From positions 104,031 through 168,030 of the forward strand of contig JBPOHU010000001.1 in the NCBI GenBank assembly GCA_052035195.1: a DNA stretch of 64,000 nt. The letters run 5' to 3'. Position 1 is the stretch's first letter. Each line of letters opens with the position of its first letter. The DNA comes from Candidatus Nomurabacteria bacterium (GTDB taxonomy: Bacteria; Patescibacteriota; Minisyncoccia; Phycocordibacterales; UBA9973). Of this stretch, positions 1 through 64,000 are shown piece by piece. The notes beneath the pieces were generated by a model. It had not been told where the DNA came from. It did no database searches and worked only from the letters and a program-made list of their open reading frames with translations. Made by a program: the position numbers and the translations under genes.

Positions 1-347
1 CCTTCTTTCTTTTGGATATCTTTCTCTACTTTTGATTGTGTGGCGATAGCTGCATGATCTGTACCAGGAAGCCATAGTGTCCGAAATCCTTGCATTCGTT
101 TATATCGAATAAGTATATCTTCGACAGTTAGCATTAGTGCATGGCCCATGTGAAGCACGCCAGTTACGTTTGGCGGTGGCATGATGATGGTATAAGGAGT
201 AGCAGTAGGTGCGGTATGCCCGTCTGCAATCATTTTATCAGGATTGAAATATCCAGACTTTTCCCAAAGCTCATAGGCAACCTTTTCTTCAAAGGCAGGG
301 TCGTACGGTTTTAACAGCTTTTCAGGCACATTTTGAGTACTTTGCAT
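1..347 (-). CDS. valS: valyl-tRNA synthetase, N-terminal part (gene continues upstream of window)
   Basis: Reverse translation gives MQSTQNV...[48 protein letters not shown]; HMGH and [10 protein letters not shown] are ValRS class I signatures. ATG at 345-347 (minus). Confidence 0.8.
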
Positions 348-435
348 GCAAAAATAATAACATTTTTATACACTTTTGGGGAGATATATTGACTTTTAAT
401 ATAAAAATGTTTAATTTAATATAAAAAATAATTAA

Positions 436-690
436 ATGAAATTACTTGAAAGCTTAAAGAATTCGGTGTCCGTAGAATTGACAGCTAATGACCCAAAAGA
501 GATAGTTGCTGCATGGAGAGTTATGGAACTGGCATTAAATGCTACAAAAGAAAGAAGTGAGATAGAAGAAGCTCTGGTATATACGAAAAGTCAAGAGTTT
601 ATCAAGTGTGTAGCATTACCTAATAATTACAGCACTTTCATACAAGATCACTTAGATTACTTGTTCCGGAAAAAGGGTTTACAAACTTAA
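436..690 (+). CDS. hypothetical small protein
   Basis: 84-aa ORF preceded by an AT-rich TTGACT promoter-like region; no recognisable domain. Confidence 0.3.
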   Translation: MKLLESLKNSVSVELTANDPKEIVAAWRVMELALNATKERSEIEEALVYTKSQEFIKCVALPNNYSTFIQDHLDYLFRKKGLQT

Positions 691-1875
691 ATTTCCATCA
701 GCGCGCAATTCATCCGGATTGCGTGTTTTTATTTCTCCAGAGAATATTTGGAGCATTCCAGCCAAACCTATCATGACGGCGTTGTCAGTAGCTAGCCAAG
801 GCTCAGGGAAAAGAAGAGTAATATTTGGAAATTCTTTTTCAACATTCTTTTTTAATTCTTCTCTAAGGTAAGTATTTCCGGCAACACCTCCTCCAACTAC
901 TACAGTTTGAGCATTGTGTTCTCTTATTGCATTTATAGTCTTTTTTACTAGTACTTCTATCGCAGCATTTTCAAACTCACAAGCTAAAGAACCTTTTTCT
1001 TCTTCTGTTAATTCTCGAGTGTTTTGATCTGTTATGTCACGAGTCGCATAGAGTACTGCCGTCTTGATACCAGAGAAAGAGAAATCATAATCTCCACTAT
1101 GAAGCATTGGTCTAGGCAGATCAAAAAGCCTTTCTTTGTTCAAATCTCTGTATTCTTTGGCCAATCGAGATATTGCAGGGCCTCCTGGGTATGGTAAACC
1201 AAGTACTCGAGCAACTTTGTCGAAAGCTTCTCCTACAGCATCGTCGCGAGTCTGGCCTATCTTTTGATACTTTCCAAAGTTTTCAGAAAGTACGAGTTCG
1301 GTATGTCCACCAGAAACCAAAAGAGAAAGTATAGGAAGTTCTGGTTTTTCTACTTGATAAACTTTTGAGCTAGATGAGCTTTCAACTTGCGAAATCATAG
1401 CTGTCACTACGTGTCCTTCCATGTGATTGATAGGAATAACCGGTATACCCCAAACTTTTGCTAATGCTCTAGCTGTATTTACTCCCACCCACAAAGCCGG
1501 TTCAAGACCAGGACCAACAGTGACAGCAATATAGTCTATGTCTGGCTTTTGATAATAAGTTAGAAAAGGTTCAAGATTTTCTTTGAGCTGAGATTCTTTT
1601 TCATTTAGAAAAGAAAGTGCTTCTGGCGTTATATGGAGAGGAATTTCTGGTACGTCTAGTAAATAAGCTTCATCGAGCGCTTGGGTGAGCATAGGCACCA
1701 TTTTTTCAGCGTGAGCTCTTTTTGCCAAAGCAGGGAAGACTCCGCCGTATTGTGCATGTATCTCTATTTGAGAAGACAAAGCATTACCAATAAGGGTAAA
1801 GGTGTTTAATCCTGTTTGCTCTAGTATCGCAATACCTGTCTCGTCGCAACTTGTCTCTATAGCTAGTATTTTCAT
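679..1875 (-). CDS. tsaD: tRNA N6-adenosine threonylcarbamoyltransferase TsaD (Kae1/Gcp family)
   Basis: MKILAIETSCDETGIAIL N-terminus, HMEGH metal motif, GGVAGN; typical TsaD. Confidence 0.85.
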   Translation of the reverse strand: MKILAIETSCDETGIAILEQTGLNTFTLIGNALSSQIEIHAQYGGVFPALAKRAHAEKMVPMLTQALDEAYLLDVPEIPLHITPEALSFLNEKESQLKENLEPFLTYYQKPDIDYIAVTVGPGLEPALWVGVNTARALAKVWGIPVIPINHMEGHVVTAMISQVESSSSSKVYQVEKPELPILSLLVSGGHTELVLSENFGKYQKIGQTRDDAVGEAFDKVARVLGLPYPGGPAISRLAKEYRDLNKERLFDLPRPMLHSGDYDFSFSGIKTAVLYATRDITDQNTRELTEEEKGSLACEFENAAIEVLVKKTINAIREHNAQTVVVGGGVAGNTYLREELKKNVEKEFPNITLLFPEPWLATDNAVMIGLAGMLQIFSGEIKTRNPDELRADGNLSL

Positions 1876-1916
1876 AAATTTTTACCCCGCTAGAAACAAG
1901 GTTTCTGTGGGGCGCA

Positions 1917-2327
1917 TTGCCACACTATAGCAAAAATATTGATTTTTTTCAAAGCTATGGTAATGTAAGAAAAAAAGTAAAAATGCATAAATATCTTGCA
2001 CAACTATTAGTATCTTTACCTAGCGATATACCAAATTTACCTTTTTACAATCTCCATAAAAACATAGACGGTGATAGTATTGGCAGTACTTATTCTTCAG
2101 ACATTGCAAATTCTTTATTTGAAGATTTTGATACTATGTGGAGTATCAGTGATCTTCAGAAACTCATCAATAAGTTTGATTTTAAGAAATTTCGATCATG
2201 TGTGTCAATTAAAATCTACGATCGAGAGAAAGATATGATCGAGACTCAATATGGAGTAAATGGAGTTGGGGACGCAGCGGTTAACTTTTTGATTTTTTTA
2301 ATAAAAAGAAAAATAGGGCTTAACTAA
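1917..2327 (+). CDS. hypothetical protein
   Basis: 136-aa ORF, no recognisable motif. Confidence 0.3.
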   Translation: MPHYSKNIDFFQSYGNVRKKVKMHKYLAQLLVSLPSDIPNLPFYNLHKNIDGDSIGSTYSSDIANSLFEDFDTMWSISDLQKLINKFDFKKFRSCVSIKIYDREKDMIETQYGVNGVGDAAVNFLIFLIKRKIGLN

Positions 2328-2345
2328 AAAATAGTTAGGCTTTTT

Positions 2346-2795
2346 TTATTGCTCTATATTTTTATGATTTTCGTGAGCCTTAGTGTGTAGGATTTCTAGT
2401 TTTTTTGAAATAAGGATAAGCTCGTCTTTTATATCAGCAATAGCTGTCACTTCATTTTTAAGATCTTCTTCTGTTCTTTCACTAAGTTTCTTTTCGCCAC
2501 GAAGACCAGAGAGGATAAGTTCATTACCAATAAAGCTAGAAGTGAATGCTCTAGTGAAGTACAAAATAATAAAACCAATTAAAAATGATAGTGGTCCGTC
2601 CCACCAAAGGCCAGATGGCAAACTCAAAGAAGAAGATAGAGATAGGCTACTAATCATTTCATGAAGGTAGTCTGCGCTGTGCCATACTCCACGCCAAAAT
2701 AAGACTATACCTATTCCAACTATTAGAGCGTATGTTTTTGGGTGATGACTAAGCTTTTCTTGGATTTTATGTTTTGTTTTTTTGAAGATACTCAT
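2346..2795 (-). CDS. hypothetical membrane protein
   Basis: 149-aa ORF with hydrophobic segments (IVGIGIVLFWRGVW, LIGFIILYF). Confidence 0.35.
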   Translation of the reverse strand: MSIFKKTKHKIQEKLSHHPKTYALIVGIGIVLFWRGVWHSADYLHEMISSLSLSSSLSLPSGLWWDGPLSFLIGFIILYFTRAFTSSFIGNELILSGLRGEKKLSERTEEDLKNEVTAIADIKDELILISKKLEILHTKAHENHKNIEQ

Positions 2796-2821
2796 GTTTC
2801 TATTTTACACTTTTTATTTTG

Positions 2822-2895
2822 TGCGCGATACAGGGATCGAACCTGTCACCTCAGCAATGTCAATGCTGCGCTCTAACCATATGAGCTAACCGCGC
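2822..2895 (-). tRNA. tRNA-Val (anticodon GAC)
   Basis: Reverse complement folds as a cloverleaf: acceptor GCGCGGT/ATCGCGC, D-stem GCTC/GAGC, anticodon stem CAGCA/TGCTG with loop TTGACAT, T-arm ACAGG-TTCGATC-CCTGT. No encoded CCA. Confidence 0.8.
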
Positions 2896-2983
2896 GAGTT
2901 GGTCAAAAAATTATAACAGGAATATCAAATATTTGCCAATAATAATATTTTGTGGTATAAAAAACTAAACTAAAACCATTATT

Positions 2984-3472
2984 ATGGAACTGAAAACCAA
3001 TGTTCTTTGCGATCTGCGGGGCGCAGATATAGCACTTTTTCCTCTGTTTGATAAAAACGGGATTGAATATAAAAAGTTTATTTCGAAAGAAGTCTCAGAG
3101 TGGGACATTATCGGAGTGGCTAGCCTGCCGCCATTTTTTTTGAACCGTTTAAATTTTTATGATGAAAACGGCAAAACTTATTTTAAGGACAAGGGAAAAG
3201 AAGTACCCGTTGTGATTTCTTCTATTAATTATGAACAACTTGAAAAAACCACCGTTTCCGAATTTTGGAACCAGTGCATGATGGTCGCTCATAAGGGGGT
3301 TCGGCCTCGTATTTGGATTCTGGCCCCAGATGATGTATGTAAGTACATCATTAGTCAATACATAGGAGAGGAGACTGCTGGCTTCTATCTCCATAATGAA
3401 GACACGGAGATCAACCTTTACTATGCTATCGAAAAAATTGGTAGCACAATAAAGGCCCATAAGATGTTTTAA
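2984..3472 (+). CDS. hypothetical protein
   Basis: 162-aa ORF between two tRNA genes; no recognisable domain; followed by a strong terminator. Confidence 0.4.
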   Translation: MELKTNVLCDLRGADIALFPLFDKNGIEYKKFISKEVSEWDIIGVASLPPFFLNRLNFYDENGKTYFKDKGKEVPVVISSINYEQLEKTTVSEFWNQCMMVAHKGVRPRIWILAPDDVCKYIISQYIGEETAGFYLHNEDTEINLYYAIEKIGSTIKAHKMF

Positions 3473-3482
3473 AATAATCAGC

Positions 3483-3508
3483 CACCCCAAGTAAGGGGTG
3501 GTTTTTTG
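3483..3508 (+). terminator. rho-independent terminator
   Basis: CCACCCC-aagtaa-GGGGTGG followed by TTTTTTG. Confidence 0.7.
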
Positions 3509-3559
3509 ATTTTTTAGGAACTCATGTTAGAATGTTTTCGCTCATAAGGCACAACTTAT

Positions 3560-3631
3560 GGCCCTATCGTCTATCGGTTAGGACGAAAGCTTTTCAAGCT
3601 TTAAAGCGGGGTTCGACTCCCCGTAGGGTCA
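3560..3631 (+). tRNA. tRNA-Glu (anticodon TTC)
   Basis: Cloverleaf: acceptor GGCCCTA/TAGGGTC, D-stem GTCT/GGAC, anticodon stem AAAGC/GCTTT with loop TTTTCAA, T-arm CGGGG-TTCGACT-CCCCG, discriminator A. Confidence 0.8.
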
Positions 3632-3643
3632 CAACGCAAAAAG

Positions 3644-3667
3644 AAAAACGCCTTCCAGGGCGTTTTT
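3644..3667. terminator. bidirectional intrinsic terminator nested in a longer inverted repeat
   Basis: AAAAACGCC-ttccag-GGCGTTTTT; the outer arms GGGTCACAACGC (3626-3637) and GCGTTGTGACCC (3669-3680) are also inverted. Confidence 0.6.
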
Positions 3668-3828
3668 CGCGTTGTGACCCTAAGTAAAACAACTGCTTGT
3701 TTTACGGCGGGGAGGCGAACAGCGGAGCTATATTTTTCTAGCAAGAAAAATAGGCGAGCTGGTGCCCAGACAAAATTTTTTGACTGAAAAAGTTTTAATC
3801 GAGGGAGACAAATGAAATGATCCCCGTA

Positions 3829-3855
3829 GGGTCACGAATTTGGGTAATAAAAAAG
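3829..3855 (+). repeat. repeat module M1 copy 1 (GGGTCACGAATTTGGGTAATAAAAAAG), preceded by duplicated tRNA-Glu 3' end
   Basis: Near-identical copies at 5160-5186 and 5799-5825. At this copy the 5' side extends to TCCCCGTAGGGTCAC (3821-3835), identical to tRNA-Glu 3' end 3618-3632. Confidence 0.8.
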
Positions 3856-3880
3856 CCTACAATGTTTTCATCATAGGCTT
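3853..3880 (-). terminator. intrinsic terminator of cassette gene A (minus strand)
   Basis: Minus-strand read: AAGCCTA-tgatgaaaacattg-TAGGCTT followed by TTTTTTATT. Confidence 0.6.
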
Positions 3881-3898
3881 TAAGTTCAGTAAAATACA

Positions 3899-4666
3899 TT
3901 ATGCAGGTATTGAGAACAGTTCCAGGGATTTTTTAACATAATCTCTGGCTGTTTCAATATTAAGGCTATCGTATTCTTTGTTACGCAGCCGTCCTTCTGC
4001 ATCAATGCTTAGGTCCGGGAAATCTTTTACCAACGGCTCGATCAGGTCAAGCGTTGTCGGGCTCAGTCCACCAGCTACACCCAGGCCGAAGTCATTCGGT
4101 TTTACACTTAATGCTTCCAGGTAGCTTCTGGCAATGTCAGGGTTAAATGGCTGTCCTGTTCCACCGCTCGGATCGAGCAGAACGTAGTCAATAAGACCAG
4201 CATATTCGCTGTGTACCTTGTCGGCCAACTTCTTTGGTGAATGTGATATTTCTTCAAAGGCACCACCGCCAATCTGCAGAACAATACTTTTGTCAGGATG
4301 CAGTTCTTTGTAATCCTCCAGTACTCTTACTGAAGGCCATGCGATGTTCAGCTGGAACCCGTTGAAGTGATTACCGGCGAGTTCAGTTACCAACAAAAGT
4401 TGTGGTAGCAGGCTTTCAGGTTCTTTGGTGTTGAAGTGCACCAGGTTCAGGCAGTCTTCAATGTTAGGAAAAATGTTTACCACTTCTCCGATTGCCGGAT
4501 AACGGCCGGGCCATTTGTTCGGAATTCCTTGCAGACTTTTACTGCTTGCGAGAACTCCCACCATCAACATCCTGTCTGCCTTTTTAAGGTCAGTACTGTC
4601 CAGGACGCCAAAGACTTCGGTAGGGGACATAAACCCCGTGATGCCAACATAAGGTTTCTTTTTCAT
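3899..4666 (-). CDS. phosphoribosylanthranilate isomerase (TrpF)-like TIM-barrel protein; cassette gene A
   Basis: MKKKPYVGITGF..., LLDPSGGTGQPFNPD and GLGVAGGLSPTTL match TrpF motifs (KICGIT / LLDxxGGTGxxFDW / LAGGL). Visibly higher GC than its neighbours. The ORF-finder's TTG start at 4723 probably just reads through the conserved leader. Confidence 0.5.
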   Translation of the reverse strand: MKKKPYVGITGFMSPTEVFGVLDSTDLKKADRMLMVGVLASSKSLQGIPNKWPGRYPAIGEVVNIFPNIEDCLNLVHFNTKEPESLLPQLLLVTELAGNHFNGFQLNIAWPSVRVLEDYKELHPDKSIVLQIGGGAFEEISHSPKKLADKVHSEYAGLIDYVLLDPSGGTGQPFNPDIARSYLEALSVKPNDFGLGVAGGLSPTTLDLIEPLVKDFPDLSIDAEGRLRNKEYDSLNIETARDYVKKSLELFSIPA

Positions 4667-4689
4667 TGTTAAATTTTTCTTTACATTAA

Positions 4690-4737
4690 CATTTCCATTA
4701 GATTCGTCAATATTAGGTTCCAAAACTCACTATAAAG
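4690..4737 (-). promoter_or_regulatory. conserved promoter/leader module M2, copy A (minus strand: TTGACG-N16-TGnTAATGT)
   Basis: Minus-strand read: ...GTGAGTTTTGGAACCTAATATTGACGAATCTAATGGAAATGTTAATGTAAAG..., near-identical to copies at 5752-5799 and 6443-6467, always directly upstream of a start codon. Confidence 0.6.
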
Positions 4738-4749
4738 TCTTGTGAACAA

Positions 4750-4785
4750 GAAAGCCGCCCATTTTATGGACGGCTACAACTTCAA
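4750..4785 (-). terminator. intrinsic terminator of the 79-aa gene (minus)
   Basis: Minus-strand read: GCCGTCCA-taaaa-TGGGCGGC followed by TTTCTTGTT. Confidence 0.5.
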
Positions 4786-4793
4786 AATCTTTT

Positions 4794-5033
4794 TCACAAT
4801 TTAACTGAAAGCAAAACCTTTGCAACCTCAACAACTTCTTCCAGATTTGAATATAAACCGTTTGCTATGCTTTCTACAAAATCTGTATAAAGATAGCATT
4901 CCGGTTCATTATCTCGTCTTTCGTTCATTGCACGTGATAGTCTACTAAGAGATTTTATGCTTTCAATTTCTTTAACTACTGCTTCTTTGGTTAACTTTTC
5001 CATGATTATTTGTTTTGTTTTCGCAACTAACAA
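4794..5033 (-). CDS. small hypothetical protein (79 aa; 69 aa if the ATG at 5003 is used)
   Basis: ORF with SD AAGGAAAC 9 nt upstream of the TTG at 5033; own canonical promoter and own terminator; sits between cassette units. Confidence 0.4.
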   Translation of the reverse strand: MLVAKTKQIIMEKLTKEAVVKEIESIKSLSRLSRAMNERRDNEPECYLYTDFVESIANGLYSNLEEVVEVAKVLLSVKL

Positions 5034-5065
5034 ATCAAAAAAGTTTCCTTAAAAGCCTTTAATTA

Positions 5066-5094
5066 ATATTAGCATATTATTAACACTTTGTCAA
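5066..5094 (-). promoter_or_regulatory. sigma70-type promoter TTGACA-N17-TAATAT (minus strand)
   Basis: Minus-strand read: TTGACAAAGTGTTAATAATATGCTAATAT. Confidence 0.55.
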
Positions 5095-5143
5095 TACTAT
5101 GTTAAACTGCATAAATAAATTAATACTTTTAACTATTAGTTTT

Positions 5144-5186
5144 CAAAACTCACTATAAAGGGTCACAAATTTGGGTAATAAAAAAG
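5144..5186 (+). repeat. M2 3' part fused to M1 copy 2 (CAAAACTCACTATAAAGGGTCACAAATTTGGGTAATAAAAAAG)
   Basis: Direct sequence identity with 5781-5825 and partial identity with 3829-3855 / 4721-4737. Confidence 0.8.
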
Positions 5187-5203
5187 AACTGAATAATCAG
5201 TCC
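5186..5203 (-). terminator. intrinsic terminator of cassette gene B (minus)
   Basis: Minus-strand read: GGACTGA-ttat-TCAGTTC followed by TTTTTTATT (the T-tract is the M1 A-run). Confidence 0.55.
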
Positions 5204-5229
5204 TTTAAAAAAATACTTTAGATTTAAAT

Positions 5230-5727
5230 CTATCTCTTTCCAACAAGGAATCTTGCTGTTGGGGATAAGGATATATTTTTATTTACCTCAATAAAACCAA
5301 GGTTGTAAAGACAACCGTTTCCATCTGGTTGTAAATAAACTATTCCCGGTATACCGTCACCATCGGATACATCATCCATTAGTGACACAATAGCTGTTCC
5401 ACGATCAAAATTAGTAGTTCTTAAGTGGTTAATGTAGTTAATAACATAAGTAACACTAATTTTTGAGTAACCCATCTGGAGACTTTTTTCTATTACGTCT
5501 TCCATTGTAAAAGTGTCACCGAGACCGAGATCGTTTTTATCAATAACACCTATTTCGCTCAATGGAGCAATAGGATTCTCGAGGGGTACATCTACCAATC
5601 TGCTGACGCTACCACCAGTCATTAGGTCTCCATAAATATCGTCTACATTTCTACTTTTTAATATTTTTTCTGCCTCTTTTACACTGAGGAATTGAGAAAA
5701 CCCATCTGTTCTAATTGTATAGTTCAT
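5230..5727 (-). CDS. hypothetical protein, cassette gene B
   Basis: 165-aa ORF, ATG directly downstream of M2 copy B with SD AAGGAAAA; AT-rich; no recognisable domain. Confidence 0.5.
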   Translation of the reverse strand: MNYTIRTDGFSQFLSVKEAEKILKSRNVDDIYGDLMTGGSVSRLVDVPLENPIAPLSEIGVIDKNDLGLGDTFTMEDVIEKSLQMGYSKISVTYVINYINHLRTTNFDRGTAIVSLMDDVSDGDGIPGIVYLQPDGNGCLYNLGFIEVNKNISLSPTARFLVGKR

Positions 5728-5751
5728 GTTAATAAATTTTCCTTACCTTAT

Positions 5752-5799
5752 CATTTCCACGATATTCGTCAATATAGGTTTCAAAAACTCACTACAAAG
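5752..5799 (-). promoter_or_regulatory. conserved promoter/leader module M2, copy B
   Basis: Minus-strand read: GTGAGTTTTTGAAACCTATATTGACGAATATCGTGGAAATGATAAGGTAAGGAAAATTTATTAAC-ATG; -35 TTGACG, 16-nt spacer, extended -10 TGATAAGGT. Confidence 0.6.
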
Positions 5800-5825
5800 G
5801 GTCACAAATTTGGGTAATAAAAAAG
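5799..5825 (+). repeat. repeat module M1 copy 3
   Basis: GGGTCACAAATTTGGGTAATAAAAAAG identical to 5160-5186. Confidence 0.8.
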
Positions 5826-5864
5826 CCCACATAATTGCGGACTTGTATAGATTTTTTTACAGAG

Positions 5865-6404
5865 CTATTTAGCTAAAAGCGCTTTCATTACCAATAAATG
5901 TGCGGCATCCTTTAATAACCCTGGAGCATTCAATATCATACCTTTCGGTTTAATATGACCAAAGTGTGTACTAGGAACTCTTCCCAATGAATTTATTCCG
6001 TTTAAAGGATCAAGAAAAAGGTTTTTTTCTTTAAGTAGGCTGACGCCTCTTCCCCAAAGTATTTCAGCCGTATGACTGAAATCCCATCTTGTTACAACAA
6101 CTGAGTAACGTCTACCATTGCGTTTACAATGTTTCCTTTGAATTGTAATAACAACATCAGATTCTACTTCATTTTTTGCTACTTCAAAAATAGGCGTATC
6201 AAATTTATGTATTCTTTCGATAGTATCTAAGCGTTCCTGTTTGGCAAGTTGCAATAAATTGCAATTTGGACCGATACAGGGTTCTTTTACAAATACTTTC
6301 AATTTGATATTTTTAAGCTCAAGATTAGGAATAGATATTCCGGCAATTTCTGCACAAGTGTACAACAAGGTATCTGGGTTTGGGGATAATATTAATGCAT
6401 CCAT
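5865..6404 (-). CDS. hypothetical protein, cassette gene C (contains an Rx4H motif RWDFSH)
   Basis: ORF with in-frame ATG at 6404 (MDALILSPNP...). The finder's longer version starts at 6485 inside the M2 leader and would overlap the HxlR stop. RWDFSH resembles a HEPN Rx4-6H motif, but this is tentative. Confidence 0.45.
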   Translation of the reverse strand: MDALILSPNPDTLLYTCAEIAGISIPNLELKNIKLKVFVKEPCIGPNCNLLQLAKQERLDTIERIHKFDTPIFEVAKNEVESDVVITIQRKHCKRNGRRYSVVVTRWDFSHTAEILWGRGVSLLKEKNLFLDPLNGINSLGRVPSTHFGHIKPKGMILNAPGLLKDAAHLLVMKALLAK

Positions 6405-6442
6405 ATAGACTGTTTTTGTGTAAAGATTTTTTACCACACTAC

Positions 6443-6467
6443 CATTTCCATGATATTCGTCAATATA
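6443..6467 (-). promoter_or_regulatory. conserved promoter/leader module M2, copy C (partial, abuts HxlR stop)
   Basis: Minus-strand read: TTATATTGACGAATATCATGGAAATGGTAGTGTGG; same -35 / conserved spacer GGAAATG / extended -10 TGGTAGTGT. Confidence 0.55.
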
Positions 6468-6469
6468 AC

Positions 6470-6757
6470 TTATTTCTTCCCCCAAGATTCCATAGCATCG
6501 ATAACTTTTTTAAGTTTTTTACCATTTGGAGTTAGGGCGTAGTGAAGCTCATCTTTTTTATAGATTATTTTCTCAGCTTCTAGTCTTTTGAGTTTTAGAG
6601 TTAGAGTTCTAGTGCTTATGCCTGCGAGAGATCGCTCTAGTTCACAAAACCTCATAGGATTATTTAATAAGTCACGAATAATAAGCATAGTCCATGTATC
6701 AGATAGGAGAGTCGCTGTTTTACTAACAGCACAAGATGTATGAGTAGAAGGCTTCAT
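6470..6757 (-). CDS. HxlR-family winged-helix transcriptional regulator
   Basis: CAVSKTATLLSDTWTMLIIRDLLNNPMRFCELERSLAGISTRTLTLKLKRLEAEKII matches the HxlR family pattern; divergent from a YceI-like gene. Confidence 0.65.
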   Translation of the reverse strand: MKPSTHTSCAVSKTATLLSDTWTMLIIRDLLNNPMRFCELERSLAGISTRTLTLKLKRLEAEKIIYKKDELHYALTPNGKKLKKVIDAMESWGKK

Positions 6758-6861
6758 ATAGACAAATCTAACATGTGTGCTGTACCATGTAAAGTACTGT
6801 ACAAAGTAAAGCAATAATATATACTCTTTTTATAACAATTATTTTTTAAATACAAAAAATT

Positions 6862-7389
6862 ATGAAAACATGGAATATTGATACAACTCATTCAGAAATA
6901 GGGTTTAAGGTTAAACACTTGATGATTTCAACTGTTAGAGGACTTTTCTCTTCTTTTGAAGGGTCTATCAGTGCGCAAGACGAAAGCTTTGATAATGGAC
7001 AAATCAGCTTTTCCGCTGACGTAAGCAGTATTGATACAAAAAATGCACAACGTGATGGGCACCTCAAGAGTGCTGACTTCTTTGATGCTGAAAACTTTCC
7101 TAAACTTACTTTCTCTTCAACTTCTGTAAAAAAAGTAGGGGATAACAAACTGGAAATCACTGGAGACCTCACTATGCGAGGAGTAACAAAATCAGTGAGT
7201 CTAAATGCTTCAGTCACAGGCGTAGTTAAAGGTATGGACGGAGCCCAAGTAGCTGGTTTTGAAATTTCTGGAAAGATAAATCGATCTGAATTTGGACTAG
7301 TTTGGAATGCACCACTAGAAACAGGCGGAGTAGTAGTCAGTGACTCTGTCACAATCGAAGCCTTAATAGAAGCAAAAGAACAAGCTTAA
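6862..7389 (+). CDS. YceI-family polyisoprenoid-binding protein
   Basis: WNIDTTHSEIGFKVKHLMISTVRGLFSSFEG...DGHLKSADFFDAENFPKLTF matches YceI-like domain signatures. Confidence 0.75.
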   Translation: MKTWNIDTTHSEIGFKVKHLMISTVRGLFSSFEGSISAQDESFDNGQISFSADVSSIDTKNAQRDGHLKSADFFDAENFPKLTFSSTSVKKVGDNKLEITGDLTMRGVTKSVSLNASVTGVVKGMDGAQVAGFEISGKINRSEFGLVWNAPLETGGVVVSDSVTIEALIEAKEQA

Positions 7390-7399
7390 ATTAATAAAA

Positions 7400-7429
7400 A
7401 AACACCCTAAATTAGAGGGTGTTTTTTTA
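7400..7429 (+). terminator. rho-independent terminator
   Basis: AACACCCT-aaattag-AGGGTGTT followed by TTTTTTAT. Confidence 0.7.
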
Positions 7430-7489
7430 TTAAGTCAAGATTAATTGACTTGCTAGTGGTTACAACGTACCATTCTCAAAAAACTGTAT

Positions 7490-8632
7490 ATGGCTCAACA
7501 AAAATTGTTCGTTGATTCAAATAAAAAACTCAAAAAGGTTCTTCCAAAAGAACATGCTTATGATGAAGAGTTCAAAAGCTTAGATTTTATAATTGTTCCG
7601 TATGCATTTTTATTAGGGATTAAGAAAAACCATAAATTACAGCCTATTATTGAAAATAAAATACTCTGTGAACTTTTTTCTAAAAAAGGATCAGGGGATG
7701 TTGATTTAATCAATTTATTTATCAAAAAAGAGGCGCTTTGGTTTAAAAAAGATCCATCAAAAATGTCTAAGGCAAACAATCTTTTATCAGAAGAAGAATT
7801 AAGACGTATCTTTATTTCTGGAGCACTTGAAATAAAATTTCGTCATAAAAGCATTTCTTCATTAAGAAGGTTGTTTAGGAAAAAGCTTCCTAATTCAAAA
7901 CCACCATTGGTTTTTGGTAAAATTGCTCGTTATATCAACAACGGTGCTAGTCACGAATTTTGGTATGAGGAAACAGGAGAAGAAATAGCTCAATTGTTTC
8001 CAGAATTTAGCCCTGAGCTCATTAAGGCTCTTTTGGCTATTACTTCTATAAGAGCAACGCTTCCTTCGAACGTTACAAAGTCTTTTAAGGCTTTGGATCA
8101 GTTCCATCGAACTGAACAGTTTGAGGTTCCTTTTGGTAAAAAGGGAGACAAGAAGATGATTAAAAGTAATTTTAAGGGTTTTCTTGATGCCCAGCTTCAT
8201 CATTTGAATTTACTTAAAAATGGGCAGTCTCTAACTGATCCAAAAAACCTACTAAAAAACGGGCGAAAGATTAAAATGTTTGCCAGTGCAATGGGGTCAG
8301 TTGAAGATGCTATTGTTGACGATGTTTGGATTACCAGAGCTTTTGGTTGCGACAGAAAAAGAGTTTTTGAAAGTCGTATAACTAGTCAGTCTCCCTCTAA
8401 GGCAATCTATGATGCAACAGAATGGTATTTACAAACTATTTCTAAGCTTGTAGATAAAAAACCAAGAGGTGTATGCGCGATGATTTGGGCGGGTATACGG
8501 CAAGAAACAAACAAAGAAACAGCCCGTTATACTGACCCAATAAAAAATCGACTAAACCATGGACTTTTTTCTGAGCAGTATGGAAACCTGAAACCCTCAA
8601 AAAAAGGAGGGATTGAGTTTGAATTATTTTAA
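7490..8632 (+). CDS. hypothetical protein (380 aa)
   Basis: Long ORF with its own terminator (AAAACCCTTT-aaacaa-AGGGTTTTTTT at ~8630-8660); no motif recognised. Confidence 0.4.
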   Translation: MAQQKLFVDSNKKLKKVLPKEHAYDEEFKSLDFIIVPYAFLLGIKKNHKLQPIIENKILCELFSKKGSGDVDLINLFIKKEALWFKKDPSKMSKANNLLSEEELRRIFISGALEIKFRHKSISSLRRLFRKKLPNSKPPLVFGKIARYINNGASHEFWYEETGEEIAQLFPEFSPELIKALLAITSIRATLPSNVTKSFKALDQFHRTEQFEVPFGKKGDKKMIKSNFKGFLDAQLHHLNLLKNGQSLTDPKNLLKNGRKIKMFASAMGSVEDAIVDDVWITRAFGCDRKRVFESRITSQSPSKAIYDATEWYLQTISKLVDKKPRGVCAMIWAGIRQETNKETARYTDPIKNRLNHGLFSEQYGNLKPSKKGGIEFELF

Positions 8633-8729
8633 AACCCTTTAAACAAAGGGTTTTTTTATATACCTTTTTATCTTTTGGCAATCTTACGGATAGCAATTAT
8701 TTCTATATAATTTAAGCAAATATACACTA

Positions 8730-9914
8730 ATGAGAAATAGTACTTTAAAATCTGATTCAGAAGTGTCTAATCAAAATTTTCAAGAACAAAGTCATGTTTG
8801 GTCAAATGCCTGGCTGCCTCTTGATTTAGTTATTAAGTTTCCTCAAGTACGCAAAACCTTTGAAAAGGAATCATTGCAAGAGTTAGCTGATGATATAGCA
8901 AAAAATGGGCTTATACAGCCACCGATGATTGCTAAGTTATCAAAAGAAAATTTTGCAAAATATGTTGAAGTTTTTGAAAAAATATCAAAAACAAAACTTT
9001 TGCAATCAAGCTATCAATTTGAGGAAACTAATACTGGTGAAGTTTGGTATCATGTTTTAGTTGCCGGAGAACGTCGCTACAGAGCACATATGATTCTTTG
9101 GGAAACTGGTTGTACTGACTGCATAAATTCTGCAAGAGATAATAAAAAAACTCTTGAGAAAGGAGAATGCTTTTCAAAGCACTTTCCTCAGCAGTTAATG
9201 GAATCAAGGGTTGGTATTAATATTGACCCAGAAAAAGCAAAAAGTATTCAGTTTCGTGAAAATCATCATGTCAGACCTCCAGCCCATGAAGAAGCTTATG
9301 GTTACCGGGATTATTATGATCACCTGAAAACACTTAATCAAAAACTCACCCTTAAAGAATTTGCTGAAAGGGTAGGAGTTTCAGTTGAAAAAGTTCGGAG
9401 AGCCATATGGTTCTGTGAACTTCCAGACAGATTACGCCAAACAGTGGAAGACAAAATGATTTCGTACTCAAATGCCTTGGAGTTAAAACGTATCCTTCAA
9501 ATAGAAAGCATTGGTTTTAAAGAAAGAATTAAGATTATTAACAACGAAGTAGACTTCCTTCTTATTCATCAAAAGATAAAGAATGAAGATTACAAAAAGA
9601 GAGTCGATAATCTTATTTCTAGTTTTCAAATGCTAACATTGTTCGATACTAAAGAATTTGAAATGGGTAAAAAAGAGAAGCGCAAAGTAGTAAACGAAAA
9701 CCTACTTAAGGGTATTATCCTAATGAGGGGGTATATGACCAAGCTAAACGCTATTATTCCTATGGGAATTATTGGTAAAGGTAGGGTGTATTCAGGTATT
9801 TCTCCAACTAACCAGGTTAAGTTCATCGTTGAAGAGCTCCAAAAAATTATTCCCGGGTTTAAACCTACGAAGCAACAACTGGAACAATTCAAAAAAATTG
9901 ATTTAGACATTTAA
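8730..9914 (+). CDS. ParB/Srx-like nuclease-domain protein with HTH and a Cys-rich insert
   Basis: VLVAGERRYRAHMIL (the ParB GERRxRA box) and KLTLKEFAERVGVSVEKVRRAIWF (ParB-type HTH). Extra CTDC...C cluster between them. Terminator AAAACCCCTCA-ttcg-TGAGGGGTTTTT follows. Confidence 0.55.
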   Translation: MRNSTLKSDSEVSNQNFQEQSHVWSNAWLPLDLVIKFPQVRKTFEKESLQELADDIAKNGLIQPPMIAKLSKENFAKYVEVFEKISKTKLLQSSYQFEETNTGEVWYHVLVAGERRYRAHMILWETGCTDCINSARDNKKTLEKGECFSKHFPQQLMESRVGINIDPEKAKSIQFRENHHVRPPAHEEAYGYRDYYDHLKTLNQKLTLKEFAERVGVSVEKVRRAIWFCELPDRLRQTVEDKMISYSNALELKRILQIESIGFKERIKIINNEVDFLLIHQKIKNEDYKKRVDNLISSFQMLTLFDTKEFEMGKKEKRKVVNENLLKGIILMRGYMTKLNAIIPMGIIGKGRVYSGISPTNQVKFIVEELQKIIPGFKPTKQQLEQFKKIDLDI

Positions 9915-9942
9915 AACCCCTCATTCGTGAGGGGTTTTTATT

Positions 9943-10872
9943 TTATTTACTATGTTTTATCCAAAGATAAGCGTCTTCTATGGCTTTGACGGCGTCTCCT
10001 GCGGCAATATTGTTCTGGTGGTAGCGGATATTGGTGATATCTCCAGCAGCCCAAATACCTTCTATAGAAGTTCTTTGAGTCCAAGGGTCTATGATTATCT
10101 TACCTGTTTGGTCTATATCAACTATATCTTTCATAAAGCCACCATTAGATATTTGTCCTATCTCTACAAAAACCCCAGAGATATTTAACACTTCTTCTTG
10201 CCCGGTATTTTTGTGTAGTATCTTTATCCCAGAAACAAAATTTTCTCCCAAGACTTCTTGAGTATCAGCATCAGTGATGATGCGAACCTTTGGGTCTGAT
10301 TTTATTTTTTCTACTGTTATTTCATCTGCTTTGAAAGTAGAGTTTCGGTGAACTAGTGTCACGCTTTTACAATATGCAGAGAGTTGCGCTACTGTTTCAA
10401 AAGCAGCATTACCTCCACCAATCACAACAACATCCATACCAGAGAAAAGAGGGCCGTCACAAGAAGCACAATAAGTCAGACCTTTGTGTTCCAGTCTGTC
10501 AGCACCAAATGCTTCAAGCTTTCTACGGCTTGATCCAGCTGTTACCAAAAGCGCCTTGGATGAGAAAGTTTCTCCTGAATCAAGAGACACTTCAAAAGAG
10601 CCATTTTCCCGGGATACCGCTGTGACTGTCTTGCCTTGAGAAATCTCTACGTAAGAGCCTTTGTAGGCCTCTACGTGAGCTTTTAGGCTATTGGCTAGCT
10701 CTGCACCACTTATGTGGGGTGTACCAATCCAGTTTTGGATATCTTCAGAAACAATACTTTGACCACCAAATTCTTTTGCTACCAAAAGGGTTTTTATTTG
10801 TTTTCTAGCGGCATAAACAGCGGCACTACATCCTGCCGGTCCACCACCGATAATGATAAGTTCGTATGTCAT
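9943..10872 (-). CDS. trxB: thioredoxin-disulfide reductase
   Basis: MTYELIIIGGGPAGCSAAVYAARK FAD motif, CASCDG redox centre, VVVIGGGNAAFE NADPH motif. Confidence 0.85.
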   Translation of the reverse strand: MTYELIIIGGGPAGCSAAVYAARKQIKTLLVAKEFGGQSIVSEDIQNWIGTPHISGAELANSLKAHVEAYKGSYVEISQGKTVTAVSRENGSFEVSLDSGETFSSKALLVTAGSSRRKLEAFGADRLEHKGLTYCASCDGPLFSGMDVVVIGGGNAAFETVAQLSAYCKSVTLVHRNSTFKADEITVEKIKSDPKVRIITDADTQEVLGENFVSGIKILHKNTGQEEVLNISGVFVEIGQISNGGFMKDIVDIDQTGKIIIDPWTQRTSIEGIWAAGDITNIRYHQNNIAAGDAVKAIEDAYLWIKHSK

Positions 10873-10940
10873 AAACAAGATTATATCACAAAACAAAAAG
10901 CCCTCTTTTGAGGACTTTTTGCAAAATAGAGAGTATAGAA

Positions 10941-12110
10941 TTATTTCTTATTTCTTCGCAAGAATGCTGGTATTGCGCCCCAGTCTTCTTCAGTACCTTC
11001 ACCTTCAACTATTTCAGTATCTTCTGTACTTTTAATTTCTGGCTTTTGAACCATAGGATTTATTACTTCTTTTTTCTCTACTTCAGCAGGTCGTGAATTG
11101 TTGAAAAGTTGTTGTGCGGTTTGTCCAGCAAAAAGATTACTCTTTTTTGTGCCTTCTGTTGGGAAGCCCGTAGCTATAACAGTGATTTTCATTTCACCTT
11201 TTTTGATACGCTCATCAAATATGGTTCCGATAATCACACGAGCGTCTTTATCGATACTCTCTGTGATAACCTTAGCGGCTTCTTGGAATTCAGCCATAGT
11301 TAGGTCGTCATTTGTAGAGATGGCAAAGAGAACACCTTTTGCTCCATTGATTGAAATATCAAGAAGGGGAGAGTTGATAGCCTGAACAGCTGCTTTTTCT
11401 GCTCGATCTTCTCCAGAAGCAAATCCAACACCCATAAGAGCTGTTCCTGCATCTGTAAGAACGCTTTTCATATCAGCAAAGTCTACGTTGATGATACCAG
11501 GAGAAGAAATAAGTTCTGAAATTCCTTCAACTGCTTGTCTTAGAACTTCATCACACTTTGCAAAAGCATCTTTGAAAGTAGTGTCCTTACCAGCTATTGC
11601 TAGAAGTCTATCGTTTGGAATAACGATTATGGCGTCAACTTCTTGCTCAAGCTCTTCAATACCTTTGTCAGCAATGCGCATGCGTTGGTTGCCTTCAAAG
11701 AAGAAAGGCTTTGTAACAACAGCAACAGTTAGGATACCTTGTTCTTTTGCAGCACGAGCTACAACTGGAGCTCCTCCAGTACCAGTACCACCCCCCATAC
11801 CACAGGCGATAAATACCATATCAGCACCTTTAACGGCGTCTTGAACTTCTGCTTTTGTTTCTTCAGCAGCTCTCATACCAACCTCTGGATTCATACCAGC
11901 ACCAAGACCCTTGGTAAGGTTTTTACCTAGGTGAATTTTTTTCTCTGCAGCACTTTTGTGCAAGTCTTGCACATCAGTATTCATTACAATAAATTCAACA
12001 CTTTTAACCTTTGCATTTATCATGTGATTAATAGCGTTGCAACCAGAACCACCCACACCAATGACTTTGATGCGCGCAGCTGTTTCAATTTCAGGATTTA
12101 TTTTGGCCAT
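10941..12110 (-). CDS. ftsZ: cell division GTPase FtsZ
   Basis: IKVIGVGGSGCNAINHM, GMGGGTGTGGAPVVA tubulin signature; start MAKINPE at 12110. Confidence 0.9.
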   Translation of the reverse strand: MAKINPEIETAARIKVIGVGGSGCNAINHMINAKVKSVEFIVMNTDVQDLHKSAAEKKIHLGKNLTKGLGAGMNPEVGMRAAEETKAEVQDAVKGADMVFIACGMGGGTGTGGAPVVARAAKEQGILTVAVVTKPFFFEGNQRMRIADKGIEELEQEVDAIIVIPNDRLLAIAGKDTTFKDAFAKCDEVLRQAVEGISELISSPGIINVDFADMKSVLTDAGTALMGVGFASGEDRAEKAAVQAINSPLLDISINGAKGVLFAISTNDDLTMAEFQEAAKVITESIDKDARVIIGTIFDERIKKGEMKITVIATGFPTEGTKKSNLFAGQTAQQLFNNSRPAEVEKKEVINPMVQKPEIKSTEDTEIVEGEGTEEDWGAIPAFLRRNKK

Positions 12111-12211
12111 AACATTCTCCTTTTTTCTTCCACTTATTACTATACCGAACATAGTACCAGAGTGTAGAAAAAGGGCAATGGATATTGACTAAAAAGTACT
12201 TTACTGTTGTA

Positions 12212-13375
12212 TTAAGGCATTAATTGCTTAAAGAAGTTTTTGATGACAGCAACGAATCCTTCACCTGCATTATTTAATGATTGTTTATTTTGTTTTCCTC
12301 CTATTTCAGAATTTGTAGAAGCTAAAGCATAGGCTACAAGAAGCTTTTGATCTTTTATTATTCCTTTTGTACTTGGAATATCAAAGTGTCCAATACGAAC
12401 AGGTATCTTAAGCATTGTTTTAGCAACACTTTCTATGTTATGAAGATTTGACCCACCTCCAATAATAATAGCTCCGGCTGGAAGTAATCCACTGCGACCC
12501 ATTTTTTTCAAATATTTGTCTACTAGTTCAAAAATATCAGAAAGTCGAGCTTCTACTATCTCATCTATTTTCTTTTTAGGTACTGATTGGAAGTTAACAA
12601 CACCTGTTTTGATACTTTCTGCTTCTTCTGGGGTGATACGGAGGCCGAGTGCTAAGTCTTTTGTAATATTTAAAGATCCAATATCAAAAACATGTAAAGA
12701 GATAAGAGTATTGTTTTCAAAAACTGATACAGAAACTGTTTCAGCTCCAATATCTATAAGCGCACAACCAAAATTTCTTTGTAAATCTGTCAGTAGTAGA
12801 GACTGAGCAGATAGAGGAGTTGCAGTAAAACCTAAAACTTTTATTCCGGCATCTCCTATAACACCAAGCAAATCATCTAGATGTTGTTGGAAACATGTTA
12901 TAAACAAAGTTCTCACTTCTAATTTCAAACCTTCTATTCCTTCTGGTCTAACAGGGTATTCTTTGCCATCTATTTTGAAAGAAACAGGGTAAGCGTGAAG
13001 CATTACTTTATTTTTAAGTTCAAGAGAAACCTCTGCATCGCTTATAGCTTTCTCTATATCTAGTTTTGAGATTATTCCATCTGCTCTTGAAACAATAGAA
13101 GACCCTACAGAGTATTGGGCGTCGAGGCCTATACCACCAATAGCAATATTTGCTTGTTTGATTTTGATTCCACTATTAACCTCTGCATCACGAATTGCCT
13201 TTTTAAGACTAGTTAAAACTGCATCTCGATTTACTACATAACCATGTCTAACTCCTTGAGTTTCAGAAATACCAAAGCCGAGTATCGCTGGGCTAGCATC
13301 AACGCGTTGTTCACATACAACAACTCGTGTAGTAGAAGTACCTATATCAATACCAACAGTTATAATTTGTTTCAT
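12212..13375 (-). CDS. ftsA: cell division protein FtsA
   Basis: MKQIITVGIDIGTSTTRVVV actin-fold N-terminus; sits immediately upstream of ftsZ. Confidence 0.85.
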   Translation of the reverse strand: MKQIITVGIDIGTSTTRVVVCEQRVDASPAILGFGISETQGVRHGYVVNRDAVLTSLKKAIRDAEVNSGIKIKQANIAIGGIGLDAQYSVGSSIVSRADGIISKLDIEKAISDAEVSLELKNKVMLHAYPVSFKIDGKEYPVRPEGIEGLKLEVRTLFITCFQQHLDDLLGVIGDAGIKVLGFTATPLSAQSLLLTDLQRNFGCALIDIGAETVSVSVFENNTLISLHVFDIGSLNITKDLALGLRITPEEAESIKTGVVNFQSVPKKKIDEIVEARLSDIFELVDKYLKKMGRSGLLPAGAIIIGGGSNLHNIESVAKTMLKIPVRIGHFDIPSTKGIIKDQKLLVAYALASTNSEIGGKQNKQSLNNAGEGFVAVIKNFFKQLMP

Positions 13376-13383
13376 TTTTTATT

Positions 13384-13773
13384 TTACAAACGGAAAAAAG
13401 CAAAATAATGTTGCTCCTTGTCTTCCATTGTACTCCCATGAACGAATCCTTTCAAATGCAACATGCTGTGGATGAGTAAAAAAATAAGATAATTGTTATA
13501 AGTGAGATTAAATTTTTTGTATTCTTTTTTAATTGCAGGTATACACATAACTATTTCTCCACTTTTTTTTGTTAAAGAAAAAGAAAGAGTGTTAGGTATA
13601 TATGTTTTGTTGCGATGTTTTTTATTTAAAGATTTTGCTGTTTTTTCATCAACAAAAGAAACAGATAGGTCATAAGACTTACCTAAAACTTTTTCTTTGA
13701 TAGCCAAAAATGGCACGCGAGGGAGCGTGCCATTTTTATTTACTATTAGATTCTTTTCTTCAAGAAGAGCCAT
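13384..13773 (-). CDS. ybeY: rRNA maturation endoribonuclease YbeY-like
   Basis: SFVDEKTAKSLNKKHRNKTYIPNTLSFSL and HSMLHLKGFVH resemble the YbeY HGxLHLxGYDH region. Confidence 0.55.
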   Translation of the reverse strand: MALLEEKNLIVNKNGTLPRVPFLAIKEKVLGKSYDLSVSFVDEKTAKSLNKKHRNKTYIPNTLSFSLTKKSGEIVMCIPAIKKEYKKFNLTYNNYLIFLLIHSMLHLKGFVHGSTMEDKEQHYFAFFRL

Positions 13774-13781
13774 TTTATAGA

Positions 13782-14024
13782 TTATCGTGACTCACGAGTT
13801 TCCATTTTTCCTAGCTTTTTAAGCTTTTCTACTTCTGCTCGACGAGCGATTCTTCGTAGGGCTACTACTTTTTCAGAAAGTTTAGACATTGGTCGCTCAC
13901 TGTAGCGCTTGCCCTTAACTTTTATGATGATTCCAGACTCCTGGATCTTACGAGTAAAACGTCGGATCAAGTTTGTCGCGTTTTCGTGCTCGTTTTTCTT
14001 TAGTTCGACATTTATCATTGGCAT
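13782..14024 (-). CDS. rpsU: 30S ribosomal protein S21
   Basis: MPMINVELKKNEHENATNLIRRFTRKIQESG...YSERPMSKLSEKVVALRR matches the S21 pattern MPxIxV...RRFKR...YEKP. Confidence 0.7.
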   Translation of the reverse strand: MPMINVELKKNEHENATNLIRRFTRKIQESGIIIKVKGKRYSERPMSKLSEKVVALRRIARRAEVEKLKKLGKMETRESR

Positions 14025-14080
14025 GGGCGTTATCGTACCACGAGAGCCTTGTAAGCGCAATACTTAGCTATAAAATAGGC

Positions 14081-15934
14081 CTATAAACGAGCAGGATTTA
14101 TCAAAAAAGTATAAGGAAATCGTAGTTCTTGCAAAAAGGCTTGTATTTCATCGCAGTTTTCTTGAATGAAGTTTTCTTCTCTTTGAATAATCCAAACACA
14201 TAAAAGCTTCATACTATCTGGACTTATACGGCGAACTGGCAGGAGCGTTATGTCACTTTTATCGAAGAAATTCTCTATTTTTTGCACCAAGATCTCTCTG
14301 TGAGCACTTGGAACCGTTATTGACAACTTCATTAGAGAACCAAATGGCGGATATTTTAAAAGAGTGCGAGATTCCATGTCGTTATCAATAATTTCTTGAA
14401 TCTTTTTTGTTGCTAACTGTTTTGTAATAATAAAATCCGGTTTTTTTGTACAAAGAATCAGAGTGTCTTTTACTTTTTCATTACAAACCATGATAAGCCT
14501 GAGAACTTCTTCTATAGCAAATGGTGATGGGATAGATAAAAGTCGATCAAAAAAAGGAATAGCGATGAAATCAACTTGTTTTATATAAGGAAGCATTTTT
14601 TGAGTTCCAACCATAACAAACCATTTTTGTTTTTGTATTTCAGAGAGTAGTCCATCTACATTTTTTGAATCAGGGGCTATGTCATCGTCTATTGTTATTA
14701 TGTTTGAAGGTTCAATGATATTTGATAATGCTTCATAAATACTTTCTGTGCCTACAGAAACAGGGGTAATATTCCAACTAGCACAGTAGTCACAAACGTG
14801 TGTAGTAGGTAAGGTGTCTCCACAATTTGTACAGATAAAAATCCTCTGACGAGTTCCATCTACTGTTTTGTAGCGAAGCACTACTGGTAGTCCACAAGTC
14901 TTACAATCAACACTAGTTCCACAATCAGCACATCTAGATATAGGGGCCAATCCTTTTCTGTTTGTATAAATAAAAAGACTTTTCTTGTTTTTTTGACAAT
15001 ACCTGACAAGTTCTATCGTTTCTGTTGGAAGTATTGTTCTATATGTCTCTGTTGGTACTATTACGAGTTTTTCCGGAGTAAATGATCTAGCTAGGTGCAT
15101 AGAGTTTGATTTATATAATGTCTCAAACCTAGGAAGAGTGTCTCCAAAAACTATATTTAAGTTCAAAGATTGATAGATAGACTCTATCACTATTCGCATA
15201 TCTGCTTCATACCGATCACTTGTTTTATAAAGAGAACTAGTCTCATCTTCAAGGATGATAGTGGAGATATCATTTCTAGGAACACATGAGTACTGAGGTG
15301 TAGTACATATAAAAAGAGGTCTTTCAGAATTTTTTATTGTAGTTAGTGCGTTTTTTTGATCACGTTTTGTTATTTTGCTATGCAATATGACACTATGAGA
15401 AGTGATACCTTTTTGTAGAGAGTTATACCAATACTCAACAGACCGAATAGAAGGAGCTACTAAAACAATACTTTTCTTTTCAGCAAATGCTTCTCTGATA
15501 ATCCTTTTGTAATTATCTACTCTATCTAAAACGATTCCGTACACAGCCTTAGGAGGCTTTTTTTCTTCTTCTACTATTTCTATACTTGGTATTTTTTGAA
15601 ATATATCTATATAAGCATCATTTATAACAATACCCGCAAGAGATCCAATAGGTGTTAATGTTTTAGTACTTGCTGTACGCAAGCCTTCTATCAGAGCTCC
15701 ATAATAAGAAGAAAATCCTATAACTGATTTTATTTTCTTTAAAGAAAAAGTGGCTTGTTTGATACTGGTTTTTGCTTCTATCAAAGAAGTGCTTTCATAA
15801 ACTATCCCTTTGATAGCTTGTTTTCCAAGTGGAATCTCTATCAAAGTTCCAGGCGAAAGAGCGTCAGCACTATAATAACTAAGTGTGTTAAAGGGGATAC
15901 CTCTTGAAATTGGAATAACTGAAAGTATATACAT
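14081..15934 (-). CDS. priA: primosomal protein N' (PriA)-like, apparently lacking a canonical Walker A
   Basis: N-terminal 3'-DNA-binding-like region, IILEDETSS (DExx), CADCGTSVDCKTCG...CTNCGD...CDYCAS zinc-finger cluster typical of PriA. No GxxGxGK(T/S) was seen. Confidence 0.55.
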   Translation of the reverse strand: MYILSVIPISRGIPFNTLSYYSADALSPGTLIEIPLGKQAIKGIVYESTSLIEAKTSIKQATFSLKKIKSVIGFSSYYGALIEGLRTASTKTLTPIGSLAGIVINDAYIDIFQKIPSIEIVEEEKKPPKAVYGIVLDRVDNYKRIIREAFAEKKSIVLVAPSIRSVEYWYNSLQKGITSHSVILHSKITKRDQKNALTTIKNSERPLFICTTPQYSCVPRNDISTIILEDETSSLYKTSDRYEADMRIVIESIYQSLNLNIVFGDTLPRFETLYKSNSMHLARSFTPEKLVIVPTETYRTILPTETIELVRYCQKNKKSLFIYTNRKGLAPISRCADCGTSVDCKTCGLPVVLRYKTVDGTRQRIFICTNCGDTLPTTHVCDYCASWNITPVSVGTESIYEALSNIIEPSNIITIDDDIAPDSKNVDGLLSEIQKQKWFVMVGTQKMLPYIKQVDFIAIPFFDRLLSIPSPFAIEEVLRLIMVCNEKVKDTLILCTKKPDFIITKQLATKKIQEIIDNDMESRTLLKYPPFGSLMKLSITVPSAHREILVQKIENFFDKSDITLLPVRRISPDSMKLLCVWIIQREENFIQENCDEIQAFLQELRFPYTFLINPARL

Positions 15935-15982
15935 CGATATCTTGGGCCTAGTACTCTTATGCTACTATAATAGTACAGTATC

Positions 15983-17002
15983 ATGTGGAACTTTCCTGTG
16001 GCAAAAAAAATAGGTATTGATTTGGGTACCACAAACACCCTGGTTTTTGTTTCTGGCAAGGGGATAGTGCTAAATGAGCCTACGGTTGTAGCTGTAAACC
16101 AAGCAACAAAAAAGGTTGAGGCTATAGGACTTGAAGCAAAAGCCATGCTTGGAAAGACGCCAGACTCAATAGTTGTTTATCGACCAATGCAAGACGGAGC
16201 TATAGCTGACTATCATGTCACGCTCTCAATGCTTAAATATTTTATTACAAAAGCCTTAGGGAAAAATTCTTTTTTCAAGCCTGATGTTTTAGTTTCAGTT
16301 CCGGCTGGTATTAGTAGTACTGAACGTCGCGCTGTTATTGAAGCTACTATAAAAGCTGGGGCCAAAAGTGCTGTTTTAGTGAAAGAGCCTATTCTTGCAG
16401 CTCTTGGTGCAGGAGTAACTATCAATGAACCTCGTGGCCACATGGTTATCGACATAGGAGGAGGCACTACAGACGTAGCTGTTATATCTTTGGGAGGAGT
16501 TGTTGCTTCAACTTCTGTTAAATGTGCAGGAAACAAAATAGATAAAGCTATCGCTGAATATCTAAGAAAAGCCTACAACGTTTCTATTGGAGACCAAACC
16601 GCGGAAGATGTGAAAAAGACTTTGTGTTCAGCTTTAGTGGTAAATCCTGATGTAAAAGGAGATGTAAAAGGTAGAGATATTGTTTCTGGTCTTCCAAAAA
16701 CAGTGACTATTTCAACAAATGAATTAGTAAAAGCTATTGATTACGAATTGAAACAAATAGTTAAGGCTATAAAAGAAGTACTACAACAAACTCCTCCAGA
16801 ACTAGCATCAGATATTATTGATCACGGTATTGTAATGACTGGTGGAACAAGTCAGCTTAAAAATTTAGATAACCTAATAGCTAACCAAACAGGAGTTTCT
16901 GTGAGAGTAGCAGACGAATCTCTGTATTGTGTTGTTAATGGTACAGGAGTACTACTAGCACACTTAGCTGATTATCAGCGTTCTATTTTAGCTAAAAGAT
17001 AA
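15983..17002 (+). CDS. mreB: rod-shape determining protein MreB
   Basis: [42 protein letters not shown] actin-fold motifs. Confidence 0.85.
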   Translation: MWNFPVAKKIGIDLGTTNTLVFVSGKGIVLNEPTVVAVNQATKKVEAIGLEAKAMLGKTPDSIVVYRPMQDGAIADYHVTLSMLKYFITKALGKNSFFKPDVLVSVPAGISSTERRAVIEATIKAGAKSAVLVKEPILAALGAGVTINEPRGHMVIDIGGGTTDVAVISLGGVVASTSVKCAGNKIDKAIAEYLRKAYNVSIGDQTAEDVKKTLCSALVVNPDVKGDVKGRDIVSGLPKTVTISTNELVKAIDYELKQIVKAIKEVLQQTPPELASDIIDHGIVMTGGTSQLKNLDNLIANQTGVSVRVADESLYCVVNGTGVLLAHLADYQRSILAKR

Positions 17003-17015
17003 TTCTCAAAAAAAT

Positions 17016-17624
17016 ATGCATGAGACTCTTGCAAAACTCGCACCGCAACAAGTTTTCTTAATTCAAGGAAATAGAAATACATTTGAATCTCTTTTTAATG
17101 ATTTAAAAAACAATTCAAGTTCTATTGAAGGGGAGATGCTTTCTCGTTTTACAATGGAAGATGCGAATAATATTGTCTCTTTCAACCTACAAAGAGGGGC
17201 AGGGTCTTGGTACGTTGTTTATTTTGATGTTTTTGTAAATGATGCATCACAAGTACTTCTAAAAACCCTAGAAGAACCTAACGAAGGTGTAAATATTGTT
17301 TTCATCACCCCGCACCCATACTTGATACCTCAAACTATTCGCTCTAGAGCGAGACTTATGAGTATTGATTTACAAAGTGAAATACCAAGCTATCTCTCTT
17401 CAAAAAAAGATATCGTTGAGTACGTAAAAGAAGTTTTTGGAGATGATAGTGTCGAGGCTTCTATTCGTAGAGCAGAAGCTACGGTATTTTTAGACCAATT
17501 GGAACAATACTTCAAAGATAGTCCAGAAAAAATAAAATACATTTACGAAGTCAAAGACATGCTTTTCAAAGCCAATATGCCGACCAAGCAGGTAATAGAG
17601 TACTTAATTTCAATGATTTATTAG
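17016..17624 (+). CDS. holB: DNA polymerase III delta'-like (HolB-like), short form
   Basis: LLKTLEEPNEGVNIVFIT and TIRSRARLM correspond to clamp-loader delta' motifs. Confidence 0.5.
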   Translation: MHETLAKLAPQQVFLIQGNRNTFESLFNDLKNNSSSIEGEMLSRFTMEDANNIVSFNLQRGAGSWYVVYFDVFVNDASQVLLKTLEEPNEGVNIVFITPHPYLIPQTIRSRARLMSIDLQSEIPSYLSSKKDIVEYVKEVFGDDSVEASIRRAEATVFLDQLEQYFKDSPEKIKYIYEVKDMLFKANMPTKQVIEYLISMIY

Positions 17625-17666
17625 CTTTTTGGCATAAAAAGCTTCATTTATAAGGGGTTTTTACTA

Positions 17667-17695
17667 TTGACAAATCTATATTTATATAGTATACT
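17667..17695 (+). promoter_or_regulatory. sigma70-type promoter TTGACA-N17-TATACT
   Basis: TTGACAAATCTATATTTATATAGTATACT; followed by a ~100-nt leader containing GATATC-TGCG-GATATC and CCACGTGG palindromes. Confidence 0.6.
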
Positions 17696-17798
17696 ATATA
17701 TGAATCGTCCGCAAACCAGTGGGACGTAAAAGATATCTGCGGATATCCACGTGGTGATTAAAAACCATAGAAGAACTGGATTGTTGTTTTAAAAATTA

Positions 17799-18674
17799 TT
17801 GAACATGAAAAAGAAAAGAATTATCCTGTTTATCGCAATGATCCTTGGATGCATTGCTTTCCCTATCTTTTTTTGGAAATCATTGAGTGTCTGGCTAACC
17901 CCGTTGTTTCCGATCGCATTGACGCTTTATGTTTGTGCAATCAAAAAATACCGGAGATGGGTCTATGTAGAGGAATTGAAAGGAAACATTTTCCTGTACA
18001 TTACTCTTGTAGCAGCCTTGGTCAGTACCACTCTGCAGTTCTGGCAGCAGATTATCATTACCCTTTCTCAATTCATAAAATATATGAATGAACCAGCCTT
18101 TATTTGGGTAATGGGAATTCTCGCTATTCTCGTAGTTATTGCACTCGTTGTGCTTATCATAAGAGAGTATCGAGAAAAGAAGGCTGACAAAAAAAGAGCA
18201 TTAGTGTGTAAAGCACAAAATGCTGCTGACGAAATTAAAAGGCAAACCAAAAATGAAGAGCGGAAAAAGATGAAAGAAGAGGGGCAACAAATGCTCCGTG
18301 CACTCATGATCAAAAGCTCAGAACTATCCTGGAAAGACCTGTTAAAGATTATGGACAAAGGAGTCCAAATTCCCGATGAGATGGTGTTGCGTGCAAACTT
18401 CTTTGACTTAATTGAAGTGTCGAATGTGAAGAATCAAATCTTCTACAATCCTCATTTGATCAGACAAATGGTCTCTGCGCTCGGTCAGGCGGCAGATGAT
18501 TGTCACAATGACAGTCATTTGCAAAGAGTAAGGGTTCAACTGGAAAAGTTGAGAACCTTGAGCCCTTATCTCGGATATAATAGTCTTATGGCTATTTTCA
18601 GAAAAAATGAGTATCTCCTGAATACCTTCGGGAATATACACTGGCTTGAAAAAGAAAGCGTAAATGTTCAATGA
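17799..18674 (+). CDS. hypothetical membrane protein
   Basis: N-terminal TM helices, charged coiled region, then a C-terminal soluble domain; GC slightly above the local average. Confidence 0.4.
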   Translation: MNMKKKRIILFIAMILGCIAFPIFFWKSLSVWLTPLFPIALTLYVCAIKKYRRWVYVEELKGNIFLYITLVAALVSTTLQFWQQIIITLSQFIKYMNEPAFIWVMGILAILVVIALVVLIIREYREKKADKKRALVCKAQNAADEIKRQTKNEERKKMKEEGQQMLRALMIKSSELSWKDLLKIMDKGVQIPDEMVLRANFFDLIEVSNVKNQIFYNPHLIRQMVSALGQAADDCHNDSHLQRVRVQLEKLRTLSPYLGYNSLMAIFRKNEYLLNTFGNIHWLEKESVNVQ

Positions 18675-18683
18675 TGTTATGCG

Positions 18684-18714
18684 ATCCCCTCTGTAAAGAG
18701 GGGATTTTTTATTT
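18684..18714 (+). terminator. rho-independent terminator
   Basis: ATCCCCTCT-gtaa-AGAGGGGAT followed by TTTTTTATT. Confidence 0.7.
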
Positions 18715-18793
18715 GCTCCGAACTTGGGACGATGTTCGAATTTATTTGGTAAATAAAAAAAGCCTCTATTTTATAAGGCTTTTTATTGCGATC

Positions 18794-19000
18794 TTACTGC
18801 CAATAGTAGTATCCGTTTTTATCGTGATCTCTATATACTTCTTTTGTTACTGATGTATGAGCATAACAAGCCTTTTCTGCCTCTTTTGCATTTTCAAAAT
18901 CTTTGTCATAGAAATATACTTTTGTGGCATAGTGTTTTTGGTCATACACATAATCAGGGCTACTACCTTCTTTTTTAAGTGTGTCGCTATTATTTCCCAT
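18794..19000 (-). CDS. small Tyr-rich hypothetical protein
   Basis: 68 aa ending in YYYWQ; flanking bidirectional hairpin AAGCCT...AGGCTT at 18760-18790. Confidence 0.3.
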   Translation of the reverse strand: MGNNSDTLKKEGSSPDYVYDQKHYATKVYFYDKDFENAKEAEKACYAHTSVTKEVYRDHDKNGYYYWQ

Positions 19001-19119
19001 AAAATAATATTTAAGCGGTTTTCTTTTAAAATATCATAAAATATAAAAAAGTCAAATGATGTTTTCTAATAAGAACCTTATAAACTATTTTAATCACAGC
19101 TCGTGTTATAATACCCTCC

Positions 19120-19656
19120 ATGTATAACTTAGATTCATTTAAGCAAGAAATGAAAGGCGCTTTGGAGTGGCTTTCAAAAGAATATAGTCAAATTCACACT
19201 GGACGAGCAAATCCGGCCCTTTTAGATGGGGTTCACGTGGATAGCTATGGCGTACTTCAACCACTTAAAAATACTGCTTCTATTTCTATAGAAGACCCAA
19301 AGACTCTTCGAGTTGTCCCTTGGGATAAAAGTATGAACAAAGGTATTGAAAAAGCGCTTCATGAAGCAAATTTAGGATTTTCCATAGCGGTTGATGATGC
19401 TGGTGTACGAGTTATTATCCCAGCCCTTACTACAGAGACTCGTGGACGTCTTGTAAAAATAGCGAAAGAAAGAATGGAAGAAGCACGTATTACTGTTCGT
19501 AAGGCAAGAGAAAGTGTTTTGACATCACTCAAAGACCAAGCATTACCCGAAGATACTTTTATAAGAGCAAAAGAAGAAGTACAAAAAATAGTTGATGCTT
19601 CAAATGCCTCTCTAGAAGGACTCTTCGAAAAGAAAGAGGGTGAAATTCTAAGCTAA
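19120..19656 (+). CDS. frr: ribosome recycling factor
   Basis: Full-length match to the RRF pattern (HTGRANPALLDGVHVDSYG...ITVRKARE). Confidence 0.85.
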   Translation: MYNLDSFKQEMKGALEWLSKEYSQIHTGRANPALLDGVHVDSYGVLQPLKNTASISIEDPKTLRVVPWDKSMNKGIEKALHEANLGFSIAVDDAGVRVIIPALTTETRGRLVKIAKERMEEARITVRKARESVLTSLKDQALPEDTFIRAKEEVQKIVDASNASLEGLFEKKEGEILS

Positions 19657-19661
19657 ATATT

Positions 19662-20711
19662 ATGACAATTATTCTTTTTATTATTGTTTTACTTGTAACC
19701 GTACTTGTTCATGAGTGGGGGCATTTTATTGCTGCTAAAAAAAGTGGGATGTTAGTTGAAGAGTTTGGCTTTGGTATTCCTCCCAAGCTTTGGTCTTTCA
19801 AAAAAGGAGAAACAACATATTCTATAAATGCATTACCTTTTGGTGGTTTTGTAAAAATAGCCGGAGAAAACGGTATAGAAAGTGGCGTACCGGCAGATAG
19901 ACAATTTGAATCAAAACCTTGGTACAAACAAAGTATCGTTCTTGTCGCTGGAGTAGTTTGTAATATTTTATTAGCAATATTACTTTTTACTATTTCATAT
20001 AGTTTAGGAACTCCAACTCTTAGTGATTCTGGTACTCCTACTGTTTTACATGTCACAAAAGGAAGTCCGATTGATGAAGCTGGTATAAAAGTAGGCGACA
20101 CTATTACAAAAGTTGTTAAATACGATAAAGAGATAATTGTTATAAACACAGAAAACCTTAAAAAGGCAATCAATGATTCAATAGACCCTCTGACTATTAG
20201 TTTTGTAAGTAATAAAAAAGAAACAACTGTAGAAGTTTCTCCTAAAAAACAAGACGGAGTCACAGCGCTCGGAATAGGAGTAGAGAAAATCGCATTAGAA
20301 AAAACTTCTATAACAAAAGCCTTCGTTCGCGCAACAGAGCAAACTGTTTTTATTACTAAAAGTATCTTTGGTACTGTCGGACATTTAATAGGTTCTCTAT
20401 TTATAAAAGGGGATGAATCACAAGAAATCATAGGGCCTATAGGACTTGCTAATGAGATCAAAAATGCGTCTTCTATAGGCTTTGGCTACCTTCTTGCATT
20501 TACTGCCATGATTTCTATAAACCTTGCAGTTATCAACATTTTGCCTTTTCCAGCACTCGATGGAGGACGCCTAGTAATCGTTCTTTTAGAGAGAATTTCA
20601 CGTAAAAAATTCTCAAAAACATTCATAAATATCATACATGCCAGTGGGTTTATTCTACTTATTGGACTTATGATTTTCCTTAGTATTTCAGATATTGGTC
20701 GGCTTTTTTAG
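19662..20711 (+). CDS. rseP: RIP zinc metalloprotease RseP (site-2 protease)
   Basis: HEWGHFIAAK HExxH, PDZ-like middle region, LDGG motif near the C-terminus. Confidence 0.8.
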   Translation: MTIILFIIVLLVTVLVHEWGHFIAAKKSGMLVEEFGFGIPPKLWSFKKGETTYSINALPFGGFVKIAGENGIESGVPADRQFESKPWYKQSIVLVAGVVCNILLAILLFTISYSLGTPTLSDSGTPTVLHVTKGSPIDEAGIKVGDTITKVVKYDKEIIVINTENLKKAINDSIDPLTISFVSNKKETTVEVSPKKQDGVTALGIGVEKIALEKTSITKAFVRATEQTVFITKSIFGTVGHLIGSLFIKGDESQEIIGPIGLANEIKNASSIGFGYLLAFTAMISINLAVINILPFPALDGGRLVIVLLERISRKKFSKTFINIIHASGFILLIGLMIFLSISDIGRLF

Positions 20712-20792
20712 AGAAGTTGACTAATTGTTGACTTTTTCTACATCCATGATAAAGTTGTTACATTGATACGTTAAGTTTAGATTAAAAAACAT

Positions 20793-21833
20793 ATGGCAGT
20801 TATAAGCTTCAAACCAAAACAAGTCACAAAAAGGTTACTCGGAACCCTTCAAGATCGCGCCCATGATATTATCGTAAATCGATATGGTCTTGGTGACGAC
20901 GCTGATTCAAAAACACTAGAAGCAATAGGAAAAAAATACGGTATTACTAGAGAGCGAGTAAGACAAATCGAAAATGCGGCTCTTTCTGCCATCCGCAAAA
21001 GCGATAATTTCAAATCTGAACACAAAACTTTTTCTGAACTTAAAGACTTAGTTCAAAGTATGGGTGCTCTTGTACACGAAGAAGATTTTCTTTCTTCTGT
21101 GGCAAAAGACACAATGACTCAAAACCACATTCATTTTTACCTAGTTCTAGGTGATGAATTTAAAAAACTAAAAGAAGACGACCACTTCAAGAGTCGTTGG
21201 ACAATAGACGAAAAGCTCTCTGATGTAGTTCACGACGCTCTTCATAGTGTTTACAAAAATCTAAGTGACAAAGATCTTCTTTCTGAGAATGATTTAGTAA
21301 TAAGGTTTATAGATGAGTTAAAAGACGTTTCTCAACAATACAAAAACGAAGAAATTGCTAAAAGATGGCTTTCTATTTCAAAGAAAATCGCCAAGAACCC
21401 TCTTGGAGAATGGGGTCCTTCTGACTCTCAAAACGTAAAAACTCGTGGTATCAAAGACTTTGCATACTTGATGATGAAAAAACACGGTTCTCCTATGCAC
21501 TTCCGTGAAGTAGCAAAAGCTATAGTTGATACTTTTGGACGAAAGACACATGTAGCAACAACTCACAATGAGCTTATTAAAGACCCTAGATTTGTTTTAG
21601 TTGGACGTGGATACTACGCACTAGAAGAATGGGGATACAAGCCTGGAGTAGTTAGAGATGTTATCGCTGAAATATTACAAAAAGAAGGACCTCTAACAAA
21701 AGAAGAAGTTGTTGACCGAGTTCTTAAAGAACGTTTTCTAAAGAAAAATACTATTCTAGTAAATCTACAAAATCCTGCATACTTTACAAAGCAGTCAGAC
21801 GGTAAATACACTGTTGCTAGTAAGAAAAAATAA
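20793..21833 (+). CDS. sigma-70 region-4-like HTH fused to a HARE-HTH domain
   Basis: GITRERVRQIENAALSAIRK (sigma region 4.2-like) and GSPMHFREVAKAIVD...DPRFVLVGRGYYALEEWGY (HARE-HTH pattern). Confidence 0.55.
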   Translation: MAVISFKPKQVTKRLLGTLQDRAHDIIVNRYGLGDDADSKTLEAIGKKYGITRERVRQIENAALSAIRKSDNFKSEHKTFSELKDLVQSMGALVHEEDFLSSVAKDTMTQNHIHFYLVLGDEFKKLKEDDHFKSRWTIDEKLSDVVHDALHSVYKNLSDKDLLSENDLVIRFIDELKDVSQQYKNEEIAKRWLSISKKIAKNPLGEWGPSDSQNVKTRGIKDFAYLMMKKHGSPMHFREVAKAIVDTFGRKTHVATTHNELIKDPRFVLVGRGYYALEEWGYKPGVVRDVIAEILQKEGPLTKEEVVDRVLKERFLKKNTILVNLQNPAYFTKQSDGKYTVASKKK

Positions 21834-21845
21834 TCTTATTTTATT

Positions 21846-22346
21846 ATGGCAGATGCACCATCAGGCGGAGGATCAAGTTGGGGAGCATTCGAAGTAATTC
21901 TTGCCCTTCTTTTAGGTATTGCACTTCTTTCAGCTATTTCTAATAAAGGCGTAGCTACTCCACCATTTAAAGAGACTACAAAAAAAGAAACGATTTCTAA
22001 AGTAGACGATAGTGCTAATCGTTGCGGGCTTTCTATTAGCGCACCTCTTTCTATGCAAAAAACCTATGGAAGTGTTAGATTGTCTGGTCTTACATCTGGT
22101 TGTAATTGGCCACTAGAAGGTACTACAGCATTATTTGCTCAAGTTATAAACGGAGCAGGCGTTCCTGTTTCTGATTTCATCACTGTACAAAAAAATGATT
22201 CAGATATTCTCAATAATGCCTTTGATACAACAATACAAATAAATGGAAATCCAACTGGAACAGGTTACCTCATTTTGATTCCTGCAAAACAACAAGAAGG
22301 TAAATCAATCACTGTTCGTATTCCACTACAATTTGTTCGAAACTAA
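21846..22346 (+). CDS. hypothetical secreted/membrane protein
   Basis: N-terminal hydrophobic helix FEVILALLLGIALLSAI; no recognised domain. Confidence 0.35.
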   Translation: MADAPSGGGSSWGAFEVILALLLGIALLSAISNKGVATPPFKETTKKETISKVDDSANRCGLSISAPLSMQKTYGSVRLSGLTSGCNWPLEGTTALFAQVINGAGVPVSDFITVQKNDSDILNNAFDTTIQINGNPTGTGYLILIPAKQQEGKSITVRIPLQFVRN

Positions 22347-22371
22347 TACTTCATAATGCTATACTAAGACA

Positions 22372-23640
22372 ATGCAATCGTCTGTTAGCGCAATTTCATT
22401 TTTAAACCAAATTGCTATTTTCATCGCAGTACCAATTTTAATAATTGTTGCTTGGAATCTATGGCTCAGCTACATTCAAACTGTTTTTCTAAAAGGTCTA
22501 AAATGGACACTGTTAGAAGTTAAGCCTCCAAAAGAAGTTTTCAAATCTCCAGCGGCAATGGAGCTAGTTCTCAACTCTCTTTATGCAGGAGCTCAAGGTG
22601 GAGACTGGTATACAAAATACTGGAAAGGAGAAGTGAGCTTGTGGCATTCTCTTGAAATTATTTCTATTGAGGGACAAGTTAGGTTTTTTATCCGTACTCC
22701 AGAAAAATTCAAAAAGATGGTGGAAGCTCAGATATACGCTCAGTACCCTCAAGCTGAGGTTTTTGAAGCTGAAGATTATACAAAATCAGTCCCTAATTAC
22801 GAAAAAGATAGTACATTTAATATTTGGGCTTGTAACTTTGTGCTTTCAAAAGATGATATATACCCTATAAAGTCTTATGTGGACTATGGGCTTGATAAAT
22901 CCGTAGGATCTTTAGAAGAAGAACAACGTATAGACCCTATAACCCCTATGATTGAATTCTTGGGGTCTCTTAATCTAGGAGAGCAAATTTGGTTTCAAAT
23001 ACTGATACGACCAGACACAAAAAGATTTTCTATAAAAGGAAAAGAAGGAAAAATAGAAGAAGGTAAAGACTGGAAAGCAAAAGCCCAAGAAACAATAAAA
23101 GAACTAAATGAAAAACTAAAAGAAAAAGACGCGGATGGTAAAACAGTTGTAGGTAAACCAACAAAAGCTCAACAAGGTATTATTGAGGCTATAGAAAGAC
23201 ATGCTGCAAAATTTGGCTTTGATGCTCATATACGCGCTTTATATATTGCTGAGAAATCTGCTTTTAATGCTGGAACAAGAGCGCCTTCTTTAATAGGATC
23301 ACTGCGACAGTATGCATCAAGCGATTTAAATGGTTTTAAACCAGATAAGGCTACAAAGGTTGATTTTCCTTGGCAAGATATATTTGGAACCAAAGTGGCA
23401 AAAATGAAATCAGGATTTTTAAAAAAATACAAATCAAGAGGATTTTTCTATGGAGGATTTGATTTCAAAGAAATAGGAGCTTACTTTACTCACCCAAATA
23501 AAGATGGTGGAAAGCCTTATATTCTCTCAACAGAAGAGCTTGCTACTATATTTCACCTTCCAGGAAAAGTATCAGAAACTCCTACATTTACTCGTATTGA
23601 GTCTAAGAAAGCTGAACCACCAGCAAATCTTCCTATTTAA
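22372..23640 (+). CDS. hypothetical membrane-anchored protein
   Basis: 422 aa, N-terminal TM helix; no recognised domain. Confidence 0.4.
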   Translation: MQSSVSAISFLNQIAIFIAVPILIIVAWNLWLSYIQTVFLKGLKWTLLEVKPPKEVFKSPAAMELVLNSLYAGAQGGDWYTKYWKGEVSLWHSLEIISIEGQVRFFIRTPEKFKKMVEAQIYAQYPQAEVFEAEDYTKSVPNYEKDSTFNIWACNFVLSKDDIYPIKSYVDYGLDKSVGSLEEEQRIDPITPMIEFLGSLNLGEQIWFQILIRPDTKRFSIKGKEGKIEEGKDWKAKAQETIKELNEKLKEKDADGKTVVGKPTKAQQGIIEAIERHAAKFGFDAHIRALYIAEKSAFNAGTRAPSLIGSLRQYASSDLNGFKPDKATKVDFPWQDIFGTKVAKMKSGFLKKYKSRGFFYGGFDFKEIGAYFTHPNKDGGKPYILSTEELATIFHLPGKVSETPTFTRIESKKAEPPANLPI

Positions 23641-23648
23641 AATAAACT

Positions 23649-24614
23649 ATGGACTCTAAAAAATACATTAATCGTGTAGTCGTATTAGGAATAATAGTTC
23701 TAGCTCTTTATGGCGCTATTAGCGCTGTAAACTGGGTAATACTTCCTCCGTCCACTTTCCCAACTCCTTATCGTGTAACAATAAATAGCGGGCAATCTTT
23801 ATTTTCTATATCAGAAGAGCTATCAAAAGACGGAGCAATCAGATCAAAGCGCGTATTTGAAATGCTAATGATGACTTTTGGAAGTGATAAAACAATAAAC
23901 AAAGGAGAGTACTACTTTGAAAAACCTATTAGTGTTGTCGGTGTGGCTCTTAGAATATCAGGTAGAGATTTTGGTGTTGATAGAAAAAAAATTACTTTCC
24001 CAGAAGGTTTTACAAATAAACAAATTGCTATGCGTTTGGATAAAGAGCTCAGTGATTTTGATAGTAATCTATTTTTAGAACTTGCAAAAGACAGTGAAGG
24101 ATATCTTTTTCCTGATACTTATAACTTTTTTCCATGGTCAACACCTGAAGTTGTCTTGAGTACTCTTAAAAAAACATTTGAACAAAAAACAGAGTCTCTA
24201 AACGACGAGGTTTCTAAATCAAAACGTTCATTAAAAGAAATTATGATTATGGCTTCTCTTATAGAAAAAGAAGCGAGAGGAGAAGAAGATAGATATATTA
24301 TTTCTGGTATTTTATGGAAAAGAATAGAAAAAGGTATTCCTTTGCAAGTAGATGCACCATTTCTTTATATCTTAGGCAAAGAAAGTAGCGAGCTTACAAT
24401 AAGTGACTTATCAACAAATTCACCTTTTAACACTTACCGATATAAAGGATTACCGCCTGCTCCTATTGGAAACCCTGGTTTAGAATCAATAAAAGCCTCA
24501 CTTCGACCAACCAACTCACCTTATCTCTATTATTTGCACGACAAGAATGGTAATATCTACTACGCTAAAACTTATGATGAGCATAAGCAAAATATAAAAA
24601 AGTACTTAAAATAA
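23649..24614 (+). CDS. mltG: endolytic murein transglycosylase MltG (YceG-like)
   Basis: N-terminal TM helix, FPEGFTNKQIAMRL, SLIEKEARGEEDR...QVDAPFLY, NTYRYKGLPPAPIGNPG are YceG/MltG signatures. Confidence 0.75.
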   Translation: MDSKKYINRVVVLGIIVLALYGAISAVNWVILPPSTFPTPYRVTINSGQSLFSISEELSKDGAIRSKRVFEMLMMTFGSDKTINKGEYYFEKPISVVGVALRISGRDFGVDRKKITFPEGFTNKQIAMRLDKELSDFDSNLFLELAKDSEGYLFPDTYNFFPWSTPEVVLSTLKKTFEQKTESLNDEVSKSKRSLKEIMIMASLIEKEARGEEDRYIISGILWKRIEKGIPLQVDAPFLYILGKESSELTISDLSTNSPFNTYRYKGLPPAPIGNPGLESIKASLRPTNSPYLYYLHDKNGNIYYAKTYDEHKQNIKKYLK

Positions 24615-24615
24615 A

Positions 24616-25155
24616 ATGTTAAATCAAACTCTCGCTTTTATAGATATTGAAACTACTGGACTAGACAGAGACACTCATGAAATTATTGAGCTTGGTGCTG
24701 TTATTGCACGAATGAAAGATGGTGAATTTGTTGTAACAGATGAGCTTAACCTTAAAATTCAACCAAAAAACTTAGAGAAAGCTGAGCCTCAAGCTCTTCG
24801 TATAAACGGCTACAATGAAGCAGACTGGTTATTTGCTGTCTCTTTAGAAGATGCGATGAAAGAACTAGCCAAAAAAGCTGACGGGGCTGTATTTGTGGCT
24901 CACAATGTGACCTTTGATTATGGCTTTATAGAAAGTGCTTTCAAAAAAACAAATATTGAAAACAAAATGCATTATCACAAAATAGATACTATATCTTTAG
25001 CTTTTGGGATACTCCATAGTAACGATGATCTAGGCAAACTTTCTTTGAAAGCCTTATGTGAAAAATATGGTATTGAAAATAAAAAAGCGCACAGTGCCTT
25101 TGCAGACGCCTATGCAACTTACGAAGTATTTAAAAAACTAATGAATTTAAAATAA
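24616..25155 (+). CDS. DnaQ-like 3'-5' exonuclease (DEDDh)
   Basis: IDIETTGLD, VAHNVTFDYGFI, HSAFADAYATYEVF exo I/II/III motifs. Confidence 0.7.
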   Translation: MLNQTLAFIDIETTGLDRDTHEIIELGAVIARMKDGEFVVTDELNLKIQPKNLEKAEPQALRINGYNEADWLFAVSLEDAMKELAKKADGAVFVAHNVTFDYGFIESAFKKTNIENKMHYHKIDTISLAFGILHSNDDLGKLSLKALCEKYGIENKKAHSAFADAYATYEVFKKLMNLK

Positions 25156-25175
25156 GACTGTGTTAGTATCTCGTT

Positions 25176-26222
25176 GTGAAAGAAAAAACTAAAAAAATAT
25201 TTGTAGGTATCTCTGGTGGGGTAGACTCATCTGTTGTCGCATATTTACTTAAAAAACAAGGCCGCGATGTACACGGGGTCTTCGTAAAGACATGGTCACC
25301 AGAGTGGATGCCTTGTACCTGGATAGATGAAAAGCGTGATGCTATGCGTGTTTGCGCTGCATTAGATATACCATTTCATTATTTGGACGCTGAAGAAGCC
25401 TATAAACAAGGCGTGGCTGACTATATGATTGCCGAGTACAAAGCAGGTCGTACTCCAAACCCTGACGTATTGTGCAACCGTATTATCAAATTTGGTGTAC
25501 TTTGGGATTATGTGAAAAGCCAAGGAGGGGAATATATCGCCACTGGTCACTATGCACGTACTGATAGTGCTCACTTAATGAAAGGAGTAGACGAATCAAA
25601 AGACCAAAGTTATTTCCTTTGGATGCTTTCAAAAGAAGAGCTATCTCATATTCTTTTCCCAATTGGTCACCTACAAAAGTCTGAGGTACGAACCTTAGCA
25701 GAGAAAGCAAATCTTTTTACCAGTGAAAAGAAAGACAGCCAGGGTATTTGTTTCTTAGGAGATGTTGATATGAGAGAATTTTTATCTCACTACATAGAAC
25801 AGAAAAAAGGTCTTGTCATTGATACTGATGGAAATACTATAGGAGAACACAACGGTATCTGGTTTTATACACTAGGGGAAAGACATGGCTTTAAACTATC
25901 TAAACAAACAACAGACCAAAAGCCTTACTATGTGGTAGCAAAAAATCTTGAAACAAATACTCTTGTCGTATCTCATGAATCAGTAAAAAGGTCTGATTCA
26001 TCGAACCAAACAATTACTCTTAGAGATACTTCGTGGTTAGAAAAAATAGAGGGAGACTGTGAAGCCCAGATCCGCTATCACGGAGAGTTAATCCCGGCAA
26101 AAATAATAAATGGTTACACTGTTGAGCTCTCATATCAAGGAGTTATTGCTGAAGGCCAATCTCTTGTTTTATATAAAGACGAAATACTTGTGGGAGGAGG
26201 AGTGATAGAAAAAGTTTTATAG
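25176..26222 (+). CDS. mnmA: tRNA-specific 2-thiouridylase MnmA
   Basis: GISGGVDSSVVAYLL PP-loop, CNRIIKFGVLWDY, ATGHYAR. Confidence 0.85.
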   Translation: MKEKTKKIFVGISGGVDSSVVAYLLKKQGRDVHGVFVKTWSPEWMPCTWIDEKRDAMRVCAALDIPFHYLDAEEAYKQGVADYMIAEYKAGRTPNPDVLCNRIIKFGVLWDYVKSQGGEYIATGHYARTDSAHLMKGVDESKDQSYFLWMLSKEELSHILFPIGHLQKSEVRTLAEKANLFTSEKKDSQGICFLGDVDMREFLSHYIEQKKGLVIDTDGNTIGEHNGIWFYTLGERHGFKLSKQTTDQKPYYVVAKNLETNTLVVSHESVKRSDSSNQTITLRDTSWLEKIEGDCEAQIRYHGELIPAKIINGYTVELSYQGVIAEGQSLVLYKDEILVGGGVIEKVL

Positions 26223-26255
26223 ATTTTTGATATAAATACAAGTATACTTGTTTAT

Positions 26256-26732
26256 ATGCAAAATTTTTTAAACATACTAAGTACTGATATCTTTTTAAGT
26301 CTTTTTATTGCTATGGCTCTTGGTATTGTTATTGGTGTAGAGCGTTTTATAGCAGGTAAAACAGCGGGCATGCGTACTTATACACTTATTTCTATGGGAT
26401 CTGCTCTTTTTGTTATTATTTCTCAAATGGTTACTTCTAGGCTTATTGATCAAACTTTTGACCCAATGCGTATAGCAGCCCAGATTGTTGCAGCTGCCGG
26501 CTTCTTGGGTGTTGGAGCTATTTTTCATAAAGATAACCAAATTAGCGGGGTAACAACTGCCGCTGGACTTTGGGTATCCGCAGGAGTAGGTATGGCTTGT
26601 GGTTTTGGTTTATACCAACTTGCAGTAACAGTTACTTTGCTCACACTTTTCACCTTTATTGTTTTGTGGTTTATCGAAAAACAAATTCGTAAATTTTCTA
26701 GACAAGACGACCAAACATCTCATTCCCTTTAG
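26256..26732 (+). CDS. MgtC/SapB-family membrane protein
   Basis: GIVIGVERFIAGKTAGMRTYTLISMGSALF matches the MgtC pattern GxxIGxER...AGxRTh. Confidence 0.6.
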   Translation: MQNFLNILSTDIFLSLFIAMALGIVIGVERFIAGKTAGMRTYTLISMGSALFVIISQMVTSRLIDQTFDPMRIAAQIVAAAGFLGVGAIFHKDNQISGVTTAAGLWVSAGVGMACGFGLYQLAVTVTLLTLFTFIVLWFIEKQIRKFSRQDDQTSHSL

Positions 26733-26759
26733 TCTTTTTTATGGTAAAGTGTTCTACAT

Positions 26760-28508
26760 ATGAAATCTTTTGAGGTTCGTAAGCGATTTTTAGACTTTTT
26801 TGAGAAACGTGGACATGCGATTATACCTAGTGCTTCTTTGGTGCCCAAAAATGACCCTTCTGTGCTTTTTAATACTGCTGGTATGCAACCACTCGTACCA
26901 TATCTTATGGGTGAAAAACACCCACTAGGAAGTCGTTTAGCAAGTTGTCAAAAGTGTGTTCGTACTGGGGATATAGAAGATATTGGGGACGCTAGACACC
27001 TTAGTTTTTTTGAAATGCTTGGTAACTGGTCTTTGGGAGATTATTTCAAAGAAGATGCTATTGCTTGGAGTTTTGAATTTTTAACTTCAAAAGAAGAGGG
27101 TTTAGGTCTTGATCCAAATCGTTTATATGTAACTGTCTTTGAAGGAGACGAGGATGCACCAAGAGACTTGGAAGCAGTAGAAATATGGAAAAAGTTTATT
27201 CCAGAGCATCGCATTTATTTCCTACCAAAGAAAAACAACTGGTGGAGCCCAGGAGACAATGGTCCGTGTGGACCTGATACTGAGATGTTCTATGATGTCA
27301 CTGAAAAAGGTCTAGGAGATATGACTCATGAAGAGTATGTAGATGCTGATGATAGGGGAGCTATTGTTGAAATCTGGAACGACGTATTTATGGAATACGA
27401 GAAGAAAGATGGCAAAGTAATAGGGAAGCTCAATCAAAAAAACGTTGATACAGGGAGCGGTCTTGAGCGCATAACAATGATTGTTCAAGGTAAAACAAAT
27501 GTTTACGAAACAGATGTTTTTTCTTCAGCAATAGAATTCATTGACCTTAATACCAAAGGAATACCAGATGAGCGTAGCTCTCGTATTATTGCTGATCATG
27601 TACGCAGCGCAACAATGCTTATCGCAGACGGAGTTTTCCCTTCAAACAAAGACCAAGGCTATGTACTTAGAAGATTTATTCGCAGAGCAGTAGTCCAAGC
27701 AAAAAATATCGGTTTTTCTTATGAGCTTCTTGGTGTATTACAAAGTGGCTTCATGGCAAAATACGAAGACATATATGAAGAACTTAAAGAAAATATAGAA
27801 GGACAAAAAGAAGTATTCAACAAAGAGGTAGAGAAATTTATCAAAACACTTGAAGCAGGATTAAAAGAGTTTGAGAAGGGAACAGATCCATTCATACTAG
27901 CTACTACTTATGGTTTTCCTATTGAAATTACAGAAGAAATAGCAAAAGAAAAAGGTATTTCTATAGACAGAGAAGACTTTGATACAAAAATGAAGGCTCA
28001 CCAAGATGCGTCTCGTGCAGGAGCAGAACAAAAGTTCAAAGGAGGTCTCGCAAACACAAGCGAGCAAACTACCAAGCTCCATACTGCACACCACCTACTT
28101 CTTAAGGCTCTTCAAGAAGTCGTAAATCCTGATATCCACCAAAAAGGTTCAAATATTACAGAAGAACGCCTGCGTATAGATTTTAACTTTGATAGAAAGC
28201 TGACAGAAGAAGAAAAGACTGCTGTTGAAGAGCGGGTTAACATATGGATTGCGTACGATCTTAATGTTGTGAAGCGTGATATGCCTAAAGAAGAAGCCGA
28301 AAAACTTGGTGCTGAAATGGAATTTGGAGTTAAATATCCTGATATTGTTTCTGTTTATTTTATTGAAGACAAAGAAGGTAATCATGTCTCTAAAGAATTT
28401 TGTGGTGGACCACACGTAGAGCACACAGGATTACTAGGAGTTTTCAAAATCCAAAAGGAAGAAGCCTCCTCTGCTGGAGTACGCCGTATAAAAGCGATCT
28501 TACAATAA
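26760..28508 (+). CDS. alaS: alanyl-tRNA synthetase, compact form (no C-Ala domain)
   Basis: MKSFEVRKRFLDFFEKRGH...FNTAGMQPL...FFEMLGNWSLGDYFK class II AlaRS core, plus editing-domain motifs HTAHHLL and GGPHVEHTG. 582 aa versus ~870 typical. Confidence 0.8.
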   Translation: MKSFEVRKRFLDFFEKRGHAIIPSASLVPKNDPSVLFNTAGMQPLVPYLMGEKHPLGSRLASCQKCVRTGDIEDIGDARHLSFFEMLGNWSLGDYFKEDAIAWSFEFLTSKEEGLGLDPNRLYVTVFEGDEDAPRDLEAVEIWKKFIPEHRIYFLPKKNNWWSPGDNGPCGPDTEMFYDVTEKGLGDMTHEEYVDADDRGAIVEIWNDVFMEYEKKDGKVIGKLNQKNVDTGSGLERITMIVQGKTNVYETDVFSSAIEFIDLNTKGIPDERSSRIIADHVRSATMLIADGVFPSNKDQGYVLRRFIRRAVVQAKNIGFSYELLGVLQSGFMAKYEDIYEELKENIEGQKEVFNKEVEKFIKTLEAGLKEFEKGTDPFILATTYGFPIEITEEIAKEKGISIDREDFDTKMKAHQDASRAGAEQKFKGGLANTSEQTTKLHTAHHLLLKALQEVVNPDIHQKGSNITEERLRIDFNFDRKLTEEEKTAVEERVNIWIAYDLNVVKRDMPKEEAEKLGAEMEFGVKYPDIVSVYFIEDKEGNHVSKEFCGGPHVEHTGLLGVFKIQKEEASSAGVRRIKAILQ

Positions 28509-28530
28509 TTTTTTATATAACGAGGATATA

Positions 28531-28591
28531 GTACTATTACTTTTGCATTGAGGACTCTGCGTAGGCATCCGCAAAAAGAAAGTAATGGTAC
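28531..28591 (+). other. 13-bp stem-loop (GTACTATTACTTT ... AAAGTAATGGTAC) between alaS and the PilM-like gene
   Basis: Inverted repeat with one G-U position enclosing a 35-nt loop; no U-tract, so not a classic terminator. Confidence 0.45.
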
Positions 28592-28623
28592 TGTATCCGA
28601 GTGTAATGCTATACTATATACAC

Positions 28624-29796
28624 ATGGCAACTTCTACAAAGATGATTCCTATTGCTGTTTTTGATATTAGTTCAAGCTCTATTGCTGGAGCTCATGTTTT
28701 AATCCCAAAACATCAGGAAAAAGATTCAAAGGTTTCTATACTTGCTAGTACCAGAATAATATCTGAACCAAAAGAAGAATTAGATATAGAAAGATTTGTA
28801 AATAATGCTCTAACTGGACTAGAAAATACAATATCAATCATCAAAAAAGCAGACAATCATCGCCCAGAAAAAATACAGGTCTTACTGGCTTCTCCTTGGT
28901 TTGTATCTCAAACAAGAAGTATTTCATATAACAAAACTACTGATTTTGTTTGTAATCAAAAACTTATTGATTCTCTAATAGATAAAGAGATTGATTACAT
29001 TATCAAAAATGACATGGAGAGATTTGGCTCAATGGGAGGAGAAGGTCTAATTATAGAAAAACAAATTTCTCAAATTAAACTAAACGGGTACCCAACAGCA
29101 AGTCCTTTTGGTAAAAAAGCTCAAAGTTTAGAACTCTTTTTGGTAGTTACCGTTTCTCCTAAAACTATAGTTGATAAATTTAAAGAGGTTTTTCAAAGAA
29201 ACTACTCTACTACTCCAATAATTTTTACAACTAGTCCATATGCGACCTATATAGTCACTAGAGATAATTTTAATGCACCAAAAGAACTGCTCTTGGTTGA
29301 TATAGGAGAAGAGGTTACTGATATAGCCTGTATTAAAAATGATTTATTCTTATATCAACACTCTTTTCCTGTTGGAACACATCATTTATATAGAACTATT
29401 GTAGGAAACGGTGCTACAACCCTAACAGAAGCCCATGCAGTGGTTCAGTCTTTTAGGCTTGGTAAGCTTAGCGCGATTATGACAAGTAATGTTCAAAAAT
29501 CAATGGATTCTTTTGGGGCGACATGGATGCGATCGTTTCAAGAGTTAATAGAAAAAGGTCAAAATACAATAAAACTTCCAGAGAACTCTTATATAACTTC
29601 TGACTATAGATTTGGAGACTTTTTTGCAGACCTTTTAAAACAAGACGTATTCTTCCAGCACACCACAGGATCAGCTAGTCCTTCTGCAACACATATAACA
29701 TATGAAATGCTTTCTCCTCACAGTTCATCGATAGATTCTGATCGTATTGATGAAACTATCATAATAGGCTCTTTATTTGCTTCTAGATTAATTTAA
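28624..29796 (+). CDS. PilM-like actin-fold ATPase (type IV pilus assembly-like)
   Basis: MATSTKMIPIAVFDISSSSIAGAHVL resembles the PilM N-terminus (GIDIGSSSIK). The ORF-finder start at 28585 is probably an extension. Confidence 0.45.
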   Translation: MATSTKMIPIAVFDISSSSIAGAHVLIPKHQEKDSKVSILASTRIISEPKEELDIERFVNNALTGLENTISIIKKADNHRPEKIQVLLASPWFVSQTRSISYNKTTDFVCNQKLIDSLIDKEIDYIIKNDMERFGSMGGEGLIIEKQISQIKLNGYPTASPFGKKAQSLELFLVVTVSPKTIVDKFKEVFQRNYSTTPIIFTTSPYATYIVTRDNFNAPKELLLVDIGEEVTDIACIKNDLFLYQHSFPVGTHHLYRTIVGNGATTLTEAHAVVQSFRLGKLSAIMTSNVQKSMDSFGATWMRSFQELIEKGQNTIKLPENSYITSDYRFGDFFADLLKQDVFFQHTTGSASPSATHITYEMLSPHSSSIDSDRIDETIIIGSLFASRLI

Positions 29797-29799
29797 AAA

Positions 29800-31038
29800 A
29801 TGAAACTTTACGATGTTATAAAAAAAGAACACTCCAAAGCAGAAGAGCCTGTGGAAGAGCGCGTTTTTATTCCAACAGAAACTCCTGTTAAAAAAAGACG
29901 TTATATTTTTATAATGATAATCACTATATTTTGTTTAGTGATTATTTATATAGCTGGTATTTATATATCTAGAGCAAAAGTGATTATTGATGAAAGGGAA
30001 ATACCTTTTTCACTAGAAAAATCAACAATAGACCTGCCTCATGAGACAAAAACAGACAAAGAAAGACTTTCTTTTCAAACAATGACAGTTTCAACTGAAA
30101 TTCGCAGAGAAATATTCGGCTCAGAATTAAAAGAAGTTACAGGTAAAGCAAAAGGGAGTGTTGTATTTTTTAATGAATACAGTAAAACATCTATAACAAT
30201 AAAATCTGGGACAAAGCTTATAGGTAGCAATGGAAAAACATATCAAACCCAACAAACATTAACAATACCTGGCTATACATTAGATACTAAAAAGAAAAAA
30301 GTTCCAGGAACGTCTCCCTCAATATCAATAATAGCGATAGAAGTAGGCCCAAATTCAAACAGTGAAGGATTGTCTTTTACTATTTCAGGATACAGTGGAT
30401 CAAAAAAATCACAAATATATGCTCGTAGTGCTAGTCCTTTAACAGGAGGAGAGTCCGGAATGAGGCATACCGTTTCAGAAGCAGAAAGACCAGCTCTTTT
30501 AGAGTCCCTAAAAACACAATTAACAGAAAGACTAAAGAGGGAAACACGAGCGCAAATCCCTCCAGAGCTTATAACTTATCCAGATTTACAGTTTGTCTCA
30601 ATTGACACTGATAGCCTTCGTTTAGAAGGTGAAGGTGTTAAGTTTACCGCACAAATAAAAGGAACAATGGTTTCTTATTTGATGTCTAGGTCTCTTTTTG
30701 AATCTGCCATAGCTAAAGACGTATTAAGTGATCATTCATATACAGCGGTTACTATTCCGTCTGTAGCTTCTCTAAATGTAAACCCAAAAAGCTCTATCCC
30801 TGCAAATCCTACGACGCCACCAGACTTAATTTCTATAGAAGTTTCTGGTAACGGCTCTATAATAACCAAAGCACCTATCCAAAGAATAAAAGAATCCCTA
30901 ATAGGAACAAAAAGAGGGTCTTTTGACTCAATAATAAGCACATTTCCTGAAGTTTCTTCAGCCTCTTTTAAGATTAGACCATTTTGGGCTCCATTTTTCC
31001 CTAAAAAAGATAGCTATATAAAAGTTAATATCAAATAA
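29800..31038 (+). CDS. hypothetical single-pass membrane protein (possible pilus-assembly partner)
   Basis: TM helix IFIMIITIFCLVIIYIAGIYI then a large extracytoplasmic domain; its start is 4 nt after the PilM-like stop. Confidence 0.35.
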   Translation: MKLYDVIKKEHSKAEEPVEERVFIPTETPVKKRRYIFIMIITIFCLVIIYIAGIYISRAKVIIDEREIPFSLEKSTIDLPHETKTDKERLSFQTMTVSTEIRREIFGSELKEVTGKAKGSVVFFNEYSKTSITIKSGTKLIGSNGKTYQTQQTLTIPGYTLDTKKKKVPGTSPSISIIAIEVGPNSNSEGLSFTISGYSGSKKSQIYARSASPLTGGESGMRHTVSEAERPALLESLKTQLTERLKRETRAQIPPELITYPDLQFVSIDTDSLRLEGEGVKFTAQIKGTMVSYLMSRSLFESAIAKDVLSDHSYTAVTIPSVASLNVNPKSSIPANPTTPPDLISIEVSGNGSIITKAPIQRIKESLIGTKRGSFDSIISTFPEVSSASFKIRPFWAPFFPKKDSYIKVNIK

Positions 31039-31085
31039 GATGTTGACCTTTATTTAAGGGTATAGTATTATACCCCTTGTAACTC

Positions 31086-31295
31086 ATGACAGACCAGCAA
31101 CAAGTATTACGTGGAATTATCCAAGAAGCGCTTCCAAATACAATGTTCCGAGTGGAACTTGAAACAGGAGTAGTTCAAGTTGCATATTTAGCTGGAAAAA
31201 TGAGATTAAACCGAATCAAGGTTCTTGTCGGAGATACTGTCGAAGTACTACAAGATTCTTATGGTGGAAAAGGGCGTATTGTCAGAAGAATATAA
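31086..31295 (+). CDS. infA: translation initiation factor IF-1
   Basis: LPNTMFRVELE...GKMRLNRIKVLVGD...GRIVRR matches the IF-1 S1-like fold pattern. Confidence 0.8.
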   Translation: MTDQQQVLRGIIQEALPNTMFRVELETGVVQVAYLAGKMRLNRIKVLVGDTVEVLQDSYGGKGRIVRRI

Positions 31296-31345
31296 ATAGT
31301 ATATAATAGCCCCGCCGTAAACGAGAGCGCAAATTCCTATTTTTT

Positions 31346-31456
31346 ATGAAGATTAAATCAACAGTTAAAAAAATGTGTGCGAAATGTAAGATTGTAAAAC
31401 GCAATCGGCATTTACTCGTGATTTGCGATAATCCAAAACACAAACAAAAACAATAA
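31346..31456 (+). CDS. rpmJ: 50S ribosomal protein L36
   Basis: Hand-translated [36 protein letters not shown]; C-x2-C...C-x-H zinc ribbon of L36. Not in the ORF track (shorter than 60 aa). Confidence 0.8.
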
Positions 31457-31457
31457 T

Positions 31458-31838
31458 ATGCGTATCCTAGGTATAACTATCCCAAATGAAAAGCGTCTTG
31501 ATATTGGTCTTACTAGCCTTTTTGGGGTTGGTACTGCTACTGCTCTAAAAGTTTTGAAAGAAGTAAAAGTAGCCCCTTCTACAAAATCAAAAGATCTTTC
31601 TATCGAACAAGAAAATGCTATTCGAAAACTTATTGAAGAAATGACAATTGAAGGAAACCTCAAACGAGAAGTTGCTTCAAATGTAAAACGATTAAAAGAC
31701 ATCAAATGCTACCGTGGTGTTCGCCACATGAGAAGACTACCTGTAAAAGGTCAGCGAACAAAAACAAACTCTCGAACAGTTCGAGGAAATGTTAGAAACA
31801 CAATGGCATCAGGACGTCGTAAAGAAAGTAAAACATAA
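31458..31838 (+). CDS. rpsM: 30S ribosomal protein S13
   Basis: MRILGITIPNEKRLDIGLTSLFGVG...YRGVRHMRRLPVKGQRTKTN. Confidence 0.9.
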   Translation: MRILGITIPNEKRLDIGLTSLFGVGTATALKVLKEVKVAPSTKSKDLSIEQENAIRKLIEEMTIEGNLKREVASNVKRLKDIKCYRGVRHMRRLPVKGQRTKTNSRTVRGNVRNTMASGRRKESKT

Positions 31839-31841
31839 CAT

Positions 31842-32276
31842 ATGGGAAAAAAACGAATCGCAACTCAAGAAGGTCAATTGGTGGACGCAGACAAGCGCTC
31901 TAGAGCTACAGCGCGTACCCCAAAGAAAAAGCTTACTACGTGTATGCTTTCTATCGAATCAACTTTTAATAATACAAAAGCTGTAGTAAGTGATGTTAAA
32001 GGTAATGTACTATTTTGGTCATCATCTGGATCACTTGGATTTAAAGGGGCAAAAAAGGGAACTCCTTTCGCTGCTTCAAAAGTAGGGGAAATACTAGCTG
32101 AAAAAGCAGTAACTGCTGGTATCAAAGAGGTACACGCAGTAGTAACAGGTGTTGGTTCAGGTCGCGAACCACTTATTCGAGCATTCGTTGCTCCTGGAAT
32201 TGAGCTTTTATCAATCAAGGATCGAACTCCTGTGCCACACAATGGTCCAAAGCCTAAGAAACCACGAAGAGTATAA
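31842..32276 (+). CDS. rpsK: 30S ribosomal protein S11
   Basis: Conserved S11 pattern including AVVTGVGSGREP. Confidence 0.9.
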   Translation: MGKKRIATQEGQLVDADKRSRATARTPKKKLTTCMLSIESTFNNTKAVVSDVKGNVLFWSSSGSLGFKGAKKGTPFAASKVGEILAEKAVTAGIKEVHAVVTGVGSGREPLIRAFVAPGIELLSIKDRTPVPHNGPKPKKPRRV

Positions 32277-32280
32277 AAAT

Positions 32281-32892
32281 ATGAAAACAGTTGCTAAATA
32301 TAAAATGTGTCGAAGATTAGGAGCAGGAGTGTTTGAAAAGTGTCAAACACAGAAATTTGCTGCAGTTGAACAAAAAACTGTTCGAGGTGGAGCAAATGCA
32401 AAAAGACCAAAAGCTCCTTCTGGTTTCGGTCTTCAACTTCTTGAAAAACAAAAAGTGCGTTTTTCTTATGGTATTAGTGAAAAACAACTTCAAAACTATG
32501 TAGAGAAAGCTAGTCATGCAAAAGGTGGATCTGTAACAGATAAACTAAATGAAATGCTAGAAACTCGTCTTGATAATGTTATTTATCGATTAGGTTTTGC
32601 TCCTACACGAAGACAAGCTAGACAAATGGCTTCTCATGGACACTTCACAGTAAATGGCAAGAAATCAACTATTCCTTCACAGGAACTCCATATAGGAGAT
32701 ATTGTAGCTGTTCGAGAAGGTAGTCGCGGGTCTGCTCTTTTTACTGACTATGCAAAGAACATGAAAGATAGAACATATCCAACATGGCTTAAACTTTCTC
32801 CTGAACAAATGCAAGCTGAGGTAGTTGCAAAACCGAAAAACGAAGAGCAATTCCTCAAATTTGAGACTGTGCTTGAGTTCTATAGTCGTTAA
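32281..32892 (+). CDS. rpsD: 30S ribosomal protein S4
   Basis: MKTVAKYKMCRRLG...LETRLDNVIYRLGFAPTRRQARQMASHGHFTVNGK (S4 domain). The ORF-finder start at 32149 overlaps rpsK and is rejected. Confidence 0.9.
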   Translation: MKTVAKYKMCRRLGAGVFEKCQTQKFAAVEQKTVRGGANAKRPKAPSGFGLQLLEKQKVRFSYGISEKQLQNYVEKASHAKGGSVTDKLNEMLETRLDNVIYRLGFAPTRRQARQMASHGHFTVNGKKSTIPSQELHIGDIVAVREGSRGSALFTDYAKNMKDRTYPTWLKLSPEQMQAEVVAKPKNEEQFLKFETVLEFYSR

Positions 32893-32942
32893 TAACAACA
32901 CAAAGTTGCAAAAATTACAAAATAATTGTATTATTTAAAACC

Positions 32943-33938
32943 ATGAGCCAGCAAACAATCATACTTCCATCAAAACCAAAAGCAGTACTTGAAGAGGGAT
33001 TCAAAGGTGTGTACGAGATAGACGGTCTTGTCCCAGGATACGGATACACCCTTGGAAACTCACTTCGCCGAATTATCCTTTCATCACTTCGAGGTGCTGC
33101 TGTTACAGCAGTTAAAATCGATGGTGTAAGCCACGAATTTTCTACTATAGAAGGTGTTAAAGAAGATGTAATAACTATATTACTTAACCTAAAAAATATC
33201 AGATTTAACCTAACAGGAGAAGAAGCTCAAAAAGTTACTCTATCTGTTAAGGGGCCAAAGATTGTTACAGCAAAAGACATTTCTGCAAACGGAGCTGTTG
33301 AGGTAATAAATACTGACCAATATATTTGTGAAATTACAGGAAAAGCTAACCTTGAAGTAGAACTAACTATCGAAAAAGGTCTTGGTTTTGTACCACGAGA
33401 TCAACAAAATAAAGGTAAGGCTGACATAGGAACTATTTTCCTTGATGCTATCTTTTCTCCAATTCGTCGTGTTTCTTATGATGTTGAAGAAATGCGTGTT
33501 GGAGACAAAACAAACTTCAACCGACTAAGAATGACTATCGAAACTGATGGTACTATCTCTCCAAGAGAAGCTCTTGAACAGTCTGTTCACACAATGATAG
33601 AGCAACTTGCTGCTATTATTTCTGTAGAAAGCCAGAAGATTATTGATGAAATTCAATCAAGTGTTTCTTCACCTAAAACAATGGTTGAAACAGGCTCAGA
33701 GGAATCTTCTGAAGATGGCGAGGATGTAGACGTAACCGATGTTTTGAAAAATCGTATCGATACTATCGGACTTTCAACTCGAACATTGAACGCTCTCTCT
33801 GCTGCAAACATTCGAACAGTAGGAGGTATTGCTAGAAAGAAAATCGAAGACCTTCTTGAGATAGATGGTATTGGAGATAAGGGTATAACAGAAATCAAAG
33901 AAGCCCTATCTACATTTAACTTGTCACTTAAGGATTAA
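32943..33938 (+). CDS. rpoA: DNA-directed RNA polymerase alpha subunit
   Basis: GYGYTLGNSLRRIILSSLRGAAV, N-terminal dimerisation domain and C-terminal alpha-CTD (RTLNALSAANIRTVGGI). Confidence 0.9.
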   Translation: MSQQTIILPSKPKAVLEEGFKGVYEIDGLVPGYGYTLGNSLRRIILSSLRGAAVTAVKIDGVSHEFSTIEGVKEDVITILLNLKNIRFNLTGEEAQKVTLSVKGPKIVTAKDISANGAVEVINTDQYICEITGKANLEVELTIEKGLGFVPRDQQNKGKADIGTIFLDAIFSPIRRVSYDVEEMRVGDKTNFNRLRMTIETDGTISPREALEQSVHTMIEQLAAIISVESQKIIDEIQSSVSSPKTMVETGSEESSEDGEDVDVTDVLKNRIDTIGLSTRTLNALSAANIRTVGGIARKKIEDLLEIDGIGDKGITEIKEALSTFNLSLKD

Positions 33939-33961
33939 TCTGCTAATCTACTTGAACTATT

Positions 33962-34318
33962 ATGAGACACCACAACGCAAACAGAACATTTGGAAGAAGT
34001 AAGAATGGACGTTCAGCCCTCCTCAAGGGTCTTGCCGCTTCTTTGATTGAGCACGGTAGTATTTTGACTACTGAAGCTAAAGCAAAAGAACTTCGACCAA
34101 AGGTAGAGAAAATGGTGACAAAAGCAAAGAATCCAACTCTTTCAAACCGAAGACTTCTTCTTTCTTCTCTTTACAACAATGACTCTGTAGTGGACAAGCT
34201 TATATCTGATGTTGCTCCAAAGTTCTCAGATCGAGCAGGTGGATACACTCGTATCACCAAGATAGTACAAAGAAAGGGCGATGCAAGTAAAATGGCAGTA
34301 ATTGAGTTTGTGAGTTAA
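33962..34318 (+). CDS. rplQ: 50S ribosomal protein L17
   Basis: MRHHNANRTFGRSKNGRSALLKGLAASLIEHGSILTT...GGYTRITK. Confidence 0.9.
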   Translation: MRHHNANRTFGRSKNGRSALLKGLAASLIEHGSILTTEAKAKELRPKVEKMVTKAKNPTLSNRRLLLSSLYNNDSVVDKLISDVAPKFSDRAGGYTRITKIVQRKGDASKMAVIEFVS

Positions 34319-34323
34319 TTATT

Positions 34324-34671
34324 ATGGAATACACAGTAGATGCAACAAATAAATCTCTAGGTCGCGTAGCTACAGAAGTAGCGTCTCTTTTGATGGGTAA
34401 AAATACTACTTCTTTTGTACGAAATGCAACTCCAAAAGTAACAGTAAGACTAACAAACGCTTCAAAGATAACTATCCCAAACCAGAAAAAACTTTTAGAA
34501 AAGACATACAACTCATTTTCTGGATATCCAGGAGGTTTGAAACAAAGTACTATGGCTCATGTTATCAGTACTAAAGGCTACGCTGAGATTCTAACTCAAG
34601 CTGTAAAAGGAATGCTTCCAAAAAACAGACTTCAAAATGATCTTATGAAGCACTTGATAGTTACTGAATAA
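34324..34671 (+). CDS. rplM: 50S ribosomal protein L13
   Basis: LGRVATEVASLLMGK...SGYPGGLK...AVKGMLPKN. Confidence 0.85.
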   Translation: MEYTVDATNKSLGRVATEVASLLMGKNTTSFVRNATPKVTVRLTNASKITIPNQKKLLEKTYNSFSGYPGGLKQSTMAHVISTKGYAEILTQAVKGMLPKNRLQNDLMKHLIVTE

Positions 34672-34689
34672 TTTTTATACAGAAATAAT

Positions 34690-35094
34690 ATGGAAAAAAC
34701 AAAGAAAACATACATAGAGACTATCGGCCGACGCAAAACATCAACTGCGCGTGTTCGAATGACTCCTTCTACAAAACAAAGTTTTGAAATCAATGGTAAA
34801 GATCTTGCTACATACTTTGCAACAGAAGAACTTCAAAAGATTGTTACTGATGCTTTTACAGCATTAGAATCAAAAGGTCACTTCACTGTAACTGTTAAAG
34901 TAACAGGTGGTGGTATTCACTCTCAATCTGAAGCAGTTCGTCACGGTATCTCTCGAGGACTAGTTAAGGAAGATGAGTCTCAAAAGACTACTCTTAAAAA
35001 AGCTGGATTCCTAAAGCGTGATCCTAGAATGAAAGAGCGACGTAAGTTCGGTCTCAAGAAAGCCCGAAAAGCTCCACAGTGGTCAAAACGTTAA
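34690..35094 (+). CDS. rpsI: 30S ribosomal protein S9
   Basis: GRRKTSTARVRM...GGGIHSQSEAVRHGISRGL...RDPRMKERRKFGLKKARKAPQWSKR. Confidence 0.9.
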   Translation: MEKTKKTYIETIGRRKTSTARVRMTPSTKQSFEINGKDLATYFATEELQKIVTDAFTALESKGHFTVTVKVTGGGIHSQSEAVRHGISRGLVKEDESQKTTLKKAGFLKRDPRMKERRKFGLKKARKAPQWSKR

Positions 35095-35166
35095 AACACT
35101 CAAAACATCCTCGAAAGAGGGTGTTTTTGCATAGAAAACTATCTCGTGCTATAAAAAAGAAAAAAT

Positions 35167-35442
35167 ATGTTACAAACAGAAACACATCCGCTCAATGAGT
35201 GGGTAGAAGCTCTCAAAAAAGAAAACATAGACTTTGAGAGGTTTGAGGACCATTTGTACGCAAAAATTGATAAAAGAGATGCTGAAGGACATCATTCAAT
35301 GCAAATGAACATATACTACAATGAACAGAACGGGGTATATGCAAACTTTAGTGCGCTAGGTGAAAGTATCTCTAAGCTCGATCCTGAAGAAGCTATTTCA
35401 AAATTTAAAACTTATTACCTTACTTTCTTTAACAAAGAATAA
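35167..35442 (+). CDS. hypothetical small protein
   Basis: 91-aa ORF between rpsI and grpE with its own terminator (35443-35480). Confidence 0.3.
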   Translation: MLQTETHPLNEWVEALKKENIDFERFEDHLYAKIDKRDAEGHHSMQMNIYYNEQNGVYANFSALGESISKLDPEEAISKFKTYYLTFFNKE

Positions 35443-35592
35443 GTTTACTGAAGCCCCTCTTACGAGAAGGCTTTTTTTATTATCAAAAATCAGTATAATA
35501 ACGGCGTACCTGTCCCGTTAGAATCTATATAAAACGGGCAAGGAATTATTACTAAGGTCGTAAACAAATAATTAAAGCTACTATAAAAAACT

Positions 35593-36177
35593 ATGAACAA
35601 TTCTAATGGGATGAACGAAGAAGATATCACTATTGAAAATGAAGGAGAGGATGTTGTCTTTGAGGAATCTACCGAAGAAGGAGAGGCTCTTTCTGCTGGT
35701 AATAAAGTAAAGAAACTCCAAGAGCAAATAAAGACTCTTCAAAAAGAAAAGCAGGAATACCTCGATGGTTGGCAACGTTCTCGCGCTGATTATGCAAACC
35801 TACAGAAGTCTACTGACGAAGATAGAAAAAGAATGCGTACGCTCATAGAAGAGAGCTTCATCGAAGAACTTCTGCCAACAGTAGATAGCTTTCTCATGGC
35901 TATGAGCAATAAAGAAACTTGGGAGAAAGTCGATCCTGCATGGCGCACCGGCGTAGAGTATATTTATGGCCAACTCATGAATACTCTCGAATCTCACAAT
36001 TTAAAAATCTTTGGTGAAATAGGAGAGACTTTTGATCCGGCTCGTCATGAAGCAGTAGGAGAAGAAGCGACAGAAGATACTAAACTCGACCATACTATTG
36101 CAAAAGTAAACCAAAAAGGTTTTATGCTTAGTGAATCAATACTCCGACCTGCGAGAGTGACTATTTTCAAGTCATAA
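35593..36177 (+). CDS. grpE: nucleotide exchange factor GrpE
   Basis: Coiled-coil N-terminus (LQEQIKTLQKEKQEYLDGWQRSRADYANLQK) and the GrpE C-terminal beta domain. Confidence 0.85.
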   Translation: MNNSNGMNEEDITIENEGEDVVFEESTEEGEALSAGNKVKKLQEQIKTLQKEKQEYLDGWQRSRADYANLQKSTDEDRKRMRTLIEESFIEELLPTVDSFLMAMSNKETWEKVDPAWRTGVEYIYGQLMNTLESHNLKIFGEIGETFDPARHEAVGEEATEDTKLDHTIAKVNQKGFMLSESILRPARVTIFKS

Positions 36178-36197
36178 ATACATAGTATAATTTTGAT

Positions 36198-36572
36198 ATG
36201 AAAAATATAATTATTATTATTCTTGTTGTACTACTAGGAACGTCTCTTTATACAAATTTTAACTCTAAAAAGAATACTGATCCAAAAATATCTATGGTTG
36301 CAGTAGCAAACTACGATCAGGGACATATCGTTGGTGGTAATTCTCAATATTTTGATCTAACGTTTACTTCTGATACCGATATAGGGGCCGCATCAATAGT
36401 ATTCACTCAAAGTTCTTCAGCGGTAGTACCAAACCCAGTCTCACAGATTTCTGAAGTGCAAAAAGATATAGTTATTAAAAAAGGAAATACAAAAATAAAC
36501 AAAGTACTTTTAGCACAAATAACAAAAATAACCGTGAATGGAAAAAGTGTTCCTTTCACTCAGACCTACTAA
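36198..36572 (+). CDS. hypothetical secreted protein
   Basis: Signal-peptide-like N-terminus IIIIILVVLLGTSLY; no domain recognised. Confidence 0.35.
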   Translation: MKNIIIIILVVLLGTSLYTNFNSKKNTDPKISMVAVANYDQGHIVGGNSQYFDLTFTSDTDIGAASIVFTQSSSAVVPNPVSQISEVQKDIVIKKGNTKINKVLLAQITKITVNGKSVPFTQTY

Positions 36573-36582
36573 AAATAATAAA

Positions 36583-36614
36583 TAAAAAAACATTCAATAC
36601 AGAATGTTTTTTTA
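36583..36614. terminator. bidirectional intrinsic terminator
   Basis: AAAAAAACATTC-aataca-GAATGTTTTTTTATTT. Confidence 0.65.
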
Positions 36615-37151
36615 TTTCACCAACTCAAAAAATACTTGTTCAGTTTCTGGATCTATTTTGTCAGTTACGAAAACCATTAGTTCAGTAATGAGTCCAAAGT
36701 CTTTTTTGATATTAGTGAATAGGTGTTCATAAGGGAAAGGGGAGATCCAAACACTATTTTTAAGACACAAGAATCCTGCTTTTTTTAGAAGGTAGCGAAA
36801 GCTCTCCCTCTCGTCTTTGCGAGATTCTGGTAGGTCGAGCAATACGATACGCCATTTACCGTCCCATGCAGGACTAAGGGCACTTGTGTCTCCAAGGACT
36901 AGACTATGAACCTTCTTTTTACCTTCTTTGGTAAGGCGCGCGTACTGATTCTGTCCAGAGAAGGTTTGCTCTATGAGCCCGGTATCCCGAAGCCCTTTTA
37001 AAGAGCGAGAAATCGCGCTAGCGCCCCGCAAAGCCTTGGCGTCGTAGGGAAAGTCACCTGAGACGTTTTTGATGAGTTCAGGCACTGAAATAGCCGGTTT
37101 TTCAGCCAATAATTTCAATATTTTCTTTGAAAATCCGCCATTTGTTGACAT
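36612..37151 (-). CDS. PaaX-family-like transcriptional regulator
   Basis: N-terminal wHTH (KILKLLAEKPAISVPELIKNV...LRDTGLIEQ) and DGKWRIVLLDLPESRKDERESFRYLLKKAGFLCLKNSVWISP, matching the PaaX C-terminal pattern. Divergent from dnaK. Confidence 0.5.
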   Translation of the reverse strand: MSTNGGFSKKILKLLAEKPAISVPELIKNVSGDFPYDAKALRGASAISRSLKGLRDTGLIEQTFSGQNQYARLTKEGKKKVHSLVLGDTSALSPAWDGKWRIVLLDLPESRKDERESFRYLLKKAGFLCLKNSVWISPFPYEHLFTNIKKDFGLITELMVFVTDKIDPETEQVFFELVK

Positions 37152-37271
37152 AAGAATATCGTATCAGGTATGATATGAACATACAAGTATTTCGTGACCG
37201 CTAAAAGACTGTTAAATACTTGATTTTGGATTATTTGAAACAACTTATTAGCTCTTAAATTAAATAAAAAT

Positions 37272-39146
37272 ATGGGAAAAATTATTGGAATTGACCTTGG
37301 AACTACAAACAGCGCTGTTGCCATCATCGAAGGTGGACAGCCAAAAATTATAGAAAATATCGAAGGTGCACGTACTACTCCATCTATTGTGGCAGTAGGC
37401 AAAAACGGTGACCGCCTTGTTGGACTTCTTGCAAAGCGACAAGCAGTAACTAATCCTCAAAATACTATCTATGGCGTGAAGCGCTTCATGGGACACAAGT
37501 ACGATGATCATGGTATGGAAAAGGTGATCAAGACTTCTCCTTTTACTGTTTCAAAAGACAGTAACGGTGGTGCTCTCATCAAACTCGCTGACAAAGACCA
37601 ACGCCCAGAAGAAATCTCAGCAATGATTTTGCAAAAGATTAAAGCAGATGTTGAAGCAAAGCTTGGCGAAAAAGTAACTGAAGCTATCATCACTGTACCA
37701 GCGTATTTCAACGATGCACAAAGAAAGGCTACCAAAGACGCCGGTGCTATCGCAGGTCTTGATGTGAAGCGTATCATCAATGAACCAACTGCTGCAGCTC
37801 TTGCATATGGATTCAATACAAAGAAAAATGAAAAGATAGTTGTTTATGACTTTGGAGGTGGAACATTTGATGTGTCTGTTCTTGAAGTAACAGAAGATGT
37901 TATTGAAGTTAAGAGCACTGACGGAGATTCTCTCATGGGGGGCCGTGATATTGACCTCAAGATCATCAACTGGATTGCTGAAGAATTTAAAAAGCAAAGT
38001 GGAGTAGATGTATCAAAGGATCCACTAGCTCTTCAGAGACTCGATGAAGCGGCTGAAAAGGCCAAGATTGAGCTCTCTACAACACCAGAGACTGAAATCA
38101 ATATTCCATTTATTACTTCGACTGATGCAGGACCACAACACTTGCTCCTCAAACTCTCTCGCGCAAAGCTTGAAGAGTTAGCTGATGAATTCATCGCTCA
38201 ATCTATTGCTATCACAAAACGTGCTATCGAAGCTTCTCCATTTAAAAAAGAAGAAATCAATGAAATCATAATGGTTGGAGGCCAAACTCGTATGCCAAAG
38301 ATTATTGAAGAAGTACAGAAGTACTTTGGCAAAGAACCAAACCGTTCTATCAACCCAGATGAAGTTGTAGCTCTCGGAGCTGCGGTACAAGGTGGAGTAC
38401 TCCAAGGAGATGTGCGTGACGTGCTTCTTCTTGATGTGATTCCTCTTTCTCTAGGAATAGAGACTATGGGAGGAGTAGCTACAAAGCTCGTAGAACGCAA
38501 TACAACTATCCCTTCATCAAAGAGTCAGATATTCTCAACGGCTTCTGATAATCAAACTTCTGTTGATATTCATATCGTTCAAGGAGAGCGACCAATGGCA
38601 AGTGACAATAAATCTCTTGGAAGATTTGTTCTAGAAGGTATCGCTCCAGCTCCACGAGGTATTCCTCAAATCGAAGTATCTTTTGATGTTGATGCTAACG
38701 GTATTCTCGCAGTGAAAGCCAAAGACAAATCAACAGGCAAAGAACAATCTATACGTATCGAAGCTTCTTCAGGACTCTCAGCAGATGATATTGAAAAGAT
38801 GAAAAAGGATGCAGAGCTCCACGCTGAAGAAGATGCCAAGAAGAAAGAGTTAGTAGATACTAAAAATACTGCTGATCTTACAATCTTCACAGCAGAGAAA
38901 GCATTGATGGATCATAAAGACCAAATCACAGAAGATATCAAAAACTCTGTAGAAGACAAAATCAAAGCTCTTAAAACTGCAAAAGATGAAACTGATAAAT
39001 CAGCCATCGAAACTGCAATACATGAACTATCTACTGAAATGCAAAAGATAGGGGAGGCAGTTGCAAAACAAGGAGAAGAAAATAAAGAAAGCCCTCCTAA
39101 TGAACCAAAAGAAGCCGAAGCTACCGAAACTTCAGAAGAAAAATAA
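37272..39146 (+). CDS. dnaK: chaperone DnaK (Hsp70)
   Basis: [36 protein letters not shown] and full-length Hsp70 architecture. Confidence 0.95.
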
Positions 39147-39162
39147 AATACAAATAACAAGA

Positions 39163-39190
39163 AAAGCCCTCATTTCTGAGGGTTTTTCTT
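39163..39190 (+). terminator. rho-independent terminator after dnaK
   Basis: AAGCCCTCA-tttc-TGAGGGTTTTTC. Confidence 0.65.
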
Positions 39191-39194
39191 TATA

Positions 39195-39223
39195 TTGACA
39201 AATATACTATAATATGGTATTAT
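39195..39223 (+). promoter_or_regulatory. sigma70-type promoter TTGACA-N17-TATTAT
   Basis: TTGACAAATATACTATAATATGGTATTAT. Confidence 0.55.
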
Positions 39224-39260
39224 ATAAAAGATAACGTACCTTTTAACAAAAAATTCTTTT

Positions 39261-39377
39261 ATGAAAACTTTAGTAATTCTTTTAGTTTTATCTGTATTTG
39301 TCGTTTCTTGCGCCCGGGACATTAGTCCCTACAAGGCCGCAAATCACAGCGGCAAAGCCTATAAGTGCCACAGATAA
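39261..39377 (+). CDS. candidate 38-aa lipoprotein-like small peptide (or small RNA)
   Basis: Hand translation MKTLVILLVLSVFVVSCARDISPYKAANHSGKAYKCHR; signal peptide with a lipobox-like VVSC; no SD. Hairpin AAGGGCTGC...GCAGCCCTT at 39440-39470. Confidence 0.3.
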   Translation: MKTLVILLVLSVFVVSCARDISPYKAANHSGKAYKCHR

Positions 39378-39516
39378 AACTTGACATAGGATACCAGGCA
39401 TGCTATGCTGGTATCAGAATTTAATGGGTTAGTAAGTAAGAGGGCTGCCGTCAATAGACGTGCAGCCCTTATTTTGTTTATAGCTTTTTATATATTTTAT
39501 GCTAAAATAGTACCCA

Positions 39517-39655
39517 TGAATCACGTACGAAACCGCGGTCACGGTTACGTATAGTGGTACAAAAATTATATTTCTAAATTAGACTTTTATTAATCCTATA
39601 ATAATTAAAACAGAGAGTAGACCGCGACCTGTTTCGTACGTGATGAATAAGAAGC
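39517..39655 (+). repeat. long imperfect inverted repeat (arms 39517-39545 and 39626-39655) around an 80-nt AT-rich loop
   Basis: ATCACGTACGAAAC is perfectly inverted (14 bp) and continues with CGCGGTC on both arms. The right arm overlaps a 25-aa basic mini-ORF (MNKKRKIAAKKKRKADGKTVSLRHR, 39643-39720). Confidence 0.5.
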
Positions 39656-39725
39656 GTAAAATTGCAGCAAAAAAGAAACGTAAAGCTGACGGCAAAACAG
39701 TCTCTCTACGCCACAGATAAATAAA

Positions 39726-39757
39726 ATCCTTGAGTCAAAGCTCAAGGATTTTATTTT
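39726..39757. terminator. bidirectional intrinsic terminator
   Basis: ATCCTTGAG-tcaaag-CTCAAGGAT followed by TTTATTTT. Confidence 0.65.
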
Positions 39758-40500
39758 AAGAACCACCCTTTTATCAGAAACTCTGTCTCTTCTGGACTCT
39801 TCACTGCAATAGTATCTATACCGGTACTTTTAACCGGATAATCATTGCCACCCACATCAAGCTTATCCCCGATAAACAATATCTTTGATATTGGAATATT
39901 AAGACTTTCAGAAAACCTATTAGCCCCATAAGCCTTGTCTATTCCTTTCTTAGTGATATCTATAGAAGTCATTCCACCCATAGTCAAAGTGTATTCTGGT
40001 AGCTTAGGAGATAGAAAAGAAATAATATGTTTTCTTTTCTCCATATATGGATCCCAAAGCATTTTGTTTTTTATTGGAGCACTATTACCAAGTCCTGAAA
40101 ATGTTATCTGGCTTCCGCGATCTTCTATTATCTCTCCGAAGGTTTCTTTTTCTTGATAACCAGCTTCTTGCAAAGTAGTCTTGAGTATCTCAATAACCTT
40201 ATTTCTTTCTTCTTCTGAGATGGATTCATCATAGAGAGTTATCCATGAGTTCTCTTCGAAAGACTTAAGGGCTGTCCCGGTAGTCGGTAAAACAAAAAGA
40301 TTTTTCCAAAGCTCTTTGGGTATAAAAGATATAAGCTGTTTTTCAAATTGTTCAAACTTGCCACCAGAGATGACTGCTACTTTTTTATTTTGAAGTAAGA
40401 GACTTAGACACTCTGCCATATCCAAAGATATAGGTCCCTTACTTTGTGCAAGAGTTCCATCCATATCAAACATGACACAGTCATACTTACTTATATCCAT
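39751..40500 (-). CDS. HAD-superfamily hydrolase (subfamily IIB; Cof/phosphomannomutase-like)
   Basis: CVMFDMDGTLA DxDGT motif at the N-terminus; GDKLDVGGNDY region near the C-terminus. Confidence 0.6.
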   Translation of the reverse strand: MDISKYDCVMFDMDGTLAQSKGPISLDMAECLSLLLQNKKVAVISGGKFEQFEKQLISFIPKELWKNLFVLPTTGTALKSFEENSWITLYDESISEEERNKVIEILKTTLQEAGYQEKETFGEIIEDRGSQITFSGLGNSAPIKNKMLWDPYMEKRKHIISFLSPKLPEYTLTMGGMTSIDITKKGIDKAYGANRFSESLNIPISKILFIGDKLDVGGNDYPVKSTGIDTIAVKSPEETEFLIKGWFLK

Positions 40501-40503
40501 AAA

Positions 40504-42384
40504 TTATTTATTTTCTAAATAAGAAAGTACGGTTTTTAGTGGAATAGTAGCCGCGCCTATGTATTTGTCGGCAGCACCATAATAAATATAAAGAAGTCCT
40601 TTTCGCTCTACTACTCCACAAGGGAAAACTACATTTGAAACTACCCCTTGAGATTCATACTCAGCATCTGGCTCAAAGAATGGCGCCGCTGTTCTAGAGA
40701 GAACTATTGTCGGGTCTTTAAGATCAAGCAAAAGAGCTCCTACACGATAAACTCCACTCCAAGAAATACCATGATAGAGCATCAACCAACCTTTTTTTGT
40801 TTTAATTAATGGACAAGATAGTCCTATACGAACTGTATCCCACATACCATTTCTAGGATCTGTAATGTCTATACACTTTGTTATTTGTTCTGTTGCAAAA
40901 TCAAGAGTAGGGAAATAGTCTCCACAAATACCATTTCCGGCTCGATGGATTATCAAATATCCTTGAGAAAACTTCTCTGGAAGAACTGTCGCATCTTTAT
41001 CAGGAATACTATCTGGACTAAGTACTGCAGGAGCACTCCATTTATCCCAAGCTTTTGCTAGAAAATCTTTTACAGATATAGAAGTCGCTACTATTCTAGG
41101 TACATAGCCGTTAAAGCCTGTATACATCATATAGATGGTATTGCCTATACGAGTAAGGCGAGGATCTTCACAACCATGAGACTCAAAATCAGCCCTAGGA
41201 GAATAAACAGGATTATCAGACCGCTCATTTATGAAAAATCCATCTTTAGAGTTCGCATAACCAAGAGTTGAAACATTGTCGACTGTGGCTGCGCGGTATA
41301 GGAAATGTACTGTTCCATCTATATCTATAGCAGCCGGGTTGCATACGCCTCCAGCCTCCCAAGCCAAACCTTCTCTAGGAGAGAGGATAGGATTTTTCTT
41401 ATGTCTTATGATTTCAGGTTTTGTTGTTAGGGACTTAAGGAAAGGGTCAAGAGGGATAGTAGCTTTGGCACAAAACGTATCTGCTCCTCCATAATAAACT
41501 TCGAGCATATTTTTCTTTACTATAGCTCCAGTAGGGAAAACTATATTTGGTACTTGTCCTATTTTTTCGTAGTACCACTCAGGAGTAAGGAATGGCCCCT
41601 TGGTTCTACCTATTATTTTCTTAGGATTATTTGTTTCAAGCAGTATTGCTTCAACCCCAAACATTGGATGATCAGTCCAATAATTTTGAATATGACAATA
41701 AACAGCAAGCCAGCCACTCTTTGTAAGTACTGGTACAGCACCGAGCTCTACATGATCTTTTTCTTTTCTTCTTAGGACTATTTCGTATTTATCTTTCTCC
41801 TGATACCATTTTTGCCATTTCTTTTGATCCCAGATCTCTTCTAAAGTACTAAAATTTCTAATACAGAGCTTTGATGGACCTGGATCAGTATCGATAGTTA
41901 TAAAAGCAGTGTATTTATCTCCAATCTTTTTAGGGAAGAGTGCCATAGCCTTGGCATTGAAAGGTGTTACCAAATGCTTTGCATAAATAGTTTTCAAATC
42001 TTTACTAAGAGCTACTGCAGTTTTGATGCAATGTGGACCAAAAGGGTAGTCACTAAGAGCTGTATAAAAAATATAATAAGTGTCCCCAATCTTTGTAACA
42101 CGAGGGTCTTCACAGCCATACTTATCAAAGTCTTCACTAGGAGCAATCAAAACTGCTCTATCAGAAAAATCTTCACCATTTTTTGAAAAAGCCACACCAA
42201 TAGTTGAAATAGAAATGTGTGGCTTTCTAACAGGATCTTCATTTGACATTGCTCTATAAACTAAAGCAGTAGTTTTACTATCAATCACAACAGGACAACC
42301 ATTAAATGTTGCCTTTGATTCCCATGAATGATTTTTTAAAGGAGAAAGAATTGGATTTTTTTCGCTTCTATTTATGTTAAACAT
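40504..42384 (-). CDS. tandem GH130-like (beta-mannoside phosphorylase / DUF377) domain protein
   Basis: Two repeats of the pattern KNPILSP...YRA...GCEDPR(V/L)T(K/R)IG(D/N)T(Y/I)Y(I/M)(F/M)YT, typical of GH130. Confidence 0.6.
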   Translation of the reverse strand: MFNINRSEKNPILSPLKNHSWESKATFNGCPVVIDSKTTALVYRAMSNEDPVRKPHISISTIGVAFSKNGEDFSDRAVLIAPSEDFDKYGCEDPRVTKIGDTYYIFYTALSDYPFGPHCIKTAVALSKDLKTIYAKHLVTPFNAKAMALFPKKIGDKYTAFITIDTDPGPSKLCIRNFSTLEEIWDQKKWQKWYQEKDKYEIVLRRKEKDHVELGAVPVLTKSGWLAVYCHIQNYWTDHPMFGVEAILLETNNPKKIIGRTKGPFLTPEWYYEKIGQVPNIVFPTGAIVKKNMLEVYYGGADTFCAKATIPLDPFLKSLTTKPEIIRHKKNPILSPREGLAWEAGGVCNPAAIDIDGTVHFLYRAATVDNVSTLGYANSKDGFFINERSDNPVYSPRADFESHGCEDPRLTRIGNTIYMMYTGFNGYVPRIVATSISVKDFLAKAWDKWSAPAVLSPDSIPDKDATVLPEKFSQGYLIIHRAGNGICGDYFPTLDFATEQITKCIDITDPRNGMWDTVRIGLSCPLIKTKKGWLMLYHGISWSGVYRVGALLLDLKDPTIVLSRTAAPFFEPDAEYESQGVVSNVVFPCGVVERKGLLYIYYGAADKYIGAATIPLKTVLSYLENK

Positions 42385-42423
42385 ATGTAAAGAGTATATA
42401 TTAAAAAAATTATTTTGTATTTT

Positions 42424-43518
42424 TTATTCTGTGTATACCAACCAAGAAAGTACATCTTGAAGTGGAGCTTGCGCAACACAAGTATGCATATCACCTCCAC
42501 CATAATAAACAAGTAACATTTCTTCACGTACTACTGCACCACAAACGTACACAATACCCGGCTTACCATCATTTTCATACCAACAATCTGGAGTAAGCAA
42601 TGGTCCAGGACTTCGTGCTATAACTTTTGAAGGATTATTTATATCTAGAAGCATTACTCCTACTTTGTATTTTTCTGATTCATGTTTTTCTACTGCATGA
42701 TAGAGAACGAGCCAGCCTTTTTCTGTTTTGATAGGAGGGCATCCTGCTCCACGAAGCCATGTATCCCAAGAATCTCTTTCGTGTCTTTTGAATTTACTTT
42801 CTATTTTTTTTGTTCCTTTAGATAAGTCTTCTAATCTCTCAATATAATCAACCTGCACAGTAGGCGAAATGCTGTGAAGTATCGCAAACTTACCATCTAT
42901 TTTCTCTGGAAAAAGAACCCAGTTTTTATGTATTTCTCCTTCGGGGGATATAAGAATAGGTTTTTTCCAATTCCATTTCCCAGCAATAAAATCTTTTTCT
43001 AAAATAGAACTCACTCCAATACGAATAAAATCCCAACCGTCAAAAGCGTTGAAAGTTAGATAGAGTGTATCTTCTATGCGTACGAGTCTAGGATCTTCTG
43101 CTCCACCCCAAGATCCACCAGAGGGATAAAGTACTGGGTCATAACGATACCTTTCATCAGAGAGACCGCGAATATTTTCCAAAAAGAAAACAGGATAATC
43201 ACCACGCTCTTCAAAATTTATTCCGTTTGTACTCTTTGAATATCCAAGTCTAGAAACACCATCAGTTCCTATTGCTCTATAAAGAAGATGAACATTGTGA
43301 TCATCATCTTTATAAGCAGCAGGATTGAAAACTCCGCACGCCTCCCATTCATTGTGAGACTGAGGAGACATTACTGGATTTTGATGAAACTTTTTTAAAG
43401 AAAAAGGTTTCTCTCGAGACTTTTGAAAACGCTCTCGCAAACGCAGAAATAAAACAACTAAAACAAAAGCAAATATAACTATCTCTAAAAATAGACGAAC
43501 GTCATGCTCAGTTATCAT
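42424..43518 (-). CDS. GH130-like glycoside hydrolase/phosphorylase with an N-terminal membrane anchor
   Basis: TM helix then NPVMSP...GVFNPAAY...LLYRAIG...GAEDPRLVRIEDTLYLTFNA. Confidence 0.6.
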   Translation of the reverse strand: MITEHDVRLFLEIVIFAFVLVVLFLRLRERFQKSREKPFSLKKFHQNPVMSPQSHNEWEACGVFNPAAYKDDDHNVHLLYRAIGTDGVSRLGYSKSTNGINFEERGDYPVFFLENIRGLSDERYRYDPVLYPSGGSWGGAEDPRLVRIEDTLYLTFNAFDGWDFIRIGVSSILEKDFIAGKWNWKKPILISPEGEIHKNWVLFPEKIDGKFAILHSISPTVQVDYIERLEDLSKGTKKIESKFKRHERDSWDTWLRGAGCPPIKTEKGWLVLYHAVEKHESEKYKVGVMLLDINNPSKVIARSPGPLLTPDCWYENDGKPGIVYVCGAVVREEMLLVYYGGGDMHTCVAQAPLQDVLSWLVYTE

Positions 43519-43531
43519 TTAGAAAAACCCT

Positions 43532-43911
43532 TTATGCTTTTTTTGAGCTTGCTTTTTTAGTTCGACCGTATGAGTCCTGTACGCGAACAATATCAGATTC
43601 TTCAAAATGCCCTGTGGCTATTTCGAGTATTTGAAGGGGAGTTTCAGCGATGATTCTGTGGAGCGTTTTCGGGGGTACTGTAAACTCCTTACCAGGCTTT
43701 GCTACGTATTTCTTTTTACCAACAACAACAAATCCTGTGCCAGAAATGATGTGCCAAAATTCTGCTCTATCATGATGATATTGAAGTGAGAGAGATGCTC
43801 CTGCTTTTACGTGTATTATTTTTATAGTTGAAGGTTCGTTATAGGTATAGCGATTAAAAAATCCCCAAGGTCTCTTTTCTGTATAGAAATTTTTGAGAGA
43901 ATTTTTCATAT
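43532..43911 (-). CDS. cupin-domain protein (mannose-6-phosphate isomerase type II C-terminal-like)
   Basis: SLQYHHDRAEFWHIISGTG...PPKTLHRI cupin motifs. Start MKNSLKNF at 43911. The finder's extension to 44347 overlaps dnaJ on the other strand and is rejected. Confidence 0.55.
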
Positions 43912-43984
43912 AAATATGTACCAAGTGTACCATACAAAAATCAAAAAATATGGTATAATACCTGTGTAAAAGTGGAGAAATACT

Positions 43985-45049
43985 ATGAGCAAGGATTACT
44001 ATAAAACATTGGGAGTAGAAAAGGGCGCATCGAAAGATGAAATAAAAAAAGCCTTCCATAAAATGGCTCACAAATACCACCCTGATAAAAGCGGTGGAGA
44101 TGAAGCCAAATTCAAAGAGGTAAATGAAGCCTACCAAACACTCTCTGACGACCAAAAAAGAGCTAGTTATGATCAGTTTGGTTCTGATGGCCCTCAAATG
44201 GGTGGTTTTGGCGGTGGAGGATTCGATGGTTTTGACTTTAGTGGTTTTGGCCAAGGTCAAGGCGGTTTTGAGTTCGACATAGGAGATATGTTCGGAGGTA
44301 TGTTTGGCGGTGGAAGAACACGCAAACCTCGTGGTAACGATCTTCAAACTTCAATGACTATAGACTTCAAAGAGTCTGTCTTTGGTGTTGATAAAGAATT
44401 AAAAGTTACCAAACCTTCAACATGCAACACTTGTAAAGGTGATGGTGCTACTCCTGGAACAAAACTTGAAACTTGTAGTACTTGTAACGGCGCTGGTGTT
44501 GTGAGAAATATTCAACGCACCATACTTGGCTCTATTGCTACAAATCAAACCTGTAGTAAGTGTAATGGTGCAGGTAAAATACCAAAAGATCCTTGCAAGA
44601 CCTGTCGTGGTACAGGAGTAATGAACGACACTAGAACTATCAAAGTCTCTATTCCATCAGGGATACAAAACGGCGAGACACTACGACTCTCTGGTATGGG
44701 AGAAGCTATCCAAGGTGGACCATCAGGAGACCTATATGTACATATGTCTGTTGCTCCACACAAAACTATTTCAAGAAAAGGAACAGACTTATATACCAAT
44801 CTAGATATTAAGCTAACTGACGCCCTACTCGGAGCACAATACTCTATCGAGACACTCGATGGTAATGAAGTTATTTCTATACCAGCTGGTACCAAAATAG
44901 GTAGTACTGTCATAATCAAAGAAAAAGGCGTACCACTATCTAAATCAAAAAGAGGAAACTTTATCGTACAACTAAATATCAAACTCCCAGAAAAACTTTC
45001 AAAAGAAGCAAAAGCAATAATCGAAGAGCTTAAAAAGCAGGGGATATAA
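43985..45049 (+). CDS. dnaJ: chaperone DnaJ
   Basis: J-domain with HPD, a G/F-rich region and four CxxCxGxG zinc-finger repeats. Confidence 0.9.
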   Translation: MSKDYYKTLGVEKGASKDEIKKAFHKMAHKYHPDKSGGDEAKFKEVNEAYQTLSDDQKRASYDQFGSDGPQMGGFGGGGFDGFDFSGFGQGQGGFEFDIGDMFGGMFGGGRTRKPRGNDLQTSMTIDFKESVFGVDKELKVTKPSTCNTCKGDGATPGTKLETCSTCNGAGVVRNIQRTILGSIATNQTCSKCNGAGKIPKDPCKTCRGTGVMNDTRTIKVSIPSGIQNGETLRLSGMGEAIQGGPSGDLYVHMSVAPHKTISRKGTDLYTNLDIKLTDALLGAQYSIETLDGNEVISIPAGTKIGSTVIIKEKGVPLSKSKRGNFIVQLNIKLPEKLSKEAKAIIEELKKQGI

Positions 45050-45078
45050 AAAAACGGGCTTGGGCCCGTTTTATTTTT
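45048..45078. terminator. bidirectional intrinsic terminator
   Basis: AAAAAAACGGGC-ttgg-GCCCGTTTTATTTTT. Confidence 0.65.
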
Positions 45079-45586
45079 GATTAATATGTTTGTGCGGTAT
45101 GAGATGAGAGAGTATACAACCAAGCACACCCCCGACCACAAAATAAACCATTAATGAATCGTCATGACTAGCATGCTCTGTAAATGTTTGTATGTATTTT
45201 GGTATGAATACATAAATAGAAGCAATGGCTACCATGCTAGATAGGAATAGCGGTCTTTTTGCGTTAGGGAAGTGGCGCTTTGTTTCGCCCCAAAGGAAGA
45301 TTACATCCATAAGTACATGAACGAGGAACCAAAATATAATCACATTAGAGTATTCGTTGCTATGAGCACTGAACTCTATAGCCTCGATCACCATATGCGC
45401 TAATAAAAACAACAAACTCAGAACATGGGCTTTTCTATGGGCAATAAGCGCAATTAGAAAACCACCGGTTATCAAAATAAATGACCAGATATTTCCAAAA
45501 TCCATTTCAGCAACGTGAAATGAAATGGCAATAAGATATACCACCAAAAATAGTTTCCAGAAAATGTCTTTGAAATCGTTTATCAT
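45071..45586 (-). CDS. His-rich polytopic membrane protein (possibly YdjM/DUF457-like metal-dependent hydrolase)
   Basis: Multiple TM helices with many His (AHRKAH, LAHMVIE, HLIPHKH); divergent from a Fur-family gene. Confidence 0.3.
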   Translation of the reverse strand: MINDFKDIFWKLFLVVYLIAISFHVAEMDFGNIWSFILITGGFLIALIAHRKAHVLSLLFLLAHMVIEAIEFSAHSNEYSNVIIFWFLVHVLMDVIFLWGETKRHFPNAKRPLFLSSMVAIASIYVFIPKYIQTFTEHASHDDSLMVYFVVGGVLGCILSHLIPHKHINQK

Positions 45587-45616
45587 AAATAAATCTATTT
45601 AAGGCCATTCTACACC

Positions 45617-45637
45617 ATTTGCAAGTTGTTTGCAAAT
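45617..45637. promoter_or_regulatory. perfect 8-5-8 palindrome ATTTGCAA-gttgt-TTGCAAAT (candidate Fur-family operator)
   Basis: Lies in the divergent intergenic region. A second TATTTGCAAATA palindrome sits at 45694-45705. Confidence 0.5.
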
Positions 45638-45654
45638 AGTATAAAGTACTCCAC

Positions 45655-45981
45655 ATGAGAGTCTCAAAATACAAAAATGATATCGTTGGCTTATTTGCAA
45701 ATAGTCACACTTTAAACATCCAAGCTATTTTTGAAAAATTAGGCAAGCCTGATTTCTCAACAGTGTTTCGTAATGTTGAGCAACTTTGTTCTGAAGGAAT
45801 CCTAAAGAAAATAGTAGTAGATTTAAAAACAGTAGTTTATGAACTAGCTTCTCATGCTCATGGGCATTTTATTTGTACAAATTGTAAAAAAGTCTCTGCT
45901 ATAGATATAAAAATACCAAAAATAAAAGAAGGTACACCTTCTGATATTACTCTTTACGGATCTTGCCAAAAGTGTAAATAA
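45655..45981 (+). CDS. Fur-family metalloregulator (short)
   Basis: wHTH N-terminus, HAHGHFICTNCKKV and C-terminal CQKC metal-site pattern of Fur/Zur/PerR. Confidence 0.6.
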   Translation: MRVSKYKNDIVGLFANSHTLNIQAIFEKLGKPDFSTVFRNVEQLCSEGILKKIVVDLKTVVYELASHAHGHFICTNCKKVSAIDIKIPKIKEGTPSDITLYGSCQKCK

Positions 45982-46015
45982 AAATGAGCCTTTTGAGGGG
46001 CTCGTTGTAAAGTAA

Positions 46016-46360
46016 TTAATTTAAAATTTTTTTGGTGTACAGTTTCAAAATTTCCACAAGATCATCACTCACGTGGTAGTAAACACCGGTTCTATTGAGG
46101 TAACCTGAGTCTACTAAGCTATGCAAAGTGGCCAGAACTTCTTTTGGCAGGGGAGAAATGTTCTTACTCTTTGCCAGCTCTTCTGCCGTGAAGTAGGTCC
46201 ATTTTTCAGGATTTTTCTTTTGCTGAAATTTTACAATTTCCTCCAAAAGCGTCTCGGCATCCTCTTTAAAATAAGGTGCAACCTTAAAGTTAGGGACTAC
46301 ATTCAGAGGTAATACTTCGGGGTTAATTAATCCGGTCGAATAACTTACGTGCGGTTCCAT
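46016..46360 (-). CDS. hypothetical protein
   Basis: 114-aa ORF; no domain recognised. Confidence 0.3.
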   Translation of the reverse strand: MEPHVSYSTGLINPEVLPLNVVPNFKVAPYFKEDAETLLEEIVKFQQKKNPEKWTYFTAEELAKSKNISPLPKEVLATLHSLVDSGYLNRTGVYYHVSDDLVEILKLYTKKILN

Positions 46361-46453
46361 TTAATGGGGTTTTGGTTTTTAAAATTTTTTAAAATACTAT
46401 CATAAATATTCAAAAAGTCAAAAAATATGCTTAGATAGAGGGCTTATTCTATA

Positions 46454-46572
46454 TTGACAAAACACTCTAAATATGCTATTATATAGATATAGCTCTTTGA
46501 GATGTTTTAGTTGGTTTTCCAGAGTTTTCATCCGCCAACTGGCGGAAGGTTTTGGTAAATCAACTAAACAAT
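46454..46572 (+). promoter_or_regulatory. promoter (TTGACA-N17-TATTAT) plus ~85-nt conserved leader, copy 1
   Basis: About 85-90% identical to 49071-49192 from the -35 element to the start codon; flanking DNA is unrelated. Confidence 0.7.
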
Positions 46573-46911
46573 ATGCTACTTAAAATAATTAAAACCTTTT
46601 CCACGCTACTTATGGTGATTGCTATTATTTATCTTTCTTGGTTTATCTATCATCAAATAAAATATTCCAAACAAGAAAAAGTTATAGTGTCACTCGAAGC
46701 AAAAAATGAACAGAACAGAGAAGAATTTTACAAATTATCTGATTTGCGACATGAAATCAAAATGAATGACTATTTTGCGAAAACCGATAGTTTAGACACT
46801 GAAATATCAAAAAGAAACAAAATCGGAGAAAAAATTCTCCAACAAATAGACAGTGTCCGTAACGTCAAACGAGAGATTAATGCAAAAAGTACTTTCTGGA
46901 TAGTAAGGTGA
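46573..46911 (+). CDS. small membrane/coiled-coil protein
   Basis: MLLKIIKTFSTLLMVIAIIYLSWFIY TM helix then a charged coiled region. The finder's TTG start at 46552 is in the leader. Terminator AAGCCTCC...GGAGGCTTTTTTTATT at 46928-46958. Confidence 0.4.
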   Translation: MLLKIIKTFSTLLMVIAIIYLSWFIYHQIKYSKQEKVIVSLEAKNEQNREEFYKLSDLRHEIKMNDYFAKTDSLDTEISKRNKIGEKILQQIDSVRNVKREINAKSTFWIVR

Positions 46912-46977
46912 TTAAAAAACTATTAGCAAGCCTCCAAACAAAACGGAGGCTTTTTTTATTGCTTTATATATTACACA

Positions 46978-47006
46978 AAATAAAAAACTAGCATTTCTGC
47001 TAGTTT
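46978..47006 (-). terminator. intrinsic terminator of the ABC transporter (minus)
   Basis: Minus-strand read: AACTAGCA-gaaa-TGCTAGTT followed by TTTTTATTTT. Confidence 0.55.
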
Positions 47007-47011
47007 CGTTT

Positions 47012-48781
47012 TTAATTAATTGCAAGACCTTTTTGCCATAAAACATTAAATTGTTTATTAGATGACAAAAGATCACTGAGAGTTCCAGCGCCTACAATTC
47101 GTCCCTCGCTAAAGAAATATATCTTTTGGAATAAAGGGAGCAAATGAAGACGATGGATAGTTGAGATAACTGTTTTACCTTCAAACTCTTTAAAGATGTT
47201 TTTATAAACCTCCATTTCAGTAGCAGTATCTAAACTACTTGTAGGTTCATCGAGTAAAACAATATCTTTGTTATGACTAGCAAGAAGACCTCTTGCTAAA
47301 GCCAAACGTTGTTGCTGTCCACCACTGAGATTAACACCTTTTTCTTTGATAGAGGTGTCAAACTTTTTTGGTAATTTATCAGCAACCTCAGTAAAGCAAG
47401 CCATGTCGGTATACTTTTTAACAAAATCCATTTCATATTCTGCTCCTAATGTAATATTTTCAATTATTGTAGTTGCAAATATTTCTGGATTTTGTGGCAC
47501 CAACGAGATTGCCTGACTTATACTCTCAAAACCATCAGATAAATCTTGCCCATCTACTTTTAAATGAATACTTTTTGGGCAATATAAATCCCTAACAACC
47601 TTTAATAAGGTTGTTTTACCACTTCCTGTTTCTCCAACAAGTGCAATGTGTTCACCTTTTTGTATAGACATAGAAATGTCTTCCAGGTGTAACTCGCAAG
47701 ACTCTTCATTGTGGTAAGAAAAATTAAGATTTTTAATTTCCAACTGTTTCCAATCTTTAGGTAATAAATGATTGGTAAAGTTTTCTATCTTAAAATCTTC
47801 TGTTAATTCTTCTGAGTTAACTACCTTGGCCTTACGATGCAAAGTGTCTCCGTACATGCTAGTAAATTTAAAAAATAATTCACTAACCCTGCCTAGATAA
47901 TTGATAAGAAGATAAACACTTCCTACCAAAACACCTTGTGTAGTTCCTATGTGTTGCCAAAAATAAACAGCCAAAACGATTACTGTCATACCAGAGCAAC
48001 ACATATTTGTCAGAAACCATTTAAGTTCAACCAAGCGATTGTTCTTTTTGAAGAGTTCATACGGCTTTTCTACCTTGCTAGCAATAGCGCTAAAGACCAA
48101 TCTTTCAACCCTAAGAATGATAACTGTTGTGATATTACTAATAGCGTCAAAAACACTTTCAGAAACATTATTTTCATAACGATTCAGTTGTTTATATTGA
48201 TCGATAATAACTCGATCAAATCGCATAGTTATCCAAATACTTATCAGTATCATTCCTAGTACAATAAAAGATGACGAGGGACTAAAATAAATAAGCATAG
48301 CGTAGCTTACAACAAACTGTACAATTGCTGAGATAACTAAAAAAGAATTCTCAGAAAATGAATACAGCCCGCTCGCTCCTTTTTCTATTCTATCTATCGT
48401 ATCTCCCGAATGATGGTCAACGTGCCACTCCATAGGAAGCGACATTACTCCTTTCAACAAGTGTTTTCGATAACTTGCCCTAGCCTTAAAAGCATTAATA
48501 CGCTCTATAAGCCTAGCAGGACCATGGAACCCCCAAAATAGTACATCGATAAGTACAGTGAGGGACAAGAGCGTCAGAAGTAAACCAATATTTTCTTTTG
48601 TAATTCCTTGCTTGGTAATTACATCAATTATCTTGGCCCATATTATAGGACCAGGAACTAACTCAACTATATTTGCTGTGATAAACATAGCCCAGTACAG
48701 TACAATTTTACTTTTATTACCGTCTGAATACTGCCATGTTTTTCTAAGCAAATAGGAGAGTGGGTTTTGATTTTTTCTCAT
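47012..48781 (-). CDS. ABC transporter, fused permease/ATP-binding protein (MsbA-like exporter)
   Basis: Six-TM N-terminal domain; Walker A GETGSGKTT, signature LSGGQQQRLALARGL, Walker B VLLDEPTSSLD. Confidence 0.8.
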   Translation of the reverse strand: MRKNQNPLSYLLRKTWQYSDGNKSKIVLYWAMFITANIVELVPGPIIWAKIIDVITKQGITKENIGLLLTLLSLTVLIDVLFWGFHGPARLIERINAFKARASYRKHLLKGVMSLPMEWHVDHHSGDTIDRIEKGASGLYSFSENSFLVISAIVQFVVSYAMLIYFSPSSSFIVLGMILISIWITMRFDRVIIDQYKQLNRYENNVSESVFDAISNITTVIILRVERLVFSAIASKVEKPYELFKKNNRLVELKWFLTNMCCSGMTVIVLAVYFWQHIGTTQGVLVGSVYLLINYLGRVSELFFKFTSMYGDTLHRKAKVVNSEELTEDFKIENFTNHLLPKDWKQLEIKNLNFSYHNEESCELHLEDISMSIQKGEHIALVGETGSGKTTLLKVVRDLYCPKSIHLKVDGQDLSDGFESISQAISLVPQNPEIFATTIIENITLGAEYEMDFVKKYTDMACFTEVADKLPKKFDTSIKEKGVNLSGGQQQRLALARGLLASHNKDIVLLDEPTSSLDTATEMEVYKNIFKEFEGKTVISTIHRLHLLPLFQKIYFFSEGRIVGAGTLSDLLSSNKQFNVLWQKGLAIN

Positions 48782-49019
48782 ATTTTTTTATTTAGTTGTG
48801 AAAAGAACATTTTTATTGCTCAACAAAAAATTCCAGCTTCTGCCGAGCTGGAATTTCTGTAGTAAAAGAGAAACTAAAAGCTAGGCACAAACCTATTGTT
48901 GGCGTCAAAAGAGACGAGGAAGGTGAGTTGACCCTTCCAAGGCATTCGCGCGATGTATTGGTTTGTATTGCTTTTTTTCATAACCCTTTGATAATAGCAT
49001 ATTTTATAAAAATGTAAAG
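48782..49019 (-). promoter_or_regulatory. promoter (TTTACA-N17-TATTAT, minus) and ~200-nt structured 5' UTR with an attenuator-like hairpin+U-tract
   Basis: Minus-strand read: hairpin AATTCCAGC-tcggcagaa-GCTGGAATT then TTTTTTG ~40 nt before the start codon. Upstream candidate P1 ACAAACC/GGTTTGT encloses a GGAAGG...CCTTCC hairpin. Confidence 0.45.
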
Positions 49020-49070
49020 AATAAGTAAAAAATCACTTAATTTTATTGGCTAGAATGTACAAAATAATGT

Positions 49071-49192
49071 TTGACAAAACACTCTAAATATGCTATTATA
49101 TAAGTATAGTTCTTTGAGATGTTTTAGTTGGTTTTCCAGAGCATTCTTTCTACCAGACAAAAAGTTTTGGTAAACCAATTAAAATTTAGTTT
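49071..49192 (+). promoter_or_regulatory. promoter plus conserved leader, copy 2
   Basis: TTGACAAAACACTCTAAATATGCTATTATATAAGTATAGTTCTTTGAGATGTTTTAGTTGGTTTTCCAGAG...GTTTTGGTAAACCAATTAAA matches copy 1. Confidence 0.7.
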
Positions 49193-49363
49193 ATGAAATA
49201 TTTAACCCCTGTTGGTATTTTTTTAATTTTTTCGTTTATCGTAATATTCATTGTTGCGGCAGCTACGAAAAATTTTTACGCTTTCGGTTTTAGCGAATTG
49301 TGCGCCCTGGCTGGTATTGCCTGTGTAGCAAAAGCAAACAGAAAAGAAAAAACACCGGCGTAA
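49193..49363 (+). CDS. 56-aa small membrane protein
   Basis: Hand translation MKYLTPVGIFLIFSFIVIFIVAAATKNFYAFGFSELCALAGIACVAKANRKEKTPA. Followed by terminator GCCTTCTCC-aaaa-GAGGAGGCTTTTTTT (49385-49413). Confidence 0.35.
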   Translation: MKYLTPVGIFLIFSFIVIFIVAAATKNFYAFGFSELCALAGIACVAKANRKEKTPA

Positions 49364-49445
49364 TGTACCCACAAAAAATACAAAGCCTTCTCCAAAAGAG
49401 GAGGCTTTTTTTATTGCCTTTTTTATTGTAAAATACACCTTATAT

Positions 49446-50906
49446 ATGGCATCGCTAGAAGAGCTCCGAGAGGAGAGACTAAAGAAGAAAGCTATTCTCG
49501 AGGAGAAAGGCTTTGATACTTATCCTGCAAAGACTGAGCGTACTCACACTATATTTCAGTTCAAAACCCAATTTGAAGCTCTTGCAGAGAGCAAAGAACA
49601 AGTAACTCTAGCTGGGCGTATCATGAGTGCTCGTGGACAAGGAGCCCTAGCTTTTTCTGATATTTTTGATGGATCAGGAAAGACACAGCTTTTCTTGAAA
49701 AGTGACGAGATGGATGCGGAAGCTTATGCACTCTGGAACGAAACTACCGATGTCGGAGATTTCGTTGAAGCAACAGGTATTGCATATATGACAAAAAGAG
49801 GCGAACAAGCTCTATTTGTCTCTGGGTGGCGCATGCTTACCAAAAGCCTTCTTCCTCTTCCTGAGAAATGGCACGGCATCACTGATCCAGACGAGAGATA
49901 CCGCAAGCGATACCTAGATATCCTCACTGATTCAGAACTCCAAGATCTCTTCTACAAGAAGTCACAATTTTGGGAAGTCACTCGCAACTTTATGAAAGAA
50001 GCTGGTTTTCTAGAAGTAGAAACTCCAACAGTTGAAGTAACTACCGGTGGAGCAGAAGCCAATCCTTTCAAGACACATCACAACGACTTTGATATCGATG
50101 TCTTTATGCGTATCTCTGTCGGAGAACTCTGGCAAAAGCGATTAATGGCTGCAGGCTTCGCCAAGACATTTGAAATAGGACGCGTATATAGAAATGAAGG
50201 CTCAAGTCCTGACCACCTCCAAGAATTCACCAATATGGAGTTCTACTGGGCTTTTGCTGACTACCAAATGGGTATGGACCTTGTAGAGCGACTATATAAG
50301 AAAATAGCAGTGGACGTATTCGGCAAGACTGAGTTCACAACTCGCGGACATACTTTTGATCTCGGAGCAGAATGGAAGAAAATTGATTACGTAGAGGAAG
50401 TAGAAAAGCAAACAGGTATCAATGTACTCGATGCATCTGACGAAGACATGAAAGCCAAGCTCGATGAACTCGGTGTGAAATACGAAGGTGCAAACAGGGA
50501 ACGCCTCACTGACACACTTTGGAAATATTGCCGAAAGAATATCTCTGGTCCTGCATTTCTCGTACGCATTCCAAAACTCGTCTCACCGCTAGCAAAAGCA
50601 TGTACTGATGATCCAAGAGTAACAGAAAGATTCCAAGTTATGCTTGCCGGAAGTGAAGTAGGGAATGGCTTCTCAGAACTCAATGACCCTATAGACCAAC
50701 GTGCTCGCTTTGAACTCCAACAAAAGCTCATAGAAAGTGGCGATGAAGAAGCAATGATGCCTGAATGGGAATTCGTAGAAATGCTAGAGCATGGCATGCC
50801 ACCTACTTGTGGCTTTGGCTTCGGTGAAAGACTCTTTGCATTTCTTGTAGACAAACCACTTCGCGAGACTCAACTCTTTCCACTACTTAAGCCTAAGAAT
50901 GAGTAA
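49446..50906 (+). CDS. lysS: lysyl-tRNA synthetase (class II)
   Basis: N-terminal OB anticodon-binding domain; class II motifs including FRNEG (IGRVYRNEGSSPDHLQEFTNME) and GFGFGERL. Confidence 0.9.
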   Translation: MASLEELREERLKKKAILEEKGFDTYPAKTERTHTIFQFKTQFEALAESKEQVTLAGRIMSARGQGALAFSDIFDGSGKTQLFLKSDEMDAEAYALWNETTDVGDFVEATGIAYMTKRGEQALFVSGWRMLTKSLLPLPEKWHGITDPDERYRKRYLDILTDSELQDLFYKKSQFWEVTRNFMKEAGFLEVETPTVEVTTGGAEANPFKTHHNDFDIDVFMRISVGELWQKRLMAAGFAKTFEIGRVYRNEGSSPDHLQEFTNMEFYWAFADYQMGMDLVERLYKKIAVDVFGKTEFTTRGHTFDLGAEWKKIDYVEEVEKQTGINVLDASDEDMKAKLDELGVKYEGANRERLTDTLWKYCRKNISGPAFLVRIPKLVSPLAKACTDDPRVTERFQVMLAGSEVGNGFSELNDPIDQRARFELQQKLIESGDEEAMMPEWEFVEMLEHGMPPTCGFGFGERLFAFLVDKPLRETQLFPLLKPKNE

Positions 50907-50908
50907 GT

Positions 50909-51523
50909 ATGAGAAACTGGTTAAAAGAAATTGGTAATAAAGTAGTTACTAACCTTGCCGGAACTCTTATTTTAGCTGTACTAGCATTAATAGTACCAAC
51001 AACAAGAAACCTTCTAAAACTATACTGGAAACAAATACTATTTTTTATCGTATTAACGGCGTTAATATATATTGTCTTATATTTATTTAAAAAAAATAGA
51101 AAAAATGAGTCTGACATATCAACATTAAAAGCTGATATATATGATATAAAAAACAAAAAACCTCTACCAAAAGAATCCGGTTCAGCAGAAATTGAAAATC
51201 TGAATAGGAAAGTAACTAAAATAGAGGATGACTTATACGAACTAAAAAGGTCTAACTTCTATAAAAAAGCAGAAGATTATGAAAAATCTGAGAAACGTGG
51301 AGCCCTATTATGTAGACTAGATGTTATTGATCTAGATATTAAAAAAGGTTATGAATTTAATCTAGAAGAATCCTTGGAGGATTTGTTTAGATATGTTAAA
51401 AAACAAACAGGTTTTCTTACACAAGATTTATCTGATGTAAAAAATTGTTTAAATAAAATATCAAATGATGGACATAAGGAAGTTGTCGATCAAATATTAA
51501 GTCAAATTAAATCAAAAATTTAA
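50909..51523 (+). CDS. hypothetical membrane + coiled-coil protein
   Basis: Two TM helices then charged coiled-coil; very AT-rich; the stop overlaps the next start (TAATATG). Confidence 0.4.
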   Translation: MRNWLKEIGNKVVTNLAGTLILAVLALIVPTTRNLLKLYWKQILFFIVLTALIYIVLYLFKKNRKNESDISTLKADIYDIKNKKPLPKESGSAEIENLNRKVTKIEDDLYELKRSNFYKKAEDYEKSEKRGALLCRLDVIDLDIKKGYEFNLEESLEDLFRYVKKQTGFLTQDLSDVKNCLNKISNDGHKEVVDQILSQIKSKI

Positions 51524-51524
51524 T

Positions 51525-52055
51525 ATGAAAAAACCAACCCTTCTAGTAACCTTTGGTTTTCCTGGTTCTGGTAAATCATATTTTTCTGAAAAACTTTCAA
51601 AAGAAAAAGGTTTCTTTCATATCAATTCTGATGTCATACGATTTACACTTTTTAAAAACCCTTCGTTTACAAAAGAAGAACATGAAGGGGTTTTCGCGCT
51701 CATGGATCTTATAACTGAAAATTTACTCAAATCTGGAGTAAGTGTTATCTATGATTGCAATACAAATCTTAGTTCACACCGAACAAGAATAAGGAACTTG
51801 GCAAAGAAATCTAAGGCTAATCATTGCTTAATTTGGATAAAAACAGATATAAAACTTGCTGAGAAAAGACTAGAAAAGAGGTTTGAAATAAAAGATGGAA
51901 AAAAGAAACTTATGTACAGACCCGTCACACTTGAAACTCTCCACAAGTTAAAAAATGAAATGCAAATACCAAAGGGTGCCGAAAAATTTATAATAATAGA
52001 AGGACACTTACCATTTTCAAAACAAATTAAAACATTAGAAAAAGTGCTAAAATAA
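51525..52055 (+). CDS. P-loop kinase (AAA_33 / polynucleotide-kinase-like)
   Basis: LLVTFGFPGSGKSYFS Walker A at the N-terminus; ~175 aa. Confidence 0.55.
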   Translation: MKKPTLLVTFGFPGSGKSYFSEKLSKEKGFFHINSDVIRFTLFKNPSFTKEEHEGVFALMDLITENLLKSGVSVIYDCNTNLSSHRTRIRNLAKKSKANHCLIWIKTDIKLAEKRLEKRFEIKDGKKKLMYRPVTLETLHKLKNEMQIPKGAEKFIIIEGHLPFSKQIKTLEKVLK

Positions 52056-52059
52056 ACAT

Positions 52060-52629
52060 ATGAACCAAGTCATTTTAATTCACGGCATGCCGGATAAAGA
52101 AGAGTATTATGACCCAAACACTGAGTCTTCTTCAAATCGTCAATGGTTACCATGGGCACAAAAAGAGCTTTCAAAGAAAGACATTCTTACCCAAGCACTA
52201 GAAATGCCACACCCTTACAACCCTGTATATGAAGACCATTGTGAAGTTTTTGAGCAAATGAAAATCTCTAGCGAAACTATCCTTGTAGGGCACTCTTGCG
52301 GAGCGGGGTTTTTGCTTCGATATTTTTCAGAACATCCAGAACTAAAGCCAAAGAAAATAATCCTTGTCGCTCCATGGATAGACCCAGAACCTCATGAGCT
52401 CGATACAGGATTTTTTGATTTCACTATAGACGCATCTCTCACAGATAGAACTAGTCTTGTTGTATTTTATTCTACAGATGATGACGATGTTTGCGTACGT
52501 TCAGCAGAAATAATTAAAGAAGCACTTCCAAATGCTACATATCACAAATTTGATAACAAAGGTCACTTCACAAAAGGCGACCTCGGCACCGAAGAATTCC
52601 CTGAACTCCTAGAGGAGGTATTAAAGTAA
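52060..52629 (+). CDS. alpha/beta hydrolase (YdeN/RBBP9-like serine hydrolase)
   Basis: ILVGHSCGAGF nucleophile elbow GHSxG; ~190-aa fold typical of the YdeN family. Confidence 0.5.
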   Translation: MNQVILIHGMPDKEEYYDPNTESSSNRQWLPWAQKELSKKDILTQALEMPHPYNPVYEDHCEVFEQMKISSETILVGHSCGAGFLLRYFSEHPELKPKKIILVAPWIDPEPHELDTGFFDFTIDASLTDRTSLVVFYSTDDDDVCVRSAEIIKEALPNATYHKFDNKGHFTKGDLGTEEFPELLEEVLK

Positions 52630-53253
52630 TTCTTTTATTTCACTCAAGTTCTCTACATGCTTCCAGGCAAACTCTTTGAGTGGTTCATAACTACCTATTT
52701 GAATAGCTTTCTTTGTGCGTTTAAATATCTCTAGATCATTTCCACCATCACCAACCATAATAGTCTCACTTGGGTCTACGCCATGCTCGGCACACACTCT
52801 TTCAAAAATACGTAGCTTGGCAGGAGCTTCATCTTTATCATTTGCAATATCTTCAAAAGTGCCGTCATCACGAAATACTATCTCAGAACAAGTGTATGAC
52901 AAGTCGATTCCTAAACGCGCACGGAAACTTTCAGCAATTTGCTTCATTGTTCCAGAAACAATGATTGTAGTATAACCAAATTCTTTACAAGCATTTATTA
53001 GGTCCTGTGTCTCAGGGCGGGGGAGTATAGAGTTTGCAAACTCTTCTACCTTTTCTTTTGTACAAAGATTTTTCTCTCTAATAATTTTTACAATCAAATC
53101 ATCCCACTGTTCATAAGTAAGAATTCCGCGCTTATACCAATCAAACATTACATTGTCCTCAGCTTCAGACATTCCAAAAGCAAGATTAAATAAATACCAA
53201 CTATTAGTAGGTGAAAGAGTGCCGTCTAGGTCAAAAAATATAAGCTTTTTCAT
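52621..53253 (-). CDS. HAD-superfamily hydrolase (subfamily IB, phosphoserine-phosphatase-like)
   Basis: MKKLIFFDLDGTLSP DxDGT motif; GDGGNDLEIF motif IV. The finder's extension to 53361 is rejected. Confidence 0.6.
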   Translation of the reverse strand: MKKLIFFDLDGTLSPTNSWYLFNLAFGMSEAEDNVMFDWYKRGILTYEQWDDLIVKIIREKNLCTKEKVEEFANSILPRPETQDLINACKEFGYTTIIVSGTMKQIAESFRARLGIDLSYTCSEIVFRDDGTFEDIANDKDEAPAKLRIFERVCAEHGVDPSETIMVGDGGNDLEIFKRTKKAIQIGSYEPLKEFAWKHVENLSEIKELL

Positions 53254-53314
53254 AGGTAAATCATAACATAGGGCTTGCCCTGAGCTTGCCGAAGGGTTTT
53301 CCCCACCATTTTTC

Positions 53315-53343
53315 TTGCATGTGAACGATTGTTCACATATAAT
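53315..53343 (+). promoter_or_regulatory. SOS-regulated promoter: TTGCAT-N17-TATAAT with a Cheo-type LexA box GAAC-GATT-GTTC in the spacer
   Basis: TTGCATGTGAACGATTGTTCACATATAAT; box 53323-53334 lies within the perfect palindrome ATGTGAAC-gatt-GTTCACAT. Confidence 0.7.
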
Positions 53344-53418
53344 AAAAACATACAAGTTCATCCCGCTACGGCGGGAAGTAATAAATAAAAACCCACGCCA
53401 TTAGCGGGGCAAGCATAT

Positions 53419-53613
53419 ATGACAACTGCACAATATCAAAAAAGTTTACAAAGAGAACTAGCAAAGCTAAACCAACGCATCGATATGATGATCATAAAAG
53501 GTCAATCATACGTAGCGGAATCAAAGAAGCACAAGATGTTGCTCCGACAACTTCGAAGTCTACAAGGTCAGAGCTTCTTTAGTAGATTTATGACAAATTC
53601 AATGAGTTTCTAA
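53419..53613 (+). CDS. small hypothetical protein (64 aa, MTT...), first gene of the lexA operon
   Basis: ORF ~75 nt downstream of the SOS promoter. Confidence 0.35.
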   Translation: MTTAQYQKSLQRELAKLNQRIDMMIIKGQSYVAESKKHKMLLRQLRSLQGQSFFSRFMTNSMSF

Positions 53614-53614
53614 T

Positions 53615-53803
53615 ATGACTACAAGCCCACAGTTTCGCCAAGCCATAGCCAGCAATCTAGAGAGACTGAACTCTCTGACTTTCAGATCAGAACCCCATGC
53701 TACACTTCATATGTACCTACAAGACTATGCCAAGAGAAACTATCTCCGCAAACAAAAGTCTAACAATATTTTGACTTCTTTCTTTTTGCAAAAAGTCTTC
53801 TAA
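53615..53803 (+). CDS. small hypothetical protein (62 aa, MTT...), possible paralogue of the preceding ORF
   Basis: Starts 2 nt after the previous stop; similar N-terminal pattern MTTxxQ(F/Y)...L.(K/R)LN. Confidence 0.35.
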   Translation: MTTSPQFRQAIASNLERLNSLTFRSEPHATLHMYLQDYAKRNYLRKQKSNNILTSFFLQKVF

Positions 53804-53808
53804 TACAT

Positions 53809-54375
53809 ATGACCAGCGACCCCACCGAACAAATCAAAAGTTTCTATCATCAACAAAAACGCATGCCTAGTTATAGCGAGATGATGGAACTTTTCGGTTT
53901 CAAATCTAAAAATGCGGTTTATCGACTAGTAAGAAAAATGCTAGACGCTGGAATAGTTGCCCAAGACCATATAGGCCGTCTGCTTCCTACATCACTTTTT
54001 AGTGACATACCAGTAGGCGGACTTGTGAAAGCAGGACTACCGTCATCAGTCGATGCTCAAAGTGAATCTATCAATCTAAACGATTTACTTATTAGTAAAA
54101 AGAGTGAGACTTATATTTTAGAAGTAGACGGGGACTCAATGATAGAAGCTCACATAGAGCCAGGAGACATGGTAATAGTAGAGAAGAGAAATACTGCCAA
54201 AGAAGGCGAAATAGTCATCGCGATGGTAGACGGCGAGCACACTATGAAATACTTGCGCAAAGACAAATCTGGCAAAATGTATCTAGAACCAGCCAACAAA
54301 GCTTATAAAAATATTTACCCTACACAATCATTAGAAATCACCGGAGTAGTAAAAGGGGTAGTGCGTAAATACTAA
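53809..54375 (+). CDS. lexA: LexA repressor (S24 peptidase)
   Basis: N-terminal wHTH (MMELFGFKSKNAVYRLVRKM) and C-terminal GDSMIEAHIEPGDMVIVEK...K Ser/Lys dyad region. Confidence 0.8.
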   Translation: MTSDPTEQIKSFYHQQKRMPSYSEMMELFGFKSKNAVYRLVRKMLDAGIVAQDHIGRLLPTSLFSDIPVGGLVKAGLPSSVDAQSESINLNDLLISKKSETYILEVDGDSMIEAHIEPGDMVIVEKRNTAKEGEIVIAMVDGEHTMKYLRKDKSGKMYLEPANKAYKNIYPTQSLEITGVVKGVVRKY

Positions 54376-55289
54376 GGAGTACCGTATAATTCTTCAAGTA
54401 TATAATCACGCTCTTCTTGCTTCTTTTGGATATCCTCTAAAAGAGGTTTTATTTTTTCTTGCAAAGATTCTAAACTAATTTTTGTAACGTTAGGATCTTC
54501 TGCCAATTTCTTCCATGGAGCAGTTTGCCCAAAAATATAATCTCCGAAAATAAGCACTGGTGTACCCTGAGCTAGAAGTTTCTCTTCTTTTGATAATACC
54601 CAAGTATTTACCCAATCATAAAACCATAATGCATCTTTGGCAGAGAGTCTGACACAAGAGTGCGACGCAGGGTAACCAGGCAAATCATATTCATGAATAC
54701 CAATACCGTCTTGATTAGCAATATTCACATTCCATTTCATTATCCAACCATCATCCACAGTACTTGTGACTTCTTTACCTTTCCAGTTGGCATAAAAGAG
54801 CTTACTAGTGGTAGGGGTAGATTTCTTGCCAGAACTAAGTCCTCCAAAGCGTACAAGCTCTCCATATTCATAAGCGCCAAACTCTTGTTCTTTTTGTGCT
54901 ATGAGCATCATCTTTGGAACAGTAGAAAGCTCTGGAATATTCTCTGGGAAAGAAGAGAGAGCAAAAAGGTCATCATAACGATCTGGATAAACAATAACCA
55001 TGCCTTTTTGGAAATGCTTTTGATCTATTCTATTTAGCGACAAAACTACATCTAGATTTGCAAAACCTACCGCATCAGAGACTTCTTTGCCGGGCTTATC
55101 TGATACAAGAGTAATACTTTTATAGCTTATAGGCTCCTTTTTAGGTTCTTCTATTGGAATCACAGGTGGAGGATTATCTTGTGACGGGATGACAGAAATA
55201 GAAGGCTTATTTGTATATTTATTATAAAAAAATACCCCAAAACCAACGAGTACTAAAATAACAAAAGATGTTTTGAGTGCTGTTTTCAT
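54372..55289 (-). CDS. L,D-transpeptidase (YkuD family)
   Basis: GIGIHEYDLPGYPASHSCVRLSAKDALWFYDWV catalytic His/Cys motif; N-terminal signal anchor. Confidence 0.7.
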   Translation of the reverse strand: MKTALKTSFVILVLVGFGVFFYNKYTNKPSISVIPSQDNPPPVIPIEEPKKEPISYKSITLVSDKPGKEVSDAVGFANLDVVLSLNRIDQKHFQKGMVIVYPDRYDDLFALSSFPENIPELSTVPKMMLIAQKEQEFGAYEYGELVRFGGLSSGKKSTPTTSKLFYANWKGKEVTSTVDDGWIMKWNVNIANQDGIGIHEYDLPGYPASHSCVRLSAKDALWFYDWVNTWVLSKEEKLLAQGTPVLIFGDYIFGQTAPWKKLAEDPNVTKISLESLQEKIKPLLEDIQKKQEERDYILEELYGTP

Positions 55290-55307
55290 TAATACAGTGT
55301 AGCAGGT

Positions 55308-55334
55308 AAAAATAAAAACCCCTCGAAAGGGGTT
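55308..55334. terminator. bidirectional intrinsic terminator
   Basis: AAAAACCCCTCGAAAGGGGTTT. Confidence 0.6.
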
Positions 55335-55348
55335 TGAAAATGAATAGA

Positions 55349-56299
55349 CTAAGCAACCAACTGTCCGTCTCTTGTAATGAGAGATGGTTCTGGAAGCCCG
55401 ATTTTGTGCTTTGAAGTACCAATCTCAAAAACCAGGATTGAATCTTTTTGTCTGGTATCCTTCTCATTGAAATCCTTATTGAGTTTGATAATAATATCAT
55501 TACCCAACTCATCGAGAACTCCAAAATAAGGTCCGTAAAGTTCTTTATGAACCTTCACATAGCAGGGGATATAAAATCCTTTTGGAGCTTTCGGAAAATA
55601 AGAAGGAGAGAGCATCATTATCCGCTCAAAACCATGCCCCTGGCATTGCCAGACAATAGTATCCTTGCATTGTTTATCAATCCAAAAAGGATTTGGTTCC
55701 ATGAGTATTTCATTACCGATTTTTATGTCCAGAAACTCCTTTTCGTGAGTTATAGCTTTTCTAGTAAAAAGCACCACAGAATTAGACTGATTATCAAATT
55801 CTTTTACAGCGATTTCTATTCCATTAATAGATACGATCGGAAGTATAAACTTTTGATTTTTATCTTTAATCAATGGTTTATCCAAAAAAAGTTGGAAATT
55901 GAAAGGGTTTTCAGCGGTATTACTAAAATCGATAGAAACTGGTTTATAACCTGTTCGCAAAACAAAAAAATCCTGTTTTGTTTTTTGCTGGATTTCGAAT
56001 AATCTTCGTTCTTCTTCTCTTTTTTTATTTTCATAGTGTTTTAATATCATGGCAGCAACAACCACATCCCAGCGTCGCAATATGCCAATAAAAACAGTCA
56101 GTCCAAATAAAAACAGAGAAAGAATTATCCAGGTCCAGAATATAGCAATAAACTTATCTTCAGAATAAATATTTCGGTCAAACAGGAATAAAAACTGTTG
56201 AAACAAAAATATTAGAACCTGAGAAAGAAAGAACGAGAACAAAACGATAATAGTTCTCGCATAAATTAAACAGCGTCGGTTTTGGGTTAGTTTTTTCAT
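55349..56299 (-). CDS. hypothetical membrane protein
   Basis: Three N-terminal TM helices followed by a ~200-aa soluble domain; no motif recognised. Confidence 0.35.
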   Translation of the reverse strand: MKKLTQNRRCLIYARTIIVLFSFFLSQVLIFLFQQFLFLFDRNIYSEDKFIAIFWTWIILSLFLFGLTVFIGILRRWDVVVAAMILKHYENKKREEERRLFEIQQKTKQDFFVLRTGYKPVSIDFSNTAENPFNFQLFLDKPLIKDKNQKFILPIVSINGIEIAVKEFDNQSNSVVLFTRKAITHEKEFLDIKIGNEILMEPNPFWIDKQCKDTIVWQCQGHGFERIMMLSPSYFPKAPKGFYIPCYVKVHKELYGPYFGVLDELGNDIIIKLNKDFNEKDTRQKDSILVFEIGTSKHKIGLPEPSLITRDGQLVA

Positions 56300-56431
56300 C
56301 TATATAAATTTAATGAGCATTTTTTGAGCGCCTAACCACTCAAAAATGAAAGGTTAGTTATAGAGGTTAGGTAACAAAATTTTTATGATAATAAAGTAAA
56401 AAGTCTTTTATGTCAATATAGAACTGAATCA

Positions 56432-57229
56432 ATGCCTTATACAGCCGGTCTGTTGTATAATATAAAACATATGAAATTGATCACACTTAACACTTGGGCA
56501 GGAAGAGTCAAAGAGCCTTTTGATGCTTTTTTGAAAAACAAAATGGATGAAACTGATATTTTTTGTTTCCAAGAAATATTTAATGATTTAGATGAAGATA
56601 TAGCTACTGATATATATGTTAATCACAATGAGAGCAATCGTCATATTCTCAAAGAGATTGCGGACATCCTAAAAAATTTTGATGTTTATTTTTGCCCGGT
56701 AGTTGAAAATACTTATGGTATCGCTATTTTCTTGAAAAAAGATTATGAAGTTGTCGGTAGTGGGGAAGTAATACTCTATGAAAATCCCACTTTTAATCCT
56801 GATGATGAAAACAATGACCATACAAGAAAAATGCAATGGGTCCATATCAAACATGGTCGCAAAGATGTCATGATTATGAATGTTCACGGACACTGGAGTG
56901 CAGAAGGCAAAAGTGATAATGCCAACAGAATAGAACAGTCAAAAATACTTGTTGATTTCATAAAAAACTCTGGGCCTGTACCAAAGATTCTTGTAGGGGA
57001 CTTCAATCTACTTCCAGATAGTGAAAGTATCAAAATGATAGAAGGACACTTCACAAACCTTATTACAAAATACAATATTCCTACAACTCGCACAGAACTC
57101 TACAAGGGCGATGATAAACACGCTGACTATGCTTTCGTTTCCGAAGAAGTTCTAGTAGAAGGATTCGAGGCTTTGCCTGATGTAGTCTCAGATCACACTC
57201 CGTTAGCACTACAATTTGACGTTTTCTAG
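56432..57229 (+). CDS. endonuclease/exonuclease/phosphatase (EEP) family protein
   Basis: ILVGDFNLLPDSE and SDHTPLALQFDV C-terminal EEP motifs. Confidence 0.6.
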   Translation: MPYTAGLLYNIKHMKLITLNTWAGRVKEPFDAFLKNKMDETDIFCFQEIFNDLDEDIATDIYVNHNESNRHILKEIADILKNFDVYFCPVVENTYGIAIFLKKDYEVVGSGEVILYENPTFNPDDENNDHTRKMQWVHIKHGRKDVMIMNVHGHWSAEGKSDNANRIEQSKILVDFIKNSGPVPKILVGDFNLLPDSESIKMIEGHFTNLITKYNIPTTRTELYKGDDKHADYAFVSEEVLVEGFEALPDVVSDHTPLALQFDVF

Positions 57230-57291
57230 TATATATTTTCTAATACAGAGATAGGGAACAGAAAGCTTATTTTGGAGTAGTATAGAGTGGT

Positions 57292-57699
57292 ATGAACGAA
57301 ATCACGAACAAAACTCTTTTTAAGACTATGATAATTGTTGGGGCTATAATTGCTCTTATGATTATTCCTCTTTATGGTAGTAGAAACTTGTTTAAAGTTA
57401 ATTCTTTGGGAGCTACTGCTTACACAAATTATTCTGACAATAACTCAATAATTCCTCTCAGAAAAAGGTCTGGTACCTACATCCCAAATCTAGATACAAA
57501 CTATAGTGTTGCTCCTTACCAGTATTTAAATACTCAAACTACTACTTCTTATACAACTCCTAGTACAACCAACTCTTACTATTACACTAGTTACGAAGAA
57601 GATACTAGCTACCAATACACAGATAGCTACGGCTATACACCCGCCGGTTGTGAAAGTGGTACTGACTACAGCCTAACTACAGGAGAAGCTTGCGGATAG
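57292..57699 (+). CDS. secreted Thr/Tyr/Ser-rich hypothetical protein
   Basis: Signal anchor, then TTTSYTTPSTTNSYYYTSYEEDTSYQY and C-terminal GCESG...GEACG. Terminator AAAAAACCCCACAAGGGGTTTTATTTT follows. Confidence 0.3.
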   Translation: MNEITNKTLFKTMIIVGAIIALMIIPLYGSRNLFKVNSLGATAYTNYSDNNSIIPLRKRSGTYIPNLDTNYSVAPYQYLNTQTTTSYTTPSTTNSYYYTSYEEDTSYQYTDSYGYTPAGCESGTDYSLTTGEACG

Positions 57700-57724
57700 A
57701 AAATAAAAAACCCCACAAGGGGTT

Positions 57725-58438
57725 TTATTTTGTTGAAGCAGAAAACATTTCAAATCCTTTCGAAACATTTTCAACCTGGACATGTGCACTATTGAGAAGC
57801 TTGCAAACTTCCTCAAAAAATTCAGGTGTACAACCCAAGCTGTATGGGTTTTTAACCACCTGGTGGAAGTTCAGGATAAGCCAAAGGTCATAACCTTGAG
57901 CAGTTATTATCCAGCTCTTAACATCTTCAATTGTTGTATCTTTTCTTACAACCTTACAGCTAATTTTGAAAGGGTTGACTCTGTGAGGATTAAATCCGGG
58001 AAATTCTCCATAAAAATGGTTTTCTGTTGTGCGAGCATTTTTGTATCCCGCATCAGATACCATTTTTATTATCTGTTTATTAAACCTGCCACCGTATGGA
58101 TAGGCAAATGATTTAACTTCTTTCCCCGTAAGACTTTCCAGGACTTCTTTCGATTTCCTTATGTCTTTTTCTTTTTTGAACCAGAGATAGTAAGGAAAAA
58201 GAGAACGATTTAACCCATTAGAGCCAATCTCGTGATCGAAACTGCTAATCTCATGATTGAGACCGCTGATAATCTCAACCTGATTGGGCTTCATATACAG
58301 AAGCCCGCCACTTTTCATATTGTTTACAACAATATAAAACGTACCAGGGAGCTTGTAATCCTCCAGGAATGGCAGGGCATTCTCAAACTGAGAAAGCCAG
58401 CCATCGTCAAACGTTAAAGAAACAATTTGTTTTTCCAT
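57725..58438 (-). CDS. polysaccharide deacetylase (CE4 / NodB homology)
   Basis: VSLTFDDGWLSQ (TFDDG motif), HEISSFDHEIGSNGLNRSL, YGGRFN. Confidence 0.7.
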   Translation of the reverse strand: MEKQIVSLTFDDGWLSQFENALPFLEDYKLPGTFYIVVNNMKSGGLLYMKPNQVEIISGLNHEISSFDHEIGSNGLNRSLFPYYLWFKKEKDIRKSKEVLESLTGKEVKSFAYPYGGRFNKQIIKMVSDAGYKNARTTENHFYGEFPGFNPHRVNPFKISCKVVRKDTTIEDVKSWIITAQGYDLWLILNFHQVVKNPYSLGCTPEFFEEVCKLLNSAHVQVENVSKGFEMFSASTK

Positions 58439-58522
58439 TTGTGTTGTTTTTGTTTACATTACAACTAAAGTACCAATTTGTCAAAATAAAAATCCCGAGC
58501 TTTTCAGCTCGGGAAATTGAAA

Positions 58523-58897
58523 CTATTTAGGAGACACTAAAATAAAAGAAAAACTAATACGGTGTGACTCCTTTACATTCATTTTACCATTCAAGGCAAC
58601 TGCACCGCCCCATGCAGACAAAAGTCTTTCGATTGCGTTTTTGATCGAACTTCTTGTTTTAAACACACCGATTTTCAGGCGGATACAAGTAGAAACATTA
58701 CCGTATTCTACCAGGTCGTTTACAATAGCCTCATCTTTAACCAGTTCTTTAAGGTCATCAGGTGTTAAAGACAGAAACATCGCCTTAAGATCCTTTTTTA
58801 TGGCAATAAGGCCTTCTGTTAAATCAGTGATTTCTTTTATCTTTTTTATCTTCTTTTCTCTTTCAAGAAGAAGGGTTTTCAAAGTATCCATATTCAT
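58523..58897 (-). CDS. hypothetical protein
   Basis: 124-aa ORF; flanked by hairpin TCCCGAGC...GCTCGGGA at 58490-58515. Confidence 0.3.
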   Translation of the reverse strand: MNMDTLKTLLLEREKKIKKIKEITDLTEGLIAIKKDLKAMFLSLTPDDLKELVKDEAIVNDLVEYGNVSTCIRLKIGVFKTRSSIKNAIERLLSAWGGAVALNGKMNVKESHRISFSFILVSPK

Positions 58898-59010
58898 TTA
58901 TTTTTTTTCACATTAAATCATTTTAATAACTTTGTCAATAGTACGTAATAGGGAGGTTGGAGGCAAAAGGTGGTAACATTTAAAGATTAAAATAAAAAAA
59001 ATAATTAGAA

Positions 59011-59796
59011 ATGGAAGAATATTTAGAATTTGCAAAGAAGCTTGCCAAAGAAGCTGAAATAATAGCTTTGAAATATTTTAGTTTTGAAGTTGAAAAAACA
59101 TGGAAAGAAGACGATACTCCATTAACACTAGCTGATACAGAAATTAATGACCTGGTTATAAAAAGAATAAATGAATCTTATCCGGAACATAGTATTTATG
59201 GAGAAGAAAAAAGTGAGATAAAAGAAAACTCTAAATACATATGGGTTTGTGATCCAATAGATGGAACCTCAGGATTCTCATTAGGATTACCAATTTTTGT
59301 TTTTTCAATAGCTTTAGTAGACCAACAAACAGGCATGCCGATACTTGGTTTAATCAACGATCCAGTTATGAAAAATATGTACTGGGCCTACAAAGGATCT
59401 GGGGCTTATAGAAATAATCAAAAAATATCTGTATGCAAAAATGACACGCTAAAAAATTCTTATTTGAGTATTGGTGCTTCTGGTAAGAAAATTATGTTTT
59501 CACCAGTAAAACCTTTTGAAAAATTAATTGAAAAAAACTGCAAACAAATGAAGCTACCATCTTTTATTTATGGAGGCGTTCAAGTAGCAAATGGAAAATT
59601 TATTGGTTCTATATTTTATGCCGAAAGTGGTCATGACATAGCAGCTTTAAAAATTATTACTGAAGAAGCTGGTGGTAAGGTTACTGATTTAAACGGAAAA
59701 GAAAGAAGGTATGATAAAGATGGCGTTGGTTGTATTATCTCTAACGGAATATTACATCAAGAAATATTAGACATAGTCCAATCTGGAAAAAAATGA
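59011..59796 (+). CDS. inositol monophosphatase family protein
   Basis: WVCDPIDGTSGF metal-binding motif and GEEKSE region of the IMPase family. Confidence 0.7.
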   Translation: MEEYLEFAKKLAKEAEIIALKYFSFEVEKTWKEDDTPLTLADTEINDLVIKRINESYPEHSIYGEEKSEIKENSKYIWVCDPIDGTSGFSLGLPIFVFSIALVDQQTGMPILGLINDPVMKNMYWAYKGSGAYRNNQKISVCKNDTLKNSYLSIGASGKKIMFSPVKPFEKLIEKNCKQMKLPSFIYGGVQVANGKFIGSIFYAESGHDIAALKIITEEAGGKVTDLNGKERRYDKDGVGCIISNGILHQEILDIVQSGKK

Positions 59797-60064
59797 TTTT
59801 CACTAGGGAAGTGGTAAAAATGATGTTTTAGACAAGGGCCTCAAATGAGGCTTTTTGTGTATTTGAGTGATAAATAAGTCAGGGAATTAAAATAAAAAAA
59901 TAGCCTCAAGTAGGTAATAAATTGATCTACACCTCAAACTTCAAAATAAGCCCCGGGGAAGTGCTCTTTATAGAATAAGGGTATTTCGCCCCTTGCAATG
60001 TCGTAAAAGATATATTGTGCGACACTATATAATTTATAAGGACTCTACCCCCGACTAGACAAAC

Positions 60065-60865
60065 CTACTGAAAAGTGGCGATGCATTTGTTGAAGTTTCT
60101 AACTTCAATATTGTAAGAATCTATTTTCTGTCGTGACAATGCCAATTTTTTATTATATTCATCAACATTGTTGTTAAAGATTTTTATATTGTTTTGGTAA
60201 GCAGGATCATTCTGAGCCCCTGGTGCCTCTAGTGTCTTTTTGAGTTCCCCTATTACCCTCTCTTCTTCCCGTAGGTCATTATTAAGGTCATCAATTTCTT
60301 TTTTAAGTTCTTCATTTATAGGAGGACAAACGACTCTACTTGTACCAAAATGTTGAACAGCAAACCAAACCTCTTTGCCTTCATACAAATCCTTCTTTAC
60401 AGAAACACCGATATCTTGATACTTAGTATTTAAAATATTTGCTTTATGTCCTTCACTATTCATCCAAGCTTTGACCACATCGTTGGCATCAATAAATTCT
60501 CCGAGAGCAAGATTCTCTCCCATGATTACATAGTCATATCCTGTCTTTTTTCCCAAATCAGAAACGCCTTCACCTGTTGGAGATTGGTGCTCAAAGTATT
60601 GTCTATCTATCATGTCTAAAACTTTTAGATCAGCTGATTCGTTAAGATTTGTATTTGTAGAAAGAGGCGGTAATCCTATTGCTACACGCTCTTTATTTGT
60701 TGCTTCAATAATATCAGTCGCTGTTATCAGTACTTCTCTTATTTGTGGTTTTGTAGATACCCAAGATAAAACACTTTTTGATTCAGAAAAAATAGCATCA
60801 TGATTTATCACAAACCACAGTGATGCCCATAGAGCTATTATTATGAGAAGTGTTTTCTTTAGCAT
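60065..60865 (-). CDS. secreted CAP (SCP/PR-1-like) domain protein
   Basis: Signal anchor MLKKTLLIIIALWASLW; GENLALGE...WMNSEGHKANILNTKYQDIGVS resembles the CAP GHYTQVVW region; coiled C-terminal tail. Confidence 0.55.
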   Translation of the reverse strand: MLKKTLLIIIALWASLWFVINHDAIFSESKSVLSWVSTKPQIREVLITATDIIEATNKERVAIGLPPLSTNTNLNESADLKVLDMIDRQYFEHQSPTGEGVSDLGKKTGYDYVIMGENLALGEFIDANDVVKAWMNSEGHKANILNTKYQDIGVSVKKDLYEGKEVWFAVQHFGTSRVVCPPINEELKKEIDDLNNDLREEERVIGELKKTLEAPGAQNDPAYQNNIKIFNNNVDEYNKKLALSRQKIDSYNIEVRNFNKCIATFQ

Positions 60866-61245
60866 GATCCTTTTGTATACCCTTGTAGCGTAGCATCTTC
60901 TACGCTCTGAAACCAAATATAATTCTCTGGTTTTATACGATTTGTACCACTACACCCCGGAGTATAGTACTTTGTTCCATTTTTTGAGCCAACATAAAGA
61001 CCCTTTTGATTATTTTCTTTTATTTCTTTTGTAGTCTCTACACTTTCAGCACTTACCCCGGCAACCTCTGGTGTAATAGGTATTTTTTGAATATTAAGAA
61101 GGTCTGGAGAGCAAGAAAATACAATCCCCTTATCACTAAGCCCCTGCAACCCTACCTGTCTCCCTGTCAAAAAAGACAAGATTATAATCGTGGCTAAAAA
61201 AATAAGAAAAATGGCATTATAGTTAGACTCTACAAATTGCTTCAT
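60859..61245 (-). CDS. membrane-anchored protein with a C-terminal Ada-like Zn-binding motif
   Basis: TM helix; C-terminus YYTPGCSGTNRIKPENYIWFQSVEDATLQGYTKGSC resembles the Ada N-terminal Zn-binding motif (YHRPDC..VKPENRVFF..AEAAGYRPC). Confidence 0.35.
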   Translation of the reverse strand: MKQFVESNYNAIFLIFLATIIILSFLTGRQVGLQGLSDKGIVFSCSPDLLNIQKIPITPEVAGVSAESVETTKEIKENNQKGLYVGSKNGTKYYTPGCSGTNRIKPENYIWFQSVEDATLQGYTKGSC

Positions 61246-61413
61246 ATACTACCTATATTATATAGCAAAATAGCCCTTTAAACATGGCTAAAATAGGCCC
61301 ATATCCCCTATTTTTGACAAAAATAGCTGTTATTGGGCAAGTGAACCACTTTGTTGACAGAATTAGCTATTTCATATATTATTAGCTCCTAACAAACATT
61401 ATTTTCTAAGAAT

Positions 61414-61692
61414 ATGGCACATAAAAAGCAGGGGGCTGCATCAAAAAACCTTAAAGATTCAAATCCACAATATCTTGGTACAAAGATATACGATGGCGGA
61501 CTAGCAACAGCTGGAGCTATTATCGTACGTCAAAGAGGTACTAAAATCCTAGCTGGAGCAAACGTTGGTGTTGGAAAAGACCATACTTTATTTGCTCTTA
61601 AACAAGGTGTTGTAAAATTTTCAAATAAAAGAAAGTTGAACTTCGATGGCACAACAAGTACTCGAAAAGCTGCTCACGTTATAGAAAAATAA
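61414..61692 (+). CDS. rpmA: 50S ribosomal protein L27
   Basis: [10 protein letters not shown]...[27 protein letters not shown]. Confidence 0.85.
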
Positions 61693-61735
61693 TCCTCAAA
61701 TAAAAAATCCTTAACAAATTGTTAAGGATTTTTTA

Positions 61736-62179
61736 TTATTTAGAACTTGTTATCAGGACTGTTATAGAACCTTTATAGTCACCTTCTTCTATAGAGACAG
61801 GATAAGATCCAACTTCTTTTATTGGTTCTTTTAAGACTATATTTTTAACTGAAATATTAACTCTCTGTTTTGATAGGGCTTCCACTATCTCAGATGCTCC
61901 TACTTTTGAAAACAAGTGACCCTTTTCATTGGCTCTCATTTCTATCTTTACCGTCATGTCTGGCAGGCTCTTTATAGCTGCCTCCAAAAGGCCGTGCTCT
62001 AAAGCTTTAGACGCTTTATCTGATTCTATCTTTCTGTTTAGTGCTTCAAGATTTTTGGCTGTTGCTGGTATAGCTTTCTTGTTTGGAAAAAGTGCGTTAG
62101 CGGCATAGCCATCACTAACTTCTATTACTTCTCCTTTCTTCCCTACTTTTGGTATTTGTTGTAACAGTATTACTTTCAT
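61736..62179 (-). CDS. rplI: 50S ribosomal protein L9
   Basis: MKVILLQQIPKVGKKGEVIEVSDGYAANALFP; bidirectional terminator TCCTTAACAA-at-TTGTTAAGGA at 61700-61735. Confidence 0.85.
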   Translation of the reverse strand: MKVILLQQIPKVGKKGEVIEVSDGYAANALFPNKKAIPATAKNLEALNRKIESDKASKALEHGLLEAAIKSLPDMTVKIEMRANEKGHLFSKVGASEIVEALSKQRVNISVKNIVLKEPIKEVGSYPVSIEEGDYKGSITVLITSSK

Positions 62180-62180
62180 A

Positions 62181-63404
62181 TTATTTTAAATAATTAATTG
62201 CCTCTTGTAGTTGAACATCTTTTTCCTGATCTTTATTTGGTTCAAGAACTACTTTAGGAGCAAGTCCGCTATCTGATATAGAGACACCGTTTGGTGTATA
62301 CCATTTTGCAATGGTGATCTTTATAGAGGTATCACTTGTTAAACGCATTAACTCTTGAACAGAACCCTTACCAAATGTTTGCTCTCCTACAAGTGTAGCT
62401 ACTCCGTGCTCAGAAAGCGCTCCGGCTAATATCTCAGAAGCAGAAGCTGAACCCTTGTTTACAAGTACAACCATTTTAATTTTGCCATTAAAGATACCTG
62501 GCCCCTTACTTTTATGCAAAACAATGTCTTTATCTGTTTTACCTATTTCTTTAACTATAACCTTACCTTCTGGTAAAAACCATCCCGCCATCGATACTGC
62601 AGCATCCAAATATCCACCTGGATTATTTCGCAAATCAAGAACAAGTTTTGTATAACCAGAATCAGCAAATTCTTTTAATGCATTTTGGAATAAAGATGGA
62701 GACTGAGCAGAAAAACTATAAAGCTTAATAACAAAAACTCCTTCTGCTTCATGGCGCTCTGTATCTACGGTAGGAATAGAGATTTTAGCTCTAGTTAATG
62801 GAATAACTTTTGGCTGTGCTAGTCCTTCTCGAACAATAGTAATATTAAGAGAAGTACCAGGCTCTCCCCTAATCATATCTATAGCTTTATCAACACCAAT
62901 ATCAGCACTGAGAGTATCATTTATTTTAACAACCTTATCTCCAGACATAATGCCGGCTTTAAAAGCAGGAGTGTCTTTAAGAGGTGCTACTACAGTTAAC
63001 ACTCCATCTTTTTGGGCTAACTCCATACCAACACCACCAAACTCCCCTGCTATTTCACTTTCAAACATCTTACTTTCTTCTGGTGTAAAAAATGTTGTGT
63101 AAGGATCCCCAAAAGAAGCTAGCATTCCTTTTATAGCACCATAAACGTGTTCTTGATTTGTAGTTTTGTCTGCCCCAGGGTACTTCTCTTTTACTAGTGC
63201 CCAAGCCTTCCAAAAGGGTTCGAAGTCTGTGGCTACAGATAATTCATTTGGTACTTCTTGATTTATTATTCCTACTACTTTTTGAGAAGAAGGTCTGTTT
63301 TCAAATCCAACATAAACACCTAGAAAAAAAACACCCACTACAGATAGAACAATTGCAAAAGTACGGAGCCCAATATGATAATGTTTTTTATTTTGATCTT
63401 CCAT
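62181..63404 (-). CDS. ctp: carboxyl-terminal processing protease (S41, with PDZ)
   Basis: PDZ (GIMSGDKVVKIND) and S41 catalytic region VLVNKGSASASEILAGAL...GEQTFGKGSVQ. Confidence 0.8.
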   Translation of the reverse strand: MEDQNKKHYHIGLRTFAIVLSVVGVFFLGVYVGFENRPSSQKVVGIINQEVPNELSVATDFEPFWKAWALVKEKYPGADKTTNQEHVYGAIKGMLASFGDPYTTFFTPEESKMFESEIAGEFGGVGMELAQKDGVLTVVAPLKDTPAFKAGIMSGDKVVKINDTLSADIGVDKAIDMIRGEPGTSLNITIVREGLAQPKVIPLTRAKISIPTVDTERHEAEGVFVIKLYSFSAQSPSLFQNALKEFADSGYTKLVLDLRNNPGGYLDAAVSMAGWFLPEGKVIVKEIGKTDKDIVLHKSKGPGIFNGKIKMVVLVNKGSASASEILAGALSEHGVATLVGEQTFGKGSVQELMRLTSDTSIKITIAKWYTPNGVSISDSGLAPKVVLEPNKDQEKDVQLQEAINYLK

Positions 63405-63406
63405 GG

Positions 63407-63622
63407 CTACATTTGAGTTACATTATCATTAGTAGAAGATTCTGCTCTTTTGAGTTTTAGTTTTAAAATTCTGATTGATTTTTTCAAAGATAGAGCAAGT
63501 AAAATAATACTTAGTCCAAAAACAAACAAGATTATTGTTTTAATATTGCGAGGAAAGCCCAATATTGGCAAAGCAGTAATAACAATACCTATAAAAATAA
63601 GTAGCTTTAATTTACCTTTCAT
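63407..63622 (-). CDS. small hypothetical membrane protein
   Basis: 71 aa, two hydrophobic helices. Confidence 0.25.
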   Translation of the reverse strand: MKGKLKLLIFIGIVITALPILGFPRNIKTIILFVFGLSIILLALSLKKSIRILKLKLKRAESSTNDNVTQM

Positions 63623-63665
63623 AACTATTATTATACCAAATTAAATCCCAGAATAATACTCTAAA

Positions 63666-64000
63666 TTATTTCGGTGAGACAATACAAACAAACTCCCCTC
63701 TACATTTATCTTTGTTTTCTGTGTAGTAATCAGCAAGTTCTTTTGCGAAACCAAGAATATACTCTTCAAACATTTTAGTCATTTCTCTAGCCACAAAAAG
63801 TTGCCTATCGCCCAAAATATTACTTAAGTCTGATAGAGTTTTTATTATTCTGTGTGGAGATTCATAAAAAACCACGACATGATCAGTTTCATTTATTTTT
63901 GAAAATAGTGTTTGCCTTCCTTTTTTATGGGGCACAAAACCGACAAATTCATAATGGTCCGATGGAAAGCCTGAGACAGATAATGCCGAAATAACGGCTG
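63666..64000 (-). CDS. rsmI: 16S rRNA (cytidine1402-2'-O)-methyltransferase RsmI, C-terminal part (gene continues past window end)
   Basis: VVFYESPHRIIKTLSDLSNILGDRQLFVAREMTKMFEE...GEFVCIV matches the RsmI C-terminus; the reading frame stays open to position 64000. Confidence 0.6.
   Translation of the reverse strand, partial: AVISALSVSGFPSDHYEFVGFVPHKKGRQTLFSKINETDHVVVFYESPHRIIKTLSDLSNILGDRQLFVAREMTKMFEEYILGFAKELADYYTENKDKCRGEFVCIVSPK

Follow-up and report, generated by a model that had tools for sequence, protein, structure and literature searches.

A gene for a ParB-like protein lies, in the chromosome of an uncultured tiny-genome bacterium of the Paceibacterota (CPR/Patescibacteria), directly downstream of a gene for a 380-aa protein, and the question raised by this locus is what the two proteins are and whether they act together. 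In the 64-kb stretch of DNA that was analysed, here called the window, both open reading frames were confirmed as a sequence-only reading had given them, as were their flanks, with HxlR and YceI genes upstream of the first gene and trxB downstream of the second:

7490–8632, + strand: gene A, 380 aa, with an N-terminal helical domain (aa ~20–145) and a DUF7178 domain
8730–9914, + strand: gene B, 394 aa, a ParA-less protein of the ParB family that combines a CTPase-type N-domain with a ParB HTH and a C-terminal domain specific to its family

We propose that B is a ParA-independent, CTP-gated ParB clamp and A a glycosylase/AP-lyase-like enzyme, and that the two are separately transcribed, conserved neighbours that are functionally linked, a reading to which we give roughly even chances. 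It starts from what was observed directly: which domains and motifs the proteins contain, the similarity in fold, the lack of a parA in the vicinity, the conserved gene order and the statistics of adjacency.

In HMM searches with both proteins, A stayed below the curated thresholds and B was recognized by PF02195 (ParB_N; 31.9 bits, above the Pfam cut-off of 26.3). PF17762 (HTH_ParB) matched B at 20 bits, slightly below its cut-off of 22.6, and the B family profile aligned with solved Spo0J, Noc and ParB chains over both the N-domain and the HTH (E 8e-11 to 1e-8). Conservation was scored across 17 homologues of 34–58% identity and, together with the profile scores, bears out the earlier assignment of B to the ParB family from its ParB box GERRYRA and its ParB-type HTH. 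GERRYRA is also the sole G[EHDQ]RR box among the window ORFs of more than 100 codons. The features of B are as follows:

8844–8861, + strand: equivalent of ParB box I, QVRKTF (Q39, R41 and F44 invariant in the 17 homologues)
8943–9044, + strand: insertion 1, ~32 aa between box I and box II, absent in canonical ParBs
9066–9086, + strand: ParB box II, GERRYRA (G113–R116 and R118 invariant, A119 in 16 of the 17 homologues)
9111–9182, + strand: insertion 2, C128-x2-C131...C147-x3-H151, a knuckle within the CTPase domain that is predicted to bind zinc
9258–9263, + strand: box III, E177-N178, invariant and equivalent to ENLQR of canonical ParB
9288–9494, + strand: ParB-type HTH DNA-binding domain, aa 187–255 of B

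Q39, R41, E177 and N178 align with the QPR and ENLQR motifs of canonical ParBs; all three CTP motifs are present in B, and nucleotide binding is predicted. B thus has in common with chromosomal ParB/Spo0J the box I Q-x-R, the box II GERRxRA, the box III E-N, the ParB-type HTH and a C-terminal domain. It differs in its two CTPase-domain insertions (one of them CxxC...CxxxH), in the lack of an LGRGL peptide and of a canonical parS, and in its C-terminal ~140 aa, which are not recognized as a ParB dimerization domain (PF23552, the ParB C-terminal domain, was not detected in B by HMM search). The Cys-rich insert noticed in the sequence-only reading is real and conserved, with C128 invariant and C131, C147 and H151 each kept in at least 90% of the 17 homologues. 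GERRxRA and the ParB HTH, within a full partition-type architecture, rule out a DGQHR/nuclease-type ParB, and the idea that B is of the ParB/Srx nuclease-domain type had to be given up in view of this architecture and the CTP motifs. The best NCBIfam match of B was Noc, and its best PDB matches were chromosomal ParB/Spo0J with Noc second. The Noc model TIGR04285 gave 37 bits against a cut-off of 315, over aa 39–74 only, and B was rejected as a Noc equivalog on this score; TIGR00180 was likewise below its cut-off (30.8 versus 58.45). The long N-terminal extension that had been described is present, but it amounts to just ~30 aa, which are hydrophilic, unconserved family-wide and missing in several homologues. 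Because the N-terminus is unconserved, a Noc-type membrane helix in B appears unlikely.

No ParA gene is found next to B, as had been stated before, and this applies to the window and to the relatives of B. The 64-kb window contains neither a KGGxGK[ST] Walker A motif nor a Soj homologue at E<1e-5, and there is no parA within 10 kb of the family members L001–L021 (about 10 lineages), whereas nearly every one of the ~65 canonical ParBs that the same scan retrieved has soj/parA immediately upstream. The LG(R/K)GL ParA-activating N-terminal motif is absent from B and all its relatives and present in the co-aligned canonical ParBs. A canonical parS, allowing three mismatches, was not found near B in the 64-kb window, and the compared lineages have no 12–16-nt palindrome in common, though B may have a non-canonical site. 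In our reading the B clade has lost the ParA-activating peptide and acquired two insertions within its nucleotide-binding domain, of which one is a Cys3His zinc-type knuckle that would bind zinc. B would then be a DNA clamp that binds CTP, loads at its site via the ParB HTH, closes under the control of the nucleotide and subsequently slides or spreads. In its apparent independence of ParA B resembles the chromosomal ParB of Streptococcus pneumoniae, which Minnen et al. reportedly found in 2011 to work without ParA. Noc, KorB and VirB are similarly orphan ParB-family proteins with a CTP domain and an HTH that act without ParA; unlike these proteins, B has no KorA-like partner and no known H-NS context, and it scores far below the Noc cut-off. 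Orphan ParBs without a ParA-binding motif are widespread (bioRxiv 10.1101/2025.10.10.680097).

The statement that A has no recognizable domain holds at curated HMM thresholds only, and structure prediction does give a recognizable fold. DUF7178 (PF23802) matches aa 174–338 of A weakly (19.6 bits, E 1e-3; gathering threshold 27 bits). It is matched by 71 of the 73 profile-linked relatives of A (best E 4.7e-16), and P0037, a close homologue, carries a precomputed DUF7178 annotation. A has 226 relatives in representative clusters, the domain core lying at aa ~145–365, and the N-terminal helical domain (aa ~20–145) is specific to full-length A-type relatives. Two features of A are central:

7922–8584, + strand: DUF7178 domain of A (aa ~145–365), with an HhH-GPD DNA-glycosylase-like predicted fold
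8261–8323, + strand: predicted HhH-GPD catalytic segment G258-R-K260...D278 (K260 codon 8267–8269, D278 codon 8321–8323)

An AF2 model built on the alignment of 73 sequences (pLDDT 93.5, pTM 0.91) predicts a two-lobed helical fold with a helix-hairpin-helix, similar to that of the HhH-GPD glycosylases, and in a Foldseek search with this model the best four matches were all OGG1, none of them significant. K260 and D278 are the sole invariant columns among the 73 relatives, and again among 15 stand-alone domains. Their spacing of 18 residues is that of K120 and D138 in E. coli Endonuclease III, which we take to be the numbering of the catalytic pair of Nth. When two different sub-alignments were compared with E. 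coli Nth by hhalign, the only alignment obtained placed GRK260...VDD278 on GRK120...AVD138, at a probability of about 1%. PF00730 (HhH-GPD) does not match A and matches 2 of the 73 relatives weakly (E about 0.04), and an HMM search of the PDB with A gave no match to solved structures. From the predicted fold we infer that A may be a previously unrecognized member of the HhH-GPD DNA-glycosylase superfamily, the sequence-level link being not significant, and its predicted activity is that of a bifunctional DNA glycosylase/AP lyase in which Lys260 and Asp278 would stand in place of the Endonuclease III/Ogg catalytic pair. HMM methods detect no sequence similarity of A to the HhH-GPD glycosylases (Nth, Ogg1/Ogg2/AGOG, AlkA, MagIII, MutY) and DUF2419/Qng1; further differences from the HhH-GPD glycosylases are the lack of Fe-S cluster cysteines, three extra beta-hairpins and the 145-aa N-terminal helical domain.

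The same DUF7178 domain is found in proteins of 700–1700 aa with ART-PolyVal, DUF3293, InPase, methyltransferase, Topo IB and helicase domains. A is like these phage polyvalent proteins in that its aa 174–338 match the same domain, weakly, and unlike them in that it is a chromosomal, single-domain-plus-extension protein of the CPR with no close relative in phage collections. A literature search returned no publication mentioning DUF7178, and a glycosylase domain is not mentioned in the polyvalent-protein paper (Iyer et al. 2017, PMC5512222). If our assignment is true, it gives DUF7178, which is common in phage polyvalent proteins (226 representative clusters), a testable biochemical role, that of a DNA glycosylase/AP lyase whose catalytic residues can be named.

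In seven lineages, among which the identity of B falls to 37–45%, A precedes B on the same strand at a distance of 97–123 nt; the flanks of the pair differ in L005 and, in part, in L007. The orphan ParB with a Cys-rich insert thus has the 380-aa protein as a conserved upstream neighbour in seven independent lineages. Co-conservation of the partner, which the sequence-only reading had made a test, is real yet not strict, since each gene also occurs alone. The A-then-B order survives differing flanks and a functional link is therefore favoured, so that the adjacency hints at a new partnership. Two known systems suggest what form it might take. In 7-deazaguanine DNA modification, the ParB-fold protein DpdB is encoded with, and needed by, the base-processing DpdA (PMC10164549), and in phages the ParB-fold protein of ParB-5mYOX is encoded with, and needed by, the thymine dioxygenase 5mYOX (PMC13229309); both enzymes flip a base in dsDNA and process it. 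We propose the same architecture for B and A, by analogy only and not as membership: the ParB clamp would interact with the A enzyme and supply it with DNA loading or activation, possibly coupled as in DpdB–DpdA. DpdB, unlike B, combines a DGQQR motif with an SspE-like C-domain and lacks a ParB HTH (PMC10164549), and DpdA is a TGT-fold transglycosylase, whereas the predicted fold of A is HhH-GPD-like. Membership of A and B in the Dpd family was rejected because A has an HhH-GPD-like rather than a TGT predicted fold and B has GERR and the ParB HTH. The 5mYOX-associated ParB, in turn, differs from B in having no DNA-binding domain, and in contrast with both systems A and B are separate transcription units and each also occurs alone. 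Should adjacency mean cooperation, the pair would add a third case, distinct in mechanism, in which a DNA base-flipping enzyme is aided by a ParB-fold protein. A more far-reaching version, which we regard as doubtful, is that A and B form an undescribed two-component base-processing system, in which a CTP clamp with a zinc (possibly redox-sensitive) insert would load on dsDNA and deliver or activate an enzyme of HhH-GPD fold that removes or swaps one particular base. In CPR bacteria such a system might serve to mark the genome, to counter modified phage DNA or in targeted repair, and the phage polyvalent DUF7178 domains would be DNA glycosylases.

The functional link has to be weighed above all against the view that there is no coupling, with B a housekeeping ParA-independent centromere or SMC-loading ParB and A an independent base-excision-repair enzyme that is its neighbour by local synteny. 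We consider this possible, although a good deal short of probable. It is favoured by the transcription signals of the locus:

7400–7431, + strand: intrinsic terminator of yceI, hairpin AAACACCCT-aaattag-AGGGTGTTT (7400–7424), then a T run
7432–7451, no strand assigned: inverted repeat AAGTCAA-GATTAA-TTGACTT, overlapping the -35 box, a candidate operator
7445–7473, + strand: predicted sigma-70-type promoter of A, TTGACT-17-TACCAT
8631–8654, + strand: intrinsic terminator of A, 10-bp stem, then a T run
8675–8711, + strand: upstream region of B, with a conserved element, a possible -35 and a -10
9913–9938, no strand assigned: terminator hairpin between the convergent B and trxB, 11-bp stem

The yceI terminator shields gene A from the transcription of yceI. 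In relatives, too, the -35 TTGACT and a -10 resembling CGTAAnAT precede A, and an equivalent hairpin follows A in L005, L093, L098 and L015. Each gene has its own terminator, as the sequence-only reading had it, at 8631–8654 after A and 9913–9938 after B, and the separate promoters and terminators were counted against a link. The same applies to the occurrence of each gene alone. B is found without A in three close lineages, namely L011, L012 and L009/L010 (58% identity, ranking next behind the near-identical L093 and the loci of the same species), as well as in three distant relatives with the Zn insert (L019–L021). B-type proteins of other CPR MAGs (Uhrbacteria) and of two MAGs labelled Gammaproteobacteria likewise lack an A in their vicinity; B clearly also has a role that needs no A. 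L095 and L100, conversely, have A but no B beside it, and an unrelated 251–284-aa protein is found in the slot of B. The divergences of A and B are furthermore discordant (A 75% and B 45% between the window and L098, A 62% and B 78% between L098 and L015), and the whole A–B block is syntenic with trxB-ftsZ-ftsA. Against these points stands the preservation of order, strand and a spacing of ~100 nt in the seven lineages down to 37–45% B identity, including L005 with its entirely different flanks. Synteny in CPR genomes normally decays faster than the adjacency of A and B has.

The surroundings of the pair bear on a second alternative, according to which A and B are a conflict module for defence or DNA modification, A excising or exchanging, for example, a phage-modified base and B being an NTP-regulated sensor or nuclease partner that can be swapped with other effectors. 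As a domain typical of phage polyvalent proteins, DUF7178 occurs there in fusion with many others (PMC5512222), and ParB-fold partners occur in the Dpd and 5mYOX DNA-modification systems (PMC10164549, PMC13229309). The protein in the slot of B in L095 and L100 has a GIY-YIG-like motif and looks like partner swapping, but this assignment is very weak (E 0.18). The tRNA-Glu-to-A interval also differs between relatives, and the variable part of the locus is a ~3.8-kb stretch inserted upstream of A in the window. The pair itself, in contrast, is stable: the block tRNA-Glu / A / B / trxB / ftsZ / ftsA / ybeY is syntenic across relatives (L098, L093, L009), and therefore its position is not an accessory one, as had been thought plausible. 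B keeps its synteny with trxB-ftsZ-ftsA in the window, L093, L098, L009, L007 and L013, has no close relative in IMG/VR and lies in a region with the nucleotide composition of its surroundings, which fits a vertically inherited chromosomal gene. Close relatives of A or B were absent from the phage and IMG/VR collections, and no methylase or restriction genes are present near A–B. PADLOC gave no significant match, with none for A and just a 17-bit HTH-level match to mad1 for B. With the partition-type rather than DGQHR/nuclease-type architecture of B added to this, we think a conflict module unlikely.

Still less probable, in our judgement, is that B is a KorB/VirB-like CTP-dependent transcription regulator that controls A and itself, with the repeat on the -35 of A and/or the element upstream of B as its operator. 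There is a precedent in VirB, an orphan ParB-like regulator that acts as a CTP switch outside partition (PMC10770331). The palindrome at 7432–7451 is indeed present in the upstream promoter region and unique in the window, its right arm being the -35 box (TTGACT) of the predicted A promoter. Of the seven lineages compared for it, four retain the arms despite differing spacers, namely the window, L093, L095 (GTCAA-N5-TTGAC) and L015 (AAGTCAAAC...GTTTGACTT). Upstream of B, the element TTGGCAATCTTAC (8675–8687) has the consensus TTGRCAAKMTTAC in five lineages and TTGGCAAT in two more, and overlaps a possible -35 TTACGG (8684–8689), with a -10 TATAAT at 8706–8711. However, the repeat is absent upstream of A in L098, L005 and L007, all of which have B, it persists in L095, where no B adjoins A, and it differs in sequence from the element upstream of B. 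Perfect repeats with 7-nt arms and loops of 0–8 nt number 147 in the window versus about 64 in random sequence, and a 7-6-7 inverted repeat alone is not remarkable. As a parS the palindrome was rejected, since it is a single copy on the -35 of the A promoter and kept in just four of the seven lineages compared, and the search for parS-like palindromes thus yielded neither a parS-like repeat at 7432–7451 nor a palindrome shared among lineages.

That B belongs as an ordinary ParB to a canonical ParABS system with parA and parS beyond the window, whose 64 kb are part of a contig measuring at least 195 kb, has the least to recommend it: the best PDB and NCBIfam matches of B are chromosomal ParB/Spo0J and Noc, but the missing LG(R/K)GL motif, the low TIGR00180 score and the lack of a neighbouring parA and of a canonical parS all speak against it.

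Irrespective of A, the B clade extends the growing list of ParB-fold switches beyond partition. It comes almost entirely from CPR MAGs, with two distant relatives labelled Gammaproteobacteria, and a ParA-free ParB clade with a zinc-type insert in the CTPase domain bears on chromosome organization and segregation in ultra-small episymbionts. The distant relatives L019 and L021 share insertion 2, which has been lost in P0015, and insertion 1 is common to B and the Saccharibacteria orphan ParBs L024 and L035.

Gene B, which encodes a ParB-family protein of 394 aa, follows directly on gene A, which encodes a 380-aa protein with a putative DUF7178 (PF23802) domain at approximately residues 145-365. 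Both ORFs were recovered where the sequence-only reading of this DNA had placed them, as was the separate terminator that it had assigned to each gene. The locus is laid out as follows.

2821-2895, minus strand: tRNA-Val, upstream of gene A
3560-3632, plus strand: tRNA-Glu, upstream of gene A
3899-6485, minus strand: four ORFs (274, 79, 165 and 206 aa) without a Pfam match, adjoining tRNA-Glu
Between these four ORFs and gene A: hxlR (minus strand), then yceI (plus strand)
7400-7431: Rho-independent terminator after yceI
7432-7451: inverted repeat AAGTCAA-N6-TTGACTT, one copy in the window
Upstream of gene A: predicted promoter TTGACT-17-TACCAT, its -35 hexamer formed by the right arm of the inverted repeat
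7490-8632, plus strand: gene A, 380 aa
8631-8654: Rho-independent terminator after gene A
8730-9914, plus strand: gene B, 394 aa
9913-9938: Rho-independent terminator after gene B
Downstream of gene B, all minus strand: trxB, ftsZ, ftsA and ybeY

In seven lineages, namely the window species (loci L001-L003), L093, L098 (equivalent to L018), L015, L005, L007 and L013, gene A is found directly upstream of gene B on the same strand, separated from it by 97-123 nt that contain both a terminator and a promoter. The identity of B among these lineages goes down to 37-45%, and A and B are conserved neighbours. The flanks of the pair are entirely different in L005, and in L007 and L013 genes for FolD, a P-type ATPase and a lipase are inserted before trxB-ftsZ. 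The gene order is tRNA, orf, tRNA, A, B, trxB, ftsZ, ftsA, ybeY in L098 and hxlR-yceI-A-B-trxB-ftsZ-ftsA in L093, which indicates that the A-B block belongs to a conserved chromosomal neighbourhood. The accessory position earlier proposed for the pair is therefore not supported; the locus is core-syntenic, the DNA is chromosomal with a GC content of approximately 36% in the window, and the composition of the pair matches its surroundings. What does vary between relatives is the DNA from tRNA-Glu to gene A. In the window this comprises approximately 3.8 kb with four orphan ORFs and hxlR-yceI, which is absent from the same interval in L098 and L095, and L093 carries another ORF, of 370 aa, in this place; the stretch has the look of an insertion hotspot that varies between strains and adjoins a tRNA gene.

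The B protein is almost certainly a member of the ParB family. A Pfam scan returned ParB_N above threshold and HTH_ParB slightly under it, and a 17-member profile of the B family matched the solved structures of Spo0J, Noc and ParB with E values of 8e-11 to 1e-8, the matches falling into three pieces that correspond to box I, box II and the HTH. The residues invariant in the family, whose members are 34-58% identical to B, are Q39, R41 and F44 in box I (QVRKTF), G113-E-R-R116 in box II and E177-N178 in box III, the equivalent of ENLQR, and these are the residues of the ParB nucleotide pocket. In an alignment with canonical ParBs drawn from the fetched loci, B showed an insertion of approximately 32 aa between boxes I and II and a second one of approximately 25-30 aa immediately past box II, which carries the Cys3His pattern C128-x2-C131...C147-x3-H151. 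The N-terminal LG(R/K)GL peptide, present in all canonical ParBs aligned, is wholly missing from B, and its scores against the parB_part and Noc models are far under the curated cut-offs. As judged from its sequence, B carries every feature that a ParB clamp gated by nucleotide and equipped with a sequence-reading HTH requires, and none of those that couple ParB to ParA. The Cys3His pattern also occurs in the distant relatives L021 (an Uhrbacteria MAG) and L019 (a MAG labelled Gammaproteobacteria), and the orphan ParBs of Saccharibacteria (L024 and L035) have the first insertion only.

Neither a Walker-A motif of the form KGGxGK[ST] nor a Soj homologue was present in the 64-kb window. The description of an orphan ParB, here with a conserved neighbour in seven lineages, is borne out. 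A scan of the B alignment against one genome per GTDB species gave 79 loci, on which a six-frame hmmsearch was then run. Approximately 65 canonical ParBs among these loci scored 35-65 bits against the B profile and had soj/parA directly upstream in almost all cases; for members of the B family itself (470-590 bits) and for its distant CPR relatives (200-250 bits), soj/parA was never found within 10 kb. These parA-less loci are in agreement with a recent survey reporting that orphan ParBs without a ParA-binding motif are common (bioRxiv 10.1101/2025.10.10.680097), which mentions neither the B family nor any association with a glycosylase. It is likely that B acts independently of ParA. Our literature search returned nothing on ParB in Patescibacteria/CPR. 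L019 and L020, both from MAGs labelled 'uncultured Gammaproteobacteria', encode B-type ParBs in a parA-less context, with a zinc-type insert in L019, the one inspected for it, and the ORF beside the L019 gene reads as IS200/transposase-like; the label could stem from a binning artefact; alternatively, the B family may extend past the CPR. The L018 MAG is labelled Saccharibacteria and is near-identical to the Paceibacterota-like L098; its ParB-like gene (2330-3534) is broken up into a pair of overlapping ORFs, which reflects either pseudogenisation by a frameshift or a mistake in the assembly.

The 380-aa partner had been described as having no recognisable domain, a view that the predicted structure corrects, its fold being recognisably glycosylase-like. 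At the sequence level, A gave a DUF7178 match only, which was sub-threshold, and profiles of A searched by HMM against the sequences of the PDB returned nothing meaningful. An exhaustive profile search gathered relatives in 226 representative clusters, which share a conserved core at approximately residues 145-365 and present it in three settings: full-length A-type proteins, stand-alone domains of approximately 200 aa, and multidomain proteins of 700-1700 aa with ART-PolyVal, DUF3293, InPase, methyltransferase, Topo IB and HATPase domains. Phages and conjugative elements encode proteins of this last type, known as 'polyvalent proteins' (PMC5512222). DUF7178 was matched by 71 of the 73 relatives aligned, and an AF2 model of A built on this alignment reached a pLDDT of 93.5 and a pTM of 0.91, replacing a poor earlier model from 15 close homologues (pLDDT 60). 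The structural matches of A include the HhH-GPD-fold queuine-salvage enzyme DUF2419, with unrelated membrane proteins next below; Foldseek against the PDB gave no significant match, the four best being OGG1, and against BFVD the domain matched phage polyvalent proteins.

Across the 73 aligned sequences only the columns of K260 and D278 never vary, and this pair is also invariant, again at a spacing of 18 residues, in 15 stand-alone domains. In the model it is placed on a predicted helix (259-268), loop, helix (279-284) arrangement. The local sequence, N-G-R-K260-I-K-M-F-A-S-A-M-G-S-V-E-D-A-I-V-D-D278-V-W-I-T-R-A-F, mirrors G-V-G-R-K120-T-A-N-V-V-L-N-T-A-F-G-W-P-T-I-A-V-D138-T-H-I-F-R-V of Endonuclease III, in which K120 and D138 form the catalytic pair. 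With two different sub-alignments, the sole alignment returned by hhalign had this same register of K260/D278 on K120/D138, at a score that was not significant. Based on the predicted structure and the logic of the motif, with sequence similarity that is not significant, DUF7178 is probably a divergent HhH-GPD family. Since both the lysine and the aspartate are retained, its members are probably bifunctional glycosylase/AP lyases, and no Fe-S cluster cysteines were found in the family. The A protein, as modelled, has the predicted fold and catalytic dyad of a base-excision enzyme, and we lean slightly towards it being an active glycosylase/lyase. A single Nth homologue was present among all fetched loci. 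A remote DUF7178 protein, P0108, is encoded alone in another chromosome in a housekeeping-gene context. Our literature search found DUF7178 in no paper, and tblastn of A and of one stand-alone DUF7178 protein against cultured phages gave no match.

The co-conservation of the pair holds for seven lineages, but the pairing is not obligate. Gene B occurs without A in L009/L010, L011, L012 and the distant L019-L021. L009/L010 is the next relative (58% identity) past the near-identical L093 and the same-species loci, and a tRNA gene abuts B there. In L009 the tRNA-Val...tRNA-Glu segment (7280-7916, corresponding to 2821-3632 in the window) runs in the opposite orientation to that in the window and L095. 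L009 has no gene A, and its tRNA-Val is immediately adjacent to the ParB-like gene; A may have been lost there when DNA between the tRNA genes was inverted or deleted. Conversely, L095 and L100 have gene A but no B beside it, and a homologous protein of 251-284 aa is encoded directly after A instead (L095 9288-10142, L100 1142-1897). This protein has a GIY...YxG...R pattern (PGMYLF...VYVGETSG), its sole database support being a very weak match to PF20815 GIY_YIG_2 (E 0.18), and it may replace B as the partner of the glycosylase-like A; the idea that the 284-aa protein of L095 is a degenerate B was dropped, the two being unrelated by hhalign.

The two genes also diverge discordantly, since A is 75% and B 45% identical between the window and L098, and A is 62% and B 78% identical between L098 and L015, which suggests that one gene of the two recombined or was replaced, or that rates were very uneven. 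Scans of IMG/VR with the A alignment, the B alignment and two single DUF7178 proteins gave no A relatives and one distant ParB only, no close relatives of either family were found in cultured phages or IMG/VR, PADLOC made no defence assignment for A or B, and the literature held nothing on ParB together with HhH-GPD. We consider a functional coupling of A and B possible, at a little short of even chances. In the proposed mechanism, B would load onto DNA at some site and then close as a CTP-dependent clamp, its Cys3His insert would bind zinc and may modulate engagement of the N-domain, and A would excise a base and nick the AP site. By analogy with DpdB, which assists DpdA (PMC10164549), and with a phage ParB that assists a thymine dioxygenase on dsDNA (PMC13229309), B might give A access to duplex DNA or assist its action there. 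As B-type proteins are widespread without A, the primary role of B is probably chromosome organisation, with A as a lineage-specific client. The gain would be a possible ParB-glycosylase partnership and a functional annotation of DUF7178.

The 7-6-7 palindrome reported upstream of A is real and overlaps the -35 element of the A promoter. Its arms are kept in L093 (with another spacer), L095 (GTCAA-N5-TTGAC) and L015 (longer arms); in L098, L005 and L007 the -35 TTGACT is retained and the arms are not. As a parS site or general operator it was rejected, being a single copy in the window and not conserved in these last three, and perfect repeats with 7-nt arms number 147 in the window against approximately 64 expected; it is a possible operator, not a centromere. 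The 64-kb window has no canonical parS, searched for as TGTTTCACGTGAAACA with as many as 3 mismatches, and a de novo search for palindromes of 10-16 nt shared by 10-15 loci found none of at least 12 nt in common. The 10-mer TTTTGCAAAA is enriched (4 in the window, 0.76 expected) and also lies within B genes of four species; it was discarded as parS, having no extended consensus and being present in unrelated loci too, and its enrichment is a codon artefact of Phe-Ala-Lys (F-A-K) codons in B and ftsZ. Upstream of B, approximately 20-25 nt before TATAAT, the element TTGRCAAKMTTAC is conserved in the window (8675-8711), L093, L098, L015 and L005, with the version TTGGCAAT in L007 and L013, and it is kept though the B proteins of those lineages are only approximately 40-45% identical. 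This element could be a promoter with unusual spacing or the site of a regulator.

Further downstream, the window has its cumulative GC-skew minimum at approximately 13-15 kb, near the divergent junction of a 617-aa ORF and mreB. This ORF (14081-15934, minus strand) adjoins ybeY and is conserved in L001, L009 and L093. Its sole match is to the PriA 3'-DNA-binding domain, at a sub-threshold 19 bits, and it may encode a highly divergent PriA-like helicase.

Follow-up and report, generated by a model that had tools for sequence, protein, structure and literature searches.

The window analyzed here, a 64-kb stretch of a Candidatus Nomurabacteria genome, raises the question of why the chaperone genes dnaK and dnaJ are separated by genes for mannoside metabolism: do these constitute an acquired island for salvaging host glycans, as a sequence-only reading had it, or a native operon, and what pathway might they encode? 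The ORF calls bear out the four co-oriented minus-strand genes of that reading, coding for a cupin, a membrane GH130 protein, a tandem GH130 protein and a HAD-IIB protein (hereafter the cassette):

37272-39146, plus strand: dnaK, flank of the cassette
39719-39756, unstranded: hairpin, inverted repeat I5 (16-nt arms, 100% complementary, 6-nt loop)
39751-40500, minus strand: predicted HAD-IIB phosphohexomutase (249 aa), last cassette gene
40504-42384, minus strand: tandem GH130 protein (626 aa)
40504-41418, minus strand: domC, its C-terminal GH130 module (residues 323-626), from PDB matches and residue conservation
41419-42384, minus strand: domN, its N-terminal GH130 module (residues 1-322), from PDB matches and residue conservation
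42424-43518, minus strand: TMGH, membrane-tethered GH130 (364 aa; PF04041)
43532-43909, minus strand: stand-alone cupin (125 aa; PF01050), first cassette gene
43910-43984, unstranded: divergent intergenic region between the cupin gene and dnaJ (75 bp)
43985-45049, plus strand: dnaJ, flank of the cassette

The cupin has in-frame starts at 43909, giving 125 aa, the length of its homologs, and at 43933, giving the 133 aa of the NCBI record; the edge formerly placed at 43911 misses the reading frame by 2 nt. The genes are spaced by 13, 39 and 3 bp, consistent with a single transcript. Promoters for the cassette on the minus strand and for dnaJ on the plus strand would both have to lie in the 75-bp gap between the cupin gene and dnaJ, where a TGgTATAAT-like box on the plus strand (~43950-43960) would belong to the dnaJ promoter; the same promoter-like box recurs at 39198-39224 (direct repeat D6). 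At the opposite end, the I5 hairpin, flanked by T/A runs and overlapping the HAD stop codon, is probably a bidirectional terminator common to the cassette and a convergent micro-ORF.

Three GH130 modules with differing phosphate sites

The GH130 signatures noted earlier, including two domains in the 626-aa protein, are upheld by Pfam, NCBIfam and PDB matches. The Glyco_hydro_130 match of the tandem protein (1.1e-87) is split over two stretches. The best NCBIfam GH130 model, that of beta-1,2-mannobiose phosphorylase, scores 395 and 193 bits, short of its equivalog cut-off of 450. An AF2 model of the whole protein (pLDDT 93.1, pTM 0.85) recovers Teth514_1788/1789 in Foldseek searches at TMt 0.87-0.89. 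TMGH matches the same Pfam family (PF04041, 4.3e-41). The three modules are 31-38% identical in pairwise comparisons and all retain the catalytic Asp; under published rules for beta-1,2 determinants (PMC4599007; PMC7660257), two positions are likewise invariant in all three, the Glu in EDPR and the Lys in NKD/NKN/AKA. The full phosphate-binding set is found only in domC, and the Arg of the phosphate pair is missing from both domN and TMGH: the position of the Uhgb_MS R202 'switch' is occupied by R481 in domC, S216 in TMGH and T163/V164 in domN. To our knowledge, no state with Ser or Thr at this Arg/His switch has been described. Active-site residues alone are an unreliable predictor of phosphorylase versus transferase in this fold (PMC10913872), and in Uhgb_MS the effects of the R202A/H mutations are non-intuitive (PMC12814180).

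The residue pattern of domC predicts an active site of the canonical type for a beta-1,2-mannoside phosphorylase. Its PDB matches are 7fip (1.6e-55) and 9fj8 (4.3e-52), and 117 homologs show no variation at K463, D464, H480, R481, H538, Y546, R547 or D606 and either K or R at position 519; the phosphate site, i.e. the R/H pair, K/R519 and Y546-R547, is intact. domN (9fj8, 3.5e-37; 7fip, 5.4e-36) retains the catalytic Asp93 and the beta-1,2 pair Glu92/Lys145, with its phosphate ligands substituted by T163/V164, H/Q211 and F242-G243 in the alignment of 117 homologs, where Uhgb_MS R242 aligns with H211. In the same homologs E213 and E245 are invariant, and these glutamates at the phosphate site give domN a hydrolase-like appearance; conservation is equal in domN and domC (entropy 1.01 vs 1.05). 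Most likely, domN is hydrolase-like, or at least no phosphorylase. The tandem fusion, which had been called unusual, is indeed so in the described family, where monomodular phosphorylases make up >99% and GH130-GH130 fusions 4 of 6308 sequences (PMC7660257), but it is the rule within this lineage.

TMGH, with 9fj8 and 7fip as top PDB matches, carries a single TM helix at its N terminus (about residues 7-27), ahead of the beta-propeller; its AF2 model (pLDDT 88) places a helix at 4-36, and Foldseek has Teth514_1788/1789 on top (1e-27). Among 98 homologs, K+R averages 0.14 ahead of the helix and 4.63 behind it, with the positive charge following the helix in 97, and the catalytic domain is predicted to be oriented to the cytoplasm. 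No signal peptides were found in the cassette proteins. Ser216 replaces the key phosphate-binding Arg (S216 in 89 of 95 homologs), suggesting a non-canonical phosphate site. Some relatives have, in place of the TM helix, an N-terminal domain of ~280 aa that is GH130-like but degenerate and has no Pfam match.

The cupin and HAD components

The cupin and HAD/PMM-like assignments of the sequence-only reading also stand, based on Pfam, NCBIfam and PDB matches. The cupin, the first gene in nearly all loci fetched, matches MannoseP_isomer (PF01050; 4.8e-21, 75.5 bits vs a cut-off of 23.6) and Cupin_2, and is closest among solved structures to the 113-116-aa cupin M6P isomerases 7zvm/7zvy (~3-6e-9), which it resembles in size (about 115-125 aa), His/Glu metal-ligand motifs and PF01050. 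It is predicted to be a stand-alone version of the C-terminal domain of type II mannose-6-phosphate isomerases. Unlike the bifunctional GMP/PMI enzymes (ManC/AlgA type), it has no nucleotidyl-transferase domain, covering only the C-terminal 359-467 of the bifunctional model TIGR01479, far under the cut-off, and would therefore be unable to synthesize GDP-mannose.

The HAD protein matches Hydrolase_3 (4.9e-13) and PMM (4.9e-12, 46.6 bits vs a cut-off of 22.4) in Pfam and HAD-IIB in NCBIfam (TIGR01484, 65 bits, above the cut-off of 41.8), and carries a DMDGT motif. Its top PDB match, over the full length, is the Lactococcus lactis alpha-phosphoglucomutase PgmH (4bnd, 6.4e-40), with eukaryotic PMMs next (PMM1/PMM2, 1e-14 to 1e-7); the HAD-IIB fold and DxDxT motif are common to both. 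We predict it to be a phosphohexomutase of the PgmH/eukaryotic-PMM type. Since the closest solved relative is a phosphoglucomutase, the protein may be specific for either mannose or glucose, which counts against the route proposed below; action on Man-1-P/Man-6-P is argued from the operon context with PMI and GH130.

A predicted beta-1,2-mannoside route and its alternatives

In our assessment, the cassette is probably a native, vertically inherited operon of the Paceibacteria (Parcubacteria), relocated once and coding for a cytoplasmic route, complete in itself, that would link beta-1,2-mannosides to fructose-6-phosphate. domC would reversibly phosphorolyse beta-1,2-mannosides to alpha-mannose-1-P, the PgmH-type HAD mutase would convert Man-1-P to Man-6-P, and the cupin isomerase would convert this to Fru-6-P, the whole requiring no nucleotide sugar. 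domN and TMGH, both of the beta-1,2 type, may broaden the substrate range or alter the chemistry: domN, with carboxylates at the phosphate position, would most likely hydrolyse, or in any case not phosphorolyse, the beta-1,2-mannosyl linkage, while TMGH would act at the inner face of the membrane without the key phosphate-binding Arg. The earlier interpretation, conversion of beta-mannosides to Man-1-P/Man-6-P, is backed by the family assignments but weakened by the presence of a canonical phosphorylase site in only one of the three GH130 modules. As the net outcome we favor breakdown of a beta-1,2-mannoside located in the cytoplasm or close to the membrane, self-made or acquired, whose origin the cassette does not encode; no kinase for released mannose, source of the beta-1,2-mannoside or transporter was identified.

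Alternatively, though we regard this as rather unlikely, the bacteria could run a mannogen-like internal cycle, making their own beta-1,2-mannan or mannoside (a reserve or membrane-associated glycan) from Fru-6-P via Man-6-P and Man-1-P, with TMGH and/or a reverse-acting domC as synthase and the tandem enzyme degrading the product. PMI and PMM work in either direction, but normal cytoplasmic phosphate disfavors reverse phosphorolysis. The operon occurs in at least 587 species with no adjacent importer or secreted enzyme, and TMGH is anchored to the membrane from its cytoplasmic side; yet the cassette and its neighborhood also have no glycosyltransferase or GDP-mannose pyrophosphorylase. The known beta-1,2 GH130 phosphorylases all make oligomers from Man-1-P and have weak GDP-Man transferase activity, whereas loss of the R202 equivalent ended transferase activity in Uhgb_MS (PMC12814180). 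Such a cycle, with three anciently diverged modules whose phosphate sites are differentiated, would parallel the division of labor among Leishmania GT108 enzymes, but the fold is much nearer to GH130_6 (1e-27) than to GT108 (~1e-9), and a literature search found no report of beta-1,2-mannan from these bacteria. We know of no bacterial mannogen.

It is improbable that domN and/or TMGH are non-catalytic pseudo-enzymes, serving in carbohydrate binding or scaffolding and supplying a GH130 dimer partner. GH130 proteins are dimers or hexamers in which loops of neighboring subunits shape the site (PMC12814180), the pTM of the tandem model implies fixed packing of both propellers, and the lost Arg of the R/H pair and the degenerate domain replacing the TM helix in some relatives are compatible with such a role. 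Nevertheless, 95-117 homologs show no variation at the catalytic Asp or at R44/R81, E92/E141, K145/K198 and D302/D343 of the -1/+1 subsites, the newly introduced E213/E245 are invariant too, and domN is under the same constraint as domC, as would suit an active site and not a scaffold.

Distribution and origin of the cassette

The cassette has matches in at least 587 species-level Patescibacteria genomes; of these, 80 species-representative loci were fetched, and essentially all of those that were long enough share the four genes and their order, which is also kept in seven further lineages. Its commonest context elsewhere is a peptidase S11 gene with pilin genes (32-33 of ~50 loci). That it splits dnaK-dnaJ in the window is correct, but the position is not universal: the relatives L096 and L097, with DnaK 82-85% and DnaJ 70-75% identical, have grpE-paaX-dnaK-microORF-dnaJ and no cassette at that site, so the cassette arrived there at some time. 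In a tree of the tandem protein the dnaK/dnaJ-flanked cassettes form one clade, and their divergence to 57% identity points to an old internal relocation, not acquisition. One clade and two cassette-less relatives fit a single old relocation followed by vertical inheritance, in which the whole operon would have moved, in the ancestor of the clade, into the gap separating dnaJ from a 25-aa micro-ORF that follows dnaK.

The inverted repeat that had been noted at one edge (39517-39655) is real (39520-39644; 14-nt perfect arms extending further, RNA fold z-score -4.1), but is rejected as an island boundary, being a separate 125-bp insertion into a micro-ORF start. A horizontally acquired island by which a reduced genome salvages host or environmental beta-mannosides is very unlikely, and its acquisition as such largely refuted: phosphorylase, PMM and PMI do make a classical catabolic set and relatives without the cassette at this site do exist, but the cassette does not differ from the remainder of the window in GC, GC3 or codon usage, its borders show neither flanking repeats nor tRNA, mobility genes or integrase, and one order prevails across Paceibacteria. 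Nor does host-glycan salvage have direct support: in none of the loci examined does the cassette contain or adjoin a gene for a transporter or secreted enzyme, and TMGH is predicted to face the cytoplasm.

Comparison with known systems

The degradative route favored here can be set against three groups of characterized proteins. Leishmania GT108 (MTP1-7) and the dual-activity GH130 Uhgb_MS have the five-bladed propeller and reaction center of the window modules; where their paralogs vary is the Arg/His switch, which sits at the base of loop L2 (R202 in Uhgb_MS), with beta-1,2-mannan synthesis and phosphorolysis divided between these paralogs (PMC12814180; PMC10913872). However, the fold similarity to GT108 is weak (E ~1e-8 to 1e-9, 12-15% identity) and, unlike these systems, the cassette has no GDP-mannose-forming enzyme.

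The GH130_3 beta-1,2-mannosidases (BT3780, BACOVA_03624; PDB 5a7v, 3qc2) have the proton-donor Asp, the E/K pair and the -1 subsite in common with domN, which like them has no basic phosphate ligands and has carboxylates in the region (compare the rule that a basic to carboxylic change converts phosphorylase to hydrolase; PMC4599007), with E213/E245 not equated with the catalytic-base residues E227/E268 of BT3780. Unlike GH130_3, domN retains the His of the R/H pair, has no signal peptide and is nearer to GH130_6 phosphorylases in sequence and fold; most likely, its hydrolase-like state was derived independently.

Closest to all three modules in sequence and fold (33-37% identity, TMt 0.81-0.89) are the GH130_6 proteins Teth514_1788/Teth514_1789 of Thermoanaerobacter sp. 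X-514, a 1,2-beta-oligomannan phosphorylase and a beta-1,2-mannobiose phosphorylase (PDB 9fj8/9gph and 7fip). They have the catalytic Asp and E/K beta-1,2 pair in common with the window modules and every phosphate ligand in common with domC, and are likewise adjacent paralogs. In contrast to this pair, the window encodes three modules, of which two share a single polypeptide and the third bears a TM anchor; domN and TMGH lack the Arg of the R/H phosphate pair, and a cupin PMI and a HAD-type mutase are linked to the GH130 genes.

Gene layout and protein families

Four minus-strand genes, encoding a HAD protein, a protein with two GH130 modules (the tandem protein), a further GH130 protein with a transmembrane helix (TMGH) and a cupin, lie between a micro-ORF downstream of dnaK on one side and dnaJ on the other:

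37272-39146, strand opposite to the cassette: dnaK
39643-39720, plus strand: 25-aa micro-ORF
39751-40500, minus strand: HAD protein, 249-aa ORF
40504-42384, minus strand: tandem GH130 protein, 626-aa ORF
42424-43518, minus strand: TMGH, 364-aa ORF
43532-43909, minus strand: cupin, 125-aa ORF
43985-45049, strand opposite to the cassette: dnaJ

The gaps within the cassette are 3, 39 and 13 bp, and a 16-bp perfect hairpin overlaps the stop codon of its last gene, that of the HAD protein. The cupin boundary initially placed at 43911 is out of frame; the in-frame start is either 43909 or an alternative ATG at 43933, which yields the 133-aa product of the NCBI annotation. Contig CAYIYI010000001.1 of assembly GCA_964367675.1 has the same sequence as the window, and the closest homologues of the window's DnaJ are labelled Nomurabacteria, Paceibacterota or Minisyncoccia.

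The GH130 assignment made in the sequence-only reading is borne out, as both the tandem protein (294.4 bits in two stretches, 1.1e-87) and TMGH (141.3 bits, 4.3e-41) exceed the curated PF04041 cut-off of 26 and display the five-bladed beta-propeller that, together with the CAZy/Pfam profile, defines the family. AF2 models of the tandem protein (pLDDT 93.1, pTM 0.85) and TMGH (pLDDT 88.1) recovered exclusively GH130 proteins as their top Foldseek matches, with Teth514_1788 and Teth514_1789 at TMt 0.81-0.89. Among proteins of solved structure, these two Thermoanaerobacter beta-1,2-mannoside phosphorylases are closest to each of the three GH130 modules, and a structure search found no solved structure spanning both propellers of the tandem protein. 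The top NCBIfam model for both proteins is likewise beta-1,2-mannobiose phosphorylase (NF052550), yet the scores of 395.1 bits for the tandem protein (two stretches summed) and 192.6 for TMGH fall below its equivalog cut-off of at least 450. Membership in GT108, the family of the Leishmania MTPs, was rejected, the Foldseek similarity to it (E ~1e-8 to 1e-9, 12-15% identity) being far behind that to GH130.

The HAD protein, previously read as phosphatase/PMM-like, scores above cut-off with both TIGR01484 (HAD-IIB; 65.1 versus 41.8) and the Pfam PMM model (46.6 versus 22.4), also matches Hydrolase_3, and bears the DxDxT nucleophile motif as DMDGT at residues 12-16. It aligns over its full length with the Lactococcus lactis alpha-phosphoglucomutase 4bnd (6.4e-40), with eukaryotic PMMs next; by these profile and motif matches it is a putative HAD-IIB phosphohexomutase of the PgmH/eukaryotic PMM type. 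The cupin, which had been called mannose-6-phosphate (M6P) isomerase-like, is a type II PMI C-terminal domain: it matches PF01050 (75.5 bits, cut-off 23.6), contains QYHHDRAEFWH and LHRI as the His/Glu motifs for metal binding, and is similar to the cupin M6P isomerases 7zvm and 7zvy (113-116 aa), the former at 5.9e-9, while NCBIfam models detect no nucleotidyl-transferase domain in it.

Divergent active sites of the three GH130 modules

GH130 phosphorylases are recognized by a proton-donor Asp, an Arg/His phosphate pair (R168/H231 of Uhgb_MP) and the lack of a signal peptide (PMC7660257), and beta-1,2 specificity by a Glu beside the catalytic Asp together with a Lys at the position of Uhgb_MP R150 or BT3780 K199 (PMC4599007, PMC7660257). 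In the hydrolases the basic phosphate-site residues give way to carboxylates (PMC4599007), and in Uhgb_MS R202 is an Arg "switch" (PMC12814180); between phosphorylase and transferase behaviour in a GH130-type fold, active-site residues alone are not predictive (PMC10913872). We aligned the two modules of the tandem protein, domN and domC, and TMGH with the two Teth514 sequences and counted residues over 117 tandem and 95 TMGH homologues.

Active-site residues of the three GH130 modules
domC (residues 323-626): phosphate site of K463, D464, H480, R481, K/R519, H538, Y546 and R547
domN (residues 1-322): T163/V164 at the switch Arg; H/Q211; F242-G243 at the Tyr-Arg pair; E213 and E245 invariant
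TMGH: S216 at the switch (89 of 95 homologues); H215, H274 and K198 kept; R256 shifted by one position; K285

The EDPR motif, the Arg of the YR motif, the Lys and the C-terminal Asp are common to all three modules, each of which is accordingly expected to recognise beta-1,2-mannosyl groups; the specificity pair itself is invariant in every module (E92/K145 in domN, E406/K463 in domC and E141/K198 in TMGH). Pairwise identities of 31-38%, both among themselves and to Teth514_1788, mark them as old paralogues.

The phosphate site separates them. D407, R481 and H538 of domC are invariant in the 117 homologues and no signal peptide is present; thus, domC is the only module with the full complement of phosphorylase features of Li et al. 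(2020), and its residues spell out a canonical phosphorylase site. In domN (H231) and TMGH (H274) the His of the phosphate pair is retained and the Arg is gone. H/Q211 of domN is confirmed to occupy the position of Uhgb_MS R242, and the invariant E213 and E245 sit two or three residues past the lost basic positions. With a mean column entropy of 1.01 versus 1.05, domN is as constrained as domC, and its residue pattern points to a hydrolase-like module, or at least one that is not a phosphorylase. In the GH130_3 beta-1,2-mannosidases phosphate ligands are missing, carboxylates corresponding to BT3780 E227/E268 provide the base, and a signal peptide is frequent; domN has its two invariant Glu residues as candidate counterparts of that base, retains the phosphate-site His and bears no signal peptide. 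In PDB searches its five best matches were always phosphorylases, as they were for a 68-aa sub-query, without the hydrolases BT3780/BACOVA.

The phosphate site of TMGH is, as far as its residues tell, non-canonical. Directly before its catalytic EDPR (residues ~126-139) it carries an invariant, family-specific Gly-rich insertion, YDPV.YPSGGSWGG, predicted to be flexible (pLDDT 65-70), which might make up for the loss of the Arg that binds phosphate.

Membrane topology

TMGH has a single hydrophobic helix near its N-terminus. Across 98 homologues, the 15 residues before the helix contain on average 0.14 K+R and the 15 after it 4.63, the C-flank being the richer in 97 of the 98; the positive-inside rule predicts a cytoplasmic, membrane-tethered catalytic domain. 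The cupin, tandem and HAD proteins have no signal peptides. Some relatives have, in place of the helix, a degenerate GH130-like domain of ~280 aa that is soluble and without a Pfam hit, as in P0156, P0157, P0198, P0199, P0201, P0206, P0209 and P0212, homologues from other Patescibacteria; this domain carries GH130-like strand motifs, and proteins of this build are another type of GH130 protein with two propellers. A library of representatives at 50% identity contains roughly twelve tandem proteins of full length, along with many ~600-aa proteins that combine the degenerate N-domain with GH130.

Distribution and the island question

Full-length homologues of the tandem protein number in the thousands (54-100% identity), and every named one belongs to Patescibacteria, Parcubacteria or Paceibacterota. 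With a single genome taken for each GTDB species, a scan gave at least 587 cassette loci. In 80 fetched loci and in seven lineages inspected one by one, the genes follow one another as cupin, TMGH, tandem GH130, HAD on one strand wherever the contig is long enough, with few exceptions: in three loci the cupin is displaced or was not found. In 12 of the 80, a gene for a ~524-aa HisKA/HATPase_c sensor (histidine) kinase lies between the tandem GH130 and HAD genes (e.g. 11891-13465 in loci L007/L016, also L070 and L078), which hints at regulated expression or activity of the cassette. Many of the species-representative MAGs behind L015-L094 are titled "uncultured Candidatus Saccharibacteria bacterium" despite a Paceibacteria-type cassette; the title seems to be a default chosen at submission and not a true placement in Saccharibacteria.

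Downstream, a peptidase S11 gene and pilin-like genes are the most frequent neighbours (32-33 of ~50 loci), and no transporter or glycosyltransferase recurs beside the cassette in the neighbourhoods compared. A Pfam scan of 30 other ORFs of the window found housekeeping functions only, with no GDP-mannose pathway, glycosyltransferase or sugar importer.

Genomic islands are marked by deviant composition, flanking direct repeats or tRNAs, mobility genes and patchy distribution. The cassette, which the sequence-only reading took for an island, has native composition: its four genes have a GC of 0.357-0.376 against a window background of 0.372+/-0.033 and a GC3 of 0.22-0.30 against 0.275+/-0.069, and their codon-usage JS distances lie inside the background range, so that the comparison proposed with that reading goes against it. 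Its borders have no mobility gene, tRNA, Rfam feature or significant flanking repeat, the nearest tRNAs being 35 kb away; the repeats considered as borders are short, of low identity and at chance level. Taken with its presence in at least 587 species, this leads us to abandon the island interpretation.

The dnaK-dnaJ position

The cassette is flanked by dnaK and/or dnaJ only in relatives of the window, namely in the loci L005, L015, L013, L095 and L006 (tandem protein identity 80%, 82%, 58%, 57% and 68%, respectively), the last being linked on the dnaJ side only. Their tandem proteins form one clade in a neighbour-joining tree of 87. In L096 and L097, whose chaperones are comparably similar to those of the window, the order is grpE-paaX-dnaK-microORF-dnaJ-aspS with no cassette at this site. 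The interruption of the dnaK-dnaJ pair that was first noted is real, and it is not universal in the lineage; its explanation by island acquisition is not supported. The most parsimonious account is a single ancient move of a native operon into the dnaK-dnaJ gap, with vertical inheritance thereafter.

The chaperone locus has several further features. Upstream, Pfam identifies grpE and a PaaX-like gene; the latter, a PaaX_M-domain HTH protein (36612-37151, minus strand), is divergent, lies between grpE and dnaK in all relatives examined (L001, L005, L013, L095-L097), and may be a local heat-shock regulator in place of HrcA. Downstream of dnaK, a strong promoter-like site (TTGACA-17-TATTAT with TG; 39195-39223, plus strand) precedes a 38-aa lipoprotein-like ORF (39261-39377; sequence beginning MKTLVILLVLSVFVVSC), and a second (39381-39409, plus strand) precedes a GC-rich hairpin plus T-run (~39443-39478) that may represent a small RNA. 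The spacer holding both sites is 600 bp in the window versus ~280 bp in L005 and ~100 bp in L013.

The micro-ORF on the plus strand encodes a conserved, highly basic peptide, MNKKRK[IV]AAKKKRK[AK]DGKTV[SN]LRHR, with its own -10 box and terminator. It lies invariably just downstream of dnaK (copies at L005 12738, minus strand; L095 ~3190; L096 7703; L097 7851) and is absent from the public gene calls viewed; its many synonymous differences between lineages indicate selection on the peptide.

The inverted repeat flagged at the cassette edge is likewise real, and is an unrelated insertion rather than an island border: a ~125-bp palindromic element (39520-39644, plus strand) with arms ATCACGTACGAAACCGCGGTC / GACCGCGACCTGTTTCGTACGTGAT and an AT-rich centre, inserted exactly at the micro-ORF start codon and absent from the orthologous loci L005, L096 and L097. 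The pre-insertion sequence rebuilt from the flanks is CCC ATG AAT AAG, with a 2-bp (GA) or 4-bp (ATGA) duplication. A short uORF, M[N/D]HVRNRGHGYV, lies within the element, whose 3' arm restores the ATG. In a metagenome scan with the arm, 21 of 22 hits were unrelated; the sole homologue, on the unrelated contig L113 (~700-830), again sits on a start codon, that of a DsbA-like ORF, with flanks ATGG...GG. With an RNA fold z of -4.1 and no Rfam match, the element may be MITE-like or a translational-control hairpin.

Proposed pathway

Combined, the predicted activities would form a closed pathway in which all steps are reversible and neither ATP nor a nucleotide sugar is required: domC would interconvert a beta-1,2-mannoside plus Pi with alpha-Man-1-P, the HAD mutase alpha-Man-1-P with Man-6-P, and the cupin Man-6-P with Fru-6-P. 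Of the remaining modules, domN would probably cleave by hydrolysis a beta-1,2-mannosyl bond refractory to the phosphorylase, and TMGH would probably act on a membrane-proximal substrate or a different chain length. We favour net degradation as the direction of this pathway because the gene set is the classical catabolic one.

The wide conservation of the cassette without any importer, and a TMGH tether that faces the cytoplasm, keep in play as a rival an endogenous, mannogen-like cycle, which we consider possible though rather improbable. In its fuller form, to which we give similarly low credence, Paceibacteria, ultra-small bacteria of minimal metabolism, would keep an endogenous beta-1,2-mannan/mannoside pool, either as the bacterial analogue of Leishmania mannogen or as a glycan anchored in the membrane, made and recycled without nucleotide sugars by the three GH130 modules, with TMGH synthase-like, domC the phosphorylase and the fused domN a newly derived hydrolase-type module. 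Were this true, the operon would rank among the core systems of Paceibacteria, serving to buffer carbon or to maintain the envelope; an endogenous substrate as such would suggest that these organisms possess a storage or envelope glycan that has gone unrecognised.

Comparison with known GH130 systems

The families of the cassette proteins are already known. A literature search on GH130 in Parcubacteria/Patescibacteria returned only a one-line count for a Microgenomates genome, and we found no description of a four-gene operon kept constant throughout a CPR class, of a fusion between a canonical and a carboxylate-bearing GH130 module, of a membrane-tethered GH130 (cytoplasm-facing by prediction), or of GH130 in fixed linkage with both a cupin PMI and a mutase of the HAD type. 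That the set and its order are kept by bacteria whose metabolic gene complement is so small is an argument for the importance of beta-1,2-mannoside metabolism in them. The modules are, moreover, natural variants at the Arg "switch", useful for engineering phosphorylases into synthases.

GH130 is well studied and is described as nearly all single-module and cytoplasmic or secreted. In a survey, 4 of 6308 sequences were GH130-GH130 proteins, with both modules within one cluster (PMC7660257), which agrees with the initial impression that a tandem fusion is unusual. For the specialisation proposed for domN and TMGH, a precedent is presented by the Teth514 pair, which divides its substrates by chain length.

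Follow-up and report, generated by a model that had tools for sequence, protein, structure and literature searches.

A boxA-like promoter-proximal motif and a covarying hairpin form a conserved mRNA leader in front of exchangeable small genes in Paceibacteria

Two copies of a promoter and leader precede unrelated small ORFs

The 64-kb stretch of DNA analyzed here (the window) contains, between dnaJ and lysS and among ordinary cellular genes, none of them of phage type, two compact transcription units on the forward strand. In copy 1, the promoter (46454..46482) consists of a -35 box TTGACA (46454-46459), a 17-nt spacer ending in TGC, and a -10 box TATTAT (46477-46482), matching 11 of the 12 consensus positions plus a TG extension (46474-46475). 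It is followed by the boxA-like motif GCTCTTTGA (46492..46500), which would occupy approximately +3 to +11 of the predicted transcript, and by a hairpin (46505..46569) composed of the 5' arm TTTTAGTTGGTTTTCCAGAG (46505-46524), a variable apex that includes TCCGCC-AACT-GGCGGA (46525-46549), and a 3' arm (46550-46569). The 112-aa ORF behind this leader (46573..46911) encodes an N-terminal membrane helix and a charged tail, and the unit ends at an intrinsic terminator of repeat family D2 (46930..46957; GCCTCC-9 nt-GGAGGC, then T7). The Rfam model Phe_leader matched the terminator part of this copy.

Copy 2 has the same promoter (49071..49099; TTGACA-17-TATTAT with TG extension), the boxA-like motif GTTCTTTGA (49109..49117), and a hairpin (49122..49184) with its 5' arm at 49122-49141, apex at 49142-49164, and 3' arm TTTTGGTAAACCAATTAAAA at 49165-49184. 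Its ORF (49193..49363) encodes a 56-aa protein with two membrane helices and is followed by a second family D2 terminator (49382..49414), in which AAAGCCTTCTCC-AAAAG-AGGAGGCTTT forms 11 pairs ahead of TTTTATTGCC.

A preliminary description had reported these leaders as two copies with ~85 to 90% identity, running from the -35 TTGACA to the start codons. BLASTN aligns copy 1 (46454-46572) with copy 2 (49071-49192) at 97 of 115 positions (84%; 2 gaps; E = 1e-32), and both ORFs begin at the ends of the copies, as described. A repeat search of the window places the strongest similarity in the first 76 nt (46454-46529 versus 49071-49146; 93%), with a second matching segment at 46546-46568 versus 49161-49183 (87%). 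At up to three mismatches, there are exactly two occurrences of the 32-nt block TTCTTTGAGATGTTTTAGTTGGTTTTCCAGAG, against none expected from shuffled sequences. The two ORFs are mutually unrelated, in agreement with the same description, which had also called the flanking DNA unrelated. This holds except for the terminators (45 nt at 78%), where a GGAGGCTTTTTTTATTGC-type sequence behind both ORFs matches at 25 of 28 positions; the flanks are therefore not wholly unrelated.

The leader is widespread in Paceibacteria

When species-representative genomes were searched with an 18-mer of the 5' arm, eight CPR loci with nine leader copies were retrieved, all of which carry the promoter, the 9-mer G(U/C)UCUUUGA that constitutes the boxA-like motif, the 3' arm, and a start codon. 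Overall, genomes and metagenomes of Paceibacteria (CPR) contain at least 20 distinct versions of the leader, and more divergent versions have the design in common: a sigma-70 promoter (TTGACA-17-TGnTATKAT), the 9-mer, the hairpin, one small ORF that starts 0 to 15 nt past the stem, and a strong intrinsic terminator. A metagenome scan anchored only on the -10 box and the 9-mer yielded leaders that nearly all have a long hairpin in the same position, including hairpins of unrelated sequence (z = -5 to -7). As this set was collected through the 9-mer, the presence of the 9-mer in it is by construction. A covariance model search added two copies with the variant 9-mers GTTCTTTCA and ATTCTTTGA.

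Rfam searches of the window and the leader returned no family at gathering thresholds or at E values up to 10, only noise and terminator look-alikes. The combination of promoter and RNA leader has no earlier description and is conserved within a group of very small, uncultured bacteria. The preliminary description had proposed a shared cis-acting RNA leader, to be checked by homology search and covariation analysis, and this proposal is borne out by many further copies in other genomes and by the covariation described below. With that many copies and a covarying helix, the pair in the window represents neither chance similarity nor a private duplication of two recent paralogs.

The leader folds into a long, covarying hairpin

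The leader hairpin comprises 19 to 23 bp with one conserved U-U mismatch. Its apex, approximately 12 to 28 nt, varies freely in length and is built from unrelated sequences. A potential closing helix had been suggested for the two copies in the window; it is real and longer than stated (~19 to 20 bp), and both leaders fold far better than their shuffles (copy 1, -29.8 kcal/mol and z = -5.3; copy 2, -22.1 kcal/mol and z = -3.8). Covariation supports the helix. The leader alignment has 95.6% of its cells paired, and both sides have changed in 10 of the 19 pairs; none of 500 shuffles reached the observed values, and slid controls gave 34 to 60% pairing. RNAalifold independently predicted the same helix and left the 9-mer unpaired. 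Owing to its G-U pairs, the helix is strand specific, scoring ~80 bits in the sense orientation versus ~40 bits on the reverse strand in the covariance model. The 5' arm hardly changes, even where the LysRS proteins of two genomes are only 55% identical, and conservation of the leader far exceeds that of the lysS coding DNA (~79% identical), which argues that the leader is not neutral.

A structured 5' untranslated region (UTR) common to two genes could also reflect a metabolite-sensing riboswitch, as in the riboswitch-like reading offered earlier, or paralogous genes that arose by a recent, neutral duplication. We consider both highly improbable. The structure is a single hairpin with a freely varying apex, in which no conserved junction, multihelix pocket, or alternative terminator was found, and no Rfam family matches it. 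The genes behind the leader are unrelated, have no Pfam family, and share no coherent function, and the conservation relative to lysS speaks against neutral duplication.

Three further features of individual leaders were rejected as general elements. A mini-ORF, ATG-TTT-TAG, is not conserved, as other leaders have GAGCGTTTTAG or GAAGTGTTTTAG instead. An attenuator reading was suggested by the terminator-like apex of copy 1 (TCCGCC..GGCGGA, then GGTTTTGG), but most leaders, including copy 2, have no GC-rich apex. Pairing of the boxA-like motif with the stretch preceding the AUG appears in some folds only and cannot form where the stem directly borders the AUG.

The leader precedes exchangeable ORFs

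The ORFs behind the leader are mutually unrelated, and one is swapped between strains with 97% identical flanks. In the related genome GCA_964367675.1, an unrelated 99-aa ORF stands in place of the 112-aa ORF. The 56-aa ORF, by comparison, belongs to a family conserved behind the same leader at three loci (L039, L043, and L046), with a fixed length of 56 codons and differences that fall mostly at third codon positions (e.g., 13/1/19 at positions 1/2/3). A Pfam search of 10 downstream ORFs, the 112-aa ORF among them, assigned no family, the 56-aa protein had no match but itself in a protein search, and no existing record of the exact 112-aa protein was found. The units share their terminator and behave as exchangeable cassettes.

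As compact promoter-ORF-terminator units, the cassettes resemble phage morons, but they lie between dnaJ and lysS rather than in a phage or prophage. Three scans of viral contigs returned no true leader-like match: the 16-mer search of IMG/VR gave 28 chance matches, none of them extending, the promoter-plus-boxA pattern gave three chance matches, and the boxA-plus-arm pattern gave none. Integron cassettes are likewise exchangeable ORFs between conserved boundary sequences, but here each unit has its own promoter, and a scan of ORFs in the window detected no integrase.

The exchange of ORFs raises the question of whether the inverted repeat acts at the DNA level, as an attC-like recombination site or an operator, with the RNA fold being incidental. 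Identical leaders carrying different ORFs in close relatives, together with the conserved cassette ends (leader and terminator), would fit such an element. We nevertheless regard it as very unlikely. In addition to the promoter in each unit, the spacing between the arms varies by ~16 nt, no integrase or recombinase was found among the ~60 window ORFs scanned, and the RYYYAAC/GTTRRRY core sites of attC are absent from the hairpin arms (TTTTAGTTGG.../...CCAAYTAAAA). The pairing itself counts against a DNA element, being sense-strand specific: G-U pairs are tolerated, the complementary C-A pairs are not.

An invariant 9-mer just past the promoter matches boxA

The most informative part of the leader is the invariant G(T/C)TCTTTGA just past the promoter, which the preliminary description had missed. 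In 10 leaders of family A that were found via the hairpin arm only and without reference to the 9-mer, the -35 box, the -10 box, and the 9-mer (apart from T/C at position 2) are invariant, whereas variation is seen in the spacer, in the segment between the -10 box and the motif, and in the linker that follows the motif. Selection acts on the 9-mer itself. It lies 9 to 11 nt past the -10 box, at approximately +3 of the predicted transcript, and is single stranded, remaining unpaired in both single and consensus folds.

In sequence, the 9-mer matches boxA, at which NusB/S10 is loaded in rRNA operons and phage nut sites. Of its 9 positions, 8 agree with the gammaproteobacterial consensus GYTCTTTAANA, used here as the reference in place of these organisms' own rRNA boxA, and its sole difference among the 10 family A leaders (T/C at position 2) corresponds to the Y of that consensus (PMC5725501). 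At the differing position, the boxA of Aquifex also has a G (PMC3177189). In 4.6 kb of two Bacillota rRNA operons, those of Priestia and Listeria, GTTCTTTGAAAAC is the only match to the motif and is located in the 16S-23S spacer. The 9-mer of copy 2 is identical to this spacer motif. The same spacer is presumably the location of GTTCTTTGAAAACTGAAT, a conserved mycoplasma primer. As given in the description of a nested PCR test, this primer contains the same 9-mer sequence (PMC3019172). No rRNA genes were found in the window, in 15 related loci searched with Rfam, or by a primer-pattern search of all loci, and boxA is absent upstream of the two tRNA genes. Literature searches that paired the exact motif with boxA or NusB returned nothing useful.

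Discussion

We tentatively interpret these units as portable monocistronic expression cassettes of Paceibacteria, in which a Nus-factor leader resembling those of nut sites and rRNA operons is combined with a hairpin that masks the ribosome-landing stretch, and we assign this reading a probability of roughly 0.45. A near-consensus, rRNA-promoter-like sigma-70 promoter would produce an RNA with boxA G(U/C)UCUUUGA within its first dozen bases, followed 2 to 5 bases later by the 19- to 23-bp hairpin, the 3' arm of which would form the A-rich stretch directly upstream of the AUG. On emerging from the elongating RNA polymerase, boxA may load NusB-S10 onto it, along with NusG, NusA, and SuhB, by analogy with rRNA operons, lambda nut sites, and the leaders of CRISPR arrays and suhB. 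The hairpin would occupy the position of boxB and, once folded, would bring the boxA-bound complex near the start codon while hiding the sole stretch available for ribosome landing, as the organism makes no use of Shine-Dalgarno sites, which are nearly absent here (3 of 54 ORFs). Proposed Nus loading and masking together would thus allow the leader to set transcription processivity and gate translation of whichever small ORF stands ahead of the shared terminator.

A SuhB/IMPase-family gene is present in the 64-kb window, as is YbeY, whereas genes for NusB, S10, Rho, and RNase III (rnc) were not found within it. The elements run from boxA to the hairpin at the extreme 5' end, while in the two Bacillota rRNA leaders examined the hairpin precedes boxA. 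The need for antitermination is not obvious, as the units are short translated genes ending in strong terminators. In addition, Nus factors do not account for the near-invariant 5' arm, which may point to a further reader with sequence specificity or to horizontal transfer.

This invariance is among the observations that fit a different function for the hairpin, in which it gates translation or stability, sequestering the A-rich stretch before the AUG or protecting the 5' end, and the Nus factors are not involved. The 5' single strand and 5' arm would then serve as a site for a lineage-specific RNA-binding protein, for S1 or ribosome standby, for a small RNA, or for temperature sensing. The abutment of the 3' arm on the AUG (0 to 15 nt), the lack of Shine-Dalgarno use in the genome, and the very stable stems (-22 to -47 kcal/mol across leaders) would all suit such a gate, and an arm that is nearly unchanged across distant genomes suggests sequence-specific recognition beyond the needs of pairing. 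Hairpins that stabilize or gate mRNAs are well known from 5' UTRs, including ompA/ermC-type stabilizers, the lambda N and adhE leaders processed by RNase III, and RNA thermometers. They similarly place a long stem near the 5' end, abutting the initiation region, but they are not known to have an invariant boxA-like single strand or to be multicopy modules of unrelated genes. A pure gate leaves unexplained both the coincidence of the 9-mer with boxA (8 to 9 of 9 positions) and the recurrence of the same 9-mer ahead of hairpins of unrelated sequence, and neither a factor nor a small RNA emerged as a candidate. It is a possible reading, but one that we would not favor.

The hairpin could also be a site for an RNase III-type enzyme, with a ~20-bp stem beside boxA that would mimic the rRNA layout of boxA plus processing stalk. 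Cleavage would remove the 5' arm and free the A-rich leader for translation, which is compatible with a Nus leader. A regular 19- to 23-bp duplex with its single U-U mismatch, a boxA directly 5' of the helix, and an apex of dispensable sequence and length are consistent with such a site. The cleavage is predicted by analogy only, the rnc gene is absent from the window, and we consider this role unlikely.

Among known systems, the proposed Nus-factor leader most invites comparison with the antitermination leaders of lambda nut (boxA-spacer-boxB) and rRNA operons (boxB-boxA-boxC, rrnTAC with NusA/B/E/G, S4, and SuhB). These share the boxA core G(Y)UCUUU(A/G)A and a single-stranded, promoter-proximal boxA beside a stem-loop. 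Lambda nut has the same element order, and rRNA operons have a similarly strong promoter, that of Priestia rrn being TTGACA-17-TATGATAT. In contrast, boxA here lies at the extreme 5' end of the leader and is always followed by a hairpin of 60 to 70 nt without a conserved loop, four times longer than the 15-nt lambda boxB. Whereas nut and rrn sites serve long noncoding or polycistronic RNAs, the leader described here precedes a short translated ORF that ends at an intrinsic terminator, and no N-like protein is known for it.

Uses of boxA outside rRNA operons offer further parallels. The suhB 5' UTR contains a boxA at which the Nus complex represses translation, and boxA sites have been predicted in front of further genes, rpsJ among them (Baniulyte et al. 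2017, PMC5725501). As in suhB, boxA is located in a protein-gene leader near the start codon, and the hairpin brings it spatially within a few nucleotides of the AUG, but the linear distance is 64 to 118 nt here compared to ≤50 nt there. The suhB-type targets are related to translation, while the ORFs here are diverse and without Pfam family, in an organism that lacks Shine-Dalgarno sites. In several phyla, boxA upstream of CRISPR arrays protects these long noncoding arrays from Rho (Stringer et al. 2020, PMC7665894), in contrast to the short mRNAs of the present units.

A broader, rather unlikely extension of the Nus-factor reading is that the units form a dedicated plug-in platform of Paceibacteria. 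The rRNA-type promoter, boxA, and processing-stalk-like hairpin, together with the fixed terminator, would then supply both expression signals and homology arms, by which small, fast-evolving or newborn ORFs might be exchanged among loci and strains in an integron-like manner without an integrase, while Nus loading would tie their output to ribosome synthesis.

This leader gives CPR bacteria their first candidate for a regulatory RNA motif, one that is concrete, widespread, and testable, in a large share of bacterial diversity whose expression control is almost unstudied territory. It is also relevant to the translation of leadered mRNAs where a genome lacks Shine-Dalgarno sites. If the proposed Nus-factor role is true, boxA/Nus-factor control would reach beyond rRNA, phages, CRISPR arrays, and suhB and include a family of mRNA leaders. 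The small proteins marked by the leader are strongly promoted and rapidly exchanged, and many are membrane bound; they are candidate players in the interaction of these episymbionts with their hosts.

A duplicated promoter and leader

The two promoter-leader copies lie where the preliminary description placed them, copy 1 at 46454-46572 and copy 2 at 49071-49192. They align at 93% identity over 76 nt (46454-46529 against 49071-49146) and again at 87% (46546-46568 against 49161-49183); BLASTN gives 84% over 115 nt with 2 gaps. A 32-mer common to both has no third site in the window (chance expectation, 0), and a covariance model trained on 18 leaders finds no third copy there. Both begin with the promoter TTGACA-17-TATTAT, which has a TG extension, and end at the start codon of their ORF. 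Nine variable bases separate the -10 box from the 9-mer G(T/C)TCTTTGA (GCTCTTTGA in copy 1, GTTCTTTGA in copy 2), and four bases past this motif begins a hairpin in which the 5' arm UUUUAGUUGGUUUU.CCAGAG pairs with UUUUGG.UAAAYCAAYUAAAA. The apices are wholly different, and the gap between the 3' arm and the start codon is 3 nt in copy 1 and 8 nt in copy 2. Predicted fold energies are -29.8 kcal/mol (z = -5.3) and -22.1 kcal/mol (z = -3.8), respectively. An Rfam search with both leaders found no family.

The downstream ORFs (112 and 56 aa) are unrelated, as first described. The accompanying claim of unrelated flanks holds for these ORFs and fails for the terminators behind them, which are alike and had gone unremarked.

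A third strong promoter (39195-39378) matches that of the cassettes at 85% identity across 33 nt (TTGACAAATATACTATAATATGGTATTATAT) and precedes a 38-aa lipoprotein-like ORF (MKTLVILLVLSVFVVSC...); this unit has neither boxA nor hairpin. Beside it, at 39383-39470, lies a candidate small RNA of ~65 nt without an ORF, with TTGACA-17-TATGCT followed after ~35 nt by a GC-rich hairpin and U-run (GGGCTGC...GCAGCCCTTATTTTGTTT).

The leader helix covaries

Covariation, a check proposed at the outset, was assessed in an 18-sequence MAFFT alignment of leaders. Standard pairs occupy 95.6% of cells under a helix model derived from the same sequences, and 10 of the 19 helix pairs show changes on both sides, mostly contributed by four or five divergent members. 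None of 500 shuffles matches the real alignment on any of five measures, and sliding the partner by 1-3 columns lowers pairing to 34-60%. RNAalifold independently returns the same helix plus four apical pairs (one being UA:10/CG:5) and leaves the 9-mer unpaired. Because many pairs are G-U, the helix exists in the sense strand only; covariance model scores are ~80 bits for the sense and ~40 bits for the reverse strand. The leader is, with high confidence, a selected, structured, multi-copy, cis-acting element. A riboswitch or a neutral duplication is highly improbable. The long hairpin could also be an RNase III processing stalk, a doubtful reading that may hold alongside the nut/rrn-like function proposed below.

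Family members in other genomes

The homology search, likewise proposed earlier, recovered the leader from further genomes and metagenomes. In GCA_964367675.1, a near-identical genome with 97% identity in the flanks, the copy 1 position holds this promoter and leader with a different apex and an unrelated ORF, a 99-aa soluble protein. The 5'-arm 18-mer matches eight loci, comprising nine leader copies, from MAGs that carry Nomurabacteria, Paceibacterota or Saccharibacteria labels; seven other matches were rejected as obvious chance. Also by chance, the 18-mer falls inside a repeat (...GGGCGCATCTCGACACTGCCCCCGATTAGTTGGTTTTCCAGAGTTCGTCCCAATGG...) in which three contigs of Verrucomicrobia MAG CAIJGS01 (L037, L038, L040) terminate; this repeat is probably a mobile element whose multiple copies interrupted the assembly. 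Submitter labels conflict among loci L033, L035, L036 and L046 (Nomurabacteria, Paceibacterota, Saccharibacteria); LysRS of L033, L035 and L046 is in each case ~90% identical to that of the window, and for L046 at least, Saccharibacteria seems to be a mislabel.

A metagenome scan anchored on the -10 box and GTTCTTTGA only, with the hairpin left free, added members with altered arms (L059, L063, L092, L094, L096) and groups with sequence-unrelated hairpins of equal length at the same position (z = -5 to -7). The covariance model found two extra copies outside the window, with 9-mers GTTCTTTCA and ATTCTTTGA. No leader was found in the viral contigs scanned. A higher-GC group from microbial-mat metagenomes (L056, L058, L065, L066, L073, L081-L083, L088, L091, L102, L103) has the same promoter and GTTCTTTGA, then a perfect 23-bp hairpin and an ORF family of 255-280 aa ending ...VGYFDSxGL...GLSxARKQ; in L066 the unit adjoins a recombinase-like ORF.

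Leaders and ORFs are exchanged independently

Across 30 distinct units there is always one ORF (41-285 aa), encoding a membrane protein in some and a soluble protein in others, and nearly all complete units close with a strong intrinsic terminator, often ...GGAGGCTTTTTTTATTGCC. A Pfam scan of ten downstream ORFs assigned a family to none. The 56-aa ORF, of constant length and differing mostly at third codon positions, is by its sequence a real gene. The cassettes sit in a conserved dnaJ ... lysS interval, in which the ORF immediately 5' of lysS varies (56, 87, 95, 102 or 134 aa) among genomes with 90-98% LysRS identity, each preceded by the same leader. The stem arms are almost unchanged where lysS DNA is ~79% identical, and even at 55% LysRS identity. 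Leaders that share an identical apex can drive unrelated ORFs (copy 1 of the window and L033; L001 and L035), and one ORF family (L001, L063, L078) follows differing apices; leader and ORF therefore recombine independently. That the leader is itself a DNA recombination site would suit such exchange and is very unlikely for a sense-strand helix.

The GC-rich mini-palindrome CCGCCA(A/G)(C/G)TGGCGG occurs at window 46532-46545, L033 3406, L078 6288, L036 5190 and L094 9462. In three leaders, belonging to different genomes, it makes up the apex; it also stands alone in intergenic spots, as in L036 directly 3' of a terminator, upstream of lysS.

A boxA-like motif at the 5' end

In ten leaders found by hairpin arm alone, the -35, the -10 region and G(T/C)TCTTTGA are invariant blocks, while promoter spacer, pre-motif segment and post-motif linker vary. 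The 9-mer matches the gamma-proteobacterial boxA consensus GYTCTTTAANA at 8 of 9 positions, and the only base that differs among the ten leaders coincides with the Y of that consensus (PMC5725501). Aquifex boxA (GGCUCCUUGGCA) also has G where the 9-mer departs from consensus (PMC3177189). In 4.6 kb of Priestia megaterium and Listeria monocytogenes rRNA operons, both outside Paceibacteria, the only motif match is GTTCTTTGAAAAC in the 16S-23S spacer. This spacer motif reportedly corresponds to the spacer boxA of Berg et al. 1989. The mycoplasma sequence GTTCTTTGAAAACTGAAT is presumably located in the 16S-23S spacer. It is a conserved primer sequence of a nested mycoplasma PCR test (PMC3019172). 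The rRNA leaders of P. megaterium and L. monocytogenes have a hairpin, then (A/C)CTTTGAAAACTGAACAAAG, behind promoters (TTGACA-17-TATGAT/TAAGAT) much like that of the cassette. The inositol-monophosphatase family includes SuhB, which is the fifth Nus factor in E. coli; no boxA precedes the window ORF of that family (59011-59796).

A possible nut/rrn-like leader

The window comes from a CPR genome of 36% GC and encodes ribosomal proteins, rpoA, grpE-dnaK-dnaJ, ftsZ/A and alaS. In many genes an extended -10 box lies 7-12 nt ahead of ATG, suggesting that leaderless mRNAs are widespread. A Shine-Dalgarno-like sequence precedes just 3 of 54 long ORFs in the window; leadered mRNA would therefore be recognised via unstructured A-rich RNA, exactly what the hairpin 3' arm hides. 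A gate on translation or stability, read by some other factor, would use this masking equally and is a possible, less probable account.

Outside rRNA operons, boxA is already known from suhB (PMC5725501) and CRISPR leaders (PMC7665894). Here boxA is 5'-terminal and joined to a long covarying hairpin, and the pair recurs in CPR bacteria on small-gene cassettes that are monocistronic and exchangeable. Rfam has no entry for this combination, and we know of no description of it. We favor, at a probability of roughly 0.45, a nut/rrn-like leader in which, we infer, boxA would load NusB-S10 together with its partners onto RNA polymerase. The hairpin next to boxA would bring the bound complex beside the AUG and mask the stretch where the ribosome lands, so that the module would set processivity and translation of any ORF behind the leader.
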